A DNA stretch of 64,000 nucleotides from the sequence record OQ722176.1. One strand, written 5' to 3'. This document shows positions 1-64,000 of the stretch, one piece after another. The notes beneath the pieces are model-generated. The model was given only the letters and a program-made list of their open reading frames with translations. It was not told where the DNA came from and searched no databases. The position numbers and the translations under genes were made by a program. Each line of letters begins with the position of its first letter. The stretch's first letter is position 1.

Positions 1-385
1 CGTACGGGTCGATGACATCTTCAGTCGAACCCCACATAAACAAGCTGTTTGGCGTCATGTCTGGGATTGCCATTGAGTTGATAGTCAGATCTCGACGAGA
101 TAAATCATCTTCTAAAGTCACACCATCGGTTGTGAACGTAAAGTCAGTTGTTTTGCCGCCAGTACTTCTCTCAACACGTGCAAGTGCAACTTCATTGCCT
201 TGTTTGTCTAACCACACGGGAAAATCTGCCCCGATGGGTTCACCGTACATCATTTTCATTTGTTCATGCGTGCAATTTGTCACGACGTAATCAATGTCGT
301 TCGGGAACTGAGCCCATCCATCAACATGTTTCAGAATTGAGTCGCGAACTGCACCGCCAACGATATATTTCTTCATTTCGAACAT
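1..385 (-). CDS. cca: tRNA nucleotidyltransferase (CCA-adding enzyme), N-terminal part, truncated by window edge
   Basis: Not in ORF track. Manual translation gives MFEMKKYIVGGAVRDSIL..NDIDYVV..GADFPVWL..EVALARVER..VTLEDDLSRRDLTINSMAI..VIDPY, which are class II CCA motifs (GGAVRD, DxD, RRDLTIN). AAGGAG SD upstream. Confidence 0.92.
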   Translation of the reverse strand, partial: MFEMKKYIVGGAVRDSILKHVDGWAQFPNDIDYVVTNCTHEQMKMMYGEPIGADFPVWLDKQGNEVALARVERSTGGKTTDFTFTTDGVTLEDDLSRRDLTINSMAIPDMTPNSLFMWGSTEDVIDPY

Positions 386-457
386 TTTAAATCTCCTTTG
401 TAGACCTACACAATACAAGACTAAATAATATAAGTCAACCAGATATATGGGAAGATT

Positions 458-799
458 ATGGAATATACGAAATACGAAATAGAAAAGTATCGAAGTCGCC
501 GTAGTCATGGTATCAATCTACCTGATTACAAAGGGGCGATTTACATCGACTTGCAAAGCAGCCCATGTGGTTCAGACAGCAATTATTTCGCTGTTCTTAA
601 TAGCGAAGAGCAAGTTGCAGTCGAGATAGCTTTCGGAGGGTATTATAACGAATCTGAGCCAGACCGTGACCCGATACCAGAAGATACAGATTTTCATTTG
701 ATTGGCTCTCAAGGACATTACGAAGTTCAAGGGAGAATGTTTAACAGCAACATGCGAGTTTGGCTGCGTGGTGTAGGTAGAATAACAGTAATTTACTAA
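458..799 (+). CDS. hypothetical protein (late)
   Basis: 113-aa ORF with GGAAG SD, downstream of ACTAAATA. Confidence 0.7.
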   Translation: MEYTKYEIEKYRSRRSHGINLPDYKGAIYIDLQSSPCGSDSNYFAVLNSEEQVAVEIAFGGYYNESEPDRDPIPEDTDFHLIGSQGHYEVQGRMFNSNMRVWLRGVGRITVIY

Positions 800-808
800 G
801 GAAATACT

Positions 809-2269
809 ATGTCAAGTATTAATATACCGGGCTTCGGGTTTACTGCTATCCCTGAAGCACCAAACGACGGTCAGCTTTACGCTCGTCGTGATGCTACATG
901 GGAGCTTGTAGCTCTATCAGATGGGGTATTAGAAGCACCAGCCGATGGTACTGAGTACGTAAGAAAAGATTTACAATGGGTGCATCCAACATACCCGATG
1001 TATTCAGCCGTTGAGATTTCATTTACGGCAACAAACTCAAATATTCAGGCAACGGACGTTGCTGGCGCGATTGAGGAGCTTTATGAAAAATACCCTCAAA
1101 ATATGGTCTTCGTTCGAAGTTCTGCTGACTTGCCAACGCCGCAATTACTAAACGGTGTTCTGACTCACAAACTTGAGCCGTATGAATATGTGATTGACGG
1201 TGATGTTTCAATCACCGCAGCAATCGGATTCCCAGGTCCCGGTCAGAGTGCTACGATTCGTGCTGTGAATCGCTCGTTGTTGATATACACCGGAACAGCG
1301 GCAATGTTTCATGACTTGAGCGCACAGGGTTCAATCGAAATTGGTGGTCAAACTGAGTTTCAAGCACCTAATGGAGATATGTTCAATCTACTATCAGGCG
1401 CAGGCGGATTCTCGTTTCAGTCGTCTAAAGCTGACCGTTTTACAAACTGTGATAGACTAGGTGAAGTGTATTGTAATGGTCTATCTACGTTTGTATTGAA
1501 CAATGGTACATTTAGAAACTTCAATCAGGGACTGATTGTTCATGACCCAGGTTTCTTTGAAATCAACACGTTCTTTGCATTCGGTAACAACCAAGTCGGG
1601 TGTACATATTTCACAGTTGAGGGAACATCATCGTCTGGCTCAGTGAACATGGATACATTGACTGTTTCAGTCGGATCAAACGAAACAGTATTCAACTTCA
1701 ACCCGAATATTCAGAACACAATTGATACGATTAATGTCAGAGATTGTACACTGAGGGGTCCACTTAACGGTCAGATATTTGCACCGGGAAGTCTTACACC
1801 GAGAGACCGTAAATTCGAAGCAACTGGTAACACGCTTATCGGAAACACTGTTCATGGTGGCTTGATTTATCTAAGCGGTAACACGACACAAACACCAGTT
1901 GCGGCAATCAATACGCCGACTAAGGCACTTGGCACGTGGACAACTGCTGATATATCTCACTTCAATCACACAGTAAACGGTGCATTACAATCGGAAGTAA
2001 TACGCAATATATCAAGTAGCGTTGATTTGTCGGTAAGTGTTCAGCCGGCTTCTGGTAACGGTGTAGTTATTCGATGCTATCTAGCTAAGAATGGCGTACC
2101 TATTGCAGCTAGTGCTAAAACAACGACGGCTGATAACGGAAAAACGGCAAACTTGTCTATTTCATGGCATGTTGATATAGCACAGAACGATTATTTTGAA
2201 TTGTTTGTAGAGAACAGAACTGGTACAACACCAATCATCGTCACGGACGCGACATTGCGCATACCGTAA
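809..2269 (+). CDS. putative trimeric fibre/adhesin with two N-terminal foldon-like repeats
   Basis: IPEAPNDGQLYARRDATW and LEAPADGTEYVRKDLQW resemble the T4 fibritin foldon; beta-rich body; C-terminal jelly-roll-like segment (NDYFELFVEN). Confidence 0.6.
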   Translation: MSSINIPGFGFTAIPEAPNDGQLYARRDATWELVALSDGVLEAPADGTEYVRKDLQWVHPTYPMYSAVEISFTATNSNIQATDVAGAIEELYEKYPQNMVFVRSSADLPTPQLLNGVLTHKLEPYEYVIDGDVSITAAIGFPGPGQSATIRAVNRSLLIYTGTAAMFHDLSAQGSIEIGGQTEFQAPNGDMFNLLSGAGGFSFQSSKADRFTNCDRLGEVYCNGLSTFVLNNGTFRNFNQGLIVHDPGFFEINTFFAFGNNQVGCTYFTVEGTSSSGSVNMDTLTVSVGSNETVFNFNPNIQNTIDTINVRDCTLRGPLNGQIFAPGSLTPRDRKFEATGNTLIGNTVHGGLIYLSGNTTQTPVAAINTPTKALGTWTTADISHFNHTVNGALQSEVIRNISSSVDLSVSVQPASGNGVVIRCYLAKNGVPIAASAKTTTADNGKTANLSISWHVDIAQNDYFELFVENRTGTTPIIVTDATLRIP

Positions 2270-2304
2270 TAAATAGAACTGAATGAATTAATTTGGAGAT
2301 TCAA

Positions 2305-2808
2305 ATGAGTCAATTGAAAACACATGCAGATTCACTAACAAAAGCTGAACTAGATGAATTCGCACAAGAATATTTCGGCATCGACTTAGATCGTCGTAAA
2401 TCAAAAGGCGCAATGACTAAAGCACTGCTAGAAGCTGCTGAAGACAAAACGCCACTTAAACAACTGCCATGGGAAGAGCTTCTTTTAGAAGAAACGCCTG
2501 AGCCAGAAGCTGAAGTTGTCCCAGAGCCAGTAGCTGAAGTGAAAGAAACGTCGGTAGCAGTTGAACTACCAAAAGATGAATCATTCTCGCCGATTAAGCT
2601 TGCATTCAAGCGCGGTGCTGAACAATTCATGATTGCGTCTGCTTCTGCCGTTGACTCTGCAACTGCAATTTTATCAGGTAAAGATACGCTTGAAAGTGTA
2701 TTGGCGTCTGATCTACGAGTTGTGAAATCAATTTTACATTACGTTGAACGTGATGGTAAAGTATTGGTGCGCGAAACTCGAAACAGTCAATTTATCACAA
2801 TCAAATAA
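2305..2808 (+). CDS. inh: Inh-like minor head protein / prohead protease inhibitor
   Basis: C-terminus DGKVLVRETRNSQFITIK matches T4 Inh (DGSVLIRETRNSSF); N-terminal FAQEYFGIDL; AATAAATA upstream. Confidence 0.8.
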   Translation: MSQLKTHADSLTKAELDEFAQEYFGIDLDRRKSKGAMTKALLEAAEDKTPLKQLPWEELLLEETPEPEAEVVPEPVAEVKETSVAVELPKDESFSPIKLAFKRGAEQFMIASASAVDSATAILSGKDTLESVLASDLRVVKSILHYVERDGKVLVRETRNSQFITIK

Positions 2809-2817
2809 GGTAACGAA

Positions 2818-3147
2818 ATGACAACACCAATTAACACAGAACTGAACTTGACTGTTACTACAGATCAAACCGTAGTTGATGCTGCTATTCTAGCAAAAAG
2901 CGGCTACGATGATGCTGACCAGTCACCGCTAAACCACAACGGTGAAACGTACATCATCGTTGACAAGCAAACTTATGCTGAACTAGAAGCTGCAATCGCA
3001 TCAGGTGCAGTTGGTTCAATCGACGGTCTATCTCAAGAATGCGTTGACATTCTAGCAGGTGCTGAAGATGGTATAACTCTATTGTGTCGCGAACATACGA
3101 ATAGTCGATTCTTCAGAATTGAATTCGTTGTTGCTGTAGCACCATAA
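2818..3147 (+). CDS. hypothetical protein
   Basis: 109-aa ORF, AAGGT SD, followed by terminator. Confidence 0.7.
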   Translation: MTTPINTELNLTVTTDQTVVDAAILAKSGYDDADQSPLNHNGETYIIVDKQTYAELEAAIASGAVGSIDGLSQECVDILAGAEDGITLLCREHTNSRFFRIEFVVAVAP

Positions 3148-3148
3148 C

Positions 3149-3176
3149 AAAAAGCCCGCAATTAGCGGGCTTTTTT
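3149..3176. terminator. bidirectional intrinsic terminator
   Basis: AAAAAGCCCGC-aatta-GCGGGCTTTTTT between convergent genes. Confidence 0.9.
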
Positions 3177-3204
3177 AGGTCTGTACGACGCTCTGTGTGC
3201 GATT

Positions 3205-4383
3205 CTAAGCGACGAACGCTACACGCTGTACGATTGTCTGTTTTTCGTCACGAAACTCGCTGTGCTCTTTTACAGTAGCTTTAATCGTAACAGTCTCACC
3301 AGTTTCAATCTTGTCGTTGTCATTGTTGCGTAGACGTTTAGTACCAAACCAGATAATTAGGTTGTTTTGCTCATCACGGAAGCGGTGGATAAATGTGTCA
3401 CCGTAGTAACCTTCAGTCACGATTGTTTTCTCAAGAGTCACAGTGAAGTTTTCACGCTTCTTAACAGTACCGACGTGCTCAGACTCTGGTAGATCAGCTT
3501 TGCGCTCTGCTTCTAGTTTAGCTAGAATCTCACGCTCTTTTGCTTTGTTGTAAGCAACGATGGCTGCTGCTATGAAACCAGTTTGTTTGTATTCAACGAA
3601 CGGTGCAGTGCAAGACGCGATTACATTGTGCATGAAATCGTTAGTTGCTTCTTGATTAGCAACCCACTCTAAGATTTCTTTTGCTTGCTCTTCACACTTG
3701 TCGTAGTTGTATTCAGCAAGCATTGCATCACGCTCTTCGCGCATTTCTTTTGTCTGTGCGTTGATCATGTTCATTACCCACTGACGAGTGATGCCACCGC
3801 CGTGGTATGAACCGTTATGCTCAACATACATAGCAGCCCAAGAAACAATCTGAAGCGCATTGTATACTGGTTTAGAAGAACCACGACCCCATGAATCTTC
3901 TTCACCGAATTCTGAAATTGCGACGTAGAATGTAGCTAGTGAGTCGATTGATTTAGTAGGCAAGTAGTATTTCAGACATGAACCACCCACGCGAATCTCT
4001 TCTTTTGTCTCTTCGTTTTGAATAACGTAAGTCACGTTACGCTGACGATTTGAGTTGCAGTGATCGCATGTAGTATCGCCAAGAAGATGACGGTGATTTG
4101 TTTCGTTGTTTGAACGAACAAGATTTGTTGCGTGATCAAGTTGAGTCAAGAATGACCAACCTTTGTTTGATGGGTATTCACCGCGAATCGTAACGTCAAC
4201 GTAGTATTCACGCTCTTTTTGACCGTTTACTACACGAACTACTGAGTAAACTTCACCGAATTCAGATTCGATTTCAGCAACGTTTAGACGCTTTGCAATT
4301 TTGTTAGTTGATGCAACACGAGCTTCGAACTCGCTCATGAAGATAGAACGGATTGTGTAAGTGTTTTCGAATTGGTTAGTCAT
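3205..4383 (-). CDS. early protein with Zn-binding motif and C-terminal OB-like fold
   Basis: CDHC...GGSC motif; C-terminal HVGTVKKRE..FRDEQNNLIIWF..GETVTIKATVKEH resembles OB folds. Confidence 0.6.
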   Translation of the reverse strand: MTNQFENTYTIRSIFMSEFEARVASTNKIAKRLNVAEIESEFGEVYSVVRVVNGQKEREYYVDVTIRGEYPSNKGWSFLTQLDHATNLVRSNNETNHRHLLGDTTCDHCNSNRQRNVTYVIQNEETKEEIRVGGSCLKYYLPTKSIDSLATFYVAISEFGEEDSWGRGSSKPVYNALQIVSWAAMYVEHNGSYHGGGITRQWVMNMINAQTKEMREERDAMLAEYNYDKCEEQAKEILEWVANQEATNDFMHNVIASCTAPFVEYKQTGFIAAAIVAYNKAKEREILAKLEAERKADLPESEHVGTVKKRENFTVTLEKTIVTEGYYGDTFIHRFRDEQNNLIIWFGTKRLRNNDNDKIETGETVTIKATVKEHSEFRDEKQTIVQRVAFVA

Positions 4384-4422
4384 AATATTCTCTCTCAGTT
4401 AGTCGATGTCGTTTCGATGTAG
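4381..4422 (-). repeat. conserved early-gene leader, copy
   Basis: CTACATCGAAACGACATCGACTAACtgAGAGAGAAtattATG; 25 bp identical to 57906. Confidence 0.9.
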
Positions 4423-4424
4423 AG

Positions 4425-4453
4425 ATAATACGACTTTATGGTGAAAGTGTCAA
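4425..4453 (-). promoter_or_regulatory. sigma70-type early promoter
   Basis: TTGACA-17-TATTAT on minus strand. Confidence 0.9.
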
Positions 4454-4464
4454 TAGGTAAAAAC

Positions 4465-4490
4465 AAAAAAGCGCAAATTAATGCGCTTTT
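4465..4490 (-). terminator. intrinsic terminator
   Basis: AAAAAGCGCA-aatta-aTGCGCTTTT. Confidence 0.8.
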
Positions 4491-4492
4491 GT

Positions 4493-5473
4493 TTATTTGT
4501 TGAGCGTGAACATAGTTACATCGCCTTGAGTTTCAAACGAAGGCTTGTACCCATGCTTGCTACCATATCGTTGGAATAGACGCTTGTACAATCTAACTCG
4601 CTTCTCATTCCCATCTTTGATTGATGTCGCGATTGTATTACAGTTGTATGTCGTTGCGAATTTAACCGTTTCGTTGACTACTGTAGCGAACACTTGAAGC
4701 GGGTTTTCAGACGCGGTTAAATCATTCGTCCAACTTCCCATGTATCGAACTTGAAAATGCACTTCAACGCCGCCAACTGACTCTGGCGGATTGAAATTGA
4801 ACAACTCGCCATTATCACCCCAATTAATATCGTGCGGTACTAGAATAACACGATATGTTTGTTGACCAATCTGAAATAGACCTTCAACTGGCTTTTTGTC
4901 ACCCTTCGGGTCATCGCCTTTCGGATACATTACTTTAGCAGGCTTGTCCATAGATTCAGAGAACAGACTAGATTCACTCAAGTTTACCGATGTTAGCCAT
5001 TCAGACCACGTCTTTTTATTGCCGATTTTAGCAAATGGGATGTCGTCATGATCTAGCCATTGAGCCGAACGGTCATAAGACTGAGTAGTGTTGAACCCAC
5101 GATAATCATCACCAACCCACAGCCATTTGTGGTGCCAGATCTGATTTACTTGACGTGGCTTAGAAACAGCACCGTCTTTGTAAGTAACCATTAAACCAGC
5201 CGCAGGTTCTTGAACAGTATCAAATTCAACTGAGTCATAGAACGCTACCCCACCTTTCTTGTAGTCAATGCGTACGATATTCGGTGTGAATTGTGGATTA
5301 GCAATAGAAACTTGCGTACGAGCATCAGCAACCATTTGCTTGAACTCGTCTGGTACGTAGTCAACGTGAACATATAATGAACCACCGATGTCTTTACCCA
5401 CGCCCCATTTGCTGCGTTTAATCGCGCTACCTTTGCGAGTTTTCAACGTCGCACGTTCAAAAATCATGTTCAT
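4493..5473 (-). CDS. two-domain late protein; N-domain resembles the accessory domain of phosphorothioation-associated methyltransferases; C-domain shared with ORF 49708
   Basis: GKDIGGSLYVH..NIVR..EFDT..QIWHHKWLWVGDDY..IGNKKTWSEWL; C-domain motif KRVRLYKR. Confidence 0.6.
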   Translation of the reverse strand: MNMIFERATLKTRKGSAIKRSKWGVGKDIGGSLYVHVDYVPDEFKQMVADARTQVSIANPQFTPNIVRIDYKKGGVAFYDSVEFDTVQEPAAGLMVTYKDGAVSKPRQVNQIWHHKWLWVGDDYRGFNTTQSYDRSAQWLDHDDIPFAKIGNKKTWSEWLTSVNLSESSLFSESMDKPAKVMYPKGDDPKGDKKPVEGLFQIGQQTYRVILVPHDINWGDNGELFNFNPPESVGGVEVHFQVRYMGSWTNDLTASENPLQVFATVVNETVKFATTYNCNTIATSIKDGNEKRVRLYKRLFQRYGSKHGYKPSFETQGDVTMFTLNK

Positions 5474-6063
5474 CGTCTTGCCTCGTTGGTAATGTTTCTG
5501 ATCATTCGTACTGCGAATTGAGTATCGCCTGTCATTGCTGCTGAAGCTGCCTTATCGACGTAAAACGTGCTATCTTCAATCATGTTCAGGTGATGATAGA
5601 TTTCGCGAAAATCATGTCGGTCGTACTCGCGATCATTGAATCGTAGTGCACCTGCTTTCTTGTCATCATCGTGAACACGCTTGTACTCATCAACGACGCG
5701 AATCATTTCAGCGGCGTATTTCTTCATTGTCATGTTGTCAAGCTTCAGTCTCTTAGCTGCTGCCATGACTTCTTCACGCGGTCTATCAAGCTCAATCGCA
5801 TCTTTTAGAATGTTCAAGCTGTGAATCGTGTCAACGGCTGACTTTTCCATTCTTAGTTTATGTTCTTCAAGAGAACGATTGTGCTTTTTCAATTCACCCG
5901 AAGCAGTTGCACCAGCAATTAAGCCCGCAAATGTACCCCAGAACCCACCTTTTCGTTGCAGACGTTTTTTAACCTCTCCCTTCGAACCTGCGGTCATTGC
6001 TTGAAATTGCGCCCATCGCCCGCTTTTTTTCGCTTTGTCCATTTCTGTTAAAAATTCAATCAT
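5470..6063 (-). CDS. putative internal head protein
   Basis: MIEFLTE capsid-targeting-like N-terminus; TCTAAATA promoter upstream. Confidence 0.55.
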   Translation of the reverse strand: MIEFLTEMDKAKKSGRWAQFQAMTAGSKGEVKKRLQRKGGFWGTFAGLIAGATASGELKKHNRSLEEHKLRMEKSAVDTIHSLNILKDAIELDRPREEVMAAAKRLKLDNMTMKKYAAEMIRVVDEYKRVHDDDKKAGALRFNDREYDRHDFREIYHHLNMIEDSTFYVDKAASAAMTGDTQFAVRMIRNITNEARR

Positions 6064-6088
6064 AGTTTTAACCCCTTATTGTTTATTA

Positions 6089-6097
6089 TATTTAGAC
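6089..6097 (-). promoter_or_regulatory. late promoter variant GTCTAAATA
   Basis: Same 9-mer precedes the inh-like operon and gene 34. Confidence 0.7.
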
Positions 6098-6104
6098 AGA
6101 AACG

Positions 6105-6132
6105 AAAAAAGGGCGACCGAAGTCACCCTTTT
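6105..6132 (-). terminator. intrinsic terminator
   Basis: AAAAAAGGGCGAC-cgaa-GTCACCCTTTT; TTCG loop on minus strand. Confidence 0.85.
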
Positions 6133-6144
6133 AATGTGGTTAAA

Positions 6145-6771
6145 TTAACCGTAGATTGATTTGATGTTATCGAAAAACGCACTTGATTTGTTCACTTTAG
6201 CAATCACATATGTTGCATTAGCACGAATCAATTTGGTAACATTGATTTTCTCAAGCTCTTCTTTTGGTAGATTTGCTTTATTAACAATATCTAAAATCTC
6301 ACGCGCATGGTCACGTTGAGCAATAGAAGACAAGTGGCGAATTTGTTGCTTTGTTTCTAGAGCTTTAAACGCATCAATTGCTTGTTGCCCTGCAACGGCA
6401 ACTGACAGACCGAGACCACGATTCAACGCACGAGTCAATAGCTCCTCAAACCCTCGAATAGGCTTGCGAGGCGACTTTCGTTTCGGGATGTCGATTGCTA
6501 GACGACCTTTAGTGTCTAGCGTGTAAACGTAAACTTCAACTGAGCCAAACTTTTCAAGACGGCAGACGATAATTTTATCTGACTTTTGTACGTTTGCTTG
6601 AACTCGACGACGTAGAGTTTCGCTGTATTCCCCGCCGTTCAATGCGTACACGATTTCAGCTACTGTTAGTTCACGCTTCTCTAGAAGATCGTGAACAGCT
6701 TGTCGAAATACACTGCGTTTTAGTGTTTCATTGTTTGCAAGTGCTTTGCGTACGATTTCAATGTTAGTCAT
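6145..6771 (-). CDS. hypothetical basic early protein
   Basis: 208-aa ORF, GAGAGA SD. Confidence 0.75.
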   Translation of the reverse strand: MTNIEIVRKALANNETLKRSVFRQAVHDLLEKRELTVAEIVYALNGGEYSETLRRRVQANVQKSDKIIVCRLEKFGSVEVYVYTLDTKGRLAIDIPKRKSPRKPIRGFEELLTRALNRGLGLSVAVAGQQAIDAFKALETKQQIRHLSSIAQRDHAREILDIVNKANLPKEELEKINVTKLIRANATYVIAKVNKSSAFFDNIKSIYG

Positions 6772-6787
6772 GATATATTTCTCTCAT

Positions 6788-7063
6788 TTAAAGTGGTTTT
6801 TCAACGGGAACTTGTAGTTCACTGAACTGCTCATTGCAGTATTGCACATAAGCTTCATGGAAGCTATCAAGCTCATCGTCAACAATAATCTGTTCGCCGG
6901 TGTCGAATACATACATAATGCAATCGTGCATACCAGTGGCAGTGTTATACATTGGTTCAGTTGTGAATCTCACACCGCACGGCGTGAAAAGCTCAGTTCT
7001 GACTTCAGGCGCAGAAACTTGTTCTGCGTTGTATTCAGCAAATGCTTTTTCAAGAATAGTCAT
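6788..7063 (-). CDS. hypothetical early protein
   Basis: Start moved to MTILEK after AGAGAGCACATT leader. Confidence 0.7.
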   Translation of the reverse strand: MTILEKAFAEYNAEQVSAPEVRTELFTPCGVRFTTEPMYNTATGMHDCIMYVFDTGEQIIVDDELDSFHEAYVQYCNEQFSELQVPVEKPL

Positions 7064-7095
7064 AATGTGCTCTCTATATTGTCTCAACGAAAACA

Positions 7096-7124
7096 AGTTT
7101 AGGCTAAGACAATATCAATGTCAA
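7096..7124 (-). promoter_or_regulatory. sigma70-type early promoter
   Basis: TTGACA-17-TAAACT. Confidence 0.8.
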
Positions 7125-7613
7125 TTACTTTTTGCGCCATTTTGCAAGTTTTTCATCATATTCGCTGTGCTTCCACAAATCAAACACGATTGTCCCACTC
7201 TGAAACCACCACACTAGTGCAATTGTATCATTCAGCTTAGGATCTTTCGGGTTTTTACCAGTGTAAAGCTCAGTACTCGGGTGTGAGTGGTAGATGGCTT
7301 TCTTGACCGCAAACTTATACCCCGTCTCTGGCTTACCGACTTCTTTCGGCGGGTGAATGTTACCTAGATACGCGACTTGATAAACCGTGTTTTTGAACAC
7401 AATACGACTAGAGTCGATATTGAAAAGCAACGTCTGATACTTAGCAGCATTCGGTGCAATTTTCCATTTATGCTTCGGTTTAGTCTCAAGTAGCTTGTCA
7501 ATCTCAGGTTCAGGTATCATCTTGCCTAGATTGTGATTCCCCCATTCCTCATCAATTGAAAGACTGATATGAACACCGTATAGAGTGTTCTCATATTCGT
7601 TGAATCGAAACAT
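7125..7613 (-). CDS. hypothetical late protein
   Basis: 162-aa ORF, last gene of late operon; MFRFNEYE N-terminus. Confidence 0.7.
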   Translation of the reverse strand: MFRFNEYENTLYGVHISLSIDEEWGNHNLGKMIPEPEIDKLLETKPKHKWKIAPNAAKYQTLLFNIDSSRIVFKNTVYQVAYLGNIHPPKEVGKPETGYKFAVKKAIYHSHPSTELYTGKNPKDPKLNDTIALVWWFQSGTIVFDLWKHSEYDEKLAKWRKK

Positions 7614-7617
7614 GTTA

Positions 7618-8130
7618 TTACCTCAGATAAGTAAAGCTGTTTGATTGGCGTTCATGAACCAGTAGTTGACCACGAAGTTTAACCCAGTGTTCAATAGTTT
7701 TCAGATCATGCGAATCGCGACGACCGATATGCCAGTCATGAATAATATCAGCCGAAAGCGGTTGATACATTTCATCACCCCGACGATAAGTAGGCATCCA
7801 CTTAGGCTTGAACTCGTCTTCGATTACAATCACTAGATCTTCGTCACCTAGCGGACAATCTAGTTTAATTGCGGTTAAATCGACTTCAGCCGCAATCTCA
7901 GCGTCTTTAATTGGAATCGCGTCTGATTCATCGACTAGATCGCATGTCGTCTTAGACTCGATTACAGTGCATTCTAGCGGCACATCAGAGTTGTTAACAA
8001 TTTCGTTAGACATTAGCTCTTCGATCATCTTGCTTTTAGTAAGTGCATTGTCGAGTTCAATGTCGTAGTGCTTCAACGCGAATTCAGCTACGCCACGTTT
8101 GGTTTGTTTCTTCAGATATTCAGTAATCAT
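7618..8130 (-). CDS. second Inh-like protein
   Basis: VAEFALKHYDIELD..TKSKMIEEL and C-terminal RGQLLVHERQSNSFTYLR parallel Inh; divergent from uvsW as T4 inh is. Confidence 0.65.
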   Translation of the reverse strand: MITEYLKKQTKRGVAEFALKHYDIELDNALTKSKMIEELMSNEIVNNSDVPLECTVIESKTTCDLVDESDAIPIKDAEIAAEVDLTAIKLDCPLGDEDLVIVIEDEFKPKWMPTYRRGDEMYQPLSADIIHDWHIGRRDSHDLKTIEHWVKLRGQLLVHERQSNSFTYLR

Positions 8131-8138
8131 AATTTCCC

Positions 8139-8345
8139 TTAGACCTTAATCGTTACCCATACATTGTCGTTCAAGTCGAAGAAAGTTACCGTATCGGTAG
8201 ACTTTTCATTTTTTCGCATTTCTTCGCGATTTGTTTCTAGTACAGGTAAATAATGTTTACACAATGTTCCGTGATATTTTCGACCGTCGCGTTCGAATTT
8301 AAGACAACCCTTGTCAAACTTCGACATCATTTCGACTCGTGTCAT
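8139..8345 (-). CDS. small hypothetical protein (possible SH3/WYL-like barrel)
   Basis: DGRKYHGTL..TVTFFDL..W pattern. Confidence 0.55.
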   Translation of the reverse strand: MTRVEMMSKFDKGCLKFERDGRKYHGTLCKHYLPVLETNREEMRKNEKSTDTVTFFDLNDNVWVTIKV

Positions 8346-8358
8346 GTTTTTAGACCCC

Positions 8359-8366
8359 TATAAATA
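8359..8366 (+). promoter_or_regulatory. T4-type late promoter for uvsW
   Basis: TATAAATA. Confidence 0.85.
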
Positions 8367-8376
8367 CAGTTATACA

Positions 8377-8385
8377 TATTTAGAC
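8377..8385 (-). promoter_or_regulatory. late promoter variant GTCTAAATA
   Basis: Divergent from the uvsW promoter; upstream of 8345/8130/7613. Confidence 0.7.
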
Positions 8386-8408
8386 AAAACTCGCATAGAG
8401 AGAAAAAC

Positions 8409-9938
8409 ATGGCAGATATTAAAATTGAGTACTTCGATGAGAGTTATGCGAGAGTCGTAGCAGAGCCAAGCATTACTCATGAAATGATTGACTACTTTTC
8501 ATTTCTGACTGACGGGTACAAATTCAACCCTAAATTTAAAATGGGCATATGGGATGGTAAGATTCGACTAATGACTTATCAAGGTTTCTTGCCATATGGT
8601 CTAGTCGGACAAGCTAGAGCGTTCGCATCAAACATGATGTATTCGATTGAAACTGACCCGATGATTGATCCAGTCGAGAAAATCACTCGCGAAGATTTTG
8701 AAGCATGGGTTGCGTCGCTTGATATTTACGGCGGTAGCAATAAAATCGACCCGTATTGGTATCAAATGGACTCAGTGTTTCATGGCATCAACCATCAGCA
8801 TAGTCTATTAAATCTACCAACATCAGCCGGTAAATCGTTGATTCAGTCGTTAATAACTCGCTGGTTCTTAGAGCAAGAAGAACACGAAGAAGAAAAAGTT
8901 CTAATCATCGTACCGACTACTGCGTTGGTTCAGCAAATGCGTGATGACTTTTTAGACTATCGTCTATTCGATCACAGTGACATCTATCAGATTCGAGGTG
9001 GTGTTGACCGTGATGCAATCGGTGATTGTAGAATCGTTGTTTCGACGTGGCAATCTGCTGTTAAGCAAGACAAGTCATGGTTCGACCAGTTCGGTATGCT
9101 TCTAGTCGATGAGTGTCACTTAGCAACTGGTAAATCTCTTGATGGTATCATTAAGAAGATGACAAACTGTAAATTTAAAATCGGTCTTACTGGCTCACTT
9201 CGAGACGGTAAAGCGAACATTCTACAGTACGTGGGTTCATTCGGTGATATTTTCAGACCTGTTTCAACTGCACAGCTAATGGAAGAAGGGCAAGTAACTG
9301 ATCTGAAGATCAACTGCTTAATGCTCGAATATCCACAGCCATTGCGTGATGAAATGAAAGGCAGTTCATATCAAGAAGAAATGAAATTCATTCTTGAGAA
9401 CAAGCAGCGAAATCGTTATTTGATCAAGCTTGCGCATCATCTAAGTGCTAAGAAAGGTGAAAACACGCTATTGTTGTTCAAGAACATCAAGCATGGTAAG
9501 TTGCTGTACGAAGCATTGAAGAAAGTTTATGACCCTGAGAAAGTGTTCTACGTGTCAGGTGAGACTAAAACCGATGACCGTACGCATGTGAAGAAGATTG
9601 CAGAAGACATTGATGGTGCGATTATCGTCGCGTCGTATGGTGTATTCTCGACTGGTATCAGTATCAAGAAACTTCACAACGTAATCTTCGCTCACCCAAC
9701 GAAGAGTAAGATCATCAACTTGCAGTCGATTGGTCGTATTCTACGTAAACACGGTTCGAAAGTTACTGCGAAGCTGTTTGATATTATCGACAACTTAGCA
9801 ATCAAGCCGAAACGTGCGAACGCTAAGAAGCCGTACACTCACGTAAATTACACAATGAAGCATGGGATGCAGCGTATTGAGCTTTACAACCAAGAAGAGT
9901 TCAAATATGCAGTTAAGAAAGTAGACCTTGCCGCATAG
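8409..9938 (+). CDS. uvsW: UvsW SF2 DNA helicase
   Basis: LPTSAGKS, DECH, GLTGS, QSIGR(V/I)LR motifs. Confidence 0.97.
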   Translation: MADIKIEYFDESYARVVAEPSITHEMIDYFSFLTDGYKFNPKFKMGIWDGKIRLMTYQGFLPYGLVGQARAFASNMMYSIETDPMIDPVEKITREDFEAWVASLDIYGGSNKIDPYWYQMDSVFHGINHQHSLLNLPTSAGKSLIQSLITRWFLEQEEHEEEKVLIIVPTTALVQQMRDDFLDYRLFDHSDIYQIRGGVDRDAIGDCRIVVSTWQSAVKQDKSWFDQFGMLLVDECHLATGKSLDGIIKKMTNCKFKIGLTGSLRDGKANILQYVGSFGDIFRPVSTAQLMEEGQVTDLKINCLMLEYPQPLRDEMKGSSYQEEMKFILENKQRNRYLIKLAHHLSAKKGENTLLLFKNIKHGKLLYEALKKVYDPEKVFYVSGETKTDDRTHVKKIAEDIDGAIIVASYGVFSTGISIKKLHNVIFAHPTKSKIINLQSIGRILRKHGSKVTAKLFDIIDNLAIKPKRANAKKPYTHVNYTMKHGMQRIELYNQEEFKYAVKKVDLAA

Positions 9939-9943
9939 ACACG

Positions 9944-9970
9944 AAAAAGGGAGCAAATTGCTCCCTTTTT
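9944..9970. terminator. bidirectional terminator
   Basis: AAAAAGGGAGC-aaatt-GCTCCCTTTTT. Confidence 0.9.
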
Positions 9971-9971
9971 A

Positions 9972-10082
9972 TTAGTCAGAAAAGATTGCCGAGAGAATCG
10001 CGCCGATTACCTCAAACAATAATTCAATTGGATAAAATAACCAATCGAAGAACCCTCGATCTCGTTTGCGATCTCTGCTCAT
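9972..10082 (-). CDS. 36-aa putative membrane peptide
   Basis: Not in track. MSRDRKRDRGFFDWLFYPIELLFEVIGAILSAIFSD fills the gap in the operon. Confidence 0.55.
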   Translation of the reverse strand: MSRDRKRDRGFFDWLFYPIELLFEVIGAILSAIFSD

Positions 10083-10086
10083 ATCT

Positions 10087-10257
10087 TTACCCGTTTAGAA
10101 GTTGTGTTTCAACTAGCTGCTGATCGCCGCCAGATTCAGACATCGCCATTTCGGCAAGATGTTGCTGACATTGACCTGCGTGTACAGTGCCTTGTGGCGT
10201 GTCGATAGTGACATCACCTTCTTTAATTGGCTGTTTACATACAACACAATGTGCCAT
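10087..10257 (-). CDS. uvsY.-2: UvsY.-2-like small protein
   Basis: MAHCVVCKQPI..GTVHAGQC..ETQLL matches T4 UvsY.-2; start corrected. Confidence 0.85.
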   Translation of the reverse strand: MAHCVVCKQPIKEGDVTIDTPQGTVHAGQCQQHLAEMAMSESGGDQQLVETQLLNG

Positions 10258-10421
10258 TAGTCTAACCCCGTTTTTGTAAGTGATTGGTAGAGGTAGAACT
10301 GGTCGACTTGTAAAGAGCCATGTAGTTCCCATCCCTCGTTAAGTAGTTTCTGCACTTCTTCTTCAAAAGTTTTTGAATTGTTATGCGTCACTACTTTGTA
10401 TTTAATGTAATCAGTCTGCAT
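10257..10421 (-). CDS. 54-aa DUF1737-like protein
   Basis: Not in track. MQTDYIKYKVVT..FEEEVQKLLNEGWELHGS..YQSLTK. Confidence 0.65.
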   Translation of the reverse strand: MQTDYIKYKVVTHNNSKTFEEEVQKLLNEGWELHGSLQVDQFYLYQSLTKTGLD

Positions 10422-10422
10422 A

Positions 10423-10836
10423 TTACAGACCGATTGCTAGTTTGAATAGAGCAGACGCCTTGCCACCATCGAAAACTTTACCAGTTGCTTTCAAAGCACC
10501 CATCAGTTTACTCATGTCACGCATAGAGTCAGCACCAGATTCAAGAACGAATTCAGAAACGAACGTATCTAGTTCAGAGTCTGAGATTTTCGCAGGTAAT
10601 AGAGACTCAAGCACAGCGTTTTCTTTGTTAAGAATGTCAACGTGGTCGCCTTGAGCGTGCTCAAGTGCTAGTTTGTTGTTGTCAATCGCGCTAGAGATTA
10701 CTTTGATACAAGATTCGTCATCGTGATTCTGACGACGGTCAAGTTCACTCATGATAACACCCAGAACGGATGCCACTGCGTTGTTACGGTCTTTACGTGC
10801 TTGTAGACGTGTTGCTTTGATAGTTTCGATGATCAT
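10423..10836 (-). CDS. GatB/YqeY-domain protein
   Basis: ENAVLESLLP..MRDMSKLMGALK..DGGKAS are YqeY motifs. Confidence 0.85.
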   Translation of the reverse strand: MIIETIKATRLQARKDRNNAVASVLGVIMSELDRRQNHDDESCIKVISSAIDNNKLALEHAQGDHVDILNKENAVLESLLPAKISDSELDTFVSEFVLESGADSMRDMSKLMGALKATGKVFDGGKASALFKLAIGL

Positions 10837-11246
10837 ACTATGCCACTCTCAATTTTTCTGTTATCAATAATGTGTTTAATTGTGAAGCCCATTTGGCTAA
10901 TGCCTTTTAAAGCCTCTTCGATGAAAGACAACGTATCTTTCATGTGTTGGAAACGAGCAATCGCAACTTGTAGATATTCATCACCTGCAAGTGCGTACTT
11001 CATTTCACTCTTCTCAACGATGAAATCACAAACTTCATCATCGTGTTTGCCGCTATAAAAGAGCCAGCGGTCTTTTCTCACAGCTTCCATTTTCATTTCA
11101 GCTTTAATAAGAAGTTGTCTTGCATCGGCTCGATATGCAAGCCACTTTGCATGAAGAACAGGGATGCGTACGGCTGCTGTTTCTAGTGCAGTCGTATCGA
11201 TCTTAACGTCTTCATGGTATTGTGCTTTTAAATCTTGTAGCTTCAT
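10833..11246 (-). CDS. uvsY: recombination mediator UvsY
   Basis: MKLQDLK..EDVKID..IPVLHAKWL..FTIKHIIDNRKIESG; synteny with uvsW. Confidence 0.93.
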   Translation of the reverse strand: MKLQDLKAQYHEDVKIDTTALETAAVRIPVLHAKWLAYRADARQLLIKAEMKMEAVRKDRWLFYSGKHDDEVCDFIVEKSEMKYALAGDEYLQVAIARFQHMKDTLSFIEEALKGISQMGFTIKHIIDNRKIESGIV

Positions 11247-11266
11247 ATAATACCCTCGCTTCATCA

Positions 11267-11295
11267 AGTATACATATCATTCGGGTGTCTGTAAA
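11267..11295 (-). promoter_or_regulatory. uvsY promoter (GTTTA class)
   Basis: GTTTACA-17-TATACT. Confidence 0.8.
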
Positions 11296-11299
11296 CAAG

Positions 11300-11370
11300 A
11301 ATCTCACTAATACTTCTAATATCACTAAAAGTACTAATTCTACTAAGATGATGCGGAATTTTTCCGCCTC
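11300..11370 (-). repeat. 71-bp iteron/hairpin cassette, copy 1
   Basis: 62/71 identical to 53904-53974; five TTAG at 9-bp period. Confidence 0.9.
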
Positions 11371-11392
11371 TTACCAGTTTCGCTTCGCATAC

Positions 11393-11416
11393 AAAAAAAA
11401 GCCCCGAAGGGCTTTT
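11393..11416 (-). terminator. terminator after gene 35
   Basis: GCCC-TTCG-GGGC followed by T8 on minus strand. Confidence 0.9.
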
Positions 11417-11417
11417 C

Positions 11418-14099
11418 TTATTTCATTGAATAGTCAATAGCTGTTAGCGTGTTCTCATAGAAACAAGCAACTTTCACTTCAGACACGATAGGTAATGCCC
11501 ACATTGTTTGACTTTCAGTTAACGATCCCTCATCACGATAGCGCAAGAACATCTTAGCGTGTTCTGATTTCCATCTATAAAAACTAATTGCATTCGCTGT
11601 ATATGAACCAATGCCTTTTGCTGTTATCACATTTGGATCATCTTCAGGGTTGTAAACACCGAAGTAGTTTTTGTATTTGTCTTCAAATGCTTGATGTTGC
11701 GCATCTGTCCAGTCATGTGGCAATATGAATGCTTGCAAAAGAATCCACTTTCCGTTTGCATCAGGGAAATTATCAACCCGGTCTATAGTAGCGTATGTTG
11801 AGGCATCTGTCCCGTCTGCCATTGTAAGCGTGCTGAATGATCCGCCACTCGTCTTAACACGACAACTGAAATGCAAATAACCCGCATCCTTGTCAATCGA
11901 GTTAACCCACAATGACAAGAAATATGGTCGAGTTGGGTCGATGTCAACTTCACTCATTTCAATCATTGATTGCGTACCCGTCGAGCGAGTGAAACACTTC
12001 TCGCCGTTTGTTAGCACGTAGTTACCCCAATGAACATTGTCACTCTCACGAAGTGGCATTGTAACACCGTCATACAGATTCGAATCTGAATTGTATGCAT
12101 TAAGCCAACTTGTGTCATCAACTGCATTTCCTGAGATTGGCGAGTTGATTACGTCTTGAGCAGCCATACCATTGATGTTCGAGATCATATGAGGCACGCC
12201 GTCTGGCGTAGAAAATCCGCCTTTGAACAATAGAGCATAGTCAAAATACTCTTGATCTAAGTCAGACCATACGCCAAATGTAACTGCTCCTGCTGGTACA
12301 GGTACAAAGTACTCTTGAGTTTCGAACATTTCAGACGAACCAAATATAGCATTCTGACGACCTATTTCAGCATTGATAGCGTTGTAGAATCTCAAGTTGC
12401 AAGATTTAGTTCCGTTACCGATTGCAGTTGTTCGGTCAATGCAAGCCCTGACTTTGTAAATCAGGTTTTGACCTTCAACAATACCATAGTCAACAATGTT
12501 CTGACGTTGATCAACTGGCACAATATCACGTGCTAATAAAGCGTTGCCGTAACCTGCTGAACCGATTCCATCTTTGTCTTCGAACGCAGTATCTACAATG
12601 CTATCACCCTCAGCGAGGTGAATACAACGATCATACACAATTCCCAGATCAGCACGACCGAATGCAGCGTAGCTATACGGATAATTTCCGAAATACGAAG
12701 CACCTCGATACTCAACTGGTCTGTATTGATTGATTGCAGTATCTACCGCAGTATCTGCATACATTGACCCGTTCGATATGATAAGAAATATCTCATTTGT
12801 CAAGTTATTCAACGCATTGATAAAGTTACTTCTCTGCGTCGAGTTGTTTAACAGATATTTGCTGTTTGTCTTCACTGTCATGTTATCATTGAAAATGATG
12901 ATTCTGATTTGTGAAGTTGCTCTTGCTTCTGGTGTGAATACGCTAACGTCATTCAAATAACATGATGCTAGATTTGAGCTTCCGTTTGCTACACCTGTTG
13001 CTACTAGTCTAAAATTGTTGTTTGAAAACTCTCTTAGATGTCGCGTTGCAAGCTCATACTCGCCTATCATCGAACCAACTGGTGCATAAATCCACAGTTC
13101 AGTAATGTTTACTGTTTGACCGGGACCTGGCGTTGTATTTCCAGTGTATGCTTCTTGTTGACCAATTGCATACCACCACGATGAGCTATCAACCGAACCA
13201 TCTGCAAGTGACTGAGGTCCCGTATTGAACTCTAAACCACCCCAGCTACTAGCTGTAGACTGAATCGAGATTGCTTCATACCCACGAACCCCACCTGCAT
13301 ACGCATCGTAATCGCCCGTGTAGTTTTTGATCAATGGTGCATCTGACATCATGAAGTTGGTAATCCAACGTTTTCCAGTCGGAACTTGACCACTTGTGTT
13401 CGTATAGCCGACAAACCACGACATATTTGACGTGTTTAGAGACGATGGTGTTGTGATTCTAGCATAGTGTCGTTTCCACACGATGCCGTCAATTGTTACT
13501 TCATTTCCCGCTGCTTCGAAAACATCCCCGGGAGTCGGGCTTAGTGAAGACGCTGTACCTGACGCATTGAACCATTGCGCATGAAAAATTGCCGCAGTAT
13601 CATGGTCTGATTCGTTTTCATATCCCACCCAACAAGACAGTGTATATGTTCTGTTTGGAAGTAAACGTGTTTGAGGTATATCAAATCTTAGCTGATTGTT
13701 TATTGCAGGCGTTGGCTGTTCTATTGTATACTTCGACGACCCGGGATTCGATTTCTCGATGATATTCCACGTGCCTGTTGTCGATGTCTGCTCAGTTACA
13801 GATACGCCACCTGCTAAGTTACCGTTTGTTAGAAATTGACCAACGCTGTTTGCTGCAAAGTTGTTACTCTGCTTCCAAATGTTAGTTACACCGAGTTCAG
13901 GGTAGTGTAGCTTGAATTGGAATTTGCCGTCTTCACGGCGAAATTCCTCAAGTCCATTTAATGCACTGAATTTAGCTTCAATGTCGGGATCTGACCCGAC
14001 ACTTCTAGCCTCAGCGTTGGAGGTGAAATAAACACCTCCTGTAGAGTCGTGGCGAAAGACAAGAAGCCAATCGCCGTCACGTTTAAGTCTTTCGTACAT
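11418..14099 (-). CDS. 35: tail fibre hinge gp35 with large N- and C-terminal extra domains
   Basis: Core NFINALNNLTNEIFLIISNG, YSYAAF, LRFYNAIN, VPVPAGAVTF matches T4 gp35; immediately downstream of gene 34. Confidence 0.8.
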   Translation of the reverse strand: MYERLKRDGDWLLVFRHDSTGGVYFTSNAEARSVGSDPDIEAKFSALNGLEEFRREDGKFQFKLHYPELGVTNIWKQSNNFAANSVGQFLTNGNLAGGVSVTEQTSTTGTWNIIEKSNPGSSKYTIEQPTPAINNQLRFDIPQTRLLPNRTYTLSCWVGYENESDHDTAAIFHAQWFNASGTASSLSPTPGDVFEAAGNEVTIDGIVWKRHYARITTPSSLNTSNMSWFVGYTNTSGQVPTGKRWITNFMMSDAPLIKNYTGDYDAYAGGVRGYEAISIQSTASSWGGLEFNTGPQSLADGSVDSSSWWYAIGQQEAYTGNTTPGPGQTVNITELWIYAPVGSMIGEYELATRHLREFSNNNFRLVATGVANGSSNLASCYLNDVSVFTPEARATSQIRIIIFNDNMTVKTNSKYLLNNSTQRSNFINALNNLTNEIFLIISNGSMYADTAVDTAINQYRPVEYRGASYFGNYPYSYAAFGRADLGIVYDRCIHLAEGDSIVDTAFEDKDGIGSAGYGNALLARDIVPVDQRQNIVDYGIVEGQNLIYKVRACIDRTTAIGNGTKSCNLRFYNAINAEIGRQNAIFGSSEMFETQEYFVPVPAGAVTFGVWSDLDQEYFDYALLFKGGFSTPDGVPHMISNINGMAAQDVINSPISGNAVDDTSWLNAYNSDSNLYDGVTMPLRESDNVHWGNYVLTNGEKCFTRSTGTQSMIEMSEVDIDPTRPYFLSLWVNSIDKDAGYLHFSCRVKTSGGSFSTLTMADGTDASTYATIDRVDNFPDANGKWILLQAFILPHDWTDAQHQAFEDKYKNYFGVYNPEDDPNVITAKGIGSYTANAISFYRWKSEHAKMFLRYRDEGSLTESQTMWALPIVSEVKVACFYENTLTAIDYSMK

Positions 14100-14107
14100 A
14101 AGTCACC

Positions 14108-17100
14108 TTATATCGCGTGACCGAAAGTGAACTCCAGCACGCCTTGATTGTTTGTTGACATTCTTACAGAGCCAACTTGAATATAGTCTCTGTATTTAAC
14201 ACTGTCACCTGTACCGCCGTCTGGTGTGAACAAGTCGATACGCTCAGAAAGCGTCTTACCTGCACCTGCCGATAGAGCTTGGTGTGGGTCTGAAGCATTC
14301 ACTGGATCGGCTGTACGAACGTCACTTGTTACTTGAACGATACCTTGACTTGTACGACTTGACTTGATTAGTCGAGCGTTTGCAATTGTACCGCTAGTGA
14401 TGTTCTCACCAGAGTGATTGTGGCTATTGTCGTTAACTTGCACGTTTGTTGAAACGTTTCCGCTTCCGTCAATTGTGAAGTTACCAGTCAAGTCGCCAGT
14501 TAGTGTCACTGTACGCGCTGTAACCCACTTCTCAGCCGCTTTAGCTACGTTATTAATACCCAAGTACTTCTGACGTAGTGTTCCTGCTGCTGGGCTGCTG
14601 TAAGTCGCGTATGTACCATCGACGTTTGCAGTGCTTTGAGTCTCAGTAACCGCACCAGTAACTAATAGTCGAGAAGCATCAGTTGCCGAAGCACCGTCAT
14701 TCACTCGAACAATACCCGAACCGTTTTGGAACGAAGTATCACCGTTCGCAGCAAACAATTGGCGAACAGTTGCTGATCCGTCTTCTCGAATGCTCAATCC
14801 CGAAAGACTTACAAGAACATTCCATTCTTTATTAGATTGATCTGTTTCAATCAGTGTTAAACGCGGCGATTCCCCACGAACAATCAAATCATTCTGTGTG
14901 AATGTGTAAACGCCGTCAATCACATCTGATTCGTCGCTACGTGCAAACTGCGTGCTGTCGATACCATCAAGCAATTCTGAATCATCAGCTTTTGCATGTA
15001 ATGGCAAGTAGTTACGCAATGCGTAATGCAACCCGTACGGGGTTACTGCATATGTGTTACGCAAGTAAGACGTATATGGCTGCGTTGAACCAACTGTGTC
15101 GTTACCAACGAACGTTTCAGCAATAGTCGCGTTATGAACGGTACCCCATTGAGATTCAGTCGCACGAGAGTTTGTACTGTTACGAGTCCAGTGCAGCAAT
15201 TTAGCCGGCGTAACAATAGTTACATCATCTGTACCTGTATCAATCTCGCCAGTTGTTGCAAGTTCAGCGATACCCGCTAGTGATTCTGTTGCACGACGTG
15301 CATTCAGTTTCGCAGGCGTGATGATCTTCGTATCTGACGGTACTAGCTGTGCGTTTGCTTCAGATTGCGTTGCAACTTCAAGCGTACCACGTTGAGTCTC
15401 AGTCGCTAGTGCAATCTCAAGATTGATGCCATTCCAAATATCGCCTGTATGAGAGATACCAGATACGCCGTAACCTGCACCTTGCAACACGCCGTCACTT
15501 GTAAAGTGATCGTAAGCAAGCCACGTTTGTAGTTTCAGTGGGCTAACGATATGCGTATCAAGAGAACCAGCATCAACTTCAGCTTGTGTAGCAATCTCTG
15601 CAACACCGCGACGTGTTTCAGTAGCTGAACGGTTATGCAATGTTTCTGGCGTGATGAACACAGTAGTCCATGATTCACCTGAGCCAGTAATTGCATTAGC
15701 TTCAGTTTGTGTCGCTGAACGAGCAATACCGCGAATTGTTGCACTTGCTTTCCACGCTGCTAATTTCTTAGGCGTGATGATTGCGTCATCTACTGTAGAA
15801 TCGTTAACGCGAAGTTCACTTGATTTAGCAACCCACAATGTACCCGGTTGGTTCTCAGTAGCACGATATTCATTAAGCATCTTCGGTGTTACAATGCGAA
15901 GATGATCTGTGATGTCGTATACAGTATCAATCAGACCGTTAACTGTTCTGTCAGAACGCATATTTGCAGTAGAACCTAGCGTTCCGTTTGCATTTATGTT
16001 GTTAGAAGCCTTGACAAGCTCTGCTACACCTGTTAAATTCTCTTCCGCTTGAGCAGCATGAAACTTCTTCGGTGTCAGTACTTGTACATCGTTAGTTGTG
16101 CTTCGAGTTTCAGTCTGTGTTGCGATTTCAACAACACCACGACGTGTCTCTGTAGCAGTTCTTGCGTTCAAGCTTCGAGGCGTGATAATAATATCATGTC
16201 TGAATGCTGAATCTGGGTAACGAACAAGCGTACCTGAACGTGATTCTTCAAGTGCTTCATCAGTATCGAGTGTAGCAATACGCGCAATACCGACTTGATC
16301 TTCTGCTGCACGACGTGCATCTAGAGTTTCAACCGTGATTACGTGATCTTTCAGAGGACTTTGATCAGCCCATGGCTGTGCTGCGTCTTCTGGGTGTGCG
16401 TACTCAATGCCGTGTGCAAGTGCTTCAGTAGGGTCCGCTAACGGAACAATACCTGGGCGTTTACGATGTAGTTCATCTGCAACGTCGATACGAGTTGCAA
16501 TGTTACCGAACGACCATACTTTACGTGTGCCGTCGTAGTACAGAACAAACGAGTAGCCGCTGTCATAATCGCTGATTTCGAACGATTCAACGAAGAACGG
16601 AACGAAGTCAACATAGTGACGATATTTCTGGTAACGATACGTTTCAAAGTCCAAGAATACTTTGTATTCATCGACGCCATGACCCGGGTCATTATCACCG
16701 AAGTTCGGGTGTACTTGAACTGTTACTGTTTTATGTGCTGTTTTGTTATGCGAAATCTCAATCCAGTCACCATCAACTGGTTTTTCTGGTAGAGTGATCG
16801 TCATTGACGGTACAGCATCTGCGATTTCAATCGCGTAACGAGTACGTGGTTTAAGCGTTACTGAGCTTGATTCACCTACGTAGTTCCACAAGTGTGGGTT
16901 GTTCGCAAGTGTGATAATCCACACGCCTGTGCCGTTGTCATCAATGAATGTGATGTCAGCCGCACCGATTGTATCTAAGCTGATCGTATTGCTACGAACA
17001 CCTGAGAATGGGTCTTGGACAATTTGACCAGACGATATTAGTCGCACGCCAATTTGAATTGACGTTTGATTTTCAAGGTACGCAACATCTTTAAGATGAA

Positions 17101-17848
17101 TTGTGTCACCTACGTTCGGGTTAAGCGGTAGCGAGATCGCAATTTTCTTCACTGAGCCGTCAAACGTAACAGTTTCACCGACGTTAGTGAAGTAACCACC
17201 AGTTGTCAGATACGCGCCTTGTTGGCTTGCGTGACTGTCATCAAGGTATGTGTGGTATGGTTGTTGGTTGATCTGATACGTCCATGCAATCCCGTTGTAC
17301 ACAAGATAAATTGTGCTTGCTGAGCGATTGAATGAAATACTTGTGTCAGATTGTACGCCACCGTTGATGCCGTAATGCTGAATAGTTTTACCGCCAGCCG
17401 CAACAATAGAACATGGGTATGTTGAAATAACGCCACGCCCGTCTTTGATTGTTACAGTATCGCCAGTAAGAGGCGAGGCTGGTAGTGTAACTGTGATTGC
17501 TGAACTAGCAGTCAACAATAAGAAGTCACCGACGTTAGCACCAACTGAAGAGTCTGTATCTTCCCATTCTGGGTCGTTACGCATCTTCTTCCACTTTTGT
17601 GGATCGAATGCTTCGGGCGCGTTGACTTCAATAATATTTTTGTAGAGACGTTGGTTAAATTCAACGATGAAATCTACTTTGTAGTGCGCTCGTGTTGAAT
17701 CATACTCTTGAACGGTGTTTTCATCAATAAAGTAACCTTGGTTAATACCGTCGAACAGTTCATCAGTTCTTGGGTTAGCCACGTTGATTACGTTTTGATT
17801 ACTTGCATCAAGACCTGACGCACGAAATGCTCTGCGGAATTCCGACAT
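14108..17848 (-). CDS. 34: long tail fibre proximal subunit gp34
   Basis: MSEFRRAFRASGLDA..INVA; repeats ATETRRGVAEIATQ / VTPKKL; start corrected. Confidence 0.95.
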   Translation of the reverse strand: MSEFRRAFRASGLDASNQNVINVANPRTDELFDGINQGYFIDENTVQEYDSTRAHYKVDFIVEFNQRLYKNIIEVNAPEAFDPQKWKKMRNDPEWEDTDSSVGANVGDFLLLTASSAITVTLPASPLTGDTVTIKDGRGVISTYPCSIVAAGGKTIQHYGINGGVQSDTSISFNRSASTIYLVYNGIAWTYQINQQPYHTYLDDSHASQQGAYLTTGGYFTNVGETVTFDGSVKKIAISLPLNPNVGDTIHLKDVAYLENQTSIQIGVRLISSGQIVQDPFSGVRSNTISLDTIGAADITFIDDNGTGVWIITLANNPHLWNYVGESSSVTLKPRTRYAIEIADAVPSMTITLPEKPVDGDWIEISHNKTAHKTVTVQVHPNFGDNDPGHGVDEYKVFLDFETYRYQKYRHYVDFVPFFVESFEISDYDSGYSFVLYYDGTRKVWSFGNIATRIDVADELHRKRPGIVPLADPTEALAHGIEYAHPEDAAQPWADQSPLKDHVITVETLDARRAAEDQVGIARIATLDTDEALEESRSGTLVRYPDSAFRHDIIITPRSLNARTATETRRGVVEIATQTETRSTTNDVQVLTPKKFHAAQAEENLTGVAELVKASNNINANGTLGSTANMRSDRTVNGLIDTVYDITDHLRIVTPKMLNEYRATENQPGTLWVAKSSELRVNDSTVDDAIITPKKLAAWKASATIRGIARSATQTEANAITGSGESWTTVFITPETLHNRSATETRRGVAEIATQAEVDAGSLDTHIVSPLKLQTWLAYDHFTSDGVLQGAGYGVSGISHTGDIWNGINLEIALATETQRGTLEVATQSEANAQLVPSDTKIITPAKLNARRATESLAGIAELATTGEIDTGTDDVTIVTPAKLLHWTRNSTNSRATESQWGTVHNATIAETFVGNDTVGSTQPYTSYLRNTYAVTPYGLHYALRNYLPLHAKADDSELLDGIDSTQFARSDESDVIDGVYTFTQNDLIVRGESPRLTLIETDQSNKEWNVLVSLSGLSIREDGSATVRQLFAANGDTSFQNGSGIVRVNDGASATDASRLLVTGAVTETQSTANVDGTYATYSSPAAGTLRQKYLGINNVAKAAEKWVTARTVTLTGDLTGNFTIDGSGNVSTNVQVNDNSHNHSGENITSGTIANARLIKSSRTSQGIVQVTSDVRTADPVNASDPHQALSAGAGKTLSERIDLFTPDGGTGDSVKYRDYIQVGSVRMSTNNQGVLEFTFGHAI

Positions 17849-17888
17849 TTCATTGCTCCTTTGTTTAGATATGCAATTCGCTATGTTA

Positions 17889-17897
17889 TATTTAGAC
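17889..17897 (-). promoter_or_regulatory. late promoter for gene 34 (GTCTAAATA)
   Basis: Located between rnh and 34, as in T4. Confidence 0.75.
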
Positions 17898-17926
17898 ACA
17901 CGATATAAACACATAGGAAACGGCAC

Positions 17927-18859
17927 ATGAGTTTAGAGGGTTTCTTCAAACGAAAGACAAAATCGTTTGACGGCTTGCCAGCGGGTGTTAATCTCGTTGA
18001 CTTTAGCCAGATTGTTTTGAGTACAATCATGGCGACATATAAGCCGACTGATTTACTTACAGTCGATTTGATTCGACACATCGTTCTAAACACGTTGCGT
18101 AGTAACGTATTAAAGAACAAAATTAAATACCCACGCATCATCTTGTGCATTGATAACGGCAAAGGCGGTTATTGGCGTAAGAAAGAAGCTTGGTATTACA
18201 AATACAAGCGTAGTGAGCAGCGAGAAGAATCTGGTTGGGACTTTGACACCATTTTCGAAGCAATGGCAACTATCAAAGAAGAAATTAAGCAGAATATGCC
18301 GTATTTCGTTATGGACATTGAAGGCGTTGAAGCCGATGACCATATTGGTGTGTTGACTAACTATTACGTAAGTAAAAACGTACCTGTTTTAATCACGTCT
18401 TCAGACGGTGACTTTACTCAGTTGCACACGAGCAAGCTTGTGTCACAGTGGTCTCCAATTCAGAAGAAGTGGGTAAAACCAAAACATGGTTCGCCAGAAA
18501 TGGACATCATGTTCAAGTGCATCAAAGGCGATAAGAAAGACGGTGTTGCACCGATGAAAGCGCCAAATGATCACTATACACATGGTGATGGTCGTCGTGC
18601 GCCTTCTGTTCGTAAAGAAGAGCTTCGCACGCTTATGACTTCTACGCCAGAAGAGCTTAAAACTCTTCTTACCGACGAGCAATTTGCTCGTTACGAAGAA
18701 AACAGAAAATTGTTAGATTTCGCGTTTATTCCTAAGAATATCAGTGATAGTATTATCGAACAATTTGAATCGCAAAAGCCTGCACCGCGCAGCAAAATCA
18801 TGATGTATTTCGCTTCTAAGAAGTTAGATAAACTGATTGAAAGCATGAGCGAATTTTAA
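17927..18859 (+). CDS. rnh: RNase H / 5'-3' exonuclease
   Basis: VDFSQI, VEADDHIGVL, SSDGDFTQL, KGDKKDGVA. Confidence 0.96.
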   Translation: MSLEGFFKRKTKSFDGLPAGVNLVDFSQIVLSTIMATYKPTDLLTVDLIRHIVLNTLRSNVLKNKIKYPRIILCIDNGKGGYWRKKEAWYYKYKRSEQREESGWDFDTIFEAMATIKEEIKQNMPYFVMDIEGVEADDHIGVLTNYYVSKNVPVLITSSDGDFTQLHTSKLVSQWSPIQKKWVKPKHGSPEMDIMFKCIKGDKKDGVAPMKAPNDHYTHGDGRRAPSVRKEELRTLMTSTPEELKTLLTDEQFARYEENRKLLDFAFIPKNISDSIIEQFESQKPAPRSKIMMYFASKKLDKLIESMSEF

Positions 18860-18866
18860 AAAAACT

Positions 18867-18895
18867 GTTTAGAACAACTCGTGCTGCTGTATAAT
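18867..18895 (+). promoter_or_regulatory. GTTTA-class promoter
   Basis: GTTTAG..gcTGTATAAT upstream of dsbA. Confidence 0.75.
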
Positions 18896-18941
18896 GAGCA
18901 GCACGAAACAACGACATTGAACAAAACATATTGAGGTAACG

Positions 18942-19214
18942 ATGGACATTCTTGAATACGAAACAATTTCAACTCCACAAGACAAGCAAGAAGTAGTTAA
19001 CATGGTTAAAGAAGCTTCTGCGTCTTTGCTTCGCATTGATTCTGAGCGTGATCTAATGAAAGACATTGCGAATCGTGCAAAAGAAGAATTCGAAATCAAA
19101 CCTGCTGATTTCAACAAAGTTGTGAAGATGTATCACAAGCAGAATCGCCAAGAAGAACAGGCGAAGCACGAGAAAGTTGACAATCTATACGAGAAGCTAT
19201 TTGATGAAGAGTGA
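18942..19214 (+). CDS. dsbA: double-stranded DNA-binding protein DsbA
   Basis: IKPADFNKVVKMYHKQNR..LYEKLF; synteny rnh-dsbA-33-59-32. Confidence 0.9.
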   Translation: MDILEYETISTPQDKQEVVNMVKEASASLLRIDSERDLMKDIANRAKEEFEIKPADFNKVVKMYHKQNRQEEQAKHEKVDNLYEKLFDEE

Positions 19215-19497
19215 AGACTACGTTCTTAAAGAAGAGCTTGGCGATTTAGTGCCGCCTATCAAAGGCAGCCTTAGACAGCAAATTTCGTTAGAGATTGAAT
19301 CAATCTACAATAGCTGTCCTGCCATGACCTATCTTGAAGCGTGTCTGTTCTTTATCGAGCAATACGATTACGACATCAGTCGATTCCCGTTTCTGATTAA
19401 TCAGACACTGCGAGACAAGATTGAGACTGAGGCGATAAATGAAAAGACTATTAGAAGTCGATTTGGTTCTTCCTCGGACTTGGGTAAATGGATATAG
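19204..19497 (+). CDS. 33: late transcription coactivator gp33
   Basis: TYLEAC..FIE..LRDKIETEAINEKTIR; synteny. Confidence 0.88.
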   Translation: MKSEDYVLKEELGDLVPPIKGSLRQQISLEIESIYNSCPAMTYLEACLFFIEQYDYDISRFPFLINQTLRDKIETEAINEKTIRSRFGSSSDLGKWI

Positions 19498-20089
19498 CGT
19501 ATTTCGCGTCTATTGTGCAGTAAAAGCACATATGGGTGGTAAGTACGACATCTCCAAGTACAAACTCGGGATGAAAACACCTAGGTCTGCGTTCGAGAAA
19601 CGTTCAGATAAGGTGTTTTTTGAACGGCTAGCCAAGCGGCTAACATTGAACGAATGCTATCAGTTACTTGTCAGTAACCTAGCAGCTAACCCTAATGCTA
19701 TCTCGTATGAAATAGCAGGTGCTGACGCTCATGAATTCTGGTTGAAACATACCGGATTTATGGAAATTTACAGTCAACACTACAAAAATGAGCTACTTTC
19801 GATTTTTACTCTTATAAATAAAGAGAACAAAAAATTTAAAGATTTGTTTAGAGGTGAGGGGCATCCAGTTATAATGCAACTCGTATTACGAAACACTATC
19901 TCAATTGAGACGTTCGTAATTCTGAATAGACTTTTAAATTTCGTCCCTGTAATCGACAAGAGCTACAGTGATGACATCTTTTGGCACGAGTTCAAGACGC
20001 GAGCTTTAGCATACGATAAGTTGCTGAAAATCGACGAAGAACTTGCGAAAGATTTGTTTATTCAAGTAAAAAATCAAAGTAAAATATAA
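19439..20089 (+). CDS. 59: helicase loader gp59
   Basis: KAHMGGKYDISKY, FEKRSDKVFF, SNLAAN, ISIETF. Confidence 0.93.
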   Translation: MKRLLEVDLVLPRTWVNGYSVFRVYCAVKAHMGGKYDISKYKLGMKTPRSAFEKRSDKVFFERLAKRLTLNECYQLLVSNLAANPNAISYEIAGADAHEFWLKHTGFMEIYSQHYKNELLSIFTLINKENKKFKDLFRGEGHPVIMQLVLRNTISIETFVILNRLLNFVPVIDKSYSDDIFWHEFKTRALAYDKLLKIDEELAKDLFIQVKNQSKI

Positions 20090-20139
20090 AACACAATACG
20101 ATACTATATCATACTATACAATACAAGGTAAAATACAAT
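20090..20139 (+). promoter_or_regulatory. putative gp32 autogenous translational operator
   Basis: G-poor leader of ATAC(A/T)A repeats upstream of gene 32. Confidence 0.55.
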
Positions 20140-21051
20140 ATGTCTATGTTCAAACGCAAATCTCCAGCACAACTTCAAGAAAAACTAGAGCAAATGTCAA
20201 GCAAAAAATCTTTTGACAATGCTGACGAGTGGAAACTATCCACTGACAAACTAGGCAATGGTGCTGCTGTGATTCGCTTCCTTCCTGCTAAAGGCGAAGA
20301 CGACCTACCATTCGTAAAAATCTTCACTCACGGTTTCAAAGAAAACGGCAACTGGTACATCGAAAACTGTCCATCGACTATCGATCTTCCATGTCCTTGC
20401 TGTGCAGCTAACGGCGAACTTTGGAAAACTGAGAACGAAGACAATCAAAACATTGCACGTAAACGCAAGCGTACTCTTTCATACTGGGCTAACATCATCG
20501 TAATCAAAGATGAAGCTGCGCCAGAAAATGAAGGCAAAGTTTTCAAATACCGCTTCGGTAAGAAAATTCTTGACAAGATCACTCAAGCTGCTCAAGCAGA
20601 CGAAGATCTAGGTGTACCGGGCATGGACGTAACATGTGTGTTCGACGGTGCTAACTTCAGCTTGAAAGCTAAGAAAGTATCTGGTTTCCCTAACTACGAC
20701 GACTCTAAGTTCGGCCCAAGCACTGAGCTATACAACGGTGACGAAGGCAAACTGAAAGAAGTTTGGGACGCAATGCACGATCTAAACGCAATCATTGCAC
20801 CATCAGCTTTCAAATCAGAAGCTGACCTACAGAAACGTTTCTTGCAAGTAACAGGTGCGGCACAGCCAAAAGCATCTGCTGCTCAAAACCTTGAAGCGCA
20901 ACTGAACACTTCTGCACCTGCTCAAGCAAACGCTCCAAAAGCTGCTGCTAAGCCAACTGCATCTGTAGCGGTTGATCCAGAGCCAGTTACTGACTCTGTT
21001 GACGACGAGCTAGACGCGCTATTGGCTGACCTAGAGCTAGGCGACGATTAA
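20140..21051 (+). CDS. 32: single-stranded DNA-binding protein gp32
   Basis: MFKRKS, AVIRFLP, HGFK..YIENCPST, CPCC zinc site, acidic tail. Confidence 0.98.
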   Translation: MSMFKRKSPAQLQEKLEQMSSKKSFDNADEWKLSTDKLGNGAAVIRFLPAKGEDDLPFVKIFTHGFKENGNWYIENCPSTIDLPCPCCAANGELWKTENEDNQNIARKRKRTLSYWANIIVIKDEAAPENEGKVFKYRFGKKILDKITQAAQADEDLGVPGMDVTCVFDGANFSLKAKKVSGFPNYDDSKFGPSTELYNGDEGKLKEVWDAMHDLNAIIAPSAFKSEADLQKRFLQVTGAAQPKASAAQNLEAQLNTSAPAQANAPKAAAKPTASVAVDPEPVTDSVDDELDALLADLELGDD

Positions 21052-21059
21052 TGAATGGT

Positions 21060-21081
21060 AAGGGGCTGAAAAGCCCCTTTG
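21060..21081 (+). terminator. terminator after gene 32
   Basis: AAGGGGCT-gaaa-AGCCCCTTT. Confidence 0.85.
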
Positions 21082-21101
21082 TTCTCTCTATAGGAGACTA
21101 A

Positions 21102-21653
21102 ATGAAAGTTCAAATCGTTTTTGCGCACGCCATGAGCAAGTCGCCACACGCCCCTTTCGGTAATCAAAACGCACTCCCTTGGAATCACAACAAAGAAGAC
21201 TTAGCACATTTCAAAGCCACGACCATGAATAGTGTGCTTGTGATGGGTTCTAAGACCTTCGAATCACTACCGGGTAAACTTCCCAATCGACCTCATATTG
21301 TGCTTACTAGCAAGCTGCACAGTGACGTTACAGCTAAGAACGGTCAACGCGCCGATGTCTATTGTAGCTGTGATGACTTCGAAAAGTTAATTACCTACAT
21401 TGAAAATGTTTATCTTATCGAAGGTTTTGATAAAATAAGTGTTATCGGTGGCCCTAGTGTTATCGAGTCTGCATTACCTTTTGCAGACTGCATATATAAA
21501 ACTACGATAGCTGAGAAAATCGAAGCGTACGACGTTGCGATTGACTTAACTAAAATTTTCATGCATTTCCCACACGCGGAAAAGCAGAATGTCATTGAAT
21601 GCGAGAATGGTTCAATGATATTCATCGACAAGTTAACAAAGGGTGACTTATGA
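21102..21653 (+). CDS. frd: dihydrofolate reductase
   Basis: LPW..EDLAHFK..VMGSKTFESL..LPNR..VIGG. Confidence 0.95.
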   Translation: MKVQIVFAHAMSKSPHAPFGNQNALPWNHNKEDLAHFKATTMNSVLVMGSKTFESLPGKLPNRPHIVLTSKLHSDVTAKNGQRADVYCSCDDFEKLITYIENVYLIEGFDKISVIGGPSVIESALPFADCIYKTTIAEKIEAYDVAIDLTKIFMHFPHAEKQNVIECENGSMIFIDKLTKGDL

Positions 21654-22390
21654 TTTTTAAGAATAACATTGGATGGTACGCAGGCGCGGGTTCAGTTCGT
21701 CATGATTTCTACATCAACGGTGTGATTGAAGAGCCAGAAGATTACAACGAAATGCTTCAAATTCTTCACACTGCTTCTGAAACTGACATCATTTATCTGC
21801 ACTTGAACACGCCTGGCGGTAACTTTGCTGCGGCTTGTCAAATCTGTGATGCGATTATGCAATCTAAAGCGGGTGCAGTTGTTGCATGTGCTGAGGGTGA
21901 AGTATGCAGCGCAGGTACTATGATTTTCCTTGCTTGTAATGGCTGGCATGTATCACCGTTTTCAACGTTCATGTTCCATACTTCAAGTGGCGGTCAAATC
22001 GGTAAAATGCCTGATACGCTGAAACAAGCGAAAGCACACGAAGAGCACTTGAACCGCGTATGTGGTCTGCTTTACGATCCGTTCTTCGACGCTGACGAAA
22101 TCGACATGATCATCAACCATAACCAAGACTTGTGGTTGACGCCTGACGAAGTAACTGAGCGACTTCAATTGATGTCTCAGAAGTTCGAAGCTGACATTAA
22201 AGAAGCTGAAGAAAAAATCGCTGGTGATATTGAGGCTCAACTTGAAGAACAAATTGCCGAGCGTGTTGCTGAAAAGCTACGTGAGCTACAAGAAGCTGAA
22301 GCTGAAGAACTTGAAGAGTTCGAAGAAGAGATTGAAATCGTCGAGAAGCCGAAGCCAAAACGCACGCGCAAAACTGTGAAGAAAGGCTAA
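21650..22390 (+). CDS. ClpP-like serine protease with acidic coiled-coil tail
   Basis: YINGVI, LHLNTPGG, CSAGTMIF, FMFH. Confidence 0.85.
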   Translation: MIFKNNIGWYAGAGSVRHDFYINGVIEEPEDYNEMLQILHTASETDIIYLHLNTPGGNFAAACQICDAIMQSKAGAVVACAEGEVCSAGTMIFLACNGWHVSPFSTFMFHTSSGGQIGKMPDTLKQAKAHEEHLNRVCGLLYDPFFDADEIDMIINHNQDLWLTPDEVTERLQLMSQKFEADIKEAEEKIAGDIEAQLEEQIAERVAEKLRELQEAEAEELEEFEEEIEIVEKPKPKRTRKTVKKG

Positions 22391-22410
22391 TATAGTCTCT
22401 GTTGTAATTT

Positions 22411-22437
22411 AAAGGGGTGGCAAATGCTGCTCCTTTC
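22411..22437 (+). terminator. putative terminator
   Basis: AAAGGGGTGGCA-aa-TGCTGCTCCTTT. Confidence 0.6.
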
Positions 22438-22457
22438 TTAGTTTAAAAGGTAAAATA

Positions 22458-23558
22458 ATGTCAGATTTAATGAAATCACTGAAAAAGTCAAGCACTTCTG
22501 GTTATGCTCAAGTTCTATCAGAAAGTAAGTTTATGTTTGACAAAGACCACACTCGTACGTATGTACCTGCGATTAACATTGCATTCAGTGGTGAAGTAGA
22601 TGGTGGCTTAACTTCAGGCTTGACAGTTCTGGCGGGTCCGTCTAAGCACTTTAAATCAAACTTAGGTCTAGTCGGCGTTGCTGCTTATCTGAAGAAGTAC
22701 CCTGAAGCGATTTGCGTGTTTATTGATACTGAATTCGGTATCACACCGTCATATTTACGTTCACAGGGGGTTGACCCAGACCGTGTTCTTCATATACAAT
22801 GTGAGAGCGTTGAGCGTATGAAGTTCGAAATGGCTAATCAACTTAAAGACCTTGCCGAGCGTAAGCGTGCTAAGAAAGCAGGTGATGAGCCAGACCGTGT
22901 TGTGTTCTTCATTGACTCAGTTGGTAACGTAGCATCAGCTAAAGAAATCGACGACGCTCAAAACGAGAAGTCGGTTGCTGATATGTCGCGTGCGAAGCAG
23001 TTGAAATCACTGTTCCGTATCATCACGCCGTATTTCACAATGCTAGACATTCCTTGTATTGCTATCAACCACACGTATCAGACTCAAGAAATCTACTCGA
23101 AAACTGTAATGTCGGGTGGTACGGGTATTATGTACTCTGCTGATACGGTAATCATTCTTGGCAAACAGCAAGAGAAAGACGGCAAAGAGATCATCGGTTA
23201 TCACTTTATCATGAACATCGAGAAGTCTCGATTCGTGAAAGAGAAGATGAAAGTCCCACTGACTGTAACTTATGAAAACGGTATCGACCCGTTCTCTGGT
23301 CTACTCGATATTGCTCTTCAAACTGGTCATGTAGTCAAACCATCGAATGGTTGGTATCAACGTGCTATGGTTGATGAAGAAACCGGTGAAATGATCATCG
23401 AAGAGAAGAAATATCGTGCGAAAGAAACGCAAACTGTCTCATTCTGGAAAGAAATCATCAACGCACCGACGTTCAAAGAAGGTGTAAAACGCATCTACTG
23501 TCTAGGTCAGCTAGACGAATCTGAACTGTTTGGCGAAGTTGATAGCCTGTTCGACTAA
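22458..23558 (+). CDS. uvsX: RecA-like recombinase UvsX
   Basis: AGPSKHFKS, DTEFG, DSVGN, INHTYQT, SGGTG. Confidence 0.97.
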   Translation: MSDLMKSLKKSSTSGYAQVLSESKFMFDKDHTRTYVPAINIAFSGEVDGGLTSGLTVLAGPSKHFKSNLGLVGVAAYLKKYPEAICVFIDTEFGITPSYLRSQGVDPDRVLHIQCESVERMKFEMANQLKDLAERKRAKKAGDEPDRVVFFIDSVGNVASAKEIDDAQNEKSVADMSRAKQLKSLFRIITPYFTMLDIPCIAINHTYQTQEIYSKTVMSGGTGIMYSADTVIILGKQQEKDGKEIIGYHFIMNIEKSRFVKEKMKVPLTVTYENGIDPFSGLLDIALQTGHVVKPSNGWYQRAMVDEETGEMIIEEKKYRAKETQTVSFWKEIINAPTFKEGVKRIYCLGQLDESELFGEVDSLFD

Positions 23559-23564
23559 TACCCC

Positions 23565-23595
23565 AAGACCCGTTGATTCTGTCAGCGGGTCTTTT
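23565..23595 (+). terminator. hairpin between uvsX and 40
   Basis: AAGACCCGTTGA-ttctg-TCAGCGGGTCTTTT. Confidence 0.7.
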
Positions 23596-23616
23596 AACCT
23601 TTTAGGACGCAATATT

Positions 23617-23919
23617 ATGAATCCATCCCAAATAAGCACAATGCTTACTGAATTAAACGAGCGTGTCAAATTTAGTATCATGATTGATGATATTGAAGTT
23701 TATATCACTGACATTCTAGTAGATAATAGCGGGAGACTCAAAGTTGAATTTGTTACTCAACATCCAGACCGAGAAGAACAAATTCGTCCGCATGTTGAGG
23801 CATGTATTATGAAACTTATTAGTGAAGAACAAAAACGAAACGGGGTAGAACAAAAATGCAAATCGAGAAGTCGATTTTCTCAAATCTTATCGAAAATCAA
23901 GAGTACTTTGCTACCGTAA
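23617..23919 (+). CDS. 40: head vertex assembly chaperone gp40
   Basis: VYITD..G..F..R..PHVEACI; lies between uvsX and 41; start corrected. Confidence 0.8.
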   Translation: MNPSQISTMLTELNERVKFSIMIDDIEVYITDILVDNSGRLKVEFVTQHPDREEQIRPHVEACIMKLISEEQKRNGVEQKCKSRSRFSQILSKIKSTLLP

Positions 23920-25256
23920 TCCCGCATTTAAAGAAAGAGTATTTTCAGTCTGCGGCGCATCAGCACATTTTCATGATGATAAAGAATCACGCGGATGAGT
24001 ATAAGCGACGTGCAACGCCTGAAGTTCTGAAAGTATGTCTTGAATCTCTTAACGGCATTAGTGAATATGACTATGCGGAAATACAGCAAACAATAAACGA
24101 ACTAGAACCACATCCGAGTCACGATTTACGTTGGCTCATTGATACGACTGAACAGTTTTGTATTGAACAAAGTGTTTTCAACGCCCTTAGCGAATCTCTA
24201 GCGATTCAAGAAAACGCAGCAAAGCCACTTGATCAACAAAACAAGCGTATTAAGTCACTTGGTGCGATTCCTGAGCTTATGCGAGACGCGCTAAACGTGT
24301 GCTTTGATACGTCGGTCGGTCACGACTACTTTGAAGACTGGGAACCTCGATACAAGTCTTATATTGAGAAAGCATCGAAACTCCCGTTCAAGATGAACAT
24401 TCTTAACAAGATCACTCAAGGTGGTGTTGAGAGAAGTACGCTGAACCTTCTTCTAGCGGGTTCTAACGTCGGTAAGTCACTTGCATTGTGTCACTTAGCA
24501 ACTGAGTATCTTCTACAAGGCTACAACGTTCTATACATCAGTATGGAAATGAGTGAAGCGGCAGTGTCGAAGCGTATTGATGCCAACTTAATGGACATCA
24601 GTATGGACGATTTCGATACTATTACTGAAAAAACATACGGCAATAAGATTCAGAATCTTGAGAAGAAAACTCAAGGTAAGCTATTCATCAAGCAGTTCCC
24701 GACGGCTGGTGCTAACGTAACTCACTTCAACACGCTCATGAACGAGCTACGTACGAAGAAAAACGTTATCCCCGACATTGTAATCGTCGATTACCTAGGT
24801 ATCTGTGCGAGTTCGCGTGTAAGTAGTTCAGAGAACACATACGTTCATGTTAAAGCAATCGCTGAAGAAATTCGTGGTTTTGCGGTTGAGCATAATGTAG
24901 CTGTTTGGTCTGCTGCTCAGACTACACGTAACGCATGGGATGCAAGCGACATGGGAATGGGTGATATTGCTGAATCTGCTGGTCTTGCACATACCGCTGA
25001 CTTGATTCTCGGTATTATGGAAACTGAAGAAACTGTCGCGCTCGGGCAACAACGAGTGAAGCAAATCAAGTCGCGTTATGCTGACCGAAATCAAGACCAA
25101 ACATTTATGATTGCTGTTAACAAAGGCAAACAACGATGGGGTGATATTGATGGTACAGCGAATTATTCAGCGCCTGCTCAGTCTCAAGCGAAATCGGCGT
25201 CTCCTTTCTCGCAGAAGAAAGAATCGTCGGCAAAAACAGAGGCGGTAAATTGGTAG
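23856..25256 (+). CDS. 41: replicative helicase gp41
   Basis: AGSNVGKSL, YISMEM, IVDYLGI, IKSRY. Confidence 0.97.
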   Translation: MQIEKSIFSNLIENQEYFATVIPHLKKEYFQSAAHQHIFMMIKNHADEYKRRATPEVLKVCLESLNGISEYDYAEIQQTINELEPHPSHDLRWLIDTTEQFCIEQSVFNALSESLAIQENAAKPLDQQNKRIKSLGAIPELMRDALNVCFDTSVGHDYFEDWEPRYKSYIEKASKLPFKMNILNKITQGGVERSTLNLLLAGSNVGKSLALCHLATEYLLQGYNVLYISMEMSEAAVSKRIDANLMDISMDDFDTITEKTYGNKIQNLEKKTQGKLFIKQFPTAGANVTHFNTLMNELRTKKNVIPDIVIVDYLGICASSRVSSSENTYVHVKAIAEEIRGFAVEHNVAVWSAAQTTRNAWDASDMGMGDIAESAGLAHTADLILGIMETEETVALGQQRVKQIKSRYADRNQDQTFMIAVNKGKQRWGDIDGTANYSAPAQSQAKSASPFSQKKESSAKTEAVNW

Positions 25257-25492
25257 AGATCATTGGGTCTAAGTTTTGTCTAGCGTGTCGTAAAGTCTGC
25301 GACACGTTAGACAAGCGAGACATTAAATACACATTTTATGATGCATTTGTTCCGAGTGAACGCTATGTGATTCTTCAGAAGATTGCTGAAGACGAAGGTT
25401 ATATTGCCCATCCGATAGCGTTTTACAATGGTGAATGCTTAGGCGAGGGTGTGAGTGTGTTATCTCGCATCGACAAGAAATTAGAGGAATGA
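25250..25492 (+). CDS. glutaredoxin-like protein (NrdH-type)
   Basis: CLAC CxxC; TTG start; upstream of nrdD. Confidence 0.75.
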   Translation: MVEIIGSKFCLACRKVCDTLDKRDIKYTFYDAFVPSERYVILQKIAEDEGYIAHPIAFYNGECLGEGVSVLSRIDKKLEE

Positions 25493-27328
25493 ATGAAAGA
25501 CGACATCTTAGACATTGTAAGTGGTTCGGGTAATAACAAAGAAAATGCCAATAAAGACTCGAAAGTGATCCCTACAATGCGTGACTTGGTAGCAGGTACA
25601 GTAGCTAAACAATACGCTCTTGAAGACTATCTACCGAAGCACATTGCAGACGCTCATGTTGACGGCGATATTCATTTTCACGACTTAGATTACAGCCCGC
25701 TATTTCCACAATTCAACTGTATGCTTATCGACATCAAAGGTATGTTCGAAGGCGGATTCAAAATGGGTAATGCTGAGATCGAAGAGCCGAATAGTATCGC
25801 GACTGCTGCGACTATCGTGACTCAAGTTATTCAGCAAGTAAGCAGCCACATTTATGGCGGCAACACTATCAACCGAATCGACGAAGTTCTAGCACCGTAC
25901 GTACGTAAGTCATATTACAAGTGGCTTGAAATCGGTAGAGAAGAACACCCAGATTCTGATTCAAAAGCAGCTATCTTTGCGCGTAAGCGTGTAGAAAAAG
26001 AAACATACGACGCATTCCAGACTTTTGAATATCAAGTTAACACAATGCAGACTTCAAACGGTCAGACTCCATTCACGACAATCAACTTTGGGTTGGGTAC
26101 ATCGTGGGAAGAAAAGCTGATTCAGAAGTGCATTCTACAAAACCGAATTGCTGGTCTAGGTAAGACTAAGAAAACTGCGATTTTCCCGAAACTCGTTTTC
26201 ACACTGCGAGACGGCGTGAACTTGAAAGAAGGCGATCCATGCTACGGCATTAAAAAGCTTGCTCTTGAGTGTGCTAGTAAGCGCATGTATCCAGACATTC
26301 TAAACTACGACAAATTAGTTGAAACAACTGGTGGGTTTAAGTCGCCAATGGGATGTCGTTCATTCTTAGGTGATTGGAAAAACGAAGCTGGTGAAACTGT
26401 ATTCGATGGTCGAAACAATCTAGGTGTTGTGTCGTTGAACATTCCTCGAATTGCAATTGAAGCATCGGGCGATACTGAACGTTTCTTTGAAATTCTGCAT
26501 GAACGCTGCACGCTTGCATACGAAGCATTGATGTTGCGCATCAAACGATTTGACGATGTGACTGCATCAGTTGCACCGATTCTGTACTGTGAAGGCGCAA
26601 TGGGCGTACGCTTGAAACCAACTGATAAAGTCAGTGAAGTATTCAAGCACGGTCGTTCAAGTATCTCACTTGGTTACATCGGTCTACACGAAGCTGTAAC
26701 GCTGCTGTCGCCTGATAAAGATATGCATACATTCGAGTCACAGCACAAGCAATTCCTTGCTGAGAAGATTGTAGAGACGCTTAGAGCGTATACTGACGCA
26801 TGGAAAGAACTGACTGGTTACGGCTTTAGTCTGTACAGCACGCCGAGCGAATCATTGTGTGATCGTTTCTGTCGTCTCGACCAAGAGAAATACGGTATCA
26901 TTACTGGTATCAATGACAAAGATTACTACACCAACTCGTTCCACTTAGATGTGTTCAAGAAAGTGAACCCATTTGAGAAAATCGACTTCGAAGCAGCTTA
27001 CCCTATTCACGCGAATGGTGGGTTTATCTGCTACGCTGAATTCCCGAACATGCGAGACAACATAAAAGGTCTAGAGCGTGTGTGGGATTATGCATACGGT
27101 AAAGTTGCATATTTCGGTACAAACACACCGATTGACCAATGTACTTGTGGCTGGTCTGGCGAAGCTCATGCAGATTCAGACGGCTATTCATGTCCTGTTT
27201 GCGGTGAACGTGACGTTGAAAAACTACACGTAACACGACGTGTCTGTGGGTATCTCGGTAACCCGGGTGCTCGTGGATGGAATCATGGCAAGACTGTAGA
27301 AATGCAAAATCGAGTTAAACACTGTTAA
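25493..27328 (+). CDS. nrdD: anaerobic ribonucleotide reductase large subunit
   Basis: HFHDLDY, PMGCRSFL, YSTPSESLC, CxC/CPVC, RRVCGYL glycyl-radical loop; no intron. Confidence 0.98.
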   Translation: MKDDILDIVSGSGNNKENANKDSKVIPTMRDLVAGTVAKQYALEDYLPKHIADAHVDGDIHFHDLDYSPLFPQFNCMLIDIKGMFEGGFKMGNAEIEEPNSIATAATIVTQVIQQVSSHIYGGNTINRIDEVLAPYVRKSYYKWLEIGREEHPDSDSKAAIFARKRVEKETYDAFQTFEYQVNTMQTSNGQTPFTTINFGLGTSWEEKLIQKCILQNRIAGLGKTKKTAIFPKLVFTLRDGVNLKEGDPCYGIKKLALECASKRMYPDILNYDKLVETTGGFKSPMGCRSFLGDWKNEAGETVFDGRNNLGVVSLNIPRIAIEASGDTERFFEILHERCTLAYEALMLRIKRFDDVTASVAPILYCEGAMGVRLKPTDKVSEVFKHGRSSISLGYIGLHEAVTLLSPDKDMHTFESQHKQFLAEKIVETLRAYTDAWKELTGYGFSLYSTPSESLCDRFCRLDQEKYGIITGINDKDYYTNSFHLDVFKKVNPFEKIDFEAAYPIHANGGFICYAEFPNMRDNIKGLERVWDYAYGKVAYFGTNTPIDQCTCGWSGEAHADSDGYSCPVCGERDVEKLHVTRRVCGYLGNPGARGWNHGKTVEMQNRVKHC

Positions 27329-27329
27329 G

Positions 27330-27353
27330 AAAGCGCCTTCGGGCGCTTTTTTT
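27330..27353 (+). terminator. terminator
   Basis: AAAGCGCC-TTCG-GGCGCTTTTTTT. Confidence 0.92.
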
Positions 27354-27373
27354 GTTTTTATTGAAAATAAAGG

Positions 27374-27402
27374 TTGCAAACGAAAATCGAAGAGCGTAAT
27401 AT
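27374..27402 (+). promoter_or_regulatory. sigma70-type early promoter
   Basis: TTGCAA-17-TAATAT. Confidence 0.75.
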
Positions 27403-27408
27403 TAACTT

Positions 27409-27447
27409 CATCGAGACGACATCGACTAACTAAGAGAGAAAATTATG
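27409..27447 (+). repeat. conserved early-gene leader, copy
   Basis: CATCGAGACGACATCGACTAACTAAGAGAGAAAATTATG. Confidence 0.88.
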
Positions 27448-27864
27448 CTATACATCAACTTAACTACATGCAGCATCACAGACGAGTTTTCAGTAGCTGA
27501 AGAATGGCGCTTAAAAGACGGTCACAACGTGCAATCTCGTTGGGATTGGTCGACGCTAGAGCGTGCAACTGAAGTGTGTAACATGCTTGATCAAGAGCTT
27601 TACATGGTAACTGATTCTGGTGCAGGTTGTTCACCTCGCTTTGACATCATCAAAAAGCCACGTGTAGGTGATGAAGTTAGCTATGCTTTCAATGGTGACA
27701 GTCGTCCCGACGGTGAAATCGCTAAGATTTCAAAAACAATGAAAATGATCACGACTACAACTGGTAGCAAATATTACCGCAAACAGTTGACAGGTCGTTG
27801 GGTTCGGGGCGGCTGTTGGACGCTAGTTCAAGGTCACGTATCAAAACTAAATGAGGCATTCTAA
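27445..27864 (+). CDS. hypothetical early protein
   Basis: 139-aa ORF behind promoter and leader. Confidence 0.8.
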   Translation: MLYINLTTCSITDEFSVAEEWRLKDGHNVQSRWDWSTLERATEVCNMLDQELYMVTDSGAGCSPRFDIIKKPRVGDEVSYAFNGDSRPDGEIAKISKTMKMITTTTGSKYYRKQLTGRWVRGGCWTLVQGHVSKLNEAF

Positions 27865-28433
27865 TGTATTTCCCTAGACAGAGAAAAGTACCAATTTACA
27901 CGCCTAAGGCGTTAGAAATCGGTGCAAAAGTTCGAGTGTACGTTGACGGTACACTCTTCACTGAATCTCGATTTGTGTTTCAAGATGAAAGTGGCGAATG
28001 TGTTCTGTATGATTACATGAATTCAGAAACATTCATCGTCGCTGGTAAGAAAATCATTGACCACGTTCGTGGGCGTAATATCACACGCTTTGAAGAAATC
28101 GAAACATGTCAAGAATTGTTTAATAACGACGGTGTGTTATCGTACAATACTGAAACATTCGAAGAAAAGATTGAATATGTTCGAATCAAAGCAGGCGATA
28201 AGATCAAAGTGTACATGAACTGTCAATATGCTCCTTACCAATCTGAAGCTGAAGTTGCATTCTGTAACGACGAGTTTATCATTGTTATTGCAGACGACAT
28301 TCCATTTACATTTAACCGTATTGATGTGACGTGTAAGCGAATTGCCCATGTGTCAACAAACGGGATTAAAGAATCTTGTCGCATCAACGAAGATGTTTTT
28401 GTAGGTACACCGAGTGAAGTATCAAAAAATTAA
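27864..28433 (+). CDS. hypothetical protein with two SH3/KOW-like halves
   Basis: LEIGAKVRVYV and IKAGDKIKVYM internal repeat. Confidence 0.65.
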   Translation: MYFPRQRKVPIYTPKALEIGAKVRVYVDGTLFTESRFVFQDESGECVLYDYMNSETFIVAGKKIIDHVRGRNITRFEEIETCQELFNNDGVLSYNTETFEEKIEYVRIKAGDKIKVYMNCQYAPYQSEAEVAFCNDEFIIVIADDIPFTFNRIDVTCKRIAHVSTNGIKESCRINEDVFVGTPSEVSKN

Positions 28434-28881
28434 CGAGTTTGATTTCGCAAACGGCGAGGGTGTTCGATTGAGCATCTTCGTTTCGGGTTGTGAGCATCGT
28501 TGTAAGGGCTGCTATAACGAATCGACGTGGGACTCGAACGATGGTATTGATTTTACCGAAGATACGCTTAGAGACGTTCTGACGAGCTTAGAACAGCACG
28601 ATGGTTTGAGTCTCACGGGTGGCGATCCGTTGCACCCGAGTAATCGCGACGAAATATTGCGAATTTGCAAAGCAGTAAAAGAACGCTACCCTGAAAAAGA
28701 CATATGGATGTGGAGCGGCTATAAGTTATCTCATGTTTATCATTTAGAGATAATGAATTATATTGATGTCTTCATTGACGGAAAGTACAAGAGACATCAG
28801 CCAACGCAGAAAGCGTGGCGTGGGTCTGACAATCAAATAATGTATAGGAGAGTTGGAAGTGAGTTGTGTTTGGATCACTAG
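28414..28881 (+). CDS. nrdG: anaerobic RNR activase
   Basis: GCEHRCKGCYN radical-SAM motif, GGDPL, RGSDNQ. Confidence 0.96.
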   Translation: MKYQKINEFDFANGEGVRLSIFVSGCEHRCKGCYNESTWDSNDGIDFTEDTLRDVLTSLEQHDGLSLTGGDPLHPSNRDEILRICKAVKERYPEKDIWMWSGYKLSHVYHLEIMNYIDVFIDGKYKRHQPTQKAWRGSDNQIMYRRVGSELCLDH

Positions 28882-29383
28882 TGACCTGCATTTAGGTCAT
28901 CGTAACATTGGTAAGTTTCGTGAAGGCATTGCCGATACTCAAGCGAACACAGATTGGATTGTTGATTTCTGGGTTCAGAACGTAAAGAAGCGTGACACTG
29001 TGATCATGCTTGGTGATACTGCATTCACAGAAGAAGCAATTGGTATTCTTGCGGGTCTACCGGGACGCAAAGTTCAGTACGGTGGAAACCACGACGACCT
29101 GCCAGTAACAAGCTATATGCGTGCGTTTGACGTGATTCGCGGGTGTGAGAAGTTCAAGAAACTGGGTTGGTTAAGCCATTTCCCATTGCATCCTGCTGAG
29201 TTGCGCGGTCATTTCAGCATTCACGGTCACGTGCATTACGAAACGATTGATGATTATCGTTATGTAAACGTTTGCTGTGATAACCTACAGCGTAACATTG
29301 GTCAGCCGATGATTCGTTTAACCGATTTGCGTCAATTGCTTGACAAACGTCGCGTGTCTAAAGAGGTCAGCTACGACTTCTAG
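28853..29383 (+). CDS. calcineurin-like metallophosphoesterase
   Basis: SDLHLGH, LGD, GNHD, SHFP, HGHVH. Confidence 0.9.
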   Translation: MEVSCVWITSDLHLGHRNIGKFREGIADTQANTDWIVDFWVQNVKKRDTVIMLGDTAFTEEAIGILAGLPGRKVQYGGNHDDLPVTSYMRAFDVIRGCEKFKKLGWLSHFPLHPAELRGHFSIHGHVHYETIDDYRYVNVCCDNLQRNIGQPMIRLTDLRQLLDKRRVSKEVSYDF

Positions 29384-29406
29384 CACGTAGTCTATCTGCA
29401 TGAACA

Positions 29407-29414
29407 TCTAAATA
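29407..29414 (+). promoter_or_regulatory. late promoter variant TCTAAATA
   Basis: Upstream of 29448. Confidence 0.6.
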
Positions 29415-29447
29415 CTGGTATGGTATTAAAGATGGTGTTCATGCACT

Positions 29448-30293
29448 ATGATAGATGTTTTGTTGAGATATGACGCAAGGATCATCAATAGCCGAAAGAT
29501 AGTCATCTACACAGATGAAAATCGTCTCAGTCTTATTGTGAAACTCGCGAAAGAACTCGACGGGATGTACAAAAAGTGCGACCCGGGCAGTTCAATTGGT
29601 TGTATACAGATGGAAAAATGCAGAGTATACGTCAAACCAACATCTAATCCTGGCATCGAGAATGAACGCAATTTCTATACTATTGTAAAGCAACACATTG
29701 ATTCTGGCTGTAAGCGGATTAAAATTGGTGGGCGTCTTATAAAAGGTGTTCAGTCGATTGAAATGACTGGTCATGACACGAAAAATAATAAGAAAGCCGA
29801 TATGGTCTTGAAGACAATAAGCGGCGATTTCCCGATTTCAATAAAAAAATCAAATGCAGAGCGTTGGGCGAGTACTGACGTTATTCACGGCACAGAAGCG
29901 TGTAAACTGTTAAATCGCATGGTATCGAAGAGTATCGTTACTTTGACTGATTTCTCAGATGACGGGAAGGTAAAACGATTGAGTCAGCCAATAGCGAGAC
30001 GACTTCGCGACGATGAGATTAATCACGTCGTATTCGGCTCGGATATTCTCGGTAACGGTCTGGTCATTGTTAATAGCTTTACTCTAGATGATTTTGTATT
30101 CAAGCGCGGTACTTTACATATTAACGGTGAGGTGCTTTTAGATTCAAATGATGTAAAAGACACAATATACCACCCGTATATGATGATTAGAAATGATGCG
30201 TGTCGCCGTTCGAAGGCTTTGCCTTATGGTGTTCGCGTTGAAGTTGTATTCGAATCAAGAATTACGAAAAATACGATTGTTTACGAGGAGTAG
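29448..30293 (+). CDS. putative PD-(D/E)XK-fold nuclease-like protein
   Basis: KKADMVL..PISIKK motif. Confidence 0.45.
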   Translation: MIDVLLRYDARIINSRKIVIYTDENRLSLIVKLAKELDGMYKKCDPGSSIGCIQMEKCRVYVKPTSNPGIENERNFYTIVKQHIDSGCKRIKIGGRLIKGVQSIEMTGHDTKNNKKADMVLKTISGDFPISIKKSNAERWASTDVIHGTEACKLLNRMVSKSIVTLTDFSDDGKVKRLSQPIARRLRDDEINHVVFGSDILGNGLVIVNSFTLDDFVFKRGTLHINGEVLLDSNDVKDTIYHPYMMIRNDACRRSKALPYGVRVEVVFESRITKNTIVYEE

Positions 30294-30296
30294 CTA

Positions 30297-31121
30297 ATGG
30301 CTATCAAAGATAAATTGGAAGAACTTATTGCGTCGGTTCACCAATGTACTACCAAAGACGGTGTAGTTGAGATTCAAAAACTATATACGCAAAAGAAAAA
30401 AGAACTCGGTGCTAACATCACTCCGATGATGGACATTCGTGTTCGTGACGCGATTCGTGGTAAAATCACGATGTTCGACAAAGAAAACAACGCTGCTAAA
30501 GAAGAAGCGGCATTGAAAAAACAGCAACAAGAAGCTGAAGCAATTGCGGCTAAACTTGATGAAGGTCTTTTCGTTGTTTCTGAGAAAGAATTCTTTGAAC
30601 ATGAGACCGTAGTTAATGAGTGTGCGATTGACGCTGCATGTATTATGGACGTTGACTCAAGCATTCCTTCAGTAGGTCACAAAGAACTGACTAAAACGCT
30701 TTCAGAAGCGTGTGAGCACGTAGGTGCAGTCGGTAAAGTGTATGTACCAGAAGCGAGAAACAAAGTTCTGTCATTGCAAGAGCGTGTTGAACTATTTGAA
30801 TCGTTCTCTGACGTTGACGTTGCTCCGAAAGGTGTGATGTTTGCGGAAGTAGAAAACATGATTCAGAAAGGCATTACTCGCGTATTTGCATTTGTAGAAG
30901 CAGAGAAAGTCGCTGAATATCGTCGCCTTGCTCGCCATTTCTTACGTGTCGGTGGCACGCGATTTGAGATCGTCGAAGTCAAGAACAAAGTCCCATCTAG
31001 CACAATTGAAAATCTGATTCGCGAAGACAACCTAACTGAATTCTTCAGAAGCGTGCCAATGTCGATGAACGAAGCTGAGAAGATCTTTGATCGTCAAATT
31101 GAGCAGCTATTGGGGGCATAA
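30297..31121 (+). CDS. cytidyltransferase-like (HxGH superfamily) protein, degenerate
   Basis: IPSVGHKEL (cf. PPTIGHEKL), LSLQERV, VPSSTIENLI..EFFRSVP. Confidence 0.5.
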   Translation: MAIKDKLEELIASVHQCTTKDGVVEIQKLYTQKKKELGANITPMMDIRVRDAIRGKITMFDKENNAAKEEAALKKQQQEAEAIAAKLDEGLFVVSEKEFFEHETVVNECAIDAACIMDVDSSIPSVGHKELTKTLSEACEHVGAVGKVYVPEARNKVLSLQERVELFESFSDVDVAPKGVMFAEVENMIQKGITRVFAFVEAEKVAEYRRLARHFLRVGGTRFEIVEVKNKVPSSTIENLIREDNLTEFFRSVPMSMNEAEKIFDRQIEQLLGA

Positions 31122-31600
31122 TGAGCATAGCTAAACGCGGTGCTGACGGGTTTTATGCTCTTCGTCTATCTCGTTTGCTTCATCTACGTTTTGAACGTTG
31201 GGAAGCATATCGAATGGGCATTATCGACGCAACTGGTAAGAAGTTGCGCGACCCAGAAACAGCACAAGAGAAAAGCAACTGGACGATGTTTCACGTGACT
31301 GTGCGCAATATCAAGCGTATGGTTAATGCATTGCCAGGTGGTAGAACTGCACTAGATTATGGTGCTTCTTATCTTCTACTGATCGAGCTTGCAAAAGAAT
31401 ACGGTCTATCAGATGACTTTGCCGACGAGTGTATTCGCGTTGAAGAGTCTATGGTGGCTGGTGATGCAGGTGACGGCAGTGGTTCGCCAGAATCAATCGC
31501 TTCAGGCGAAACGACTGGTGCAGTCACAAATCCGGGTCCTGAGACTCTAGGTAAGAAGAAAAAGAAAAAGAAACTGAAGAAATTCAGGCACTTTGACTAA
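31121..31600 (+). CDS. 61.1: gp61.1-like conserved protein
   Basis: WEAYRMGIIDATG..FHVTVRNIKRM; SMVAGD..IASGETTGAVTNPGPE; upstream of primase. Confidence 0.7.
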   Translation: MSIAKRGADGFYALRLSRLLHLRFERWEAYRMGIIDATGKKLRDPETAQEKSNWTMFHVTVRNIKRMVNALPGGRTALDYGASYLLLIELAKEYGLSDDFADECIRVEESMVAGDAGDGSGSPESIASGETTGAVTNPGPETLGKKKKKKKLKKFRHFD

Positions 31601-31601
31601 C

Positions 31602-31628
31602 AAAATGCCCCGATTTAGGGGCTTTTTT
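31602..31628 (+). terminator. terminator
   Basis: GCCCC-gattta-GGGGCTTTTTT. Confidence 0.8.
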
Positions 31629-31630
31629 AT

Positions 31631-31659
31631 GTTTATCGTATCGTGATGCCGTGTATAAT
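31631..31659 (+). promoter_or_regulatory. GTTTA-class promoter
   Basis: GTTTAT..cgTGTATAAT upstream of primase. Confidence 0.7.
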
Positions 31660-31679
31660 GACTGCACGGAGGTTATATT

Positions 31680-32738
31680 ATGCAAATTTTGATTGATATA
31701 CAATACGCAAAAATGCTTCAGCATCGTTTGTTATTGCCGAAAGTGCATAGCAATCGACCTTTCAAAATAAACGCTCGTTGCCCGATTTGTGGCGACTCGA
31801 AAAAGAACAAGTACAAAACACGTTTTTGGATTAATGAAGTTAAGACTAAAACTGGTGAGGTTCATTTACGCTGTTCATGTTGGAACTGCGACTACAACGA
31901 ATCGCTGTACACTTTTTTGAAAGACCACGAGCCATCCCTATTTTCTCAATATCGAGTTGATCTATTCAAAGAACGCAACTCACGCGAACGAAAAGAGCGC
32001 GATCCAGAACCCGTCGAAGAAAAGCAAGAAGCGACGGTAATCGAGAAAGAACAAGAAGAACAGCTTTTTTACAACATCACTGCACTGAAAGAAGGTCATG
32101 TGATGCACAAATATCTTGAGTCTCGTAAAATCCCGAAAGACAAGTGGCATTTACTTGGGTTTACTCGCGGTTGGACAACAATGGCGAAAACTCTACGCCC
32201 TGACTTATACGAAGGCGAGATTAAGAATGACCACCCACGTCTTGTAATTCCGATTTACAACAAAGACGGGTTGGTTGCAGTTCAAGGTCGTGCGTTGACA
32301 AACAAACATGCTCAACGATATATGACCATCAAAATCGACGATGATTTTAACAAAATCTATGGTACTGAGCGAATCAATGAAGATGACCCTGTTATTTTCG
32401 TTGAGGGACCGATTGATAGTTTATTCCTATACAATTGCTGTGCTATAGTAGGCGGACAAGTCAGTCCGAACAATGCACCTTATGCTGGCAATCGCATATG
32501 GGCACTTGATAATGAGCCACGACATCCCGACGTTATCAAACGTCTTCAAGTTCTAATCAGAGCGGGTGAACGTGTTGTTATTTGGGATAAGCTCCCACCA
32601 CAAATCATTGGCAAGAAAGACATCAATGACTTTGTAAAAGCTGGTGTGTCTGCTGAGTTCATTCAGCAATACATTTATGAAAATGCCGTTAGCGGTCTAA
32701 TGGCAACAAATAGACTTAACAGATGGAAAAAGATTTAA
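31680..32738 (+). CDS. 61: DNA primase gp61
   Basis: RCPICGDS..CWNC zinc finger, VEGPIDSLF, DNE TOPRIM, KDIND. Confidence 0.97.
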   Translation: MQILIDIQYAKMLQHRLLLPKVHSNRPFKINARCPICGDSKKNKYKTRFWINEVKTKTGEVHLRCSCWNCDYNESLYTFLKDHEPSLFSQYRVDLFKERNSRERKERDPEPVEEKQEATVIEKEQEEQLFYNITALKEGHVMHKYLESRKIPKDKWHLLGFTRGWTTMAKTLRPDLYEGEIKNDHPRLVIPIYNKDGLVAVQGRALTNKHAQRYMTIKIDDDFNKIYGTERINEDDPVIFVEGPIDSLFLYNCCAIVGGQVSPNNAPYAGNRIWALDNEPRHPDVIKRLQVLIRAGERVVIWDKLPPQIIGKKDINDFVKAGVSAEFIQQYIYENAVSGLMATNRLNRWKKI

Positions 32739-33235
32739 TGAAGATTATTTACCTACCGCACTACAAAGAAAACAAAGAACTTGGTCTTGAAGCAATCGAG
32801 CCACTTGCTGTTAAAGACCCAGATGACGCAGGTATTGATCTACGTGCTGCTATCACTGAGACGCTACGATTGGGTCCCGGTCAGACGAAAGTAATCCCGA
32901 CTGGCGTTAAGATTCACATCGGCTCACATCCAATTCATAAGCTATACACTGACCTTGGTGTTTACGGTATGGTTGCACCTCGTTCTGGCATGGGCTTCAA
33001 ATACTTCGTTCGTCTTGCCAATACAGTCGGTATCATTGATGCGAACTATCAAGGTGAAATCATGGTTAAGCTTCGTAATGAAGGCGAAGAGTCTGTTGTT
33101 ATTGAGCGTGGTGATCGTTTCTGTCAACTTATCTTCCAAACTTACGTGAAAGGTGTTACATTCGACGAAGTTGAAGACTTCGAAGAAGAAACAGACCGTT
33201 CAGCGCGTGGATTTGGCGGTAGCGGGGTGAAATAA
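32738..33235 (+). CDS. dut: dUTPase (trimeric)
   Basis: AGIDL, PRSG, GIIDANYQGE, GDRFCQ, RGFGGSG. Confidence 0.95.
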   Translation: MKIIYLPHYKENKELGLEAIEPLAVKDPDDAGIDLRAAITETLRLGPGQTKVIPTGVKIHIGSHPIHKLYTDLGVYGMVAPRSGMGFKYFVRLANTVGIIDANYQGEIMVKLRNEGEESVVIERGDRFCQLIFQTYVKGVTFDEVEDFEEETDRSARGFGGSGVK

Positions 33236-33501
33236 TGTCATATGAAGATGATCTTTTAAACGATCATACGGCGCTTGAACGAAGCAAGCGTCGTCGTGAA
33301 ACCCGTTCTGTATTGTTTGACGAGCGCATTGAAGCCGCGCTTCGTCTTGATATTGCGGGCGACCAAGAACAAAAGCAGAAGATGATCGATAGTCGCAAAG
33401 CGACTCTTGGTCAGATTCAAGATCAGCAACGAAAAATCGAAAGCAAGCTTGACTTGCTACACCGATTACTAACTTTAAAGAGAGTAACATACCATGAGTG
33501 A
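33235..33501 (+). CDS. hypothetical coiled-coil protein
   Basis: 88-aa ORF translationally coupled to neighbours. Confidence 0.7.
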   Translation: MSYEDDLLNDHTALERSKRRRETRSVLFDERIEAALRLDIAGDQEQKQKMIDSRKATLGQIQDQQRKIESKLDLLHRLLTLKRVTYHE

Positions 33502-34183
33502 CAAGCCAGTTTACGACATTCTGATCGACTATGAGGGATTCGACGTAACTCCCGACGCAGCGGTTATCGAGCTTGGTGCAGTTGAATTCGAACACGATTT
33601 CACCAAAGTGCCTGACTATCAAGAGCTAGTGAAGAACTCGTTTCGCTGTAAGTTTGAAGTCAAGACTCAAAAAGGCAAGCGTAGCATCAACAAAGCTACT
33701 GTAAAGTGGTGGTCTGAGCAGTCAGCCGAAGCAAAAGAGATTCTAATCCCTTCTGCTGAAGACGTTTCTGTTGAAGAAGGTCACAAGCTGTTCATTGAGT
33801 GGATCGAGCAGAATACGCGATACGATGGTCGTTCGCACTTCTACTGTCGTGGTAATAACTACGATATTCCGCTAATGGCTGACTGTTTCCGTTACAGTGG
33901 ATTGCGTCATGCGATTATTGAGCGATTCTGGAAATTCCGCGACGTTCGTACTCGTATCGAAGCTCTAATGCTTCAGCGTGACATGTGTAAAGTGCCAGTT
34001 CGTCGTGATGCAATGCCAGGTTTTATTCACCACAATGGCGTTCACGACTGTGCGAAAGATGCAATGATGCTGATCATGGCTGCACGCTACGCACTTGATT
34101 TGGAAGATCTACCCGCGAAAATGGAATGCCATGAAGTTTCGGTTGATTTTACTGACGAAGAGAAAGAGGAACTTGGTCTATGA
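33494..34183 (+). CDS. dexA: exonuclease DexA (DEDDh)
   Basis: IDYE, TVKWWSEQ, CRGNNYD, RDVRT, HNGVHDCAKD. Confidence 0.93.
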   Translation: MSDKPVYDILIDYEGFDVTPDAAVIELGAVEFEHDFTKVPDYQELVKNSFRCKFEVKTQKGKRSINKATVKWWSEQSAEAKEILIPSAEDVSVEEGHKLFIEWIEQNTRYDGRSHFYCRGNNYDIPLMADCFRYSGLRHAIIERFWKFRDVRTRIEALMLQRDMCKVPVRRDAMPGFIHHNGVHDCAKDAMMLIMAARYALDLEDLPAKMECHEVSVDFTDEEKEELGL

Positions 34184-34341
34184 TGATAGCAGTACATTTG
34201 CTTTCTCAAGCCAAGCCAGTTGTTCATGACAATGTAAAGAACGCATACACCAAAGACGGTCTTTACTGTTTGATGATGAACGACGGTGTGGTTTTGAAAT
34301 ACCCATTGATTAATATTTTCCGAATTACAGAAAATATGTAA
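34180..34341 (+). CDS. 53-aa hypothetical protein
   Basis: Not in track. MMIAVHLLSQAKPVVHDNVKNAYTKDGLYCL..YPLINIFRITENM, ATGA overlap with dexA. Confidence 0.65.
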   Translation: MMIAVHLLSQAKPVVHDNVKNAYTKDGLYCLMMNDGVVLKYPLINIFRITENM

Positions 34342-34348
34342 AAAGTGG

Positions 34349-34377
34349 TTGCGTTGTCGATGTGACTTGTGTAATAT
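34349..34377 (+). promoter_or_regulatory. early promoter
   Basis: TTGCGT-17-TAATAT followed by leader-like CACATCGAC..AAGAGAACATT. Confidence 0.7.
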
Positions 34378-34408
34378 ACTCACATCGACAACGAAAAGAG
34401 AACATTAT

Positions 34409-34678
34409 ATGAGTCGCTTAATCAAATATGAAGGTCAACCTTATCACTTGACAATCGCTGAGTGCGTAGTCGCAGTTTCAGCGCGTGCAGTAGCACTAGA
34501 GCCGATGGTTAATGAATTCTTCGATATTGAACTCGAAGACTTGATGAATGACGAAGACCGTCACCAAAAGATTGCAACTGAATTTGTATTGATGCACAAT
34601 ATGGGTGTTGCTGATTTCGAAATGATCAGTGGTGATAAAACATTCGACGAGCTTATCGAATTCTTACTCGGTGAATAG
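34409..34678 (+). CDS. hypothetical early protein
   Basis: Start corrected to MSRLIK. Confidence 0.75.
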   Translation: MSRLIKYEGQPYHLTIAECVVAVSARAVALEPMVNEFFDIELEDLMNDEDRHQKIATEFVLMHNMGVADFEMISGDKTFDELIEFLLGE

Positions 34679-34680
34679 CT

Positions 34681-35076
34681 ATGAAATTTCAACCGTTTAT
34701 GTACAAATGGAAGCGTTTTTCGTTTGAATTCAACAATTATTCAATCGAAAAGCAGCGCGGATTAGTCGGAACAGTTGATTTTGTCATGAAGAAACACTTC
34801 GCGCATAGAATCTATGATAGATTTGCATCGTGTGAGCACACAACGATTCGCATGATCATGTATCATACCGTGAATAAGCATTTAGCTGAAGTGTTATTCT
34901 GGTTCTATAGTGACATCGACAAAGACTTGGCAATTCGTCGTCATGATATTATCATGATCATGGAACGCGGTCAGAGTGCGATATTGGTGACGACAATTTA
35001 TCGACTTGAAAACGATCCGCCTGTGGATAAGTTTTTTCTGATTGATATAGGCAAAAAGCGCAATGATTCAGATTAG
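34681..35076 (+). CDS. hypothetical protein
   Basis: 131-aa ORF in operon. Confidence 0.7.
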   Translation: MKFQPFMYKWKRFSFEFNNYSIEKQRGLVGTVDFVMKKHFAHRIYDRFASCEHTTIRMIMYHTVNKHLAEVLFWFYSDIDKDLAIRRHDIIMIMERGQSAILVTTIYRLENDPPVDKFFLIDIGKKRNDSD

Positions 35077-35308
35077 ATTAGGTGATTTCATTGAAATCAC
35101 TGAAAAACTTGACCAAGAAGATTTCTTTGGTCAGTTAATTGAAATATCGCCGTGTCTGTGGGCACGTGGTGATTTTCTACGCCTTGTTGATGAAGCAGGT
35201 AATGACATTCAAGTTAATACTGTGAACATTGACATGATTAATGGAATAGCTGTGGGTGAGATTATTCGAAACGCGCATGGCTTCATGTATTGTGAGGAAA
35301 AGAAGTGA
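35063..35308 (+). CDS. hypothetical protein
   Basis: 81-aa ORF in operon. Confidence 0.65.
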   Translation: MIQIRLGDFIEITEKLDQEDFFGQLIEISPCLWARGDFLRLVDEAGNDIQVNTVNIDMINGIAVGEIIRNAHGFMYCEEKK

Positions 35309-35748
35309 AAGGTTACGTATTTGTAAATCGCTATTGTAAAGGTATTCAGGCTGGTATTCAAGGCGCACATGCGCTACTACGCCTTGCACGTAAAGCAGAC
35401 AAGCCAGTATTCAACAAATGGTTGAACGAGCACGAGACGATTTGCGTTCTTTCAGCTTCTGGTCATGACCATCTTGAAGAAATCGAAATGACTATTCGCG
35501 AAATGAATGTAGTCGAAGATATTACATTTTTTCAAGAAGAAGGTTTACATCACTCTCTAACGGGTGTAGCATTCATTGGCGACGAGAAGTTAATGAAAGT
35601 TCAAGCCGAAATGAAAGAATGGCGTGAACTTCGTAAGATCGGTGAAGGTCTTAAACGTCGTGAATTTGATTCAGACATGTTCTACAAATACGGTAGAACG
35701 TACGAACTTGCAAAATACCTAGAGGGGTTTCATTCGCATCATGGATAA
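35305..35748 (+). CDS. putative peptidyl-tRNA hydrolase II-like fold protein
   Basis: GIQGAHA..KWLNEHETICVL..FFQEEGL..LTGVAF parallels PTH2 AQxxHA / W..K.VL / T..A motifs. Confidence 0.45.
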   Translation: MKGYVFVNRYCKGIQAGIQGAHALLRLARKADKPVFNKWLNEHETICVLSASGHDHLEEIEMTIREMNVVEDITFFQEEGLHHSLTGVAFIGDEKLMKVQAEMKEWRELRKIGEGLKRREFDSDMFYKYGRTYELAKYLEGFHSHHG

Positions 35749-35971
35749 CTTGAATTTGAAATTGACTACTGCTACTCGCTTTGAAGAATTGATGACGCGC
35801 CCTGGCGTCGTCGTCAAGAACAGCAATTCGGGTCCTGAGTTCATCACCACTGTTTATGACAAAGGTGAGCTAATCGCAGAGCGCGTTCTTTACGTGTCTC
35901 AAGCAGAGCACTTTGAATTGCAACTGCCTGAAGCAGTCAAAGCAGTTCGAAAAACTAGCAAATTGCCGTAA
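35741..35971 (+). CDS. hypothetical protein
   Basis: 76-aa ORF in operon. Confidence 0.65.
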   Translation: MDNLNLKLTTATRFEELMTRPGVVVKNSNSGPEFITTVYDKGELIAERVLYVSQAEHFELQLPEAVKAVRKTSKLP

Positions 35972-35977
35972 ATAACT

Positions 35978-36007
35978 GTTTAACAATCAAACTTGTGAGT
36001 GTAATAT
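35978..36007 (+). promoter_or_regulatory. GTTTA-class promoter
   Basis: GTTTAAC-17-TAATAT. Confidence 0.7.
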
Positions 36008-36008
36008 T

Positions 36009-36194
36009 ATGAAATCTAAAGGATTTACTCTAATCGAATTGATGGTCGTGATTGTCATTTTGGGTATCTTAGCGACGATTGGCGCAGGTGCATTGGGCAT
36101 CGGTCAAACTACAACATATACGACTGAACCGCAAGCCGTTCAATACGAGATTGACGGTCAGTTAATGCAATGTACTCCCGTGTGGAGTAATTAA
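36009..36194 (+). CDS. prepilin-type N-terminal cleavage/methylation mini-protein
   Basis: MKSKG|FTLIELMVVIVILGILA class III signal peptide; 61 aa. Confidence 0.85.
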   Translation: MKSKGFTLIELMVVIVILGILATIGAGALGIGQTTTYTTEPQAVQYEIDGQLMQCTPVWSN

Positions 36195-36208
36195 AGATGA
36201 AAAGGTAA

Positions 36209-37111
36209 TTGATGAAAAACTACTTGCAACTATGTACTGAAATTCTCAACGAAGGTGATTTTCTAGAGAACAGAACAGGTACAAACACGGTTAGCGTTAT
36301 TTCGCGTGAGCTTCGCTGGGATTTATCGAAAGGTTTCCCGCTGTTGACGACTAAGAAAATGGCAACAAGAGCTATTTTCGGTGAGCTTCTTTGGTTCTTG
36401 AGTGGTTCTGGTTTGATTAGCGACTTGCGCAAATACACTGAGTTGTCAGACGAAGATTTCTGCATTTGGCAGCAAAATCTCGATGAGCTAAACGAGCGTG
36501 CGAAGAAAGCAGGTATTGTTCGAAACGAAGACGATCTCGGTTATGTTTACGGTAAAGTATGGCGTAAGCGTCTATCAGTAACCGCAGACAAAGACGTGAC
36601 TGAGTTCGACCAGATTCATCAATTACTGTGCGATATTGCAGCGGTAAAAGAAGATCCGACGCAAAGTGCGCAACGTCGTATGCTAGTAGAAGCATGGGAC
36701 CCGTACTTCCACACTGAAAGCAACTCAGTAGACGTAGCTCTACCGCCTTGTCACTACGGCTTTCAAGTGTTCGTGCGTAATGGTAAGATCAGTCTGAAAT
36801 GGCAACAACGTTCAGTTGACACATTCTTGGGTCTGCCGTTCAATATCGCATCGTATGCGCTATTGGTTCACATTCTTGCTCAGTTGACGGGCTTGAAAGT
36901 AGGCGAACTGATTTTCTCAGGCGGTGATGTTCACATTTATGAAGATCACATCGTGCAGGTACTGAAACAATTGCGTCGTACGCCACGTGGTCTGCCGCAA
37001 ATTGAACTGCCTGAATTTGATACGCTGTCACAACTGTTGACTAAGCGTGCAAGCGATTTCGTTGTGTACGACTATGACCCGTACCCAACTCTAAAAGGTA
37101 AAATGTCATGA
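36209..37111 (+). CDS. td: thymidylate synthase
   Basis: RTGT, FPLLTTKK, LPPCH, QRSVDTFLGLPFNIASY, HIY; no intron. Confidence 0.98.
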   Translation: MMKNYLQLCTEILNEGDFLENRTGTNTVSVISRELRWDLSKGFPLLTTKKMATRAIFGELLWFLSGSGLISDLRKYTELSDEDFCIWQQNLDELNERAKKAGIVRNEDDLGYVYGKVWRKRLSVTADKDVTEFDQIHQLLCDIAAVKEDPTQSAQRRMLVEAWDPYFHTESNSVDVALPPCHYGFQVFVRNGKISLKWQQRSVDTFLGLPFNIASYALLVHILAQLTGLKVGELIFSGGDVHIYEDHIVQVLKQLRRTPRGLPQIELPEFDTLSQLLTKRASDFVVYDYDPYPTLKGKMS

Positions 37112-37302
37112 TCAGCAAAACAGATTATTTTGATTTGAAAGTAGGTACGCCAATCATCGTGATTGAACGTATTGACACTATCGACGGCGAGCTTCTAAAG
37201 CTCCCGTTCAGTAAAGTTGTTGCAGCAAATGATCCGCGAATCGGTGAGTCATTGACTGACGGCAAAATTCACTATCTTTTTGACTTCGAAATAGGTGAGT
37301 GA
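37108..37302 (+). CDS. hypothetical protein
   Basis: 64-aa coupled ORF. Confidence 0.6.
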   Translation: MISKTDYFDLKVGTPIIVIERIDTIDGELLKLPFSKVVAANDPRIGESLTDGKIHYLFDFEIGE

Positions 37303-37510
37303 TATGTATACGAAGACGTTCGTTGAGGGTTTGCTTACATTACTTGTATTCGGTATCGTTGCAATGTTTGTCATTCTCGGATTGTCAGTTGGCGGGCTTG
37401 TCTTCGGTGCATGGCTCATCATTTCGGGTCATACGGTCGCGGGGTGGATTGTTTCAGTCATCTCCGCGATTATTCTAGCGTTTACAGTTATTTTTATGAG
37501 GAAATTGTAA
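37295..37510 (+). CDS. putative two-TM membrane protein
   Basis: Long hydrophobic stretches. Confidence 0.65.
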   Translation: MSDMYTKTFVEGLLTLLVFGIVAMFVILGLSVGGLVFGAWLIISGHTVAGWIVSVISAIILAFTVIFMRKL

Positions 37511-37800
37511 TGTCATTGCACATTTATGTTGAAGTAGACACAAACGACGGTGATTATGTTGGCGATTTAAAGGCAGCATCAAGTGAAGAAGTCGAGCGTT
37601 TTGAAACGCTAGTTCACAAGTCTGGTGATAGTCTAGCAAGCTGGACAGAAGGCGAATGCCAAGACCGTCCAAACTCTGAAGTGTATCCTGAGTTCAGCGA
37701 AGACGATCTTCAGTTCATTAGTGAAATGATGCCTTATTGCGAATACGGGTTTCACACTGTTGAAAAAATTCAAATTGTTGATGTGTTGAATACGCTATGA
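37510..37800 (+). CDS. hypothetical acidic protein
   Basis: Start corrected to MSLHIY (TAATG overlap). Confidence 0.7.
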   Translation: MSLHIYVEVDTNDGDYVGDLKAASSEEVERFETLVHKSGDSLASWTEGECQDRPNSEVYPEFSEDDLQFISEMMPYCEYGFHTVEKIQIVDVLNTL

Positions 37801-38114
37801 TCAATGAAATTCTAGCTTCAAGTAAGCGAATCGACAACGGTCGAACAGTAAAAGACGTTCAACTGAGCGTCACTGAAGAAGTAGGCGAACTAGCAACTGA
37901 AGTTCGCGTCAAGTACGGTACTTCGTACAAAACGGCAGATGTTGACGGCATTCTAGGTGAAGCAGTAGATGGGATTTTGTGTCTTGTCGATCTGATTTAC
38001 GTTGATAATCCGAATATCACTGAAGCTGAAATCATGAACGTTGTTCGCAATAAGCTTGCCAAATGGGAGCGTAAAGAAAGCGAACACAAACAAACTGAAC
38101 AAATGGTGAAATAA
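37797..38114 (+). CDS. MazG-like NTP pyrophosphohydrolase
   Basis: EEVGELA...GEAVD all-alpha NTP-PPase motif. Confidence 0.75.
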   Translation: MINEILASSKRIDNGRTVKDVQLSVTEEVGELATEVRVKYGTSYKTADVDGILGEAVDGILCLVDLIYVDNPNITEAEIMNVVRNKLAKWERKESEHKQTEQMVK

Positions 38115-38414
38115 ATGACACAACGTTACACATTCGAAGAAATTCTTGGTGAAGGTTACGAAGACAAAGATTATCTTGACTTTCTATTGGAAGGTTGGGG
38201 TGATGACTTCCCTGGTGTTAAGCTAGTCGACCAAGACGGTGGTGGTGAAGGTGGCTCTGAATACTGCTACTCGATCTTTGAAAAAGACGGTCGCTTCTTC
38301 AAGACTGAATACAGCTACTACAGCTATCACGGTTACGACAACTATGGTGACTACTTCGTTGAAGTATACCCAAAGCAAGTTACGGTAACTCAATACGTGA
38401 GCACTCCTCAGTAA
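38115..38414 (+). CDS. hypothetical acidic protein
   Basis: 99-aa ORF. Confidence 0.7.
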   Translation: MTQRYTFEEILGEGYEDKDYLDFLLEGWGDDFPGVKLVDQDGGGEGGSEYCYSIFEKDGRFFKTEYSYYSYHGYDNYGDYFVEVYPKQVTVTQYVSTPQ

Positions 38415-39175
38415 TGCGTATTGTTGTCGGGTCAACTGCGTTGCATCATCATGGGATTCACCTGCGTAAGACCATTAAAGATCTAGATGTATTCGTAGAC
38501 TCACCCGACTCGGCTAACGACGGGGATGATTTCATCGTCATTCCCGTTCACATTTTGAAGATGTTCGACGGTGATATAGCAACTGCTGACGAAATCTATA
38601 CGATTAAGTGCAGTCATCTTGGTTGGGATGAGCATAAAGTCGGGTATAGTCAGTTTGGTGGTTCGACATTGTGGGACAAGCATAAGCGTGATGTTATTGC
38701 GCTGTCGCGATTCTGCAAAATCAAGCCTGAGCTATACGCAGCGTTAACAAATCACTGGCGAAAAGAGCTTGGCAATAAAGACTATCTGTGTTTGAACAAA
38801 GATGCAGACGATTTCTTTAATGACAAGGTTCGATACGTGTACAATCACGATGAACTACATCGAATGGTTGCTGCACCAAATCGCCCGTTGTATGAGAAAA
38901 TTCTCAAAGACGATTGTGATGTGTTAGTCAGTAAAGAGAAGTTCGAACAGTTGTCATTCGAAGACAAAATCAATCTGTTCCACGAAGAAATTACGGTTAT
39001 TGCTATTGAGCGTTACATCGTTCATGGTATGATGCCGCTTAATGCGTGGAATCATGCGTTGAAGAAGACAATTACACGGCTTACCAAGAATTGGGCATGT
39101 GATTTCATTTGTGCAAACATGAGTCATTACATGAAGCCGAAATATAATTTGAATATTCTTGAAGAAAAGGGTTGA
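38414..39175 (+). CDS. putative Pol-beta-type nucleotidyltransferase
   Basis: N-terminal GSTAL..KDLDV (GS..DxD) motif. Confidence 0.5.
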   Translation: MRIVVGSTALHHHGIHLRKTIKDLDVFVDSPDSANDGDDFIVIPVHILKMFDGDIATADEIYTIKCSHLGWDEHKVGYSQFGGSTLWDKHKRDVIALSRFCKIKPELYAALTNHWRKELGNKDYLCLNKDADDFFNDKVRYVYNHDELHRMVAAPNRPLYEKILKDDCDVLVSKEKFEQLSFEDKINLFHEEITVIAIERYIVHGMMPLNAWNHALKKTITRLTKNWACDFICANMSHYMKPKYNLNILEEKG

Positions 39176-39201
39176 CTTCGGTCAGCCCTTTCGCGTATTA
39201 T
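39165..39201 (+). promoter_or_regulatory. fused terminator/early promoter module
   Basis: AAGGGTTGAC-TTCG-GTCAGCCCTTT hairpin containing TTGACT, 18 bp to TATTAT. Confidence 0.8.
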
Positions 39202-39203
39202 AG

Positions 39204-39247
39204 CTACATCAACACGACGTTGACCAAAACAAAGAGAGAACATTATG
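39204..39247 (+). repeat. conserved early-gene leader, diverged copy
   Basis: CTACATCAACACGACGTTGACCAAAACAAAGAGAGAACATTATG. Confidence 0.75.
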
Positions 39248-39574
39248 ACTGACCTAACTAAATTCGACATCACATTTGCTGAAATCAAAGTCGTTTACTC
39301 TATCGGTGCAGAACACCAAAAAGTAGCAATGCAACTTGAAGACGGTACAATCATGCTGCACGAAGTTCTGTTCATTGATGCGAAAGGTTCATACTGTGAA
39401 AGCCGCAAACTGTGGAGCACTAAAGTTGAAAAGACATGCGCATGGCCAGGTTACGAGTCAGCACAGCTTATCGACAAAATCAAAGCAGCCGGTAAAGTGT
39501 CACTTCGTCATTGGCGCGCAGCATCAAACGCTGACTACGAAATCTTTCGTCTTGTTGAATCATTTGAGGGTTAA
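39245..39574 (+). CDS. hypothetical early protein
   Basis: 109-aa ORF behind leader. Confidence 0.8.
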   Translation: MTDLTKFDITFAEIKVVYSIGAEHQKVAMQLEDGTIMLHEVLFIDAKGSYCESRKLWSTKVEKTCAWPGYESAQLIDKIKAAGKVSLRHWRAASNADYEIFRLVESFEG

Positions 39575-39576
39575 TC

Positions 39577-39978
39577 ATGTCTGATATTTACGAAATGTGG
39601 GAAAAGAAAATCGAACGTCTTGGCGAAATGCACAAGAAAATCTACGATATGGGTCAGCTTGCGGCTGGTGATGAAGGTAAGTATATCTTCAAAACTGAAA
39701 TGAAGCGTGAGCATCTATCACGCGAGATTTCTCACGAAATTGACCACAACGGCATCGACTTGCACCATCTTATGTTCAAAGGTTTGCATGAGACAGCACG
39801 CGAATATCAAGCTGCAATCATGATTTTCTGTAAAGAAATGCCTCTTGAGCAGCGTCGAGAACTTTTCGACAAGATTCGCGCCGTGTTTAACATTGATGCT
39901 TACACAGACCGAGCATGGGAAGGCGTTCTTAAACGTTTCAAAGATTCACTAGTATCACAAGGTATGATTGAGGAATAA
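39577..39978 (+). CDS. hypothetical protein
   Basis: 133-aa ORF. Confidence 0.75.
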   Translation: MSDIYEMWEKKIERLGEMHKKIYDMGQLAAGDEGKYIFKTEMKREHLSREISHEIDHNGIDLHHLMFKGLHETAREYQAAIMIFCKEMPLEQRRELFDKIRAVFNIDAYTDRAWEGVLKRFKDSLVSQGMIEE

Positions 39979-39981
39979 ATT

Positions 39982-40689
39982 ATGAGCAGTTTCAAAGTAA
40001 AGAAAGAAGAGTGTCAGAAACGCGGTATCGCGTTCAACTTTACTGAAGATCAATGGAAAACATTACAGAATATGAAAAACGGTGGTCGTTGTGCATACAC
40101 CAACCACCCATTCAACGCAAGTTGTAAGAAAATGCGTGCTACCGTTGAGCGAATCGACGAGTCAAAGCCGTACGAACCTACAAACTGCGTGCTTGTGACT
40201 CAGATTGCAAACAATGTAAAGTGCAACTTCATTGAAAACAATCAACCAATCAGCGGTGCGACGCCAGAACAAGCTCACACGCTGAAAACGATTAAGAAAT
40301 TTCTCGCTGACAGCAATCGTGTGAAGAAAGTCGTTAAATCATATGTTGATCAGTACAAAGGATTGCTCATTGAAACCCCGACAAGTGATTTAGACATCAC
40401 TAAGCTATACGTGAAGTACGCAACTGAAGCACAGCGCAAAGGTAAGCACTTTGAAATCACGATAGGCGACTTCAAACGCACTGTATCGCGTAAACAGTGT
40501 CAAGTTAGTAAAGTACTACTGCCTAGCATCAAACAGCGCGTAGTGCGCGTTATAGACGATTCTAAGCCTATTACACGTGACAACATTCAAGTAACGTCAC
40601 AACAAATCGACGAAATCATGACTTCTATTGAAGAATTAGACATGACATCAGCGCAGAAACGCGCATTGATGAAGAACTTGGGGGCATAA
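39982..40689 (+). CDS. Srd-like / His-Me-finger-related protein with duplicated domain
   Basis: KRGIAFNF..CAYTNHPF..TVERIDESKPY..NCVLV..N resembles the T4 Srd N-terminus; degenerate second copy. Confidence 0.5.
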   Translation: MSSFKVKKEECQKRGIAFNFTEDQWKTLQNMKNGGRCAYTNHPFNASCKKMRATVERIDESKPYEPTNCVLVTQIANNVKCNFIENNQPISGATPEQAHTLKTIKKFLADSNRVKKVVKSYVDQYKGLLIETPTSDLDITKLYVKYATEAQRKGKHFEITIGDFKRTVSRKQCQVSKVLLPSIKQRVVRVIDDSKPITRDNIQVTSQQIDEIMTSIEELDMTSAQKRALMKNLGA

Positions 40690-40949
40690 TGAGCTATTTG
40701 ATTTCTATGAACAAGGGATGTTCAACGGTAGTGATGGTTAGTGGTGTTCCGTTAGTTGTAGACCATGAAACTGAATACGTAACAGTAGACAGAAACGGTT
40801 ACGTGACGGGATGGACTGATCGCCCGTACTTCGACGAAGAAGACCAAACGTGGTCGTGCTTTGAGCTTTACGGTGAAGAGTGGCATTTAGCAACAATTGC
40901 AAACCCATCGAAAGAAGCTATTGAAACTCTAATCGAGGTGTATCCATGA
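40689..40949 (+). CDS. hypothetical protein
   Basis: 86-aa ORF. Confidence 0.7.
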   Translation: MSYLISMNKGCSTVVMVSGVPLVVDHETEYVTVDRNGYVTGWTDRPYFDEEDQTWSCFELYGEEWHLATIANPSKEAIETLIEVYP

Positions 40950-41311
40950 ATGCGATAATGCAAGAACTTGCTCGTGAATATCGCAAGTCGGTTCACTACA
41001 AGCAAGAGTTGCACTGTGACATCTTTCTAATACCATGCAACGACGGTGATATTGATTCGAAATACATCAAAGAAACTCTGCATGAGGTGTACAACGAAAT
41101 CAAGCGTTTTACCGGTCTTAGTATTGCAGAAGTCAAAGACTGGTTTAAAGATCAGCCTTGCGACACGTGGTTTGGTAAGAAAATCACACATGAAGAAAAA
41201 GTTTATGTTTCGTTTTACGTACGTTACGATATACCTAAGAGTATGTTAAAGACGTATGACATGACAAACTGGACTCAGGGTCCATCATTTAAGAATAAGG
41301 AAGTAACTTGA
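40946..41311 (+). CDS. hypothetical protein
   Basis: 121-aa ORF. Confidence 0.7.
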   Translation: MNAIMQELAREYRKSVHYKQELHCDIFLIPCNDGDIDSKYIKETLHEVYNEIKRFTGLSIAEVKDWFKDQPCDTWFGKKITHEEKVYVSFYVRYDIPKSMLKTYDMTNWTQGPSFKNKEVT

Positions 41312-42048
41312 GAATTTTCATTTTTAGTGGCGCGGGGCTAGATGCCGAATCTGGTATTCCAACATTCCGTGATGCGAATGGCTTATGGGAAAATCACGAT
41401 ATTATGCAAGTGTGTAATATCAATACGTTTTTGAGCAACTATGAGCTAACTCATAAGTTTTACAATCAACGTCGAGTTCAGATGAAAGGCGTTCAGCCGA
41501 ATTCAGCGCATTTCAAAATTGCTGAACTGTGTGAAAAGTACGACGTTGACAACTACACCGCGAATGTGTCTGACTTGCTTGAGCGTGCGGGTTGTAAAGA
41601 CGTGAAGCATATCCATGGCGAACTGACCAAGATCGTACAAGATTACACGTCGAAAGACAGTACGACTATTGATATAGGTTATACCGAGTATGAGCTACGT
41701 CAAGGTCGTCGCGATAAACCGGGTGTTGTGTTCTTCAACGAAGGCGCGCCAATGTACACTCATTTCTGGGGTGATATTGACACTCTATTACCGACTGACA
41801 TTGCAATCGTCGTTGGTTCAACACTTGAAATCAACCCAATTCACTGGGATTTGGCGCAGACAGGTTGTAAATTTATTTTAATTAACCCGACTGGCATTGA
41901 TACAGAGAAGCACACTGAATTGAATGAAGCTATCCGTATGTGTGATATTTTCATCAACAAGCCAGCCACTGAGGCATTTGATGAAATTGATCAACATATT
42001 GAAGAGCATGTTTCTATTCACTTTCCACATGGGCTTCCTGCTGTTTGA
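41308..42048 (+). CDS. sir2: Sir2/CobB NAD-dependent deacylase
   Basis: FSGAGLDAESGIPTFRD, PNSAH, HIHGEL, KPGVVFFNE, VGST; TTG start. Confidence 0.93.
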   Translation: MRIFIFSGAGLDAESGIPTFRDANGLWENHDIMQVCNINTFLSNYELTHKFYNQRRVQMKGVQPNSAHFKIAELCEKYDVDNYTANVSDLLERAGCKDVKHIHGELTKIVQDYTSKDSTTIDIGYTEYELRQGRRDKPGVVFFNEGAPMYTHFWGDIDTLLPTDIAIVVGSTLEINPIHWDLAQTGCKFILINPTGIDTEKHTELNEAIRMCDIFINKPATEAFDEIDQHIEEHVSIHFPHGLPAV

Positions 42049-42211
42049 AGCAATAGCGATTATCGTTAGTGCGAGTGGTGCTGTTGTGTCTTTTCTAGCA
42101 GCACTTTTACTCATTCTAGATAAGTTGTATATTTTAGCGGTATGTGCGTCTATACTAGGCGCATTGTTAACGTACTGCTATGTAAAATTGAGTGAGGAGC
42201 ATGATGTCTAA
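42008..42211 (+). CDS. putative membrane protein
   Basis: Hydrophobic ORF filling the gap; start uncertain. Confidence 0.5.
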   Translation: MFLFTFHMGFLLFEAIAIIVSASGAVVSFLAALLLILDKLYILAVCASILGALLTYCYVKLSEEHDV

Positions 42212-43997
42212 GCAAGACAAATTTCAAATTTTATCAGACAAACAACACGTTCTGAAACGACCGGGTATGTACATCGGGTCTGTTGACAGAGAAGCGCATG
42301 AACGTTTTGTTCTGGGTGAGTACAAGCAAATCGAATATGTACCGGGTCTCGTGAAAATCATCAACGAAGTTATTGATAACTCGCTTGATGAAGCGATTCG
42401 TACAAAGTTCAAGTTTGCAAACGTCATTGAAGTGAAAATCGAAGGTAATCGAATCACTATCGCTGATAACGGTCGCGGCATTCCGCAAGACAAAGTTATC
42501 GACCCGAATGGCAATGAACTACTTCGACCTGAAGCTGCATGGACACGCACAAAAGCAGGTAGTAACTTCGATGATGATCGAACTACTGTTGGTATGAACG
42601 GCGTCGGTGCAGCGTTGACGAACTATTTCAGTCACCAGTTTATTGGTAAAACGTGTGACGGCAAGAATACAGTCACTGTAAGTTGTTCGAACAACGCAGA
42701 TCGTATTTTCGTTCGAACTGCAAAGGGCGGTACTCAAGGTACATCGGTTGAATTCATCCCTGATTTCAATCGCTTTGGCGTCTTCGGTATTTCACCACAA
42801 GATGAAGAAATCATCAAAGATCGTTTAGCGTCGTTGTCAGTTGCATTCCCTGAGATTACGTTCAAGTACAACGGGAAGAAACATGCGCCGACGCTGAAGC
42901 AATACGCGAAGATGTTTGGTTCTGAAGTGTCGTTTGAATTCGATGACGTTGCGTTGTTTGTAGCTGCTTCTGATGAGTTCAGACATAACAGTTTCATCAA
43001 TGGTGTAAATACATCAAATGGCGGCACACACGTTGATTACTTCTCGAATAAGTTAGCTGATGAGCTAATCCCGATGATCAAGCGTAAGCACAAAATCAAT
43101 GTGCCTAAGCCGCAATTGAAGAACGGGTTGACCATCGGTCTGTTTATCAGAAACTTCGTTGACCCGAAATTCGATAGTCAGACGAAAGAACGTCTAACGA
43201 GTTCTCAAGGTGAAGTATCGCCATACTTGAAAGATCTTTCGTATGAGAAGATTGCCAAGAAGATTTTAGCAGATGACGACATCATCATGCCAATCATCGA
43301 AGCATTGCTTGCAAAACAACACGCAGCGGAAGCACGCGAGTTAGCACGTAAGCAGAAAAAAGCACAGAACGCAAAAGTCGCAGATCATATCAAAGCAAGT
43401 ATGCCAGGTGGTACGTTGTTCTTGACTGAAGGTAAGTCAGCGATTGGTTATCTGATCAAAGTGCGTGACAGTAAGAAACATGGTGGTATTCCGCTACGTG
43501 GTAAAGTACTGAGCACATGGGGCAAGCGTCCTGCTGAGATCATGAAGAACAAAGAACTGTGCGATATTATGTCAGTTCTGAATATTCAGCTTGGTGACGA
43601 TGACATTCGAGACATGTACTATAAAGATATTGGTATCTTGGTTGATGCTGATGTCGATGGTAAAGGTTCGATTTTCCCGCTTCTTCTTGCGTTTTTCTAC
43701 AACTGGCCAGAGCTTTACAAACAGAAACGAATCAAATTCGTTCGTACGCCAGTTGTGATTGCGACTAATAAGAAAGATACCAAATGGTTCTATTCTATCG
43801 AAGAGTATCGCAAAGCCAAGCTGTCAAAGACATGGAAGATTCGTTACATCAAGGGTTTGGGTTCATTAACTGAGAAAGAATACAAGAAAGTCATTAACGA
43901 GCCAGTTTTTGACGAGATTGTAATTGATGACCCAGCTTGTTTTGAACTATTATTCGGTGATGACACTGATAAACGTAAGGATTGGATGACCCAATGA
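42201..43997 (+). CDS. 39: DNA topoisomerase II large subunit (gp39+gp60 fused)
   Basis: RPGMYIGS, EVIDNSLDE, DNGRGIP, GMNGVG, TEGKSA, PLRGK, DADVDG, YIKGLGS in one frame. Confidence 0.97.
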   Translation: MMSKQDKFQILSDKQHVLKRPGMYIGSVDREAHERFVLGEYKQIEYVPGLVKIINEVIDNSLDEAIRTKFKFANVIEVKIEGNRITIADNGRGIPQDKVIDPNGNELLRPEAAWTRTKAGSNFDDDRTTVGMNGVGAALTNYFSHQFIGKTCDGKNTVTVSCSNNADRIFVRTAKGGTQGTSVEFIPDFNRFGVFGISPQDEEIIKDRLASLSVAFPEITFKYNGKKHAPTLKQYAKMFGSEVSFEFDDVALFVAASDEFRHNSFINGVNTSNGGTHVDYFSNKLADELIPMIKRKHKINVPKPQLKNGLTIGLFIRNFVDPKFDSQTKERLTSSQGEVSPYLKDLSYEKIAKKILADDDIIMPIIEALLAKQHAAEARELARKQKKAQNAKVADHIKASMPGGTLFLTEGKSAIGYLIKVRDSKKHGGIPLRGKVLSTWGKRPAEIMKNKELCDIMSVLNIQLGDDDIRDMYYKDIGILVDADVDGKGSIFPLLLAFFYNWPELYKQKRIKFVRTPVVIATNKKDTKWFYSIEEYRKAKLSKTWKIRYIKGLGSLTEKEYKKVINEPVFDEIVIDDPACFELLFGDDTDKRKDWMTQ

Positions 43998-44224
43998 TTA
44001 CAGCAAAAGAAGCACGAGCACGCAGGAAGAAACTTCCTGCTGCTGTAACGAAGTCGCTTGAAGAACTTGATTTGGCGGTGCAACTTGCATCGCCGTCGAA
44101 GAATCGCGTCGATTTCAAAACGGAAAAGTTGACTGAGAGTGAGCGTGATACTCTACGAGCTATTTTGATTAGCTTGGGGTATGAAGCTTATATCGCCGGT
44201 GAAAAACTTGAGGTACTGTGGTAA
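43994..44224 (+). CDS. hypothetical protein, MITA..LGY..W family copy 1
   Basis: Similar to 45120 ORF. Confidence 0.7.
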   Translation: MITAKEARARRKKLPAAVTKSLEELDLAVQLASPSKNRVDFKTEKLTESERDTLRAILISLGYEAYIAGEKLEVLW

Positions 44225-44439
44225 TGAGCAACTTTCTTCGAATTCTAGAAGACATGTGCCGCGATTTTCGCGGTGAATTGAATCAAGCTGCAACGGCAGA
44301 GGTAGATTACTACCTAATGCAATTATACGTTGCGTTACTTTCTATCGGGTTTGCGGTTCAAATTGCAATTTTCGTTGCATTTTATGCCGTGTTTTATATC
44401 CCGATGAGTCTAATCGCTAGAGTGTTGGGGATTAAATAA
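44224..44439 (+). CDS. putative membrane protein
   Basis: C-terminal hydrophobic helix. Confidence 0.6.
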   Translation: MSNFLRILEDMCRDFRGELNQAATAEVDYYLMQLYVALLSIGFAVQIAIFVAFYAVFYIPMSLIARVLGIK

Positions 44440-44456
44440 GAGACGGAGGTGGCACT

Positions 44457-44723
44457 ATGCTAAAGTCTTTTATTGAACTATCACTTAACGAAATGACATA
44501 TCAAGAGTTGCGTGATCTCACGATAAACGAGATTCACGCACTCGTTAAGAAGCTGAAAAAACAGCTTCCGAAAGAGTACAAAGACATTATCGACGAATTA
44601 GAACCTGATATGTACGAAGATCTGATTGCAGAAATTGCGTACGATGGTGGGTTAAAAGGTAAGCGATTTGTCAACTTAAAAATCCCGAAGCGAATCTTAG
44701 ATAGGTACGCTGACTACTTCTGA
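44457..44723 (+). CDS. putative internal head protein
   Basis: MLKSFIELSLNE N-terminus; ATTAAATA 44431-44438 upstream; GGAGG SD. Confidence 0.5.
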   Translation: MLKSFIELSLNEMTYQELRDLTINEIHALVKKLKKQLPKEYKDIIDELEPDMYEDLIAEIAYDGGLKGKRFVNLKIPKRILDRYADYF

Positions 44724-44733
44724 GAGAAATATT

Positions 44734-45123
44734 ATGTTTGATGCTGCTAGTATGCGTGATCGTTACCAACCATCCAAACCAACTGAAAAGCAGTTGAAGA
44801 AAATCGACGAATTTCAAAACTTTTTGTATAACACTCTTATTTCTATTGATAAAATAGCTGACAAAGAGCTTGAGATTAAAGTCGGTATCAAAGCTGAATT
44901 TTACGAAGCATCGGTTGCAGAATTCGAGAAATTAGGTTACAATATCAGAGCGGTGAAAGAGACATTTGAAATCAAAAATCATGTCAATCCTTTCGAGCCG
45001 CCAGAAACCGGATACTTACAGTATTCATCACATGACTTGGCGATGTTATCAATCAATCGAATTGTGAGAGACGACCCCGAGCGCATGGTATTGACACTAA
45101 TTGATTGGAGACGAAAATCATGA
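44734..45123 (+). CDS. hypothetical protein, LGY family diverged copy
   Basis: M..A..R.R...KLGY...W. Confidence 0.65.
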   Translation: MFDAASMRDRYQPSKPTEKQLKKIDEFQNFLYNTLISIDKIADKELEIKVGIKAEFYEASVAEFEKLGYNIRAVKETFEIKNHVNPFEPPETGYLQYSSHDLAMLSINRIVRDDPERMVLTLIDWRRKS

Positions 45124-45380
45124 TAACGGCAGAATGGGCGAGAGAACGCAGCATCAAAGTAATGAAAGAGCAGTTTAATAGCGAAGCTATTGAGCATCTT
45201 GACGACCGAATTGGCGAAGCTTGTGAAGAGTACCGATTTGGAATAAATGTCAGCATGAAAGATGAACTGCCTGAAATTTCAAGCCACAAGCACAAACGAC
45301 TGCTTATTGAATATCTCAGACTTCTGGGGTACAAAGCGTTTTACGTAGACGACATTCTGGAGATTCGATGGCAGATTTAA
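45120..45380 (+). CDS. hypothetical protein, MITA..LGY..W family copy 2
   Basis: Similar to 43994 ORF. Confidence 0.7.
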   Translation: MITAEWARERSIKVMKEQFNSEAIEHLDDRIGEACEEYRFGINVSMKDELPEISSHKHKRLLIEYLRLLGYKAFYVDDILEIRWQI

Positions 45381-46096
45381 AAGTTTATTACTGTAGCGAC
45401 ATTCACAACGACTATCACGACACAAACGCGCTAGAACGCATTACAGGCGATAAAGACGCTGTACTGGTAGTAGCGGGTGACATTAACAGCAAAGGGCGCA
45501 CAGTGCGCGATTTAGAAGCTGTAGCCGACCGTTGGCGTGCAGTTATCGCAGTGCCGGGAAATCACGACTGGTGGGGTTTGGCGATTCACGAAACGCATAA
45601 ATTCGAATCAGAGGTTGACAATGTTCATGTATTGCTTGAAAATACAGTTCAGATTGACGACGTGACATTCTGCGGTACAACGCTGTGGCACGAAATCAAT
45701 GACTGGTTTGAAGGTCAACGATGGAAAGAAACCATGAATGACCGTCGTAAGATTCGGGGTCCTCAGTGGCGCGGATTATACGGCGAAGATATTCATGCGC
45801 TGCACGTAAAAGCAGTGAAATTCATTGAGAAATGCAGAGAAATCGACGGTAAGAAAGTGCTGATAACACATCACGCACCGTCTAGAAACAGCATTTCGCC
45901 TTTGTATGCGTACGCAAGTACAAACAGTTTCTATTGCACAAATCTAGATCACTTGCTAGATGGATTTGATTTTGCAATTCACGGTCACGTTCATCAAGAA
46001 TTTGACTATCATGTAAACGGCTGTAATGTAGTGTGTAATCCACATGCATACGGCTCTGAAAACCCAGATTATGGTGTGAGGATTTTTGACATATGA
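45368..46096 (+). CDS. calcineurin-like metallophosphoesterase
   Basis: SDIH, AGDI, GNHD, THHAP, HGHVH, NPHAY. Confidence 0.9.
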   Translation: MADLKVYYCSDIHNDYHDTNALERITGDKDAVLVVAGDINSKGRTVRDLEAVADRWRAVIAVPGNHDWWGLAIHETHKFESEVDNVHVLLENTVQIDDVTFCGTTLWHEINDWFEGQRWKETMNDRRKIRGPQWRGLYGEDIHALHVKAVKFIEKCREIDGKKVLITHHAPSRNSISPLYAYASTNSFYCTNLDHLLDGFDFAIHGHVHQEFDYHVNGCNVVCNPHAYGSENPDYGVRIFDI

Positions 46097-46296
46097 TGTT
46101 TTTTGTCACAATTTACGTTCTGATTGGTGCATTTATTACGATTATTGGCGGCGACGAGCTTTACAAGTCGTATAAAGGTCATGGTGGTAAAATGAGTGGC
46201 GCGGGATTTAGTTTCACGTGCGCGTTAGTTTCACCAGTGCTATTAGCGGTGCTTTTCGGCAAGCGTGTTATCGCAAAAGTTCGTAAATCTCGCTAA
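46093..46296 (+). CDS. putative membrane protein
   Basis: Two hydrophobic segments. Confidence 0.6.
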   Translation: MMFFVTIYVLIGAFITIIGGDELYKSYKGHGGKMSGAGFSFTCALVSPVLLAVLFGKRVIAKVRKSR

Positions 46297-46336
46297 TTAA
46301 ATACGTGCGTCAATATAATAACACAAGGTAACAAAT

Positions 46337-46582
46337 ATGACGCACGATTTGAATATGCTTCTTGAGCAGTACAACCTAGCAAATTTCGAATGCGACGGTG
46401 ATTTTGATGACTATTACTGGTCAGTAGCAGAATGGATCGGACAGACTGTGTTCAGTCACGGTACAATTCGCAAGCACGATATTTTAGAACTGCTTTGCGA
46501 CTTGCTTGAGGTCTCAGAAGACCAAATCAACGTAGATGACGTTGACGAATTTTTATCTGAAGTTTATGAGGTAATTGCATAA
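46337..46582 (+). CDS. hypothetical acidic protein
   Basis: 81-aa ORF, AAGGT SD. Confidence 0.7.
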   Translation: MTHDLNMLLEQYNLANFECDGDFDDYYWSVAEWIGQTVFSHGTIRKHDILELLCDLLEVSEDQINVDDVDEFLSEVYEVIA

Positions 46583-46642
46583 TGAAGAAATTTCATCGTA
46601 AGGAGCTGTTTCACTAGTGTAATTTAACTAGGAGAAACAGCA

Positions 46643-47155
46643 ATGACAGAACCAAAACTGTACAAAGGCGTAAAGAAAAAAGATCTACCTGTTTACAACT
46701 CACGTGAATGCGGTTACAAGCACATCTACAAAGATGATGAGGGTAGCTGGGTTCCAGAGTGGGCTAGAACTTATGTTGTATACGAGCGTTGGTGGGATTA
46801 TCGTACCGCAGTTGGCTTCTACATTTCTAAAGAAGCAAACAGCATCATTCGCCTTATTCGTAACGGCGAATACCTAGCGCGCCACAAAGGTAACTACGTG
46901 TTTCGATACACGCCAGTACCGGGTGTTCACAACTACAAGAACGGAATCTACGCTCATCGTGGGAATGGTCTGATGAATCAGATTCACCACGACCAAATGT
47001 GCAAAGACGAGATTGAACCAGAATACGGCAATGTCGTGCGCATGAAGCGTTCTAAACTAGTTCGCGTGCTTCGTGATTGGGATGGACTTGAGTCTTACCA
47101 CGCACGTTCACACGGCTGGAAACGCTCTAAAAAGCGTAAACAGTGGATGAAATAA
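46643..47155 (+). CDS. hypothetical basic protein
   Basis: 170-aa ORF, AGGAG SD; ends GWKRSKKRKQW. Confidence 0.75.
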   Translation: MTEPKLYKGVKKKDLPVYNSRECGYKHIYKDDEGSWVPEWARTYVVYERWWDYRTAVGFYISKEANSIIRLIRNGEYLARHKGNYVFRYTPVPGVHNYKNGIYAHRGNGLMNQIHHDQMCKDEIEPEYGNVVRMKRSKLVRVLRDWDGLESYHARSHGWKRSKKRKQWMK

Positions 47156-47158
47156 ATG

Positions 47159-47197
47159 AAAAAAGGGTTGACACACGTCAGCCCTTTTTAGTATCAT
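47159..47197 (+). promoter_or_regulatory. fused terminator/early promoter module
   Basis: AAAAGGGTTGAC-acac-GTCAGCCCTTTTT containing TTGACA, 18 bp to TATCAT. Confidence 0.8.
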
Positions 47198-47225
47198 ACA
47201 GTAGTTATTACATGAGAGAAACATT

Positions 47226-47822
47226 ATGACTGATAAGAAAATCAAACCAACCCTAATTTTTGACGTAGACGGCGTGCTTATTGATTGGGCAAGTCAGCTA
47301 CCGTTATTCTGCAAACGATGCGGCATCGACCCTGTTCGTGCGCTAAAACACTTCACAGCAAAAGAACACGTTGACGTACGAGATCTATTTGGCGTAGAGC
47401 AACGTTCAATTGCATTCGACCTGCTTGAGAAATACAATCTTGAGCATGGCAAGTACATGACTGCGTTCCCAGATGCTGTTGAGCATGTACATAAAATCGC
47501 TAAAGAGTACAATCTAATTGCGCTGACAAAATTTGGTGACACTACTGACCACTGGCTAGTTCGCAAGTTCAATCTTGAGACGTTCTTCCCGGGTTGTTTC
47601 AGTGAGCTAATCACTATTCGCGGTGATGAAAGCAAAGTCGGTTATGTTGCTGCACTTCAAGCAGATCACAACGTCGTGGGATTCATTGACGATCAGCTTG
47701 AAAACATTGAAGCAATTGGTCGTGCTACAAGTCTCAAGACTATTCACTTAAATCGCTACGACGAACGTGCCGACGTTCATCACATGTCAAAGCTGTTAGA
47801 CTTTATTCACGCGAAAGTTTAA
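47226..47822 (+). CDS. 30.2: HAD-family phosphatase, gp30.2-like
   Basis: FDVDGVLIDW..LP.F, NLETFFPGCFSE, FIDD match T4 gp30.2. Confidence 0.8.
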   Translation: MTDKKIKPTLIFDVDGVLIDWASQLPLFCKRCGIDPVRALKHFTAKEHVDVRDLFGVEQRSIAFDLLEKYNLEHGKYMTAFPDAVEHVHKIAKEYNLIALTKFGDTTDHWLVRKFNLETFFPGCFSELITIRGDESKVGYVAALQADHNVVGFIDDQLENIEAIGRATSLKTIHLNRYDERADVHHMSKLLDFIHAKV

Positions 47823-47846
47823 CAGAGCTAAACCCCGTTGTATAAT
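47817..47846 (+). promoter_or_regulatory. GTTTA-class promoter
   Basis: GTTTAAC-17-TATAAT. Confidence 0.8.
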
Positions 47847-47878
47847 AAAGCTCCGTTTGGGGCTTTTTGGATTCACTG

Positions 47879-48178
47879 ATGATTAAACGAGCTTATATTA
47901 TTCATGCTGATAGCGCACTTGCAAAGCGTGCTGTTGTGCTTGACAAGAGAGAAGCAAAAGGCAAACCTTTCTTTGCAAGTCGTGAAGAGTGGGAAGCTGA
48001 ATTGCAGACTGATTGGCAAGAATGGAACAAAGAGGCATGTGATTACATTGTTCACATCTATGGCGATCATATCGCTGGCAAGACATTCTTAGTCACAATA
48101 AAAGACGGCAACGTATATTTTGAGGAAAATGATGTTTGCTATACTAATGAAAAGCAACCAAGAAGTGGCGATTATTGA
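47879..48178 (+). CDS. hypothetical protein
   Basis: Start at MIKRAY. Confidence 0.65.
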   Translation: MIKRAYIIHADSALAKRAVVLDKREAKGKPFFASREEWEAELQTDWQEWNKEACDYIVHIYGDHIAGKTFLVTIKDGNVYFEENDVCYTNEKQPRSGDY

Positions 48179-48350
48179 TCTCGCTGATGTTACAATGCCT
48201 GCATTGTACATGAGAGAAGAAGACGCGCTTAAAGTGTTGTACAAAAATGATTTACACGAACTCTGCTTTGTTGCACGTGTTCGTCCTGAAATTTATATCG
48301 AGGGTCCAGATGATTCTACCAATTCTAAACAAACTAGCAGCAACGAGTAA
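48129..48350 (+). CDS. hypothetical protein
   Basis: GAGGA SD before ATG. Confidence 0.55.
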   Translation: MMFAILMKSNQEVAIIDLADVTMPALYMREEDALKVLYKNDLHELCFVARVRPEIYIEGPDDSTNSKQTSSNE

Positions 48351-49650
48351 GCGTACTGAGAAAGAGAAGATTTTGAAAGCTGAAGCAAGCAACGATTTGC
48401 TGAAGCGTGTCTTCCAACTAGCTTACACGCCAACGTACCAGTTCAACATGAAGAAACTGCCTGAAGTATGTCACGAAACAGCGGCGCTTCACGTCGATTG
48501 CTATCTTCCGCTAGAAGAAGCACTTGAGCATGTGTACACCGAGCTTGTGACTAAGCAAACACGTGGTGGCGCTGCTCAGATTTTCGTTGAAAACGTACTG
48601 AAGCAAGTAACTGCCGACAACGCTGAAGTTATTCGTCGTGTTATTCTTCGCGACCTTAGAACTGGCTGTACTGGCGGCACTGCAAACAAAGTTTGGAAGA
48701 AGCTGATCCCAGAGCAACCACAAATGCTTGCAAGCTCTTACAAAGAAGAACTTGTTGACGCGATTCTAGCAAACCCTGCATATGCAGAGCTTAAAGCCGA
48801 TGGTGCTCGTTGTTTCGCGCACATTGACAAAGAAGGCAACATCACGTTCACGTCTCGAAACGGCAAGCCGTATCTTGGTCTTGTGAAGATCGAGAAAGAG
48901 CTTTCTAAGCTTGACGCAAAAGGTTTCGTGATTGATGGTGAGCTTGTTTACGCACCAAATGGTCTTGATAGCGTTGAAGATCGCTCGACTGGTAACGGCA
49001 TCGTTAACAAAGCAAGCAAAGGTACGATCACTGCTAAAGAACAAGCTGACATCGTGTTTCAAGTGTGGGATATTATCCCAGAAGAAGTGTACTTCGGTAT
49101 TGATAACACGATGAACATGCCGTATCGACTACGCAAGCAAATTCTAGCTGATTTAGTTGCATACGCGGTCGACATCGAGCCAATCCCATGGCACCCTGTA
49201 AACTCTAAAGAAGACGCAGGTAAAATCTACGCTGATTACGTCGCGAAGGGTTTGGAAGGCATCATCTTGAAAGACCCAGAAGCACTATGGGAAGACAAGC
49301 GAAGCAAGTCACTTGTTAAGTTCAAAGAAGTGCATGACGGTGACTTAGAAGTTATCGAAGTTCTAGAAGGCGATAAGAAAAACAAAGGCAAAGCTGGTGC
49401 TCTTCTATTGCGTTCAGCATGTGGCAAATTGATTACTAAAGTTGGTAGCGGATTTACTGACAAAGACCGCGAAGATATTTGGGCACGTCGTGATGAAGTA
49501 ATCGGCATGATTGTTGAAATCAACTACAACGCTATTACACAAGCACGAAACAAAGACACGTGGTCATGTTTCTTGCCAATCTTCGTGAAATTCCGTGACG
49601 ACAAAGACGTTGCGAACGTTCTTGAAGAAATGAGCGGTTTCAAAGGTTAA
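48310..49650 (+). CDS. 30: ATP-dependent DNA ligase gp30
   Basis: ELKADGAR, IDGEL, VWDII, EGIILK, VGSG; start corrected. Confidence 0.97.
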   Translation: MILPILNKLAATSKRTEKEKILKAEASNDLLKRVFQLAYTPTYQFNMKKLPEVCHETAALHVDCYLPLEEALEHVYTELVTKQTRGGAAQIFVENVLKQVTADNAEVIRRVILRDLRTGCTGGTANKVWKKLIPEQPQMLASSYKEELVDAILANPAYAELKADGARCFAHIDKEGNITFTSRNGKPYLGLVKIEKELSKLDAKGFVIDGELVYAPNGLDSVEDRSTGNGIVNKASKGTITAKEQADIVFQVWDIIPEEVYFGIDNTMNMPYRLRKQILADLVAYAVDIEPIPWHPVNSKEDAGKIYADYVAKGLEGIILKDPEALWEDKRSKSLVKFKEVHDGDLEVIEVLEGDKKNKGKAGALLLRSACGKLITKVGSGFTDKDREDIWARRDEVIGMIVEINYNAITQARNKDTWSCFLPIFVKFRDDKDVANVLEEMSGFKG

Positions 49651-49651
49651 T

Positions 49652-49675
49652 AAAAGGGGCGAAAGCCCCTTTTTT
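49652..49675 (+). terminator. terminator
   Basis: AAAAGGGGC-gaaa-GCCCCTTTTTT. Confidence 0.9.
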
Positions 49676-49677
49676 CG

Positions 49678-49685
49678 TATAAATA
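49678..49685 (+). promoter_or_regulatory. T4-type late promoter
   Basis: TATAAATA upstream of 49708. Confidence 0.85.
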
Positions 49686-49707
49686 CTTTCATTTAGAGAG
49701 AACGAAA

Positions 49708-50589
49708 ATGATTATTTTTGAACACGACGAAACGTTAATTGAAGCGTTCGACCGACCTGTTCCATACAGATGGGATGCTATGCACAATGAAGCTAGTTTC
49801 ACAGTAGGCGGTACGCAATACATGGCAACAATTCAAGACCGTGACACGCCACGCGGTGTAAGCATATATGTAGCATTCCAACGAAAAGACCGCGAAACTG
49901 GTAATTGGACGCACACGCTTGCAAAGGGTTCGCCTAAAGATGCAATGACAGTATTGAGTACAATTCTAGCTGCTACGTTTGAAAAAGCCTCTGAAATTCA
50001 CCCAGATGAGATTACGTTCAGTGCGTATTCAGATGAAGATCGCAACGATGCAGACAAACGTTTCCGACTGTACAAGCGTATGGCAGAGCGATATGCAAGC
50101 AAGATGGACTACACGGTTCACGTTATGGGAAATAGCTTCACGGTTAAGAACAATAACCCGCCGAAAGTTCGCAGACTGCACAACGACGGTATTAAAAAGG
50201 ACGAAGAACTAACGTACGTCATTTTCCCGAATACTAACGCATTCACATGGGCTAAGTTATTCTGGCTAGACAACGACGGTGATTATATTCGATTTGCATT
50301 ACCACACGGTCGAGTTTACATAGAACGAAAATCAAGTGATGTTGTTCACATTGAAGCAACGACCCCACGCGGTAAGTTCAACCACTTAGATTCGGCTGAG
50401 ATTTGGCTATCAATGCTAGGTGATGTTACAGTTAAAACGAGGACTGGTCGTACATTCGAGATTTCAGAAAAAGGTGCGATTCTTGATGCAGGTGATATGA
50501 TTTTGTGTGAGCAAGATACATTGTATTACGTCGAATCAGAAGAAGATTTCAGCAATATCTGGGGCTATGAACTAGAAGATATTAGATAA
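49708..50589 (+). CDS. putative internal head protein; N-domain paralogous to C-domain of ORF 4493-5473
   Basis: TLIE|AFDRP; KRFRLYKR motif; own late promoter. Confidence 0.6.
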   Translation: MIIFEHDETLIEAFDRPVPYRWDAMHNEASFTVGGTQYMATIQDRDTPRGVSIYVAFQRKDRETGNWTHTLAKGSPKDAMTVLSTILAATFEKASEIHPDEITFSAYSDEDRNDADKRFRLYKRMAERYASKMDYTVHVMGNSFTVKNNNPPKVRRLHNDGIKKDEELTYVIFPNTNAFTWAKLFWLDNDGDYIRFALPHGRVYIERKSSDVVHIEATTPRGKFNHLDSAEIWLSMLGDVTVKTRTGRTFEISEKGAILDAGDMILCEQDTLYYVESEEDFSNIWGYELEDIR

Positions 50590-50592
50590 AAG

Positions 50593-50619
50593 AAAAGGGA
50601 GCTAATTGCTCCCTTTTTT
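50593..50619. terminator. bidirectional terminator
   Basis: AAAAGGGAGC-taatt-GCTCCCTTTTTT. Confidence 0.9.
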
Positions 50620-50621
50620 GA

Positions 50622-52265
50622 TCATGGCGTTAATGGACTACGCTCTTTTACAAGACGCTCTTCGTCGATTTTAATTTCAACGGCACGCATGAAGTTTGCG
50701 ACTTCAGTCAGTTCATGCAAACGGTCTTGCTTTTTGCGCTCAGAAAGAACACTGAATTTTTCATGCTTGTTCTGTTTCGTTAGACGAATCACCGCATCAA
50801 ACTCAGACAGTTGAACCAATTCAGCTTCAAACATCGTATTACGGTTGATGATAAATTCACAATCGCCTTTCTTCCCGTGTTTTCCAGATGCCAGTACAGG
50901 CAATCCTTCAGCTTCGATAACAAACACAACGTTCAGTTTCTTATCTGATTCTAGCATATCACGCATTGTTGGTTTGCTGTTCTTATCAATTGCATTCACA
51001 ATAGTCTTAGACGTTGATTCAACGAAATCACACGCGACTGTTGGGTTGCTTGACGATGAAATAAACGCCGTTGACACAAACACACCAGATTCAAGAATTG
51101 ACCCAACTCGCTTGCTGCTCATTTCAGTACCGCGATACAGTGTCATTGCACTAGCAGACTTACCAGCTTCAGCAAATGCTTGGTCTAGACGTTTGATAAT
51201 CTCAGACGACTTATCAGATTCTTTACCGTGAATCAAAGCTTCGTTAACTTTCCATGCATTATGAGAAGCAGAATAACGAGCGATAGCCGCTTGTGTAAGC
51301 GCAGACAATCCCGCGAATGAATCTTCCTGCATTAGTTGCAGTGAAAGACGCTCATATTGCGCTGTATGCGCACGAGAACGCGATTCCATCAAGCAAGCTA
51401 GTACGTCACTAGGGTTTTTAGATTCACGTACGTACGAGTTGACTGCTTCAGCTAGAATCGGTAGTTCTAGGTTCATGTCGATAACACCGCGTGCAGCATT
51501 AGCCAATGACGAATCCGATTCAGTAAGTGACAGTTCAGTTAAGCGTGCGTTTTGTGTTGCGCTGTAACGAGATTCAAACTGTGGCATTTGAAGAACTTCA
51601 TTTGGAACACGAGCGGCAGGGTTTTCTTCAACCCATTGACCTAGTACGTCGTCTTCATAGTCTTCGTATCCAACATCGGCAGTTATGATAATCGTCTTTT
51701 TAGATGAAATATCAGTTTCAGTTGCCATTTTAGCAGCAAGCATGTTGATTGTTTCTTCCGATGCTTCGACTAGTTTATCAGCATTATAGCCAGGTTTAGT
51801 GATCACGAAGAAGCTGAAATCTTCAGCCATTTCATTCTCGCTGCCGCTCATTACTTTAGTGGTTTCACAGCCGTAGCGTAGTTTCTTGAATAGCGTCTTA
51901 ACGCGCATATCAAACATTTTACCGCTACCTAGCTTTTGAATTCGCATTGATACAGCATTAGCGCGAGTTTTAAGCATGAAACTCTGAACAAGAGTCACCA
52001 GAGTGTCTTGGAACTTTTGTTGATCTCCCATTTCACGAATAGTCAACCCGCCTTTCTTGCCACGCATAGCTGAGACAGTACAGAACCATGCACGCTTGCT
52101 ACGGTTGCCAATGTCAGTTTTAGTTTTAGTTGTGAACGTAACAACAACGTCACGAGCTTCGCCGTTCATGTCGATCACAAAGAATTTGTTTTCTTTGGTC
52201 GAGCGAGCCGGATAGTAGTCGTATGTTGCGCTCATGTTTTCAGTTAATTGTTGAAATCCAATCAT
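50622..52265 (-). CDS. alt: Alt-like NAD:protein ADP-ribosyltransferase
   Basis: MIGFQQLTE start; NAVSMRIQK (cf. T4 DACMLRILK); TLYRG, FISSS, GDCEFII R-S-E motifs; near gene 30. Confidence 0.75.
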   Translation of the reverse strand: MIGFQQLTENMSATYDYYPARSTKENKFFVIDMNGEARDVVVTFTTKTKTDIGNRSKRAWFCTVSAMRGKKGGLTIREMGDQQKFQDTLVTLVQSFMLKTRANAVSMRIQKLGSGKMFDMRVKTLFKKLRYGCETTKVMSGSENEMAEDFSFFVITKPGYNADKLVEASEETINMLAAKMATETDISSKKTIIITADVGYEDYEDDVLGQWVEENPAARVPNEVLQMPQFESRYSATQNARLTELSLTESDSSLANAARGVIDMNLELPILAEAVNSYVRESKNPSDVLACLMESRSRAHTAQYERLSLQLMQEDSFAGLSALTQAAIARYSASHNAWKVNEALIHGKESDKSSEIIKRLDQAFAEAGKSASAMTLYRGTEMSSKRVGSILESGVFVSTAFISSSSNPTVACDFVESTSKTIVNAIDKNSKPTMRDMLESDKKLNVVFVIEAEGLPVLASGKHGKKGDCEFIINRNTMFEAELVQLSEFDAVIRLTKQNKHEKFSVLSERKKQDRLHELTEVANFMRAVEIKIDEERLVKERSPLTP

Positions 52266-52297
52266 TTGTATAGACTCACCCTTTAGAAATATATGAG

Positions 52298-52305
52298 TAT
52301 TTATG
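52298..52305 (-). promoter_or_regulatory. late promoter variant CATAAATA
   Basis: Upstream of corrected alt start. Confidence 0.65.
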
Positions 52306-52355
52306 ATGCTCATAACACCCGTTGAAATTATTTTAAACTTTTTTGAACAAAATGG

Positions 52356-52385
52356 TTGCGTGTTGGCTAAAACATCGCCTAATAT
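52356..52385 (+). promoter_or_regulatory. early promoter
   Basis: TTGCGT-18-TAATAT. Confidence 0.7.
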
Positions 52386-52387
52386 AG

Positions 52388-52430
52388 CTACATCGAAACG
52401 ACTTCTACTAACAAAGAGAGAACAATTATG
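52388..52430 (+). repeat. conserved early-gene leader, copy
   Basis: CTACATCGAAACGACTTCTACTAACAAAGAGAGAACAATTATG. Confidence 0.88.
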
Positions 52431-52934
52431 AATGCACAATCAATGACTAACGCGCAAGTAGCAGCACACTTCAACATGACAGTTGCAGCAAACGGTTTTC
52501 AAGCTATCGACGAGAAAGGTCGTTCGCATTTCTTGACTGACTTACGTCAACAAGCAATGAAAGCTGCTAAAACGAAGCGTACAGCGAAAGTACGTGCAGC
52601 AAGCAAGAAGATTGCATTGCCTACCGCAGAAGAGAATCTAGCGCGTCTAAACGGTGATTTTACTGAATATCAGTGGTTCATTCGCGAATCTCAGCCAGGT
52701 CTTGAAATCGAAGAACTAGGTCTACGCTTCTACTTCATTGGCGGTGTTGTTAATCACCAGCTTAATATTCGCACTAAGCACTTCAGCAACAAAGAACTGA
52801 ACAATTTTTATGCAAATAAAAAGATTCTGAAAGGTCACAAAGGCACTGGTTCTATCACAATCGGCTCTCTAACATACGAAGAAGTGATTGAAATTGCTCA
52901 AGATATTATAGAAAGAAGCAAAAACGAGATCTAA
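52428..52934 (+). CDS. hypothetical early protein
   Basis: 168-aa ORF behind leader. Confidence 0.8.
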   Translation: MNAQSMTNAQVAAHFNMTVAANGFQAIDEKGRSHFLTDLRQQAMKAAKTKRTAKVRAASKKIALPTAEENLARLNGDFTEYQWFIRESQPGLEIEELGLRFYFIGGVVNHQLNIRTKHFSNKELNNFYANKKILKGHKGTGSITIGSLTYEEVIEIAQDIIERSKNEI

Positions 52935-52959
52935 ATCACGAAAAAGTAGTTTTCGGGTA

Positions 52960-52988
52960 TTGACAATAACACACCAATACCCGATAAT
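52960..52988 (+). promoter_or_regulatory. early promoter
   Basis: TTGACA-17-GATAAT. Confidence 0.8.
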
Positions 52989-53034
52989 AAACACATCAAG
53001 ACGAGATACACAAACTACTTTAAGAGAGAACATT

Positions 53035-53865
53035 ATGACAATCACTAAATCAGAAATGAAAGCAATCGCAATCGACCTAATGAGCGGCAACAATCTAATG
53101 CAACGCGATTTGCTTGCTGAAGGCTGGTCTTTTGAGTTTTCAACTCGTAAAGCTGCACTTGGTGATTGTAACTACCGTACTAAAGTTCTTCGCCTTTCTG
53201 AGAAATACTTGAACGCTCGTACTAAAGAAGAGCAAATCAACACAATCACTCATGAAATGGCTCACGCAATCGCGTACACTGATTTCAACGAAACTGGTCA
53301 CGGTGCAATCTGGAAACGTGTACACCGTCAACTAGGTGGTACGGCTGAACGTTGTTCAAAAGTTTCTAACCCAGAAGCAGTAGACAGCAAGTACGTAGTT
53401 TTCTTCGAAAACAACAAAGGCGAACTTGAAGTTGTTCAGAAAATGGATCGCATGACACGTCGTTTTCAGCCAGTACACATCAAGTCTCTATACTTGAAAG
53501 GTCGTAAAGCTGAAACTGAAGGTCAACTTCGTTGTGTATCTTCAGCGACTTTCAAAATCATCAAAGCGAATCTTGAAGCGACAAAAGCTGACAATGCTAA
53601 AGCAGTTGAGCCAGTAGCTCCTAAAGCTGAACCTAAAGCAGAAAAGAAAGAAGCGCCTAAAGCTGCTCCTGCTAAAGTATCTGCACGTGGTCAAGCTGCT
53701 CGTGACGCAATCGCAGAAATCGTAATGACTACAACTCACAAAGGTTGCAAGTCAGTATCTTTCGAACAACGCGGTAAATACAAAGATTGGTACATCATGA
53801 TTGAACTAGACGCTCACACAATCGAGCAGCGCCTAGACACTTTCAAAAAGAAACACAGCTTGTAA
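53035..53865 (+). CDS. SprT-like zinc metalloprotease
   Basis: ALGDC, HEMAH (HExxH), GHGAIWK; start corrected. Confidence 0.85.
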   Translation: MTITKSEMKAIAIDLMSGNNLMQRDLLAEGWSFEFSTRKAALGDCNYRTKVLRLSEKYLNARTKEEQINTITHEMAHAIAYTDFNETGHGAIWKRVHRQLGGTAERCSKVSNPEAVDSKYVVFFENNKGELEVVQKMDRMTRRFQPVHIKSLYLKGRKAETEGQLRCVSSATFKIIKANLEATKADNAKAVEPVAPKAEPKAEKKEAPKAAPAKVSARGQAARDAIAEIVMTTTHKGCKSVSFEQRGKYKDWYIMIELDAHTIEQRLDTFKKKHSL

Positions 53866-53877
53866 TTCTCTCAATCA

Positions 53878-53897
53878 GCCCCGAAAGGGGCTTTTTT
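53878..53897 (+). terminator. terminator
   Basis: GCCCC-gaaa-GGGGCTTTTTT. Confidence 0.9.
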
Positions 53898-53903
53898 AGG
53901 TTT

Positions 53904-53974
53904 GAGGTGGAAAAATTCCGTCTCATCTTAGTAGAATTAGTAGTTTTAGTAATATTAGAGTTATTAGTAAAATT
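53904..53974 (+). repeat. 71-bp iteron/hairpin cassette, copy 2
   Basis: 62/71 identical to reverse complement of 11300-11370. Confidence 0.9.
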
Positions 53975-54004
53975 GTTTAAGAACCGCCTTGATAGCCGTA
54001 TAAT
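53975..54004 (+). promoter_or_regulatory. GTTTA-class promoter
   Basis: GTTTAAG-17-TATAAT. Confidence 0.8.
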
Positions 54005-54022
54005 GTACGTCGAGGTGATGAA

Positions 54023-54262
54023 ATGATAACGATATACACAATTCCTAACTGTGACGGCTGTCGTCACGCTATCTCCCTCTGTAAGTTCAAAAACGTCCCG
54101 TATACTGTAATCGAGTTGCAGTCTCAATCTGACATCGACGAATTGCATAGAAAGCTTGGTGGTGTTCGTAATATTCGAGTTCCGCTTGCCATGCACGGTG
54201 ATACATACATTGGTCACCTGCCTGAATTAAAGCGATTTGTTGATAACCAGACGTATAAATAA
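54023..54262 (+). CDS. glutaredoxin
   Basis: YTIPNCDGC, VP, YIG. Confidence 0.88.
   Translation: MITIYTIPNCDGCRHAISLCKFKNVPYTVIELQSQSDIDELHRKLGGVRNIRVPLAMHGDTYIGHLPELKRFVDNQTYK
54254..54261 (+). promoter_or_regulatory. T4-type late promoter
   Basis: TATAAATA upstream of gene 24. Confidence 0.85.
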
Positions 54263-54320
54263 AAGAAATTACGTACATTCTCTCCGCTGAAATGCGGCAA
54301 TAAATTAAAGGAATCATACA

Positions 54321-55217
54321 ATGACTGTATCGAATAGTAACGGTTTACCAGACATTGTTACTGTCCAAAAACGAGTATATCCGCTAGTATTTACGGAAAT
54401 CGTTTCTGAACAGCCAACAACCCAGCCCGTTGCAACTGCTTATGGCTTTAAAGCTGTACCTGAAGCTGACGACGGAAGCGGCTGGACTCAATTCGGGTTT
54501 AGACTTGATCGCTGGTATGCTGAAGTAAAATCTTCAAAAATGAAGACTGAAATCTCTCTTGAAACAATTCAAGATATGGCTGCACTTGGTGTTAGCAATA
54601 CTGTTATTGTTGACTCGTTAGCTGACCAAATCGCTGATGAGATCAATAGTGACATTATCGACTCACTAAACGCAATTTCAAGCGTTGGTACTGCTATCAC
54701 TCTTGTGGGTAACAATGATTGGGAAAAAGGTCAAGACCTGTATACTCAAGTTCATTTAGCTGCGGCAGCAATTGAAAAGACAACTGGCTGTAAAGGCACA
54801 TATGTCGTTGCTGGTGGTGATTGTTTTGGTTACTTGACTGGCTGTGGTGTTGTTCAACGTGTCGGTGAATCAGACGTTTATAAAGCATGGTCTGGTCTAT
54901 ACATCGTTCACGACAAATACGCAACTTCTGACTATGTAACTGTTGGTGTTAAGAAAGACTTCGGTGATTACGAAATCTCAAGTTTAGTATTCAGCCCATA
55001 CAAATTTGACCGCGCAACTGATGGTGCAATTGCGTATCAGTACAAAGGCACTGATCCAAAATCATTCCACCCTGTGTATGGTGTTATTGCACGTTATGCA
55101 CTGACTGTTCCGCCACTTGAATCTGGTCAAACAGGCGCAGAAGAAATAGACTGGGACAATCTTGGTGCATTAGCTAACAGTTCTAAACTGTCTTACACAT
55201 ACGCAGTAACAGTATAA
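54321..55217 (+). CDS. 24: capsid vertex protein gp24 (short form)
   Basis: LPDIV..LVFTEIVSEQPTTQPVATAYG; SLETIQDM; IARYAL. Confidence 0.8.
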   Translation: MTVSNSNGLPDIVTVQKRVYPLVFTEIVSEQPTTQPVATAYGFKAVPEADDGSGWTQFGFRLDRWYAEVKSSKMKTEISLETIQDMAALGVSNTVIVDSLADQIADEINSDIIDSLNAISSVGTAITLVGNNDWEKGQDLYTQVHLAAAAIEKTTGCKGTYVVAGGDCFGYLTGCGVVQRVGESDVYKAWSGLYIVHDKYATSDYVTVGVKKDFGDYEISSLVFSPYKFDRATDGAIAYQYKGTDPKSFHPVYGVIARYALTVPPLESGQTGAEEIDWDNLGALANSSKLSYTYAVTV

Positions 55218-55225
55218 GGTGTGAC

Positions 55226-55738
55226 ATGAAAAATCATTATGTAGATAATAAAGCTCTATACGCATCTTTGTGCGAATGGAAAGACGACATGAATAATAAT
55301 CCTGATGCTGTGATCCCCGTCCCAGACGTTGTGGCAATCAGCATCATGAAGATTAGCGAGAACTTATCTCGCCGTTACAACTTTAGTGGTTATACTGCTA
55401 CGTGGAAAGAAGAAATGATTGGTGACGCAATCGAGCACTGTTTGCGTTACATCAAGAATTTCGACACTGACAAATACAACAATCCACACGCTTATATCAC
55501 TCGTATCTGTTTCAATGCGTTCGTGCAACGTATTAAGAAAGAAAGAAAAGATACAGCGATTAAATATAAAGTATTCTTATGCGATTCGTCTAACTACACC
55601 GCTGACGGTGAAGAAACAGACTTCGAGTTTCTTCAGCAAATGTTAGAACGTGTCAATTCTTATGAATCTGGCAAGACGCCTAAAGCTCATGCAGACGAAA
55701 AGAACGAACCAATTAACTTACAGAAATTTTACGATTAA
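55226..55738 (+). CDS. 55: late sigma factor gp55
   Basis: YVDNKAL, LSRRYNFSGYT..EMIGDAIE, NPHAYITRICFNAFVQRIKKE. Confidence 0.97.
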   Translation: MKNHYVDNKALYASLCEWKDDMNNNPDAVIPVPDVVAISIMKISENLSRRYNFSGYTATWKEEMIGDAIEHCLRYIKNFDTDKYNNPHAYITRICFNAFVQRIKKERKDTAIKYKVFLCDSSNYTADGEETDFEFLQQMLERVNSYESGKTPKAHADEKNEPINLQKFYD

Positions 55739-55747
55739 GGAATTAAC

Positions 55748-57193
55748 ATGTTAGGTAACTTTGACTCATTTCTGAGTGAAAATCGCCGTCAAACTCAGGG
55801 TGGAAAAATCTACCCTAAGTTTGGTCAAGTTATTGTTGAGCTAGGCACTGCTTCTACCGAGTTCAGCAAAGGCAAAGGCGTTGAAACAACTATCGGCATG
55901 ATGGAAAAGGCAAATGAGCTTAAATCTATCATGGTATCAAAACTTGCTGAAGATGTCAATGTTGATGAGAAAAACTTCGACATTAATCTAAGCGAGAACG
56001 TAAGCACCATCAACCTGCTTATGGAAAACGAATTCTTAGCAATGCCTGCTCATGCTCTACAGCAAGTTAAGTCAATGATCATGTGTACTGAAGCACGTCT
56101 TCCTAGTATCGTGATTAAAGGCGGTGATTTGAACGATGTAGTGACTGAAGCAACTAAGCTAGGTTACAAAAAATCAGACATTCACGTTGTTATCCCAATG
56201 AGTGAAATGAAGATCAATCTTGCAGATTCTGACAAGCTGATCATTGAATCACTTTCATTTGACGGTCTAACAGCGTCTGAAGTACTTGCGCAAGCTGCAC
56301 CAATCAATCTAGGCGACGTTTACGTTACTGTTGAAAGTGTGTCTAGCGACGCTCAACTTTCTGAAATGAAAGAAATCAAGATCAAGACAGCGAATCGCGC
56401 TATGACACTTGGCTCACTAAACCGCCATGTTATGGATCAATTTGTTGTTAAAGAAGCGAAAGACGTATCATACGCACGTGCTAAAGCTGAAGACAGTGGT
56501 CTACCAATGCTTGAAGGTTTCAAAGCGTACGATATGAAGCAGAAAATCACTATGATTGAACATGCTCAGAACGCATTCACCAAAGAAATTGCACGTGCTC
56601 CGCTTTCTGCTACAGCATGGCAAAATCTTGTAGATGTTAAAGAAGCTTATTTCGATAACGGTTGGAAACTGAAGCACAACAACACAAGCATCGTTCTGAC
56701 AAACGCTGGTAACGCTATGCGTGCTAATCGCGTGTGTGAAGAATATCGCGTTGAGCTATCAGAAGCAGGTTATCCTCTTCTTGATATGGTAGCAATGATG
56801 GAAAGTAAAGGCGCGACTCGTTTCGATTGTAAATCATTTGCTGAAGCAATGATGAAATTCGACGGTTGTGTTACGCCAGAACGTCAAACTGTTACTGCAT
56901 TCGTTACTGAATCAGCGGCAAATCGCGTGTTCCACCCTCAAGTGATGTCAAGCCTACGTCCAGTGACTGAAATGGTCGACGACGTTGACGGTCTTGTTCG
57001 TGCTCTTGCAAATGACCAGTTCAGTTCGTTTAAAGTAGCTCAGTCATTCTCGGAAGCAATGCTTGACCAAGAAACGCTTTACTCTATGATGGAAAGCATC
57101 GTATCTGAAGGCGTAGACGTATCAGTTGACGGCACTTTGATTGATTTCAAAGTAAACGATACGCAATACCACATTAACATCGACATCAAATAA
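55748..57193 (+). CDS. putative internal head protein with degenerate P-loop-like N-domain
   Basis: MLGNFDSFLSE start; YPKFGQVIVELGTAS..KGKG. Confidence 0.5.
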   Translation: MLGNFDSFLSENRRQTQGGKIYPKFGQVIVELGTASTEFSKGKGVETTIGMMEKANELKSIMVSKLAEDVNVDEKNFDINLSENVSTINLLMENEFLAMPAHALQQVKSMIMCTEARLPSIVIKGGDLNDVVTEATKLGYKKSDIHVVIPMSEMKINLADSDKLIIESLSFDGLTASEVLAQAAPINLGDVYVTVESVSSDAQLSEMKEIKIKTANRAMTLGSLNRHVMDQFVVKEAKDVSYARAKAEDSGLPMLEGFKAYDMKQKITMIEHAQNAFTKEIARAPLSATAWQNLVDVKEAYFDNGWKLKHNNTSIVLTNAGNAMRANRVCEEYRVELSEAGYPLLDMVAMMESKGATRFDCKSFAEAMMKFDGCVTPERQTVTAFVTESAANRVFHPQVMSSLRPVTEMVDDVDGLVRALANDQFSSFKVAQSFSEAMLDQETLYSMMESIVSEGVDVSVDGTLIDFKVNDTQYHINIDIK

Positions 57194-57202
57194 GGTGACA
57201 AA

Positions 57203-57850
57203 ATGAAAAAGTTCTGCAATTTTCTATCTGAAGTTCAGAAATACAGTTCAGCGGCTACGTCGATTCGTGGTAAAGAAGTTGCAGCGTTAGTTAAGTTGTT
57301 CAAGTCAGGCATGTTCACGCCTGGCGGAACAGCACTTGATTACGGCGCTGGCAAATACGGTCGTAACGCTGACTTCTTACGTAGCGAAGGTATCAAAACG
57401 TATGCATACGACAAATTCAATGGTACATCGGCAGATGGGTGGGAAGCTGTTAGCTTGACTATTCCAAATGGTGAGACTTTCGATACTGGCTTCACGTCAT
57501 ACGTATTGAACGTTGTACCTGAAGAAGTCGAAGCTGAGATCATCCGTGACGTTGAATCTCGTACACGTGGTAAAGTGTTCCACATTACTCGCGGCACTGA
57601 CATCACACAGACAGTTTTCAACGTGATTTCTGGTAAGTCTAAAAATGACGTAATGATGCAATTCATTGCTCAAGAATATCCAGAGATTCATGGTCAGATT
57701 GTCGCAGGTGGCGGCACTAAAGAACTTGCGAAAGAAATTTCCGAGCGCGGTGTGGTTACAGCTAAAGACAGTTTTCAACGTATCCCAGACTTGTCAAAGT
57801 ACGGTTACAAGAAATCTGGTTCAGGTGCTTCTGTAGTCTGGACAAAATAA
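57203..57850 (+). CDS. class I SAM-dependent methyltransferase with capsid-targeting-like N-terminus
   Basis: ATSIR..LDYGAGKYG..YAYDKF..FDTGFTSYVLNVV; MKKFCNFLSE. Confidence 0.85.
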   Translation: MKKFCNFLSEVQKYSSAATSIRGKEVAALVKLFKSGMFTPGGTALDYGAGKYGRNADFLRSEGIKTYAYDKFNGTSADGWEAVSLTIPNGETFDTGFTSYVLNVVPEEVEAEIIRDVESRTRGKVFHITRGTDITQTVFNVISGKSKNDVMMQFIAQEYPEIHGQIVAGGGTKELAKEISERGVVTAKDSFQRIPDLSKYGYKKSGSGASVVWTK

Positions 57851-57867
57851 TTTCGATTATTTTAAAG

Positions 57868-57903
57868 AAAAGGGTTGCTTCGGCAGCCCTTTTTGCGTAT
57901 TAT
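57868..57903 (+). promoter_or_regulatory. fused terminator/early promoter module
   Basis: AAAAGGGTTGC-TTCG-GCAGCCCTTTTT containing TTGCTT-17-TATTAT. Confidence 0.8.
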
Positions 57904-57905
57904 AG

Positions 57906-57947
57906 CTACATCGAAACGACATCGACTAACAAAGAGAGAACATTATG
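57906..57947 (+). repeat. conserved early-gene leader, copy
   Basis: CTACATCGAAACGACATCGACTAACAAAGAGAGAACATTATG. Confidence 0.9.
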
Positions 57948-58217
57948 ATGATTACTGAATCAATTCGCTTTACTACTGTACGTGATATGCTAGACTGCCC
58001 AGCTACGTCTTTCGCTTTCTGGTCAAACGAGTTCATGATCTTCCCAGACGAAGACTTGACTATCAAATCGTACGATGAAGATAAAGTGACTTTTATGCTT
58101 GATCCGATGTGTTTAGCGACTGTATCACTTGATGATACGCTAGAAACACTTGAAGCGAAATTCTCTGCTGCTCTTTCTGTAAGCGTTGCTCAGATCAAAC
58201 AGAAACATAATATGTAA
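57945..58217 (+). CDS. hypothetical early protein
   Basis: 90-aa ORF behind leader. Confidence 0.8.
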   Translation: MMITESIRFTTVRDMLDCPATSFAFWSNEFMIFPDEDLTIKSYDEDKVTFMLDPMCLATVSLDDTLETLEAKFSAALSVSVAQIKQKHNM

Positions 58218-58225
58218 AAAGTTGC

Positions 58226-58262
58226 GAAGCGAGTTTAACAACTCGCTTCACTAACCTATAAT
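58226..58262 (+). promoter_or_regulatory. GTTTA-class promoter with perfect 10-bp inverted repeat over -35
   Basis: GAAGCGAGTT-TAAC-AACTCGCTTC; TTTAAC-17-TATAAT. Confidence 0.8.
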
Positions 58263-58285
58263 ACTCAAACATTGAAGGAAATATC

Positions 58286-58747
58286 ATGATTTATATTGAA
58301 ACAAGCAACATCCTTTCTGATGACACTCTCGGATTCTCAATGGGCGGTGCCCCGAATCACGAGCAGCTTCCTAAAGAAAAGCGTGACACAGTGCTCAACA
58401 AAGCTATTGAAATCAAGCTGTATGAGCGTCTGCCGTCAACTGCTGTACTTGATTTTCTATTGACTGAGAAAATTCCTTTCATTGCCGTTTTAAGCCAAGT
58501 AGAAGTGATTGCTGAACAGCAACGCGCATGGTTTGATGCAATCAGCAAGCACGTGAATCTTGAAATCATGTACACAGATTTTCAAGAAGTCGAGAACGAC
58601 GAAGACACGCTTTTGATTGCCGAAGATCGCTACGCTCTTAAACGTCATGCGCAACAAGGCGGTAAAATTCTGCCATTCTCTAGCCATACACAATTTCAAT
58701 TTATCATCGAACAGCTTCAAATGCTGAACGAAAACAAGGAGCAGTAA
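58286..58747 (+). CDS. hypothetical protein (possibly degenerate HAD-like)
   Basis: 153-aa ORF; LLIAED..GGKILPF. Confidence 0.65.
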   Translation: MIYIETSNILSDDTLGFSMGGAPNHEQLPKEKRDTVLNKAIEIKLYERLPSTAVLDFLLTEKIPFIAVLSQVEVIAEQQRAWFDAISKHVNLEIMYTDFQEVENDEDTLLIAEDRYALKRHAQQGGKILPFSSHTQFQFIIEQLQMLNENKEQ

Positions 58748-59103
58748 TGCAAGAAAAGCCAGATTTACTTAACGACGACGAAATTGTTGATGTAGTCGAA
58801 GATCAAGAAGTACTAGACTATCTTGAAACACTTCAAAATCAGCGTCGTGAGCTTGTTGAGAAAGAAGCGAAGCGTCGAATTAAGAAGAATTCGCGTGAGA
58901 TTAAACGTCTTCACAAGCACGCTGAGAAGTGTCTGATTGACGATAACAAAGATGGTTACATCTATGCTATTCGCAAGCTTCGCTCAATTACTGGTCAGAA
59001 TGTCGGTGACGACGTGCTTGAAACATTGTGGCAAACTAGTCGCGACCAAGTACTGACAATTATTCGCTCATTTGCTGAATCTAAAGCGACTGTTGGTCAG
59101 TAA
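58747..59103 (+). CDS. a-gt.4: a-gt.4-like conserved protein
   Basis: EIKRLHKHAE..NKDGYIYAIRKLR; lies between 55 and 47. Confidence 0.8.
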   Translation: MQEKPDLLNDDEIVDVVEDQEVLDYLETLQNQRRELVEKEAKRRIKKNSREIKRLHKHAEKCLIDDNKDGYIYAIRKLRSITGQNVGDDVLETLWQTSRDQVLTIIRSFAESKATVGQ

Positions 59104-59567
59104 TGGACATTAAATCAGGCGCTGGCTATCCAGCTAGTGCTTTGTCTAACTTCGCACCACATGCATTTACTGTGCGTGGTGTTGAGTGTGCGTCTATGGA
59201 AGGGTTTCTTCAGGGACTGAAGTTCAAAAACCCAGATATGCAACGTGAAGTCTGCAAACTTGTAGGCAAAGTTGCTAAAGCACGCGGTGCGAAGAAAAAC
59301 TGGCAACGCACTCAGACACTTTATTGGCAAGGTGAGCCTATTCAACGCGCATCAATCGGCTATCAGACATTACTCGACGATGCCTATGCAGCGTTAGCTC
59401 AGAACGTCAAATTTCAAAAGGCACTGCTTGCTACTGGTAAAGCTACCCTTACTCATTCAATCGGGCGTAAGAAGCAGGCAGAGACGGTTTTAACTGTACA
59501 AGAATTCTGTAGCCGATTGACAGAGATTCGGGATTATCTTCAAAAAGATGCTGATGAATGTAGTTAA
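59103..59567 (+). CDS. 30.3: NADAR-family hydrolase, gp30.3-like
   Basis: YPASALSNF, SMEGFLQGLK, QTLYWQG, ALLATG, LTHSIG. Confidence 0.85.
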   Translation: MDIKSGAGYPASALSNFAPHAFTVRGVECASMEGFLQGLKFKNPDMQREVCKLVGKVAKARGAKKNWQRTQTLYWQGEPIQRASIGYQTLLDDAYAALAQNVKFQKALLATGKATLTHSIGRKKQAETVLTVQEFCSRLTEIRDYLQKDADECS

Positions 59568-60057
59568 ACTAATGATTCGTGCGATCACTCGTGCGAAGAA
59601 AGTAGACAAGCCAATCGTTTATTTCGACATGGACAACGTATTAGTTGATTTCCAGAGCGGGATTGATACTCTTTCTGTGTGGGAAAAGAATCAATACCAA
59701 GGTCGATACGACGAATGCCCGGGTATTTTCTCACATATGAAGCCGTTAGCCGGCGCAGTTGCTGCGTTTGAAGTGTTGAACAAACACTTTGATTGCTATA
59801 TACTGTCTACCGCCCCGTGGGACAATCCCGGGTCATGGCAAGACAAGCGACTATGGGTTGAGCGTTACTTAGGTAAAGGTGCTTATAAGCGTCTGATCTT
59901 GTCTCACAACAAACAATTGAACTTTGGTCATTATCTCATCGACGACCGCACGAAAAACGGTGCAGGTGAGTTTATGGGCGAACACATTCACTTTGGCACA
60001 GACGAATTCCCTGATTGGCATTCGGTTGTGACTTACCTTATGAGTGAGAAAAAATGA
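59548..60057 (+). CDS. 5'(3')-deoxyribonucleotidase (HAD)
   Basis: YFDMDNVLVDF, ILSTAPW, YLIDDR. Confidence 0.88.
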   Translation: MLMNVVKLMIRAITRAKKVDKPIVYFDMDNVLVDFQSGIDTLSVWEKNQYQGRYDECPGIFSHMKPLAGAVAAFEVLNKHFDCYILSTAPWDNPGSWQDKRLWVERYLGKGAYKRLILSHNKQLNFGHYLIDDRTKNGAGEFMGEHIHFGTDEFPDWHSVVTYLMSEKK

Positions 60058-61097
60058 GCAAAATAGCATTGCTAGGTGACTTGCATATCGGCATTAAAGA
60101 TGATGATATGTGGGTTCAAAACTATCAGCGCAAATTCTTTGATTTCATGTTTGCTGAACTCGAAGAGCGTGGCGTAAAACAAATCATCCAACTTGGTGAC
60201 TGGTTTGACGTACGTCGTGGCGCAACTCAAGAAACGTTAATGTTTCAACGTACGTATTTGAATGGCATGTTGAAAGGGTTTGACACTCACGTTCTAGTGG
60301 GTAACCATGACATGCACTTGCGTGAATGCATCGTCCCAAATACACCATACGAAGTATTGAGTATCGTTCCAGACGTTACAATCTATGAAAAACCGACAAC
60401 TGTCGAGTTTGATGGTGTTGCAATTGACATTATCCCGTGGATTTGTAAAGAAAACGCGGTTGAAATCGACGAATTTATCAAAAATAGCACGTCTGAATAC
60501 TGTGTGGGTCACTTTGAGCTAAACGGCTTCGAGTTTCACAAAGGTCAGAAAGCTACTGGTTGTCTCGATTCTGGCTTCTTGAAGAAATACAAGCAAGTTT
60601 GGTCTGGTCACTTTCATACTCAATCACAAGCGGGCAATATCAACTATCTTGGCACGCCATATACGTTGACTCTTGCAGATGCTGACGACAAGCGTGGTTT
60701 TTGGTTGTTCGATACTGAAACTCATGAAATGGAGTTCATCGAGAACCCAGATTGTTGGCACACCAAGTTGTACTTTGATGCTGAAACGTTCGACGCGAAG
60801 ACAATCCCTTCATATGAGAACAGAAACGTTAAGATCATCGTTGAACGTCGTTCAAGTGACAAGCGTGAAATCTCGTTTGATGTCGTAGAAGACCGTATTG
60901 CGCAAATCGCACATGCGTGCCAGACTCTAGATGAGTTAGACATCAAGAAAGACGTAGCTGACGACATCAAATCGATCAAAGACATCGACGATTATGTTGC
61001 CGAGTATGCCGATACTCTAGACGAATCGACTGAAGTCAAAACGAAAGTCAAAGCTATTTTCTCGGCGCTTCGTGCTGAAGCTTTGGAGAATGCGTAA
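60054..61097 (+). CDS. 47: recombination nuclease gp47 (Mre11-like)
   Basis: GDLHIG, GDWFD, GNHD, GHFEL, SGHFH, YLGTP. Confidence 0.97.
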   Translation: MSKIALLGDLHIGIKDDDMWVQNYQRKFFDFMFAELEERGVKQIIQLGDWFDVRRGATQETLMFQRTYLNGMLKGFDTHVLVGNHDMHLRECIVPNTPYEVLSIVPDVTIYEKPTTVEFDGVAIDIIPWICKENAVEIDEFIKNSTSEYCVGHFELNGFEFHKGQKATGCLDSGFLKKYKQVWSGHFHTQSQAGNINYLGTPYTLTLADADDKRGFWLFDTETHEMEFIENPDCWHTKLYFDAETFDAKTIPSYENRNVKIIVERRSSDKREISFDVVEDRIAQIAHACQTLDELDIKKDVADDIKSIKDIDDYVAEYADTLDESTEVKTKVKAIFSALRAEALENA

Positions 61098-61327
61098 TGA
61101 CTGAACAAATTAAGCTAAGTCCGTGTAAAATCTGTGGTCACGAACCATTTGTACATCGTTCAAATATAGCTGCGAAAGGTTGTAGCTTTCTAGGGTGGAT
61201 TATTGAGTGTGATTACGATAGTGATTACGACCAAGAACTACCGCTATTCGTCGAACACAATTTAACCGTATACGGTGTGTCGAAAGAAGAAGCTATCGAG
61301 CGTTGGGAGCAAATCGCTAATGATTAA
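61097..61327 (+). CDS. small Zn-ribbon protein (Lar-like N-terminus)
   Basis: LSPCKICG..KEEAIERW; lies between 47 and 46. Confidence 0.55.
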   Translation: MTEQIKLSPCKICGHEPFVHRSNIAAKGCSFLGWIIECDYDSDYDQELPLFVEHNLTVYGVSKEEAIERWEQIAND

Positions 61328-63557
61328 ATTCAAACAAGTAACGTATAGCAACATCATGTCGGTCGGCAACACGCCGATCACTGTTTTGCTAGACGAATTC
61401 AATAAAACGTTGATCACTGGTACGAACGGTGCTGGTAAATCAACGTACATTGAGGCAGTCTGTTTTGTACTGTACGGTAAACCATTCCGTAACATCAAAA
61501 AGACTCAGATTGTCAACGCAGTGAACAAGAAAAAGCTATTGGTTGAAATTGTCTTTCAAGACAACAAGCATGTTTACAAGATTGTTCGCGGCATTAAGCC
61601 AAACAAGTTCGAGATCTACAAAGACGATGAGCTAATCCCTCAAGAAGCTGCGGTTGCTGATTACCAAGACATGCTTGAAAAGAACATCTTGAAGATGAAC
61701 TTGAGCACGTTTAAGCAAATCGCTGTACTTGGTACGGCTGGTTACACGCCATTCATGCTGTTACCTGCTGCGAAACGTCGTGAAATCGTAGAAGACTTGC
61801 TTGATATTGGTATCTTCAGTGACATGGCAGCGTTGAACAAAGTTGCATTGAAGCAATTGAACGAGCAGATCAAAGACATCGAAGCTGACATCGAACGTCG
61901 CATGGGTGAATTGAAGCTGCACATTCAGTTCCAGAAAGAGCAGCAAGATAACCGTGACGGTGATTTGGCGCAACTTGAAGAGCGTAAGAAAGAAGCTGAA
62001 GATGAACTTCGACCGCTTGGTGCTGTCATTTCAGAACTCGAAAATCAGATCAGTGCTGATAGTACGATTTTGCGCGACTTGAAAGAGAAGCTTGCTGCGG
62101 AATTGGCAGAAGCTGAAGAAGAGCAGAATGCCGAACTTGCCAATCTAGACGCTGAACATCGTGCAAATATTGCTAAGTCTGAAGCTGACCAAAAAGCTGA
62201 AATTGACGAACTCAAAGCGAAGCAGACAAGCGAACAGAACGTAATTGACGAACTCAATGAACAAGAAGTTCTTGATCTCGACAAAGACCACTCTCAAGCG
62301 TTGATTGATTTTGATAAAGAGACCGAAGCAAGCACACCAGAAGCACCGAATGCTGATGAGATTGCCGCTGATACGTCTACGGTCTTGAGTAACAAGAAAG
62401 AAATCACCAAACTCAAAGAAAACAAAGAATTCTTTGAGAAGAATGGTGACTGTGAGTGTTCGACGTGTAAGCAAACAATCTCTTCTGACTTCGCTCAGAG
62501 TGTGATTGACATGGCTGATCAGCAAATTGCAACGCTGACTAAAGAAACGAAAGAACTTGCCGACAAGATTCGTGCTGCTCAAGCGCAATCTAAAGCGCGT
62601 GCTGAGTTTATTAGCACTCGTGCGAGTGAACGTTCAGCTTTAGATGAAAAACAGCGTACAGAGCGTTCTACGCTCATTAAGAAGCAATCTGCGAAGCGTG
62701 CTGAAGTTATTGACGCACAGCGTGAAGCAATGTCGAAGCTGACAAGCACTTTCAATGATGCGCTATCGCTAATGCGTGAGGTTCAATCGAAAGCTCGTTC
62801 TGAGATTGTTTCGCAACATGCGACAATCAATGCATCGTTGACCAAGAAAGGTGCGAGTGAGCGTGAAGAACTGACTGCAAACATTGGTAAAGACAAAGCT
62901 GAACTTGCTACAGTAGTGACAAAAGAAGCCGCGTTGACCAAGACAATTGCTACTATCGTAGCAGACATTGAAGATGTGAAAGCCAAAGCTGCCACAGAAG
63001 ACCGTACTGCATTGATTAAAAAGCTAACGGCTGAAGTGAAAAGCGTGAAATCCGGGTTGCAAAATGATTTGCAAACGAAGCATTGTCGTGTTATAGTAGG
63101 CACGCTGCTAAAAGACGACGGCGTGAAGTCGATGATTGTTCGACAATACATTCCAATGATCAACAAGTACATCAATGATTACTTGAAGACCATGAATGCG
63201 AACTACAACTTTGTTCTTGACGAAGAATTCAACGAGACAATCAAATCTCGTGGTCGTGATGACTTTAGTTACACGTCATTCTCTCAAGGTGAACGTTGTC
63301 GTATTGACTTAGCATTGCTATTCGCATTCCGTGACTTGGTAAGCGCACGTACTGGTTCGATGACTAACTTGTTGGTACTCGATGAAGTATTCGATTCTGC
63401 TGCTGACACTGATGGTGTTGATTCTATCAACCAAATTCTGAGCAGCATCAACGATAACGTGTTTATTATCTCACACAGTGAGAAGCACGAACAAAGCATG
63501 TTCGACAAGCATATTCGCTTTGCGAAGAAGGGTAATTTCACAAGAGAGGTCAAATGA
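61320..63557 (+). CDS. 46: recombination ATPase gp46 (Rad50-like)
   Basis: GTNGAGKST, CSTC hook, FSQGE, LDEVFD, ISH; start corrected. Confidence 0.97.
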   Translation: MIKFKQVTYSNIMSVGNTPITVLLDEFNKTLITGTNGAGKSTYIEAVCFVLYGKPFRNIKKTQIVNAVNKKKLLVEIVFQDNKHVYKIVRGIKPNKFEIYKDDELIPQEAAVADYQDMLEKNILKMNLSTFKQIAVLGTAGYTPFMLLPAAKRREIVEDLLDIGIFSDMAALNKVALKQLNEQIKDIEADIERRMGELKLHIQFQKEQQDNRDGDLAQLEERKKEAEDELRPLGAVISELENQISADSTILRDLKEKLAAELAEAEEEQNAELANLDAEHRANIAKSEADQKAEIDELKAKQTSEQNVIDELNEQEVLDLDKDHSQALIDFDKETEASTPEAPNADEIAADTSTVLSNKKEITKLKENKEFFEKNGDCECSTCKQTISSDFAQSVIDMADQQIATLTKETKELADKIRAAQAQSKARAEFISTRASERSALDEKQRTERSTLIKKQSAKRAEVIDAQREAMSKLTSTFNDALSLMREVQSKARSEIVSQHATINASLTKKGASEREELTANIGKDKAELATVVTKEAALTKTIATIVADIEDVKAKAATEDRTALIKKLTAEVKSVKSGLQNDLQTKHCRVIVGTLLKDDGVKSMIVRQYIPMINKYINDYLKTMNANYNFVLDEEFNETIKSRGRDDFSYTSFSQGERCRIDLALLFAFRDLVSARTGSMTNLLVLDEVFDSAADTDGVDSINQILSSINDNVFIISHSEKHEQSMFDKHIRFAKKGNFTREVK

Positions 63558-64000
63558 AACTCGTCCCTATGACGGTCGATTACAGTGGGGATATTTACAC
63601 GATGTGTAAGTATCTCTTACTCAACGACTCACACCCAGGATGTCCTGAAACCAAGATCGGGCGCTTTATGCTCGGTCGTGCAACGGGGCACACAACTTCG
63701 ATGATGCAAGCTTCTGAACGTCTACGACGCGAAGGCTTTAACGTACTTGAAGTCTACTTAAATGAGCAACATCGAGTAATGAACCGTCGTGGCGAAGAAC
63801 ACGATACGGCAACAACTTATGACAGACTCGTACGTGATGGGTTCCATCACCGTGCATTTGTTGGTCGTCGAAATCGCGATATGCCAGACATTATCTTGTT
63901 TGACACATATTCGTTTGCGGAACAGCGCGTTCGCGGGGTTTCTACGAAAGTAGATGAATTGATGCATATTTTGTGGCATCAATTAAACAAGAAAACTGCG
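63554..64000 (+). CDS. hypothetical protein with P-loop-like motif, truncated by window edge
   Basis: Not in track. MKLVPMT..GRATGHTT..DIILFD, open to window end; AGAGG SD. Confidence 0.6.
   Translation, partial: MKLVPMTVDYSGDIYTMCKYLLLNDSHPGCPETKIGRFMLGRATGHTTSMMQASERLRREGFNVLEVYLNEQHRVMNRRGEEHDTATTYDRLVRDGFHHRAFVGRRNRDMPDIILFDTYSFAEQRVRGVSTKVDELMHILWHQLNKKTA

Follow-up and report, generated by a model that had tools for sequence, protein, structure and literature searches.

A stem-loop and TTAG-repeat cassette at six sites in KVP40-like vibriophage genomes suggests action on one unwound DNA strand

Iterons, like the repressor and centromere arrays of ribbon-helix-helix proteins, consist of short invariant cores that are arranged head to tail at a fixed period and bound cooperatively. 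Ribbon-helix-helix-type proteins, for example, read 4-bp boxes at a spacing of 7-9 bp. At the RNA level, the translational operator of T4 gene 32 pairs a structured 5' element with a repeated, weakly structured A/U-rich motif extending as far as the ribosome-binding site, and its binding is cooperative and nucleates at the structure. The published preference of RNase E is R-N-W-U-U. Large vibriophages of the KVP40 genus are used in aquaculture phage therapy.

The replication origins and genome-wide cis-elements of T4-like phages have been poorly defined so far. T4 has five or more origins, which share no common motif (Kreuzer and Brister 2010, PMC3016281). At these origins, the exposed non-template strand serves helicase loading, and oriE has been described as containing direct repeats at even intervals together with an early promoter (PMC3016281). 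T4-like phages, including nt-1 and KVP40, also carry PeSL (promoter-early stem-loop) cassettes (Comeau et al. 2014, PMC4122927).

The cassette and its six-copy family

The window, a stretch of 64,000 nucleotides, corresponds at 100% identity to bases 62001-126000 of Vibrio phage vB_VspM_VS2 (OQ722176.1). VS2 is a Schizotequatrovirus, a KVP40-like T4-type vibriophage with a 250-kb genome. Gene names were borrowed from the collinear KVP40 record because the VS2 GenBank record is unannotated. Two copies of the cassette are present in the window (Table 1). Copy 1 has the tail-fibre gene 35 upstream and uvsY (start codon at 11246) downstream; copy 2 has an SprT-like gene upstream and nrdH/gene 24 (start codon at 54023) downstream.

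The two window copies are inverted relatives with the same architecture. Positions 53904-53974 are identical to the reverse complement of 11300-11370 at 62 of 71 positions, as the preliminary description had claimed, and a repeat finder returned inverted arms of 79 nt (11297-11375 and 53899-53977) that are 85% complementary. The common layout that it had reported was also recovered: along the flanking genes, each copy runs from a terminator through a stem-loop, the linker ATC, five 9-bp TTAG units, and a T4-type early promoter to a Shine-Dalgarno sequence and ATG. Both stem-loops share the form GAGGYGGAA-AAA-TTCCGYMTC, and the promoters read TTTAAG or TTTACA, N17, and TATAAT or TATACT. A periodic pattern of four TTAG boxes, allowing up to two mismatches, was matched six times in the window against 0.04 matches expected by chance. 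All five TTAG cores are the same in both copies, in agreement with the earlier reading, and four of the five spacers differ.

Some details of that reading needed revision. The stem of copy 2 does pair fully on the sense strand with two G-T wobbles, but the stem of copy 1, which had been taken as fully Watson-Crick, has a G-A mismatch at its third pair. The -35 element had been placed in a sixth 9-bp register; this holds for copy 2, where it abuts the array, but not for copy 1, where it is shifted by 3 nt. The terminator upstream of copy 2 is context and lies outside the cassette core. An additional upstream module is found in approximately 29 of 48 copies and is absent from copy 2.

Table 1. 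Features of the two cassettes, in positions of the window
Feature	Position	Strand	Sequence and basis
Copy 2, upstream intrinsic terminator of SprT-like gene	53877..53898	+	AGCCCCGAAAGGGGCT plus T-run; stem 53877-53892; terminator scan
Copy 2, stem-loop	53904..53924	+	GAGGTGGAA-AAA-TTCCGTCTC; 9 pairs including two G-T wobbles
Copy 2, ATC linker and five 9-nt units	53925..53972	+	TTAGTAGAA TTAGTAGTT TTAGTAATA TTAGAGTTA TTAGTAAAA; units proper 53928-53972
nrdH T4-type early promoter	53976..54004	+	TTTAAG-N17-TATAAT; sequence, consensus from PMC4122927
Copy 1, upstream intrinsic terminator of gene 35 (long tail fibre)	11392..11415	-	sequence, fold
Copy 1, upstream module	11381..11388	-	GCGAAGCG; consensus AGCG-N1-2-AGCG
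Copy 1, stem-loop	11350..11370	-	GAGGCGGAA-AAA-TTCCGCATC; one G-A mismatch
Copy 1, ATC linker and five 9-nt TTAG units	11302..11349	-	units 11346-11302
uvsY early promoter	11267..11295	-	TTTACA-N17-TATACT; sequence, KVP40 annotation

The inverted pair belongs to a larger family. The preliminary description had recognized a second, inverted copy, which is real; it nevertheless understated the family, since the VS2 record contains six cassettes, at 19317(-), 45268(+), 73346(-), 115928(+), 159386(+), and 212202(+). BLAST located six places per record in most KVP40-like phage genomes among the matches listed. By pattern searches and fetched regions, six cassettes each were found in VS2, KVP40, nt-1, ValKK3, 6E35.1a, and D527, five in F86, and seven, including two in tandem, in 1.081.O. 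Cassettes comprise five to seven TTAG boxes at a 9-base period, and every copy is co-oriented with its flanking genes. The loci are conserved across the eight genomes examined: gene 3/gene 1, gene 12/wac, gene 35/uvsY (copy 1), SprT-like/nrdH (copy 2), one position 5' of a DNA methyltransferase cluster, and another directly 5' of a lipoprotein gene.

Outside this group, the cassette was not detected. The specific cassette pattern was found among IMG/VR viral contigs in KVP40 and VH7D records only, and a general TTAG-N5 scan of viral contigs returned only unrelated tandem and coding repeats. None of 185,579 prokaryote species genomes contained the cassette pattern; 13 chance three-unit matches were without the stem-loop. 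Among other T4-like genera, the next relatives have <40% UvsY identity. Literature searches returned no description of the cassette, although Miller et al. (2003), who published the KVP40 genome, may mention it. In the excerpted text of the PeSL paper on nt-1 and KVP40 (PMC4122927), the flanking terminator-promoter motif is described and the cassette module is not.

Local variation was seen at several copies. In 1.081.O, two complete tandem cassettes lie 164 bp apart at 206824-207638, at the locus assigned to gene 3/gene 1; this pair is the sole copy-number gain seen. In VS2, an extra 102-aa ORF (159042-159350) separates the KVP40.0135 homologue from the cassette. The ORF is also found in nt-1 and has no counterpart in KVP40, which indicates an indel right at the cassette edge. 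The nrdH copy of D527 has two TTAG-to-TTCG changes (308-409 of the fetched D527 region). The D527 record also annotates a 33-codon “hypothetical protein”, VPHD527_0095, over this cassette, which is probably a false gene call.

A coding reading of the cassette was rejected. A single frame stays open along the array, yet no start is conserved; in-frame stops occur in the upstream linker, and the frame differs between copies.

Conservation, strand, and genomic setting

Purifying selection on an array that probably binds a factor, joined to a sense-strand stem-loop, is well supported by sequence comparison. Among 251 units from 43 non-identical copies, the TTAG letters are unchanged in 1000 of 1004 instances: T1 and T2 are invariant, A3 is retained in 249 of 251 units, and G4 in 250 of 251. 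The period is exactly 9, and no unit (0/251) has an indel or is out of register. At unit position 5 there is T, A, or G, never C, and position 6 is a purine in 243 of 251 units, while positions 7-9 hold only 0.4-0.8 bits. Spacers contain 282 G versus 25 C, and their position-specific consensus is strongest beside the stem-loop and weakens toward the far end. The difference between near-constant cores and variable spacer positions bears out the selection on the repeats that had been proposed. Neutral duplication, under which cores and spacers would be equally diverged, clearly fails as an account.

The sense arrays fold below their shuffles (mean -8.05 versus -4.5 kcal/mol), and antisense arrays barely fold. 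A fold-back hairpin of the array, with UUAG pairing with itself through wobbles, was rejected, as 79.8% of cells are paired, the same as in shuffles, and one slid register does better. Rfam covariance models gave no match (best E ~1-10, with scores far under the gathering scores). No DnaA box (TTATCCACA, up to one mismatch) was found at any VS2 or KVP40 copy from 150 nt before the first unit to 100 nt after the last. The DnaA-trio unwinding system was rejected because there are no DnaA boxes near the arrays of these copies.

The stem-loop is the sole helix predicted by RNAalifold in a 44-copy alignment. Across its nine stem pairs, 87% of cells are paired, compared with 84.0 +/- 0.6 for shuffles and 38-54% when the register is slid. 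GC->CG flips at two stem pairs (GCGGAA/TTCCGC -> GCCCAA/TTGGGC) occur in four copies, from at least two loci. The loop sequence is variable (AAA, TTA, or A7), and the distance from the stem-loop to the first TTAG box is fixed at exactly 3 nt. Stem wobbles comprise 32 G-U or U-G cells versus 2 A-C cells. Since G-U cells are mismatches on the opposite strand, the stem belongs to the sense strand. Pairing kept through two-sided changes, together with this excess of G-U, agrees with the earlier proposal of selection on a single-stranded structure. The structure is thus predicted to form on the sense strand, as RNA or as single-stranded DNA.

The cassettes in each genome evolve in concert, through gene conversion, co-evolution with a factor, or both. 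Over the stem-loop and five units, identity is 84.5% between paralogues within a genome, 83.0% between orthologues of different genomes, and 81.3% between non-orthologues. For distant genome pairs, orthologous cassettes are no closer than non-orthologous ones. Furthermore, lineage-specific spacer variants, such as TTAGTGATT TTAGTGTTC in 1.081.O, are common to every paralogue in the genome concerned. Sequence exchange between copies, as by gene conversion, does seem to occur.

Inversion of the 42 kb between the two window copies, which had been suggested, was not seen: copy order, orientation, and spacing are alike in the eight genomes examined. No inversion joints were found in public-run assembly contigs, which, being contigs only, are silent on rare isomers. 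These contigs stop inside the cassette, and their loose ends read into other paralogues. The six cassettes likely fragment short-read assemblies of KVP40-like phages, and the module explains why such assemblies break at six places. De Bruijn contigs of related phages from three public runs all end inside the cassette (window 53905-53975).

When the 54-bp duplex windows of the VS2 genome are ranked from the least stable, the six arrays come at percentiles 0.00-0.54, a level of instability that other AT-rich intergenic stretches equal. Four arrays rank 1, 5, 7, and 15 by instability among distinct loci, and the nrdH array (copy 2) ties for the least stable 54-bp window genome-wide. The gaps between the six sites are 26, 28, 43, 43, 53, and 58 kb. 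Compared with six random points on a circle, this evenness has P = 0.008 for the minimum gap and P = 0.005 for the variance, calculated on one set of six collinear sites.

The copies occupy varied positions in transcription units. Four of the six have a strong intrinsic terminator upstream and an early promoter downstream. The copy at the methyltransferase locus lies between a stop codon and a terminator, in the 3' UTR (VS2, KVP40, and nt-1). The lipoprotein copy takes up the space separating two cistrons: the gene upstream of it stops within the AGCGAAGCG module, the last units provide GGAG (Shine-Dalgarno) and ATG, and there is no promoter. At five of the six loci, an early promoter (TTTAVN-N17-TAWWAT) lies 3' of the array, with 3 to ~30 bp between array and -35; at uvsY and nrdH the -35 abuts the last unit. 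Genes adjoining the cassettes gave no informative domain, with only SprT-like, weak MmcB-like (below the Pfam cutoff), and lipoprotein signal matches. No gene for an initiator or binding protein was found among these neighbours. A look through RNA sequencing runs turned up none that contains this phage.

A second repeat family is present in the window at 4380-4432(-), 27403-27447, 39141-39245, 47161-47198, 52325-52429, and 57844-57948. Its copies, up to 91% alike and on both strands, comprise a PeSL-type stem-loop AAAAGGGTTGAC...GTCAGCCCTTT, a TATTATA -10, and a 45-nt leader TAGCTACATCGAAACGACATCGACTAAC..AGAGAGAAC..ATG. Conservation of the leader suggests that the copies have a 5' UTR signal in common.

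Candidate function and rival readings

We tentatively regard the cassette as a strand-specific assembly site for a factor on unwound DNA, and as a candidate replication start or helicase-loading site, a reading that is possible but short of probable. The very AT-rich, TA-step-rich array would melt readily, and the conserved stem-loop on the exposed sense strand would create a duplex/single-strand junction. From the stem-loop onward, a putative sequence-specific factor with a 9-nt footprint would bind the five to seven TTAG boxes head to tail. The six evenly spaced, gene-co-oriented sites could then let the replication machinery enter in a set direction, through helicase or primosome loading. 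Such entry points might be origins or single-strand initiation signals, the KVP40-group counterpart of the multiple origins of T4. Our inferences are that the cassette acts as single-stranded DNA and not as RNA, that it is bound by protein, and that it serves replication. It is rather unlikely, though conceivable, that the cassette is a sequence-defined origin module in six copies, whose stem-loop and TTAG iterons melt and load the replisome co-directionally with transcription via a clade-specific single-strand-binding initiator.

The positions of the copies favour a DNA-level site: the uvsY copy immediately precedes the uvsY promoter, the position of oriF in T4, and several copies are in late-gene regions beside early promoters, like T4 origins (PMC3016281). 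However, an initiator or binding factor was not identified among the neighbouring genes, the early promoters are downstream of the array and read away from it, other AT-rich spacers are equally unstable, and the spacing statistic comes from a single set of six collinear sites. Gene co-orientation and G-U pairing suit RNA equally, and the last units of the lipoprotein copy, which form a Shine-Dalgarno sequence and start codon, resemble a translational operator. As an RNA element, the stem-loop would nucleate a cooperative RNA-binding protein on UUAG units that controls translation, processing, or stability of neighbouring cistrons, or the array would be an RNase E-type cleavage cluster by a protective hairpin. 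In line with this, all copies are sense-oriented, stem pairing leans on G-U, two of the six loci (the lipoprotein and methyltransferase-locus copies) are certainly transcribed, sense arrays fold more stably than shuffles and antisense arrays hardly do, and unit positions 7-9 plus UU would agree with the RNase E preference. We nonetheless consider an RNA element unlikely. At four of the six loci, a canonical strong intrinsic terminator stands directly upstream and the next promoter downstream, so that the cassette would be transcribed by read-through only. Moreover, the adjoining genes have no common theme, the array fold-back is without covariation support, Rfam gave no match, and both the even spacing and the low duplex stability are left unexplained.

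Two further explanations draw on other features of the cassette. A phage or host protein, for example of the ribbon-helix-helix type, might polymerise on the TTAG units of double-stranded DNA, switching the adjacent early promoters on or off or organising the chromosome. The early promoter that follows the array at five of six loci, with its -35 abutting the last unit at uvsY and nrdH, would fit such a regulator, as would the strict period and invariant 4-bp core, which are like those of known repressor and centromere arrays. Even so, it is distinctly unlikely: the distance from array to -35 varies from 3 to ~30 bp, the lipoprotein copy is promoterless, the 9-bp period sets successive sites on different faces of B-DNA, and the stem-loop, 3 nt from the first box, covaries as a folded single strand and breaks duplex palindromy. 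It is very unlikely that the cassette is a functionless recombination or mobility module, that is, a variant of the gene-shuffling PeSL terminator/promoter cassettes whose copies are alike by gene conversion only. The cassette does lie inside junctions of the PeSL terminator-promoter type (PMC4122927), and the indel by the methyltransferase-locus copy (the 102-aa ORF in VS2 and nt-1 versus KVP40), the tandem duplication in 1.081.O, and the concerted evolution of copies are all consistent with recombination. Yet there are just six copies, at fixed positions, in clade genomes that have diverged to 73-87% DNA identity, and compensatory stem changes indicate purifying selection. The near-absolute conservation of TTAG, with no out-of-register unit, likewise needs purifying selection, as conversion alone would be insufficient.

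The varied transcription-unit placement of the six copies is easier to reconcile with a DNA site than with an RNA site, and their even spacing would go unexplained if the role were one of purely local gene regulation. A site on unwound DNA is the only one of these readings that covers jointly the stem asymmetry, easy melting, even spacing, indifference to transcription units, and late-region placement beside early promoters, and we favour it provisionally, at less than even confidence. If true, a six-copy origin module would give T4-like phages their first shared origin motif, because the T4 origins have none in common, and it would open KVP40-type replication to study. If the cassette is instead an RNA or duplex regulator site, it would reveal a new factor with a 9-nt footprint. 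One compact module at six spread sites is a directly testable handle on KVP40-group phages.

Comparison with known systems

The cassette resembles the T4 gene 32 operator in combining a structured 5' element with a repeated, weakly structured motif. However, only the lipoprotein copy reaches a ribosome-binding site, and four of the six copies lie behind terminators; at five of the six loci a promoter stands between array and gene, the lipoprotein copy being the exception. The motif and period are also unlike those of the operator. The cassette shares fixed-period tandem direct repeats (5-7 units, exact 9-nt period) with iteron origins, and it has an easily unwound AT-rich element, although other intergenic loci are similar in this respect. 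Unlike iteron and ribbon-helix-helix arrays, it has an obligatory adjacent single-strand stem-loop and a strand-asymmetric composition, and the gene for a cognate protein was not found among the neighbouring genes.

The cassette and the PeSLs (PMC4122927) are both multi-copy intergenic modules at gene boundaries with indels nearby. The cassette flanks are PeSL parts, namely an A3-4G3-loop-C3T3-4 terminator and an N17 early promoter. A terminator-like stem-loop followed by an early promoter is found in the flanks at four of the six loci, with the TTAG module inserted between them. Neither a second stem-loop nor a 9-bp TTAG array is named for PeSLs in the excerpted text of that paper. Furthermore, PeSLs are presented there as numerous and clustered in hyperplastic regions, with many copies differing between close relatives, whereas the cassette occupies six fixed, evenly spread positions that are conserved in the eight genomes.

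Like T4 oriF(uvsY), oriG(34), and oriE, the cassettes are several per genome, a number of them in late-gene regions and one at uvsY, and they combine a putative AT-rich unwinding element with an adjacent promoter (PMC3016281). T4 origins are without a common sequence, in contrast to the strictly conserved cassettes of the KVP40 group. At oriF and oriG, the promoter reads into the unwinding element, whereas the promoters at the cassettes follow the array and are directed away from it, with terminators on its 5' side; thus, the R-loop scheme of oriF and oriG does not apply. The oriE repeats (NC_000866, ~79.4 kb; 5403-5570 of the fetched region) have a 24-nt period inside gene 5 that coincides with an 8-residue repeat of the gene 5 protein, and may reflect the coding sequence instead of being iterons proper. 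Since their period is that of gene 5 coding, they serve only weakly as a precedent for the cassette. Set beside these systems, the sequence of the cassette suggests action on a single unwound strand, perhaps at points where DNA copying begins.

Follow-up and report, generated by a model that had tools for sequence, protein, structure and literature searches.

We identified a phage gene, gp215, whose product is a minimal, compact class I SAM methyltransferase (MTase). The reading we prefer, at a probability of about 50%, is that gp215 supplies catalysis in a methylation module that the virus carries in two parts; the module would be delivered from the phage head and would methylate nucleic acid as a form of counter-defence. 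The two non-obvious parts of this reading, a split module of the TIGR04096 type and a T4-type N-terminal leader, are supported computationally; the packaging of the MTase, its target and any link to phosphorothioation we infer.

The DNA analysed here (64,000 nucleotides, referred to as the window) is 100% identical to Vibrio phage vB_VspM_VS2 (VS2; OQ722176.1), a KVP40-like Schizotequatrovirus. The MTase gene and the features around it are the following:

54254..54261, plus strand: T4-type late promoter TATAAATA, an exact match 60 nt 5' of gene 24
54321..55217, plus strand: gene 24, head vertex protein, first in the run (Pfam Gp23, E 3.6e-48; KVP40 annotation)
55226..55738, plus strand: gene 55, late sigma factor, second in the run (KVP40 annotation; weak Sigma70_r2 match)
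55748..57193, plus strand: ORF481, function unknown, orthologue of KVP40.0065 (phrog_14490), immediately 5' of the MTase gene
57203..57850, plus strand: MTase coding sequence (gp215), 215 aa, ATG start, orthologue of KVP40.0066 (phrog_14016)
57867..57899, plus strand: intrinsic terminator with a 12-bp GC-rich stem, a UUCG loop and a U-run, directly past the MTase stop

The MTase reading frame has a Shine-Dalgarno-like AAGGTGA immediately 5' of its start. Its product is 100% identical to the vB_VspM_VS2 protein and 95% identical to KVP40.0066, and the orthologues of phages nt-1 and QD01 share 89% and 98.6% identity with the VS2 protein. The gene was found in 49 phage records, every one of them Vibrio, and its product matches phrog_14016 from end to end (E 1e-141). 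Homologues numbered 240 in a word-index search, and 471 representative clusters were obtained at 50% identity. Given the identity to VS2 and KVP40, the 49 records, the phrog_14016 match and these hundreds of homologues, the frame is no chance ORF. A pattern scan of IMG/VR recovered 19 MTase loci, and one of 185,579 bacterial and archaeal species genomes recovered no MTase relative. The family thus appears to be virus-restricted as far as this pattern-limited genome scan could see, which falls short of proving that bacterial and archaeal relatives are absent.

The only exact late-promoter site ahead of the MTase gene is the TATAAATA at 54254-54261, and no site with up to one mismatch lies between 54262 and 57203. 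One-mismatch matches carry no weight, as they are rarer than chance (38 observed against 62 expected). The terminator has a predicted fold of -18.1 kcal/mol (z = -3.05). With the late promoter upstream and the terminator after the MTase gene, 24-55-ORF481-MTase looks like one late-promoted unit, and the gene order and the late promotion given in the initial annotation hold. The run cannot be purely late, however, since it includes gene 55, whose late sigma factor is needed before late transcription can occur. The MTase is therefore probably expressed in the early or middle phase as well as late. A literature search found no transcriptome of any KVP40-like phage. The position of the gene had also been likened to the slot in which T4 keeps its alpha-glucosyltransferase gene (a-gt). 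The order in T4 is 55, a-gt.5 to a-gt.2, mobB, a-gt, 47.1, 47; both genes do occupy the same variable interval between 55 and 47, but the MTase gene adjoins the 55 side and a-gt adjoins 47.1 and 47, so that the analogy is loose and carries little weight.

Two segments of the coding sequence carry the features by which the enzyme class was recognized:

57335..57361, plus strand: motif I, LDYGAGKYG (aa 45-53), the SAM-binding glycine loop after strand 1
57479..57520, plus strand: strand 4 and catalytic-loop region, FDTGFTSYVLNVVP (aa 93-106), from the alignment and the AF2 model

All the motifs on which the enzyme was first proposed to be an MTase are present in the translation, namely TSIR (aa 19-22), LDYGAGKYG (45-53), YAYDKF (67-72) and FDTGFTSYVLNVV (93-105), as is the N-terminus MKKFCNFLSE. 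The motifs fall on columns that are invariant, or almost so, when 52 family sequences are aligned; the conserved positions are T19, S20 and I21; D46, G48, A49 and G50, all four invariant; D70; F93 and D94; and L102, N103, V104, V105 and P106. Within the FDTGFTSYVLNVVP region F93, L102, N103 and V104 are invariant, and D94, V105 and P106 nearly so. AF2, run on the family alignment, gave a confident model (pLDDT 89.9, pTM 0.85, with only residues 1-11 below 50) that has a Rossmann core: motif I lies between a strand at 43-47 and a helix at 54-61, the invariant D70 follows strand 2 (65-69), and a further strand is modelled at 93-99. The Rossmann fold, the motif I glycine loop and the acidic residue at the end of strand 2 place gp215 among the class I enzymes, and are common to it and the TehB/Methyltransf_23 families. 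It differs from those families in that strand 3 is reduced and in two features specific to the gp215 family: a GGTSI/AATSI motif in the N-terminal part, and a C-terminal module in which H127, R130, Q192 and R193 are invariant.

Sequence and structure searches agree on the class. With the MTase alone as query, Pfam returned no MTase family at E <= 0.1 and a single below-threshold DUF match, and searches of PDB sequences with the MTase alone and with its profile gave nothing useful. PF13489 (Methyltransf_23) was matched by 43 of 52 relatives at E <= 0.01. A Foldseek comparison of the model with the PDB gave 274 matches at E <= 1e-3, and the best 50 of these 274 are almost all class I MTases. The top matches (DhpI, CysG, ChlM, TehB and METTL6) are weak and generic (E ~1e-5, TM 0.4-0.53).

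Small-molecule enzymes feature among these top matches (DhpI, CysG, ChlM and TehB), and gp215 might alternatively be a TehB-like MTase whose substrate is no nucleic-acid polymer but, for instance, a metabolite or a signalling nucleotide. The TehB model NF008992 is matched by 27 of 52 relatives, two further NCBIfam TehB models by 11 of 52 each and the Pfam TehB family by 7 of 52; the enzyme is very compact at 215 aa, and motif I is followed by GRNA, as in TehB. The same fold matches are nevertheless weak and generic, and the conserved linkage of the MTase to a second domain, which elsewhere occurs with CCA-adding enzymes, ParB and polyvalent proteins, fits macromolecular targets better. We consider a small-molecule substrate improbable.

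The second domain is encoded on the minus strand:

4493..5473, minus strand: ORF326, 326 aa, orthologue of KVP40.0371 (phrog_16075)
4979..5473, minus strand: partner domain, ORF326 aa 1-165; orphan fold, from a family that matches TIGR04096 proteins in their C-terminal domain
5470..6063, minus strand: ORF197, which overlaps the start of ORF326 (ATGA) and begins MIEFLTE

ORF197 and ORF326 are probably co-transcribed; a late-promoter-like TCTAAATA with one mismatch lies near ORF197 at 6089-6096, which is weak evidence. The C-terminal half of ORF326 (aa 170-311) matches phrog_6387, of unknown function, and is not similar to either P0137 or P0121, two GNAT-MTase fusion proteins.

Fusion, neighbourhood and co-occurrence together link the partner domain to the MTase functionally. 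P0126, a metagenomic protein of 387 aa, has an MTase of the gp215 family as its C-terminal half and begins with a domain to which residues 8-161 of ORF326 are 42% identical (BLASTP, E 5e-32); a second fusion protein, P0146, matches the partner domain with a BLASTP E value of 2e-21. Metagenomes hold 77 more clusters of the fused type, and in two loci (L008 and L029) a standalone partner gene lies directly 3' of the MTase gene. A scan of IMG/VR with the partner alignment retrieved 108 relatives; in 80 partner ORFs from this set, searched with an iterated MTase profile, an MTase-like domain was detected in the same ORF in 34 cases and in an adjacent ORF in 10, that is, fused or adjacent in 44 of 80. 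Neither gene occurs in cultured phages outside Schizotequatrovirus, in whose records they are found together (MTase in 49, partner in 51), and they lie ~52 kb apart in the records compared (VS2, KVP40 and MG592456). These sequence relationships support the view that the N-terminal domain of ORF326 is the functional partner of the MTase and the other half of the same two-domain module. The initial annotation had proposed a split system with a partner-domain gene at 4979-5473, and the fusions, the adjacency and the match of the partner family to TIGR04096 positions 312-470 bear out the partner. The interval itself proved to be the N-terminal half of a minus-strand ORF, and there is no ORF on the plus strand at that position.

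The partner domain is modelled with high confidence (AF2, pLDDT 95.2), yet Foldseek found no match to it in the PDB (best E 1.1), its sole match in BFVD is a member of its own family, and a search of PDB sequences with the partner profile gave nothing useful. Invariant residues (G26, K27, P90, H114, H115, K116, W117, V120, Y124, F127 and S136) and nearly invariant ones (Y34, H36, D122 and D123) together look like an active site or a ligand-binding site.

Comparison with TIGR04096 (dnd_rel_methyl), the bacterial family named after its association with DNA phosphorothioation, suggests how the two phage proteins belong together. Members of the MTase family cover profile positions 18-153, and those of the partner family positions 312-470 (51.9 bits and E 5e-14 for L054; also L066, L056, L100 and L070), from which we conclude that TIGR04096 proteins consist of an N-terminal MTase followed by a C-terminal partner domain. 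The phage encodes distant versions of both domains, the window proteins being tied to TIGR04096 by transitivity through their relatives. The MTase itself scores 11 bits (E 0.13, aa 29-71 on profile positions 18-59) against an NCBIfam curated cutoff of 150 bits, which makes it a distant relative of one TIGR04096 domain and no member of the family, and ORF326 has no match to the profile at E <= 0.1. The assignment to a TIGR04096-type MTase made earlier is therefore sound in naming the closest family, as TIGR04096 is the NCBIfam family that the MTase relatives match most often (40 of 52, best E 6.6e-8), but does not extend to membership. Neither the tail of the list of representative clusters nor a later homology search contained a protein named as a TIGR04096 member.

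The phage proteins also depart from TIGR04096 in organization. The bacterial family carries both domains in one polypeptide of ~478 residues, whereas the phage has them in separate genes 52 kb apart; the middle of the profile (~154-311) has no counterpart in the phage proteins; and the family is bacterial, whereas the phage MTases, in the pattern-limited scan, are apparently restricted to viruses. We found no paper characterizing TIGR04096 in the literature, and none on the MTase gene itself. As the family is uncharacterized in the searchable literature, the designation 'dnd-associated' predicts no activity. Neither dnd nor ssp genes were present among the annotated neighbours in KVP40 or in the metagenomic phage loci examined.

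The N-terminus of gp215 carries the second non-obvious feature:

57203..57232, plus strand: candidate T4-type capsid-targeting leader MKKFCNFLSE, codons 1-10, with a predicted gp21 cut after Glu10

The initial annotation gave MKTYQEFIAE as the start of T4 internal proteins, and this is the sequence of the ipII and ipIII leaders in the T4 record. In T4 the first 10 residues suffice for capsid targeting, with positions 4 and 7 serving targeting and positions 8 and 10 processing (PMC9026906). At these four functional positions the MTase leader (F4, F7, L8 and E10) matches T4 ipII and ipIII. Three of 411 predicted VS2 N-termini fit the pattern M..[FYW]..[FYW][LIVMF].E, where genes were predicted heuristically piece by piece and 0.12 were expected from the rate of the same pattern inside proteins; the resulting P of ~3e-4 is optimistic, because the pattern was defined post hoc, after the MTase had been seen. 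Without the MTase, 2 are observed against 0.12 expected. These other two ORFs are orphans of 102 and 117 aa that occur only in six phage records. Genes for T4 internal proteins are small and strain-variable, and by this analogy the two strain-variable orphans appear to behave as expected of internal-protein genes. ORF481, upstream of the MTase gene, starts with MLGNFDSFLSE, in which the F..FLSE leader recurs one residue further along, and has no similarity to the N-terminal extension of P0121.

The T4-register pattern recurs in seven of the eight closest relatives of the MTase: in these, positions 4, 7 and 8 are hydrophobic and position 10 is Glu, whereas positions 3, 5, 6 and 9 vary. A recognizable leader is absent from 77 of 120 family members, and in three loci (L034, L032 and L029) the MTase begins directly at the catalytic core. 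In the fusion proteins P0126, P0124 and P0137 a leader-like sequence stands at the extreme N-terminus, away from the domain junction and the MTase core. In four further loci (L027, L010, L021 and L020) the leader of the MTase is common to otherwise unrelated neighbouring proteins, the summed similarity of such shared leaders being 271 against 224.7 +/- 12.7 in cross-locus controls. ORF326 starts with a short MNMIFE and lacks the 10-residue pattern. VS2 has an orthologue of the gp21 prohead protease (L013:9112-9753, E 5.4e-50 to PDB 5JBL). No virion proteome of any KVP40-like phage was found in the literature. That gp215 may be packaged into virions and cleaved by gp21 we infer purely from the gene sequences.

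The likeness of gp215 to T4 IPII and IPIII (and Alt), which are packaged in the head, processed by gp21 and injected, comprises the ten-residue leader, in which positions 4 and 7 are aromatic, position 8 is aliphatic and position 10 is Glu, as well as the setting: T4 internal proteins are driven by late promoters in a phage that has gp21, and VS2 likewise has a late promoter and a gp21 orthologue. Sequence similarity is confined to the leader, however, and the T4 proteins are small and hypervariable whereas gp215 is an enzyme conserved across a whole genus.

A second comparison is with polyvalent proteins and P1 DarB, which share the idea that an MTase travels in along with the DNA (PMC5512222). 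Many of the IMG/VR partner ORFs are giant (1300-4300 aa), and in such phage ORFs relatives of the MTase and of the partner lie side by side. One of them, a 4057-aa ORF (L092), carries the module together with LPD38, PBECR5 and ART-PolyVal domains, which identifies it as a phage-type polyvalent protein, and for this class packaging and injection are predicted (PMC5512222). The MTase in the window is a free-standing single domain of 215 aa and so is no multi-effector polypeptide of this kind. The polyvalent-protein MTases of Iyer et al. 2017 are EcoKI/TaqI-like adenine MTases with LPD36 and SNF2 modules (PMC5512222); gp215 is TehB-like and has another partner. We rate the system as akin to packaged phage effectors and to the MTase modules of polyvalent proteins, but paired with a partner domain of orphan fold.

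Two sets of partner fusions bear on the substrate. Six IMG/VR loci encode the partner domain fused to a CCA-adding nucleotidyltransferase and an HD domain, and five loci encode a fusion of it with a ParB/Noc-like domain, which suggests that the module may act on nucleic acid. DNA stays in play as a target because the partner is found fused to ParB, the bacterial relatives are dnd-linked and P1 DarB offers a precedent. In the version put forward by the initial annotation, a packaged DNA MTase would mark incoming phage DNA or act on a Dnd/Ssp component, and so escape phosphorothioate-based defence. TIGR04096 is the closest named family of both halves, P1 DarB and the polyvalent-protein MTases are precedents for packaged DNA MTases (PMC5512222), and both proteins are basic (pI 8.8 and 8.6), all of which speaks for this version, as do the five ParB/Noc-like fusions. 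The MTase, however, lacks the DNA-MTase motif IV, (D/N/S)PP(Y/F/W) or PC, and has LNVVP after strand 4; it has no recognizable target-recognition domain and matched no DNA MTase family in Pfam or NCBIfam. With a TIGR04096 score far under the cutoff, a family name that predicts no activity and dnd/ssp context in none of the phage loci examined, we regard this specific version as unlikely.

The neighbours of the MTase in uncultured phage loci point to RNA, by gene context, at least as much as to DNA. RNA ligase genes are found no more than two genes away from the MTase in two loci (L008 and L010) and share a 6.6-kb contig with it in a third (L003), a SpoU methylase is encoded nearby in L003 and L005, and L010 has Thg1 and a TROVE/Ro-like gene near the MTase. 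With the fusions of the partner to CCA-adding enzymes, these contexts make tRNA a serious candidate target. Alternatively, therefore, gp215 and its partner may form an intracellular, non-packaged RNA modifier that methylates phage or host tRNA against anticodon nucleases, with the N-terminal helix playing a structural role; an analogue is methylation by Hen1 in Pnkp/Hen1 RNA repair. Besides these RNA-related neighbours and the six CCA-enzyme fusions, this alternative can draw on the PBECR5 RNase-like domain beside the module in the L092 polyvalent protein, on co-transcription with gene 55, which implies pre-late expression, and on the tRNA MTase METTL6 among the Foldseek matches. The KVP40 genome paper reportedly gives ~30 tRNA genes for KVP40-like phages. 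Yet a Pfam survey of 110 neighbours found no strongly recurrent family, the KVP40-type locus has no RNA-repair neighbours, and the name of the bacterial relatives ties them to DNA phosphorothioation genes. An intracellular role also leaves unexplained both the statistics of the T4-register leader and the leaders common to unrelated neighbours. RNA modification as such is compatible with packaging, so that this alternative is a rival chiefly on substrate and timing; we hold it to be possible, though on balance we would not expect it.

Under the reading we prefer, a head-delivered module, the MTase gene would be transcribed from the late promoter before gene 24, with transcription ending at the gene's own terminator. 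The 10-residue T4-type leader (M-K-x-F-x-x-F-L-x-E) would carry the enzyme into the prohead core, where the phage gp21 protease would cut it after Leu-Ser-Glu10, and the cleaved enzyme would be ejected with the phage DNA. The partner domain may serve alongside it as a substrate-recognition or co-catalytic subunit. As soon as infection begins, the two would draw on host SAM to methylate a nucleic-acid target as a counter-defence. As to that target, tRNA or other RNA receives somewhat less than half of our weight, and incoming phage DNA and something else each receive a little under a third.

A broader proposal, which we put forward tentatively and think doubtful as a whole, is that the MTase and its partner represent a previously unrecognized, widespread counter-defence module, delivered by a T4-type leader or within polyvalent proteins, that would methylate host or phage nucleic acid seconds after infection starts and have TIGR04096 as its cellular counterpart with the same chemistry. 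Targets that can be imagined for such a module are tRNA hit by anticodon nucleases, or DNA recognized by PT-linked restriction.

The partner domain is itself of interest, as it is common in viral metagenomes and has a confident fold without likeness to any solved structure. The system is directly testable, since nt-1 and QD01 grow on Vibrio natriegens, a laboratory strain. If the reading we prefer is true, KVP40-like phages would package an enzyme by means of a T4 leader, beyond small inhibitor proteins, and the internal-protein repertoire of T4-type phages would gain a methyltransferase that a whole genus conserves. Through the MTase-partner pair, one uncharacterized activity would then connect free-standing phage genes, phage polyvalent proteins and the bacterial family that takes its name from phosphorothioation.

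The partner domain, residues 1-165 of ORF326, was modelled with high confidence by AF2 (pLDDT 95.2). Foldseek searches of this model against the PDB returned no match, and its matches in BFVD were restricted to its own family. The domain may represent a new fold. Alignment A5 of the family revealed invariant residues of the HHKW, VGK and DDY types, and the domain may be enzymatic or ligand-binding.

4979-5473, minus strand: partner domain (alignment A5)

Relatives of the domain occur in several fusions among IMG/VR viral contigs. Six loci join it to a CCA-adding tRNA nucleotidyltransferase and an HD domain, and five to a ParB/Noc-like domain. MTase-like and partner domains also lie side by side within ORFs of 3600-4300 amino acids. 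We regard the ORF in L092 as a phage polyvalent protein because it additionally carries ART-PolyVal, PBECR5 and LPD38.

L057:9260-11446 (also L058, L060, L061, L103, L088): partner, CCA-adding nucleotidyltransferase and HD domains
L063:9950-11413 (also L064, L070, L072, L074): partner and ParB/Noc-like domains
L092:1625-13795 (similar in L050-L052, L065, L089, L093, L095): giant ORF with MTase-like and partner domains

The MTase domain is likewise found in fusions. In two metagenomic proteins, P0137 and P0121, it follows an N-terminal GNAT acetyltransferase domain (the MTase part of P0121 shares 57% identity with the window protein), and further relatives have an N-terminal DUF5661 or a C-terminal LPD11.

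The neighbourhoods of the two genes contain the following features.

54321-55738, plus strand: gene 24 and gene 55
55748-57193, plus strand: ORF481, downstream of gene 55 and upstream of the MTase gene
5470-6063, minus strand: ORF197, overlapping the ORF326 start (ATGA) and beginning MIEFLTE

The head vertex gene 24 of KVP40-like phages is flanked by nrdH and gene 55, whereas T4 has 55.x genes in that place and its gene 24 in the head cluster. ORF481 is retained in all KVP40-like phages and contains no known domain; its N-terminus has the same F..FLSE leader as the MTase, shifted by one residue. The late-promoter-like sequence TCTAAATA occurs 26 nt upstream of ORF197, at 6089-6096, and ORF197 and ORF326 may be a late-transcribed pair.

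Similar to T4 internal-protein loci, clusters at two metagenomic phage loci consist of neighbouring, otherwise unrelated genes with a common N-terminal leader within a phage (for example AKQIIDLFE, AQEIINLFE and ANEIIDIFE).

L027:9489-12856 and L010:7242-10271: leader-sharing clusters

Elsewhere in the VS2 record, three proteins begin with leaders resembling the capsid-targeting sequence (CTS) of T4.

L014:34042-34350 (VS2 record 159042-159350): orphan ORF, 102 aa, MQSFKYFLAE
L014:43806-44159 (VS2 record 168806-169159): orphan ORF, 117 aa, MKSFNQFMIE
L016:16379-17494 (VS2 record 239379-240494): acidic phrog_11974 protein, 371 aa, MKNLKSFMEE

The two orphan ORFs, which have no PHROG match and are confined to six phage records, reproduce the T4 CTS register exactly and are candidate internal proteins. 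The phrog_11974 protein has a CTS-like leader in which position 4 is Leu, and its C-terminus is a poly-Asp/Glu tail; it may be another packaged protein.
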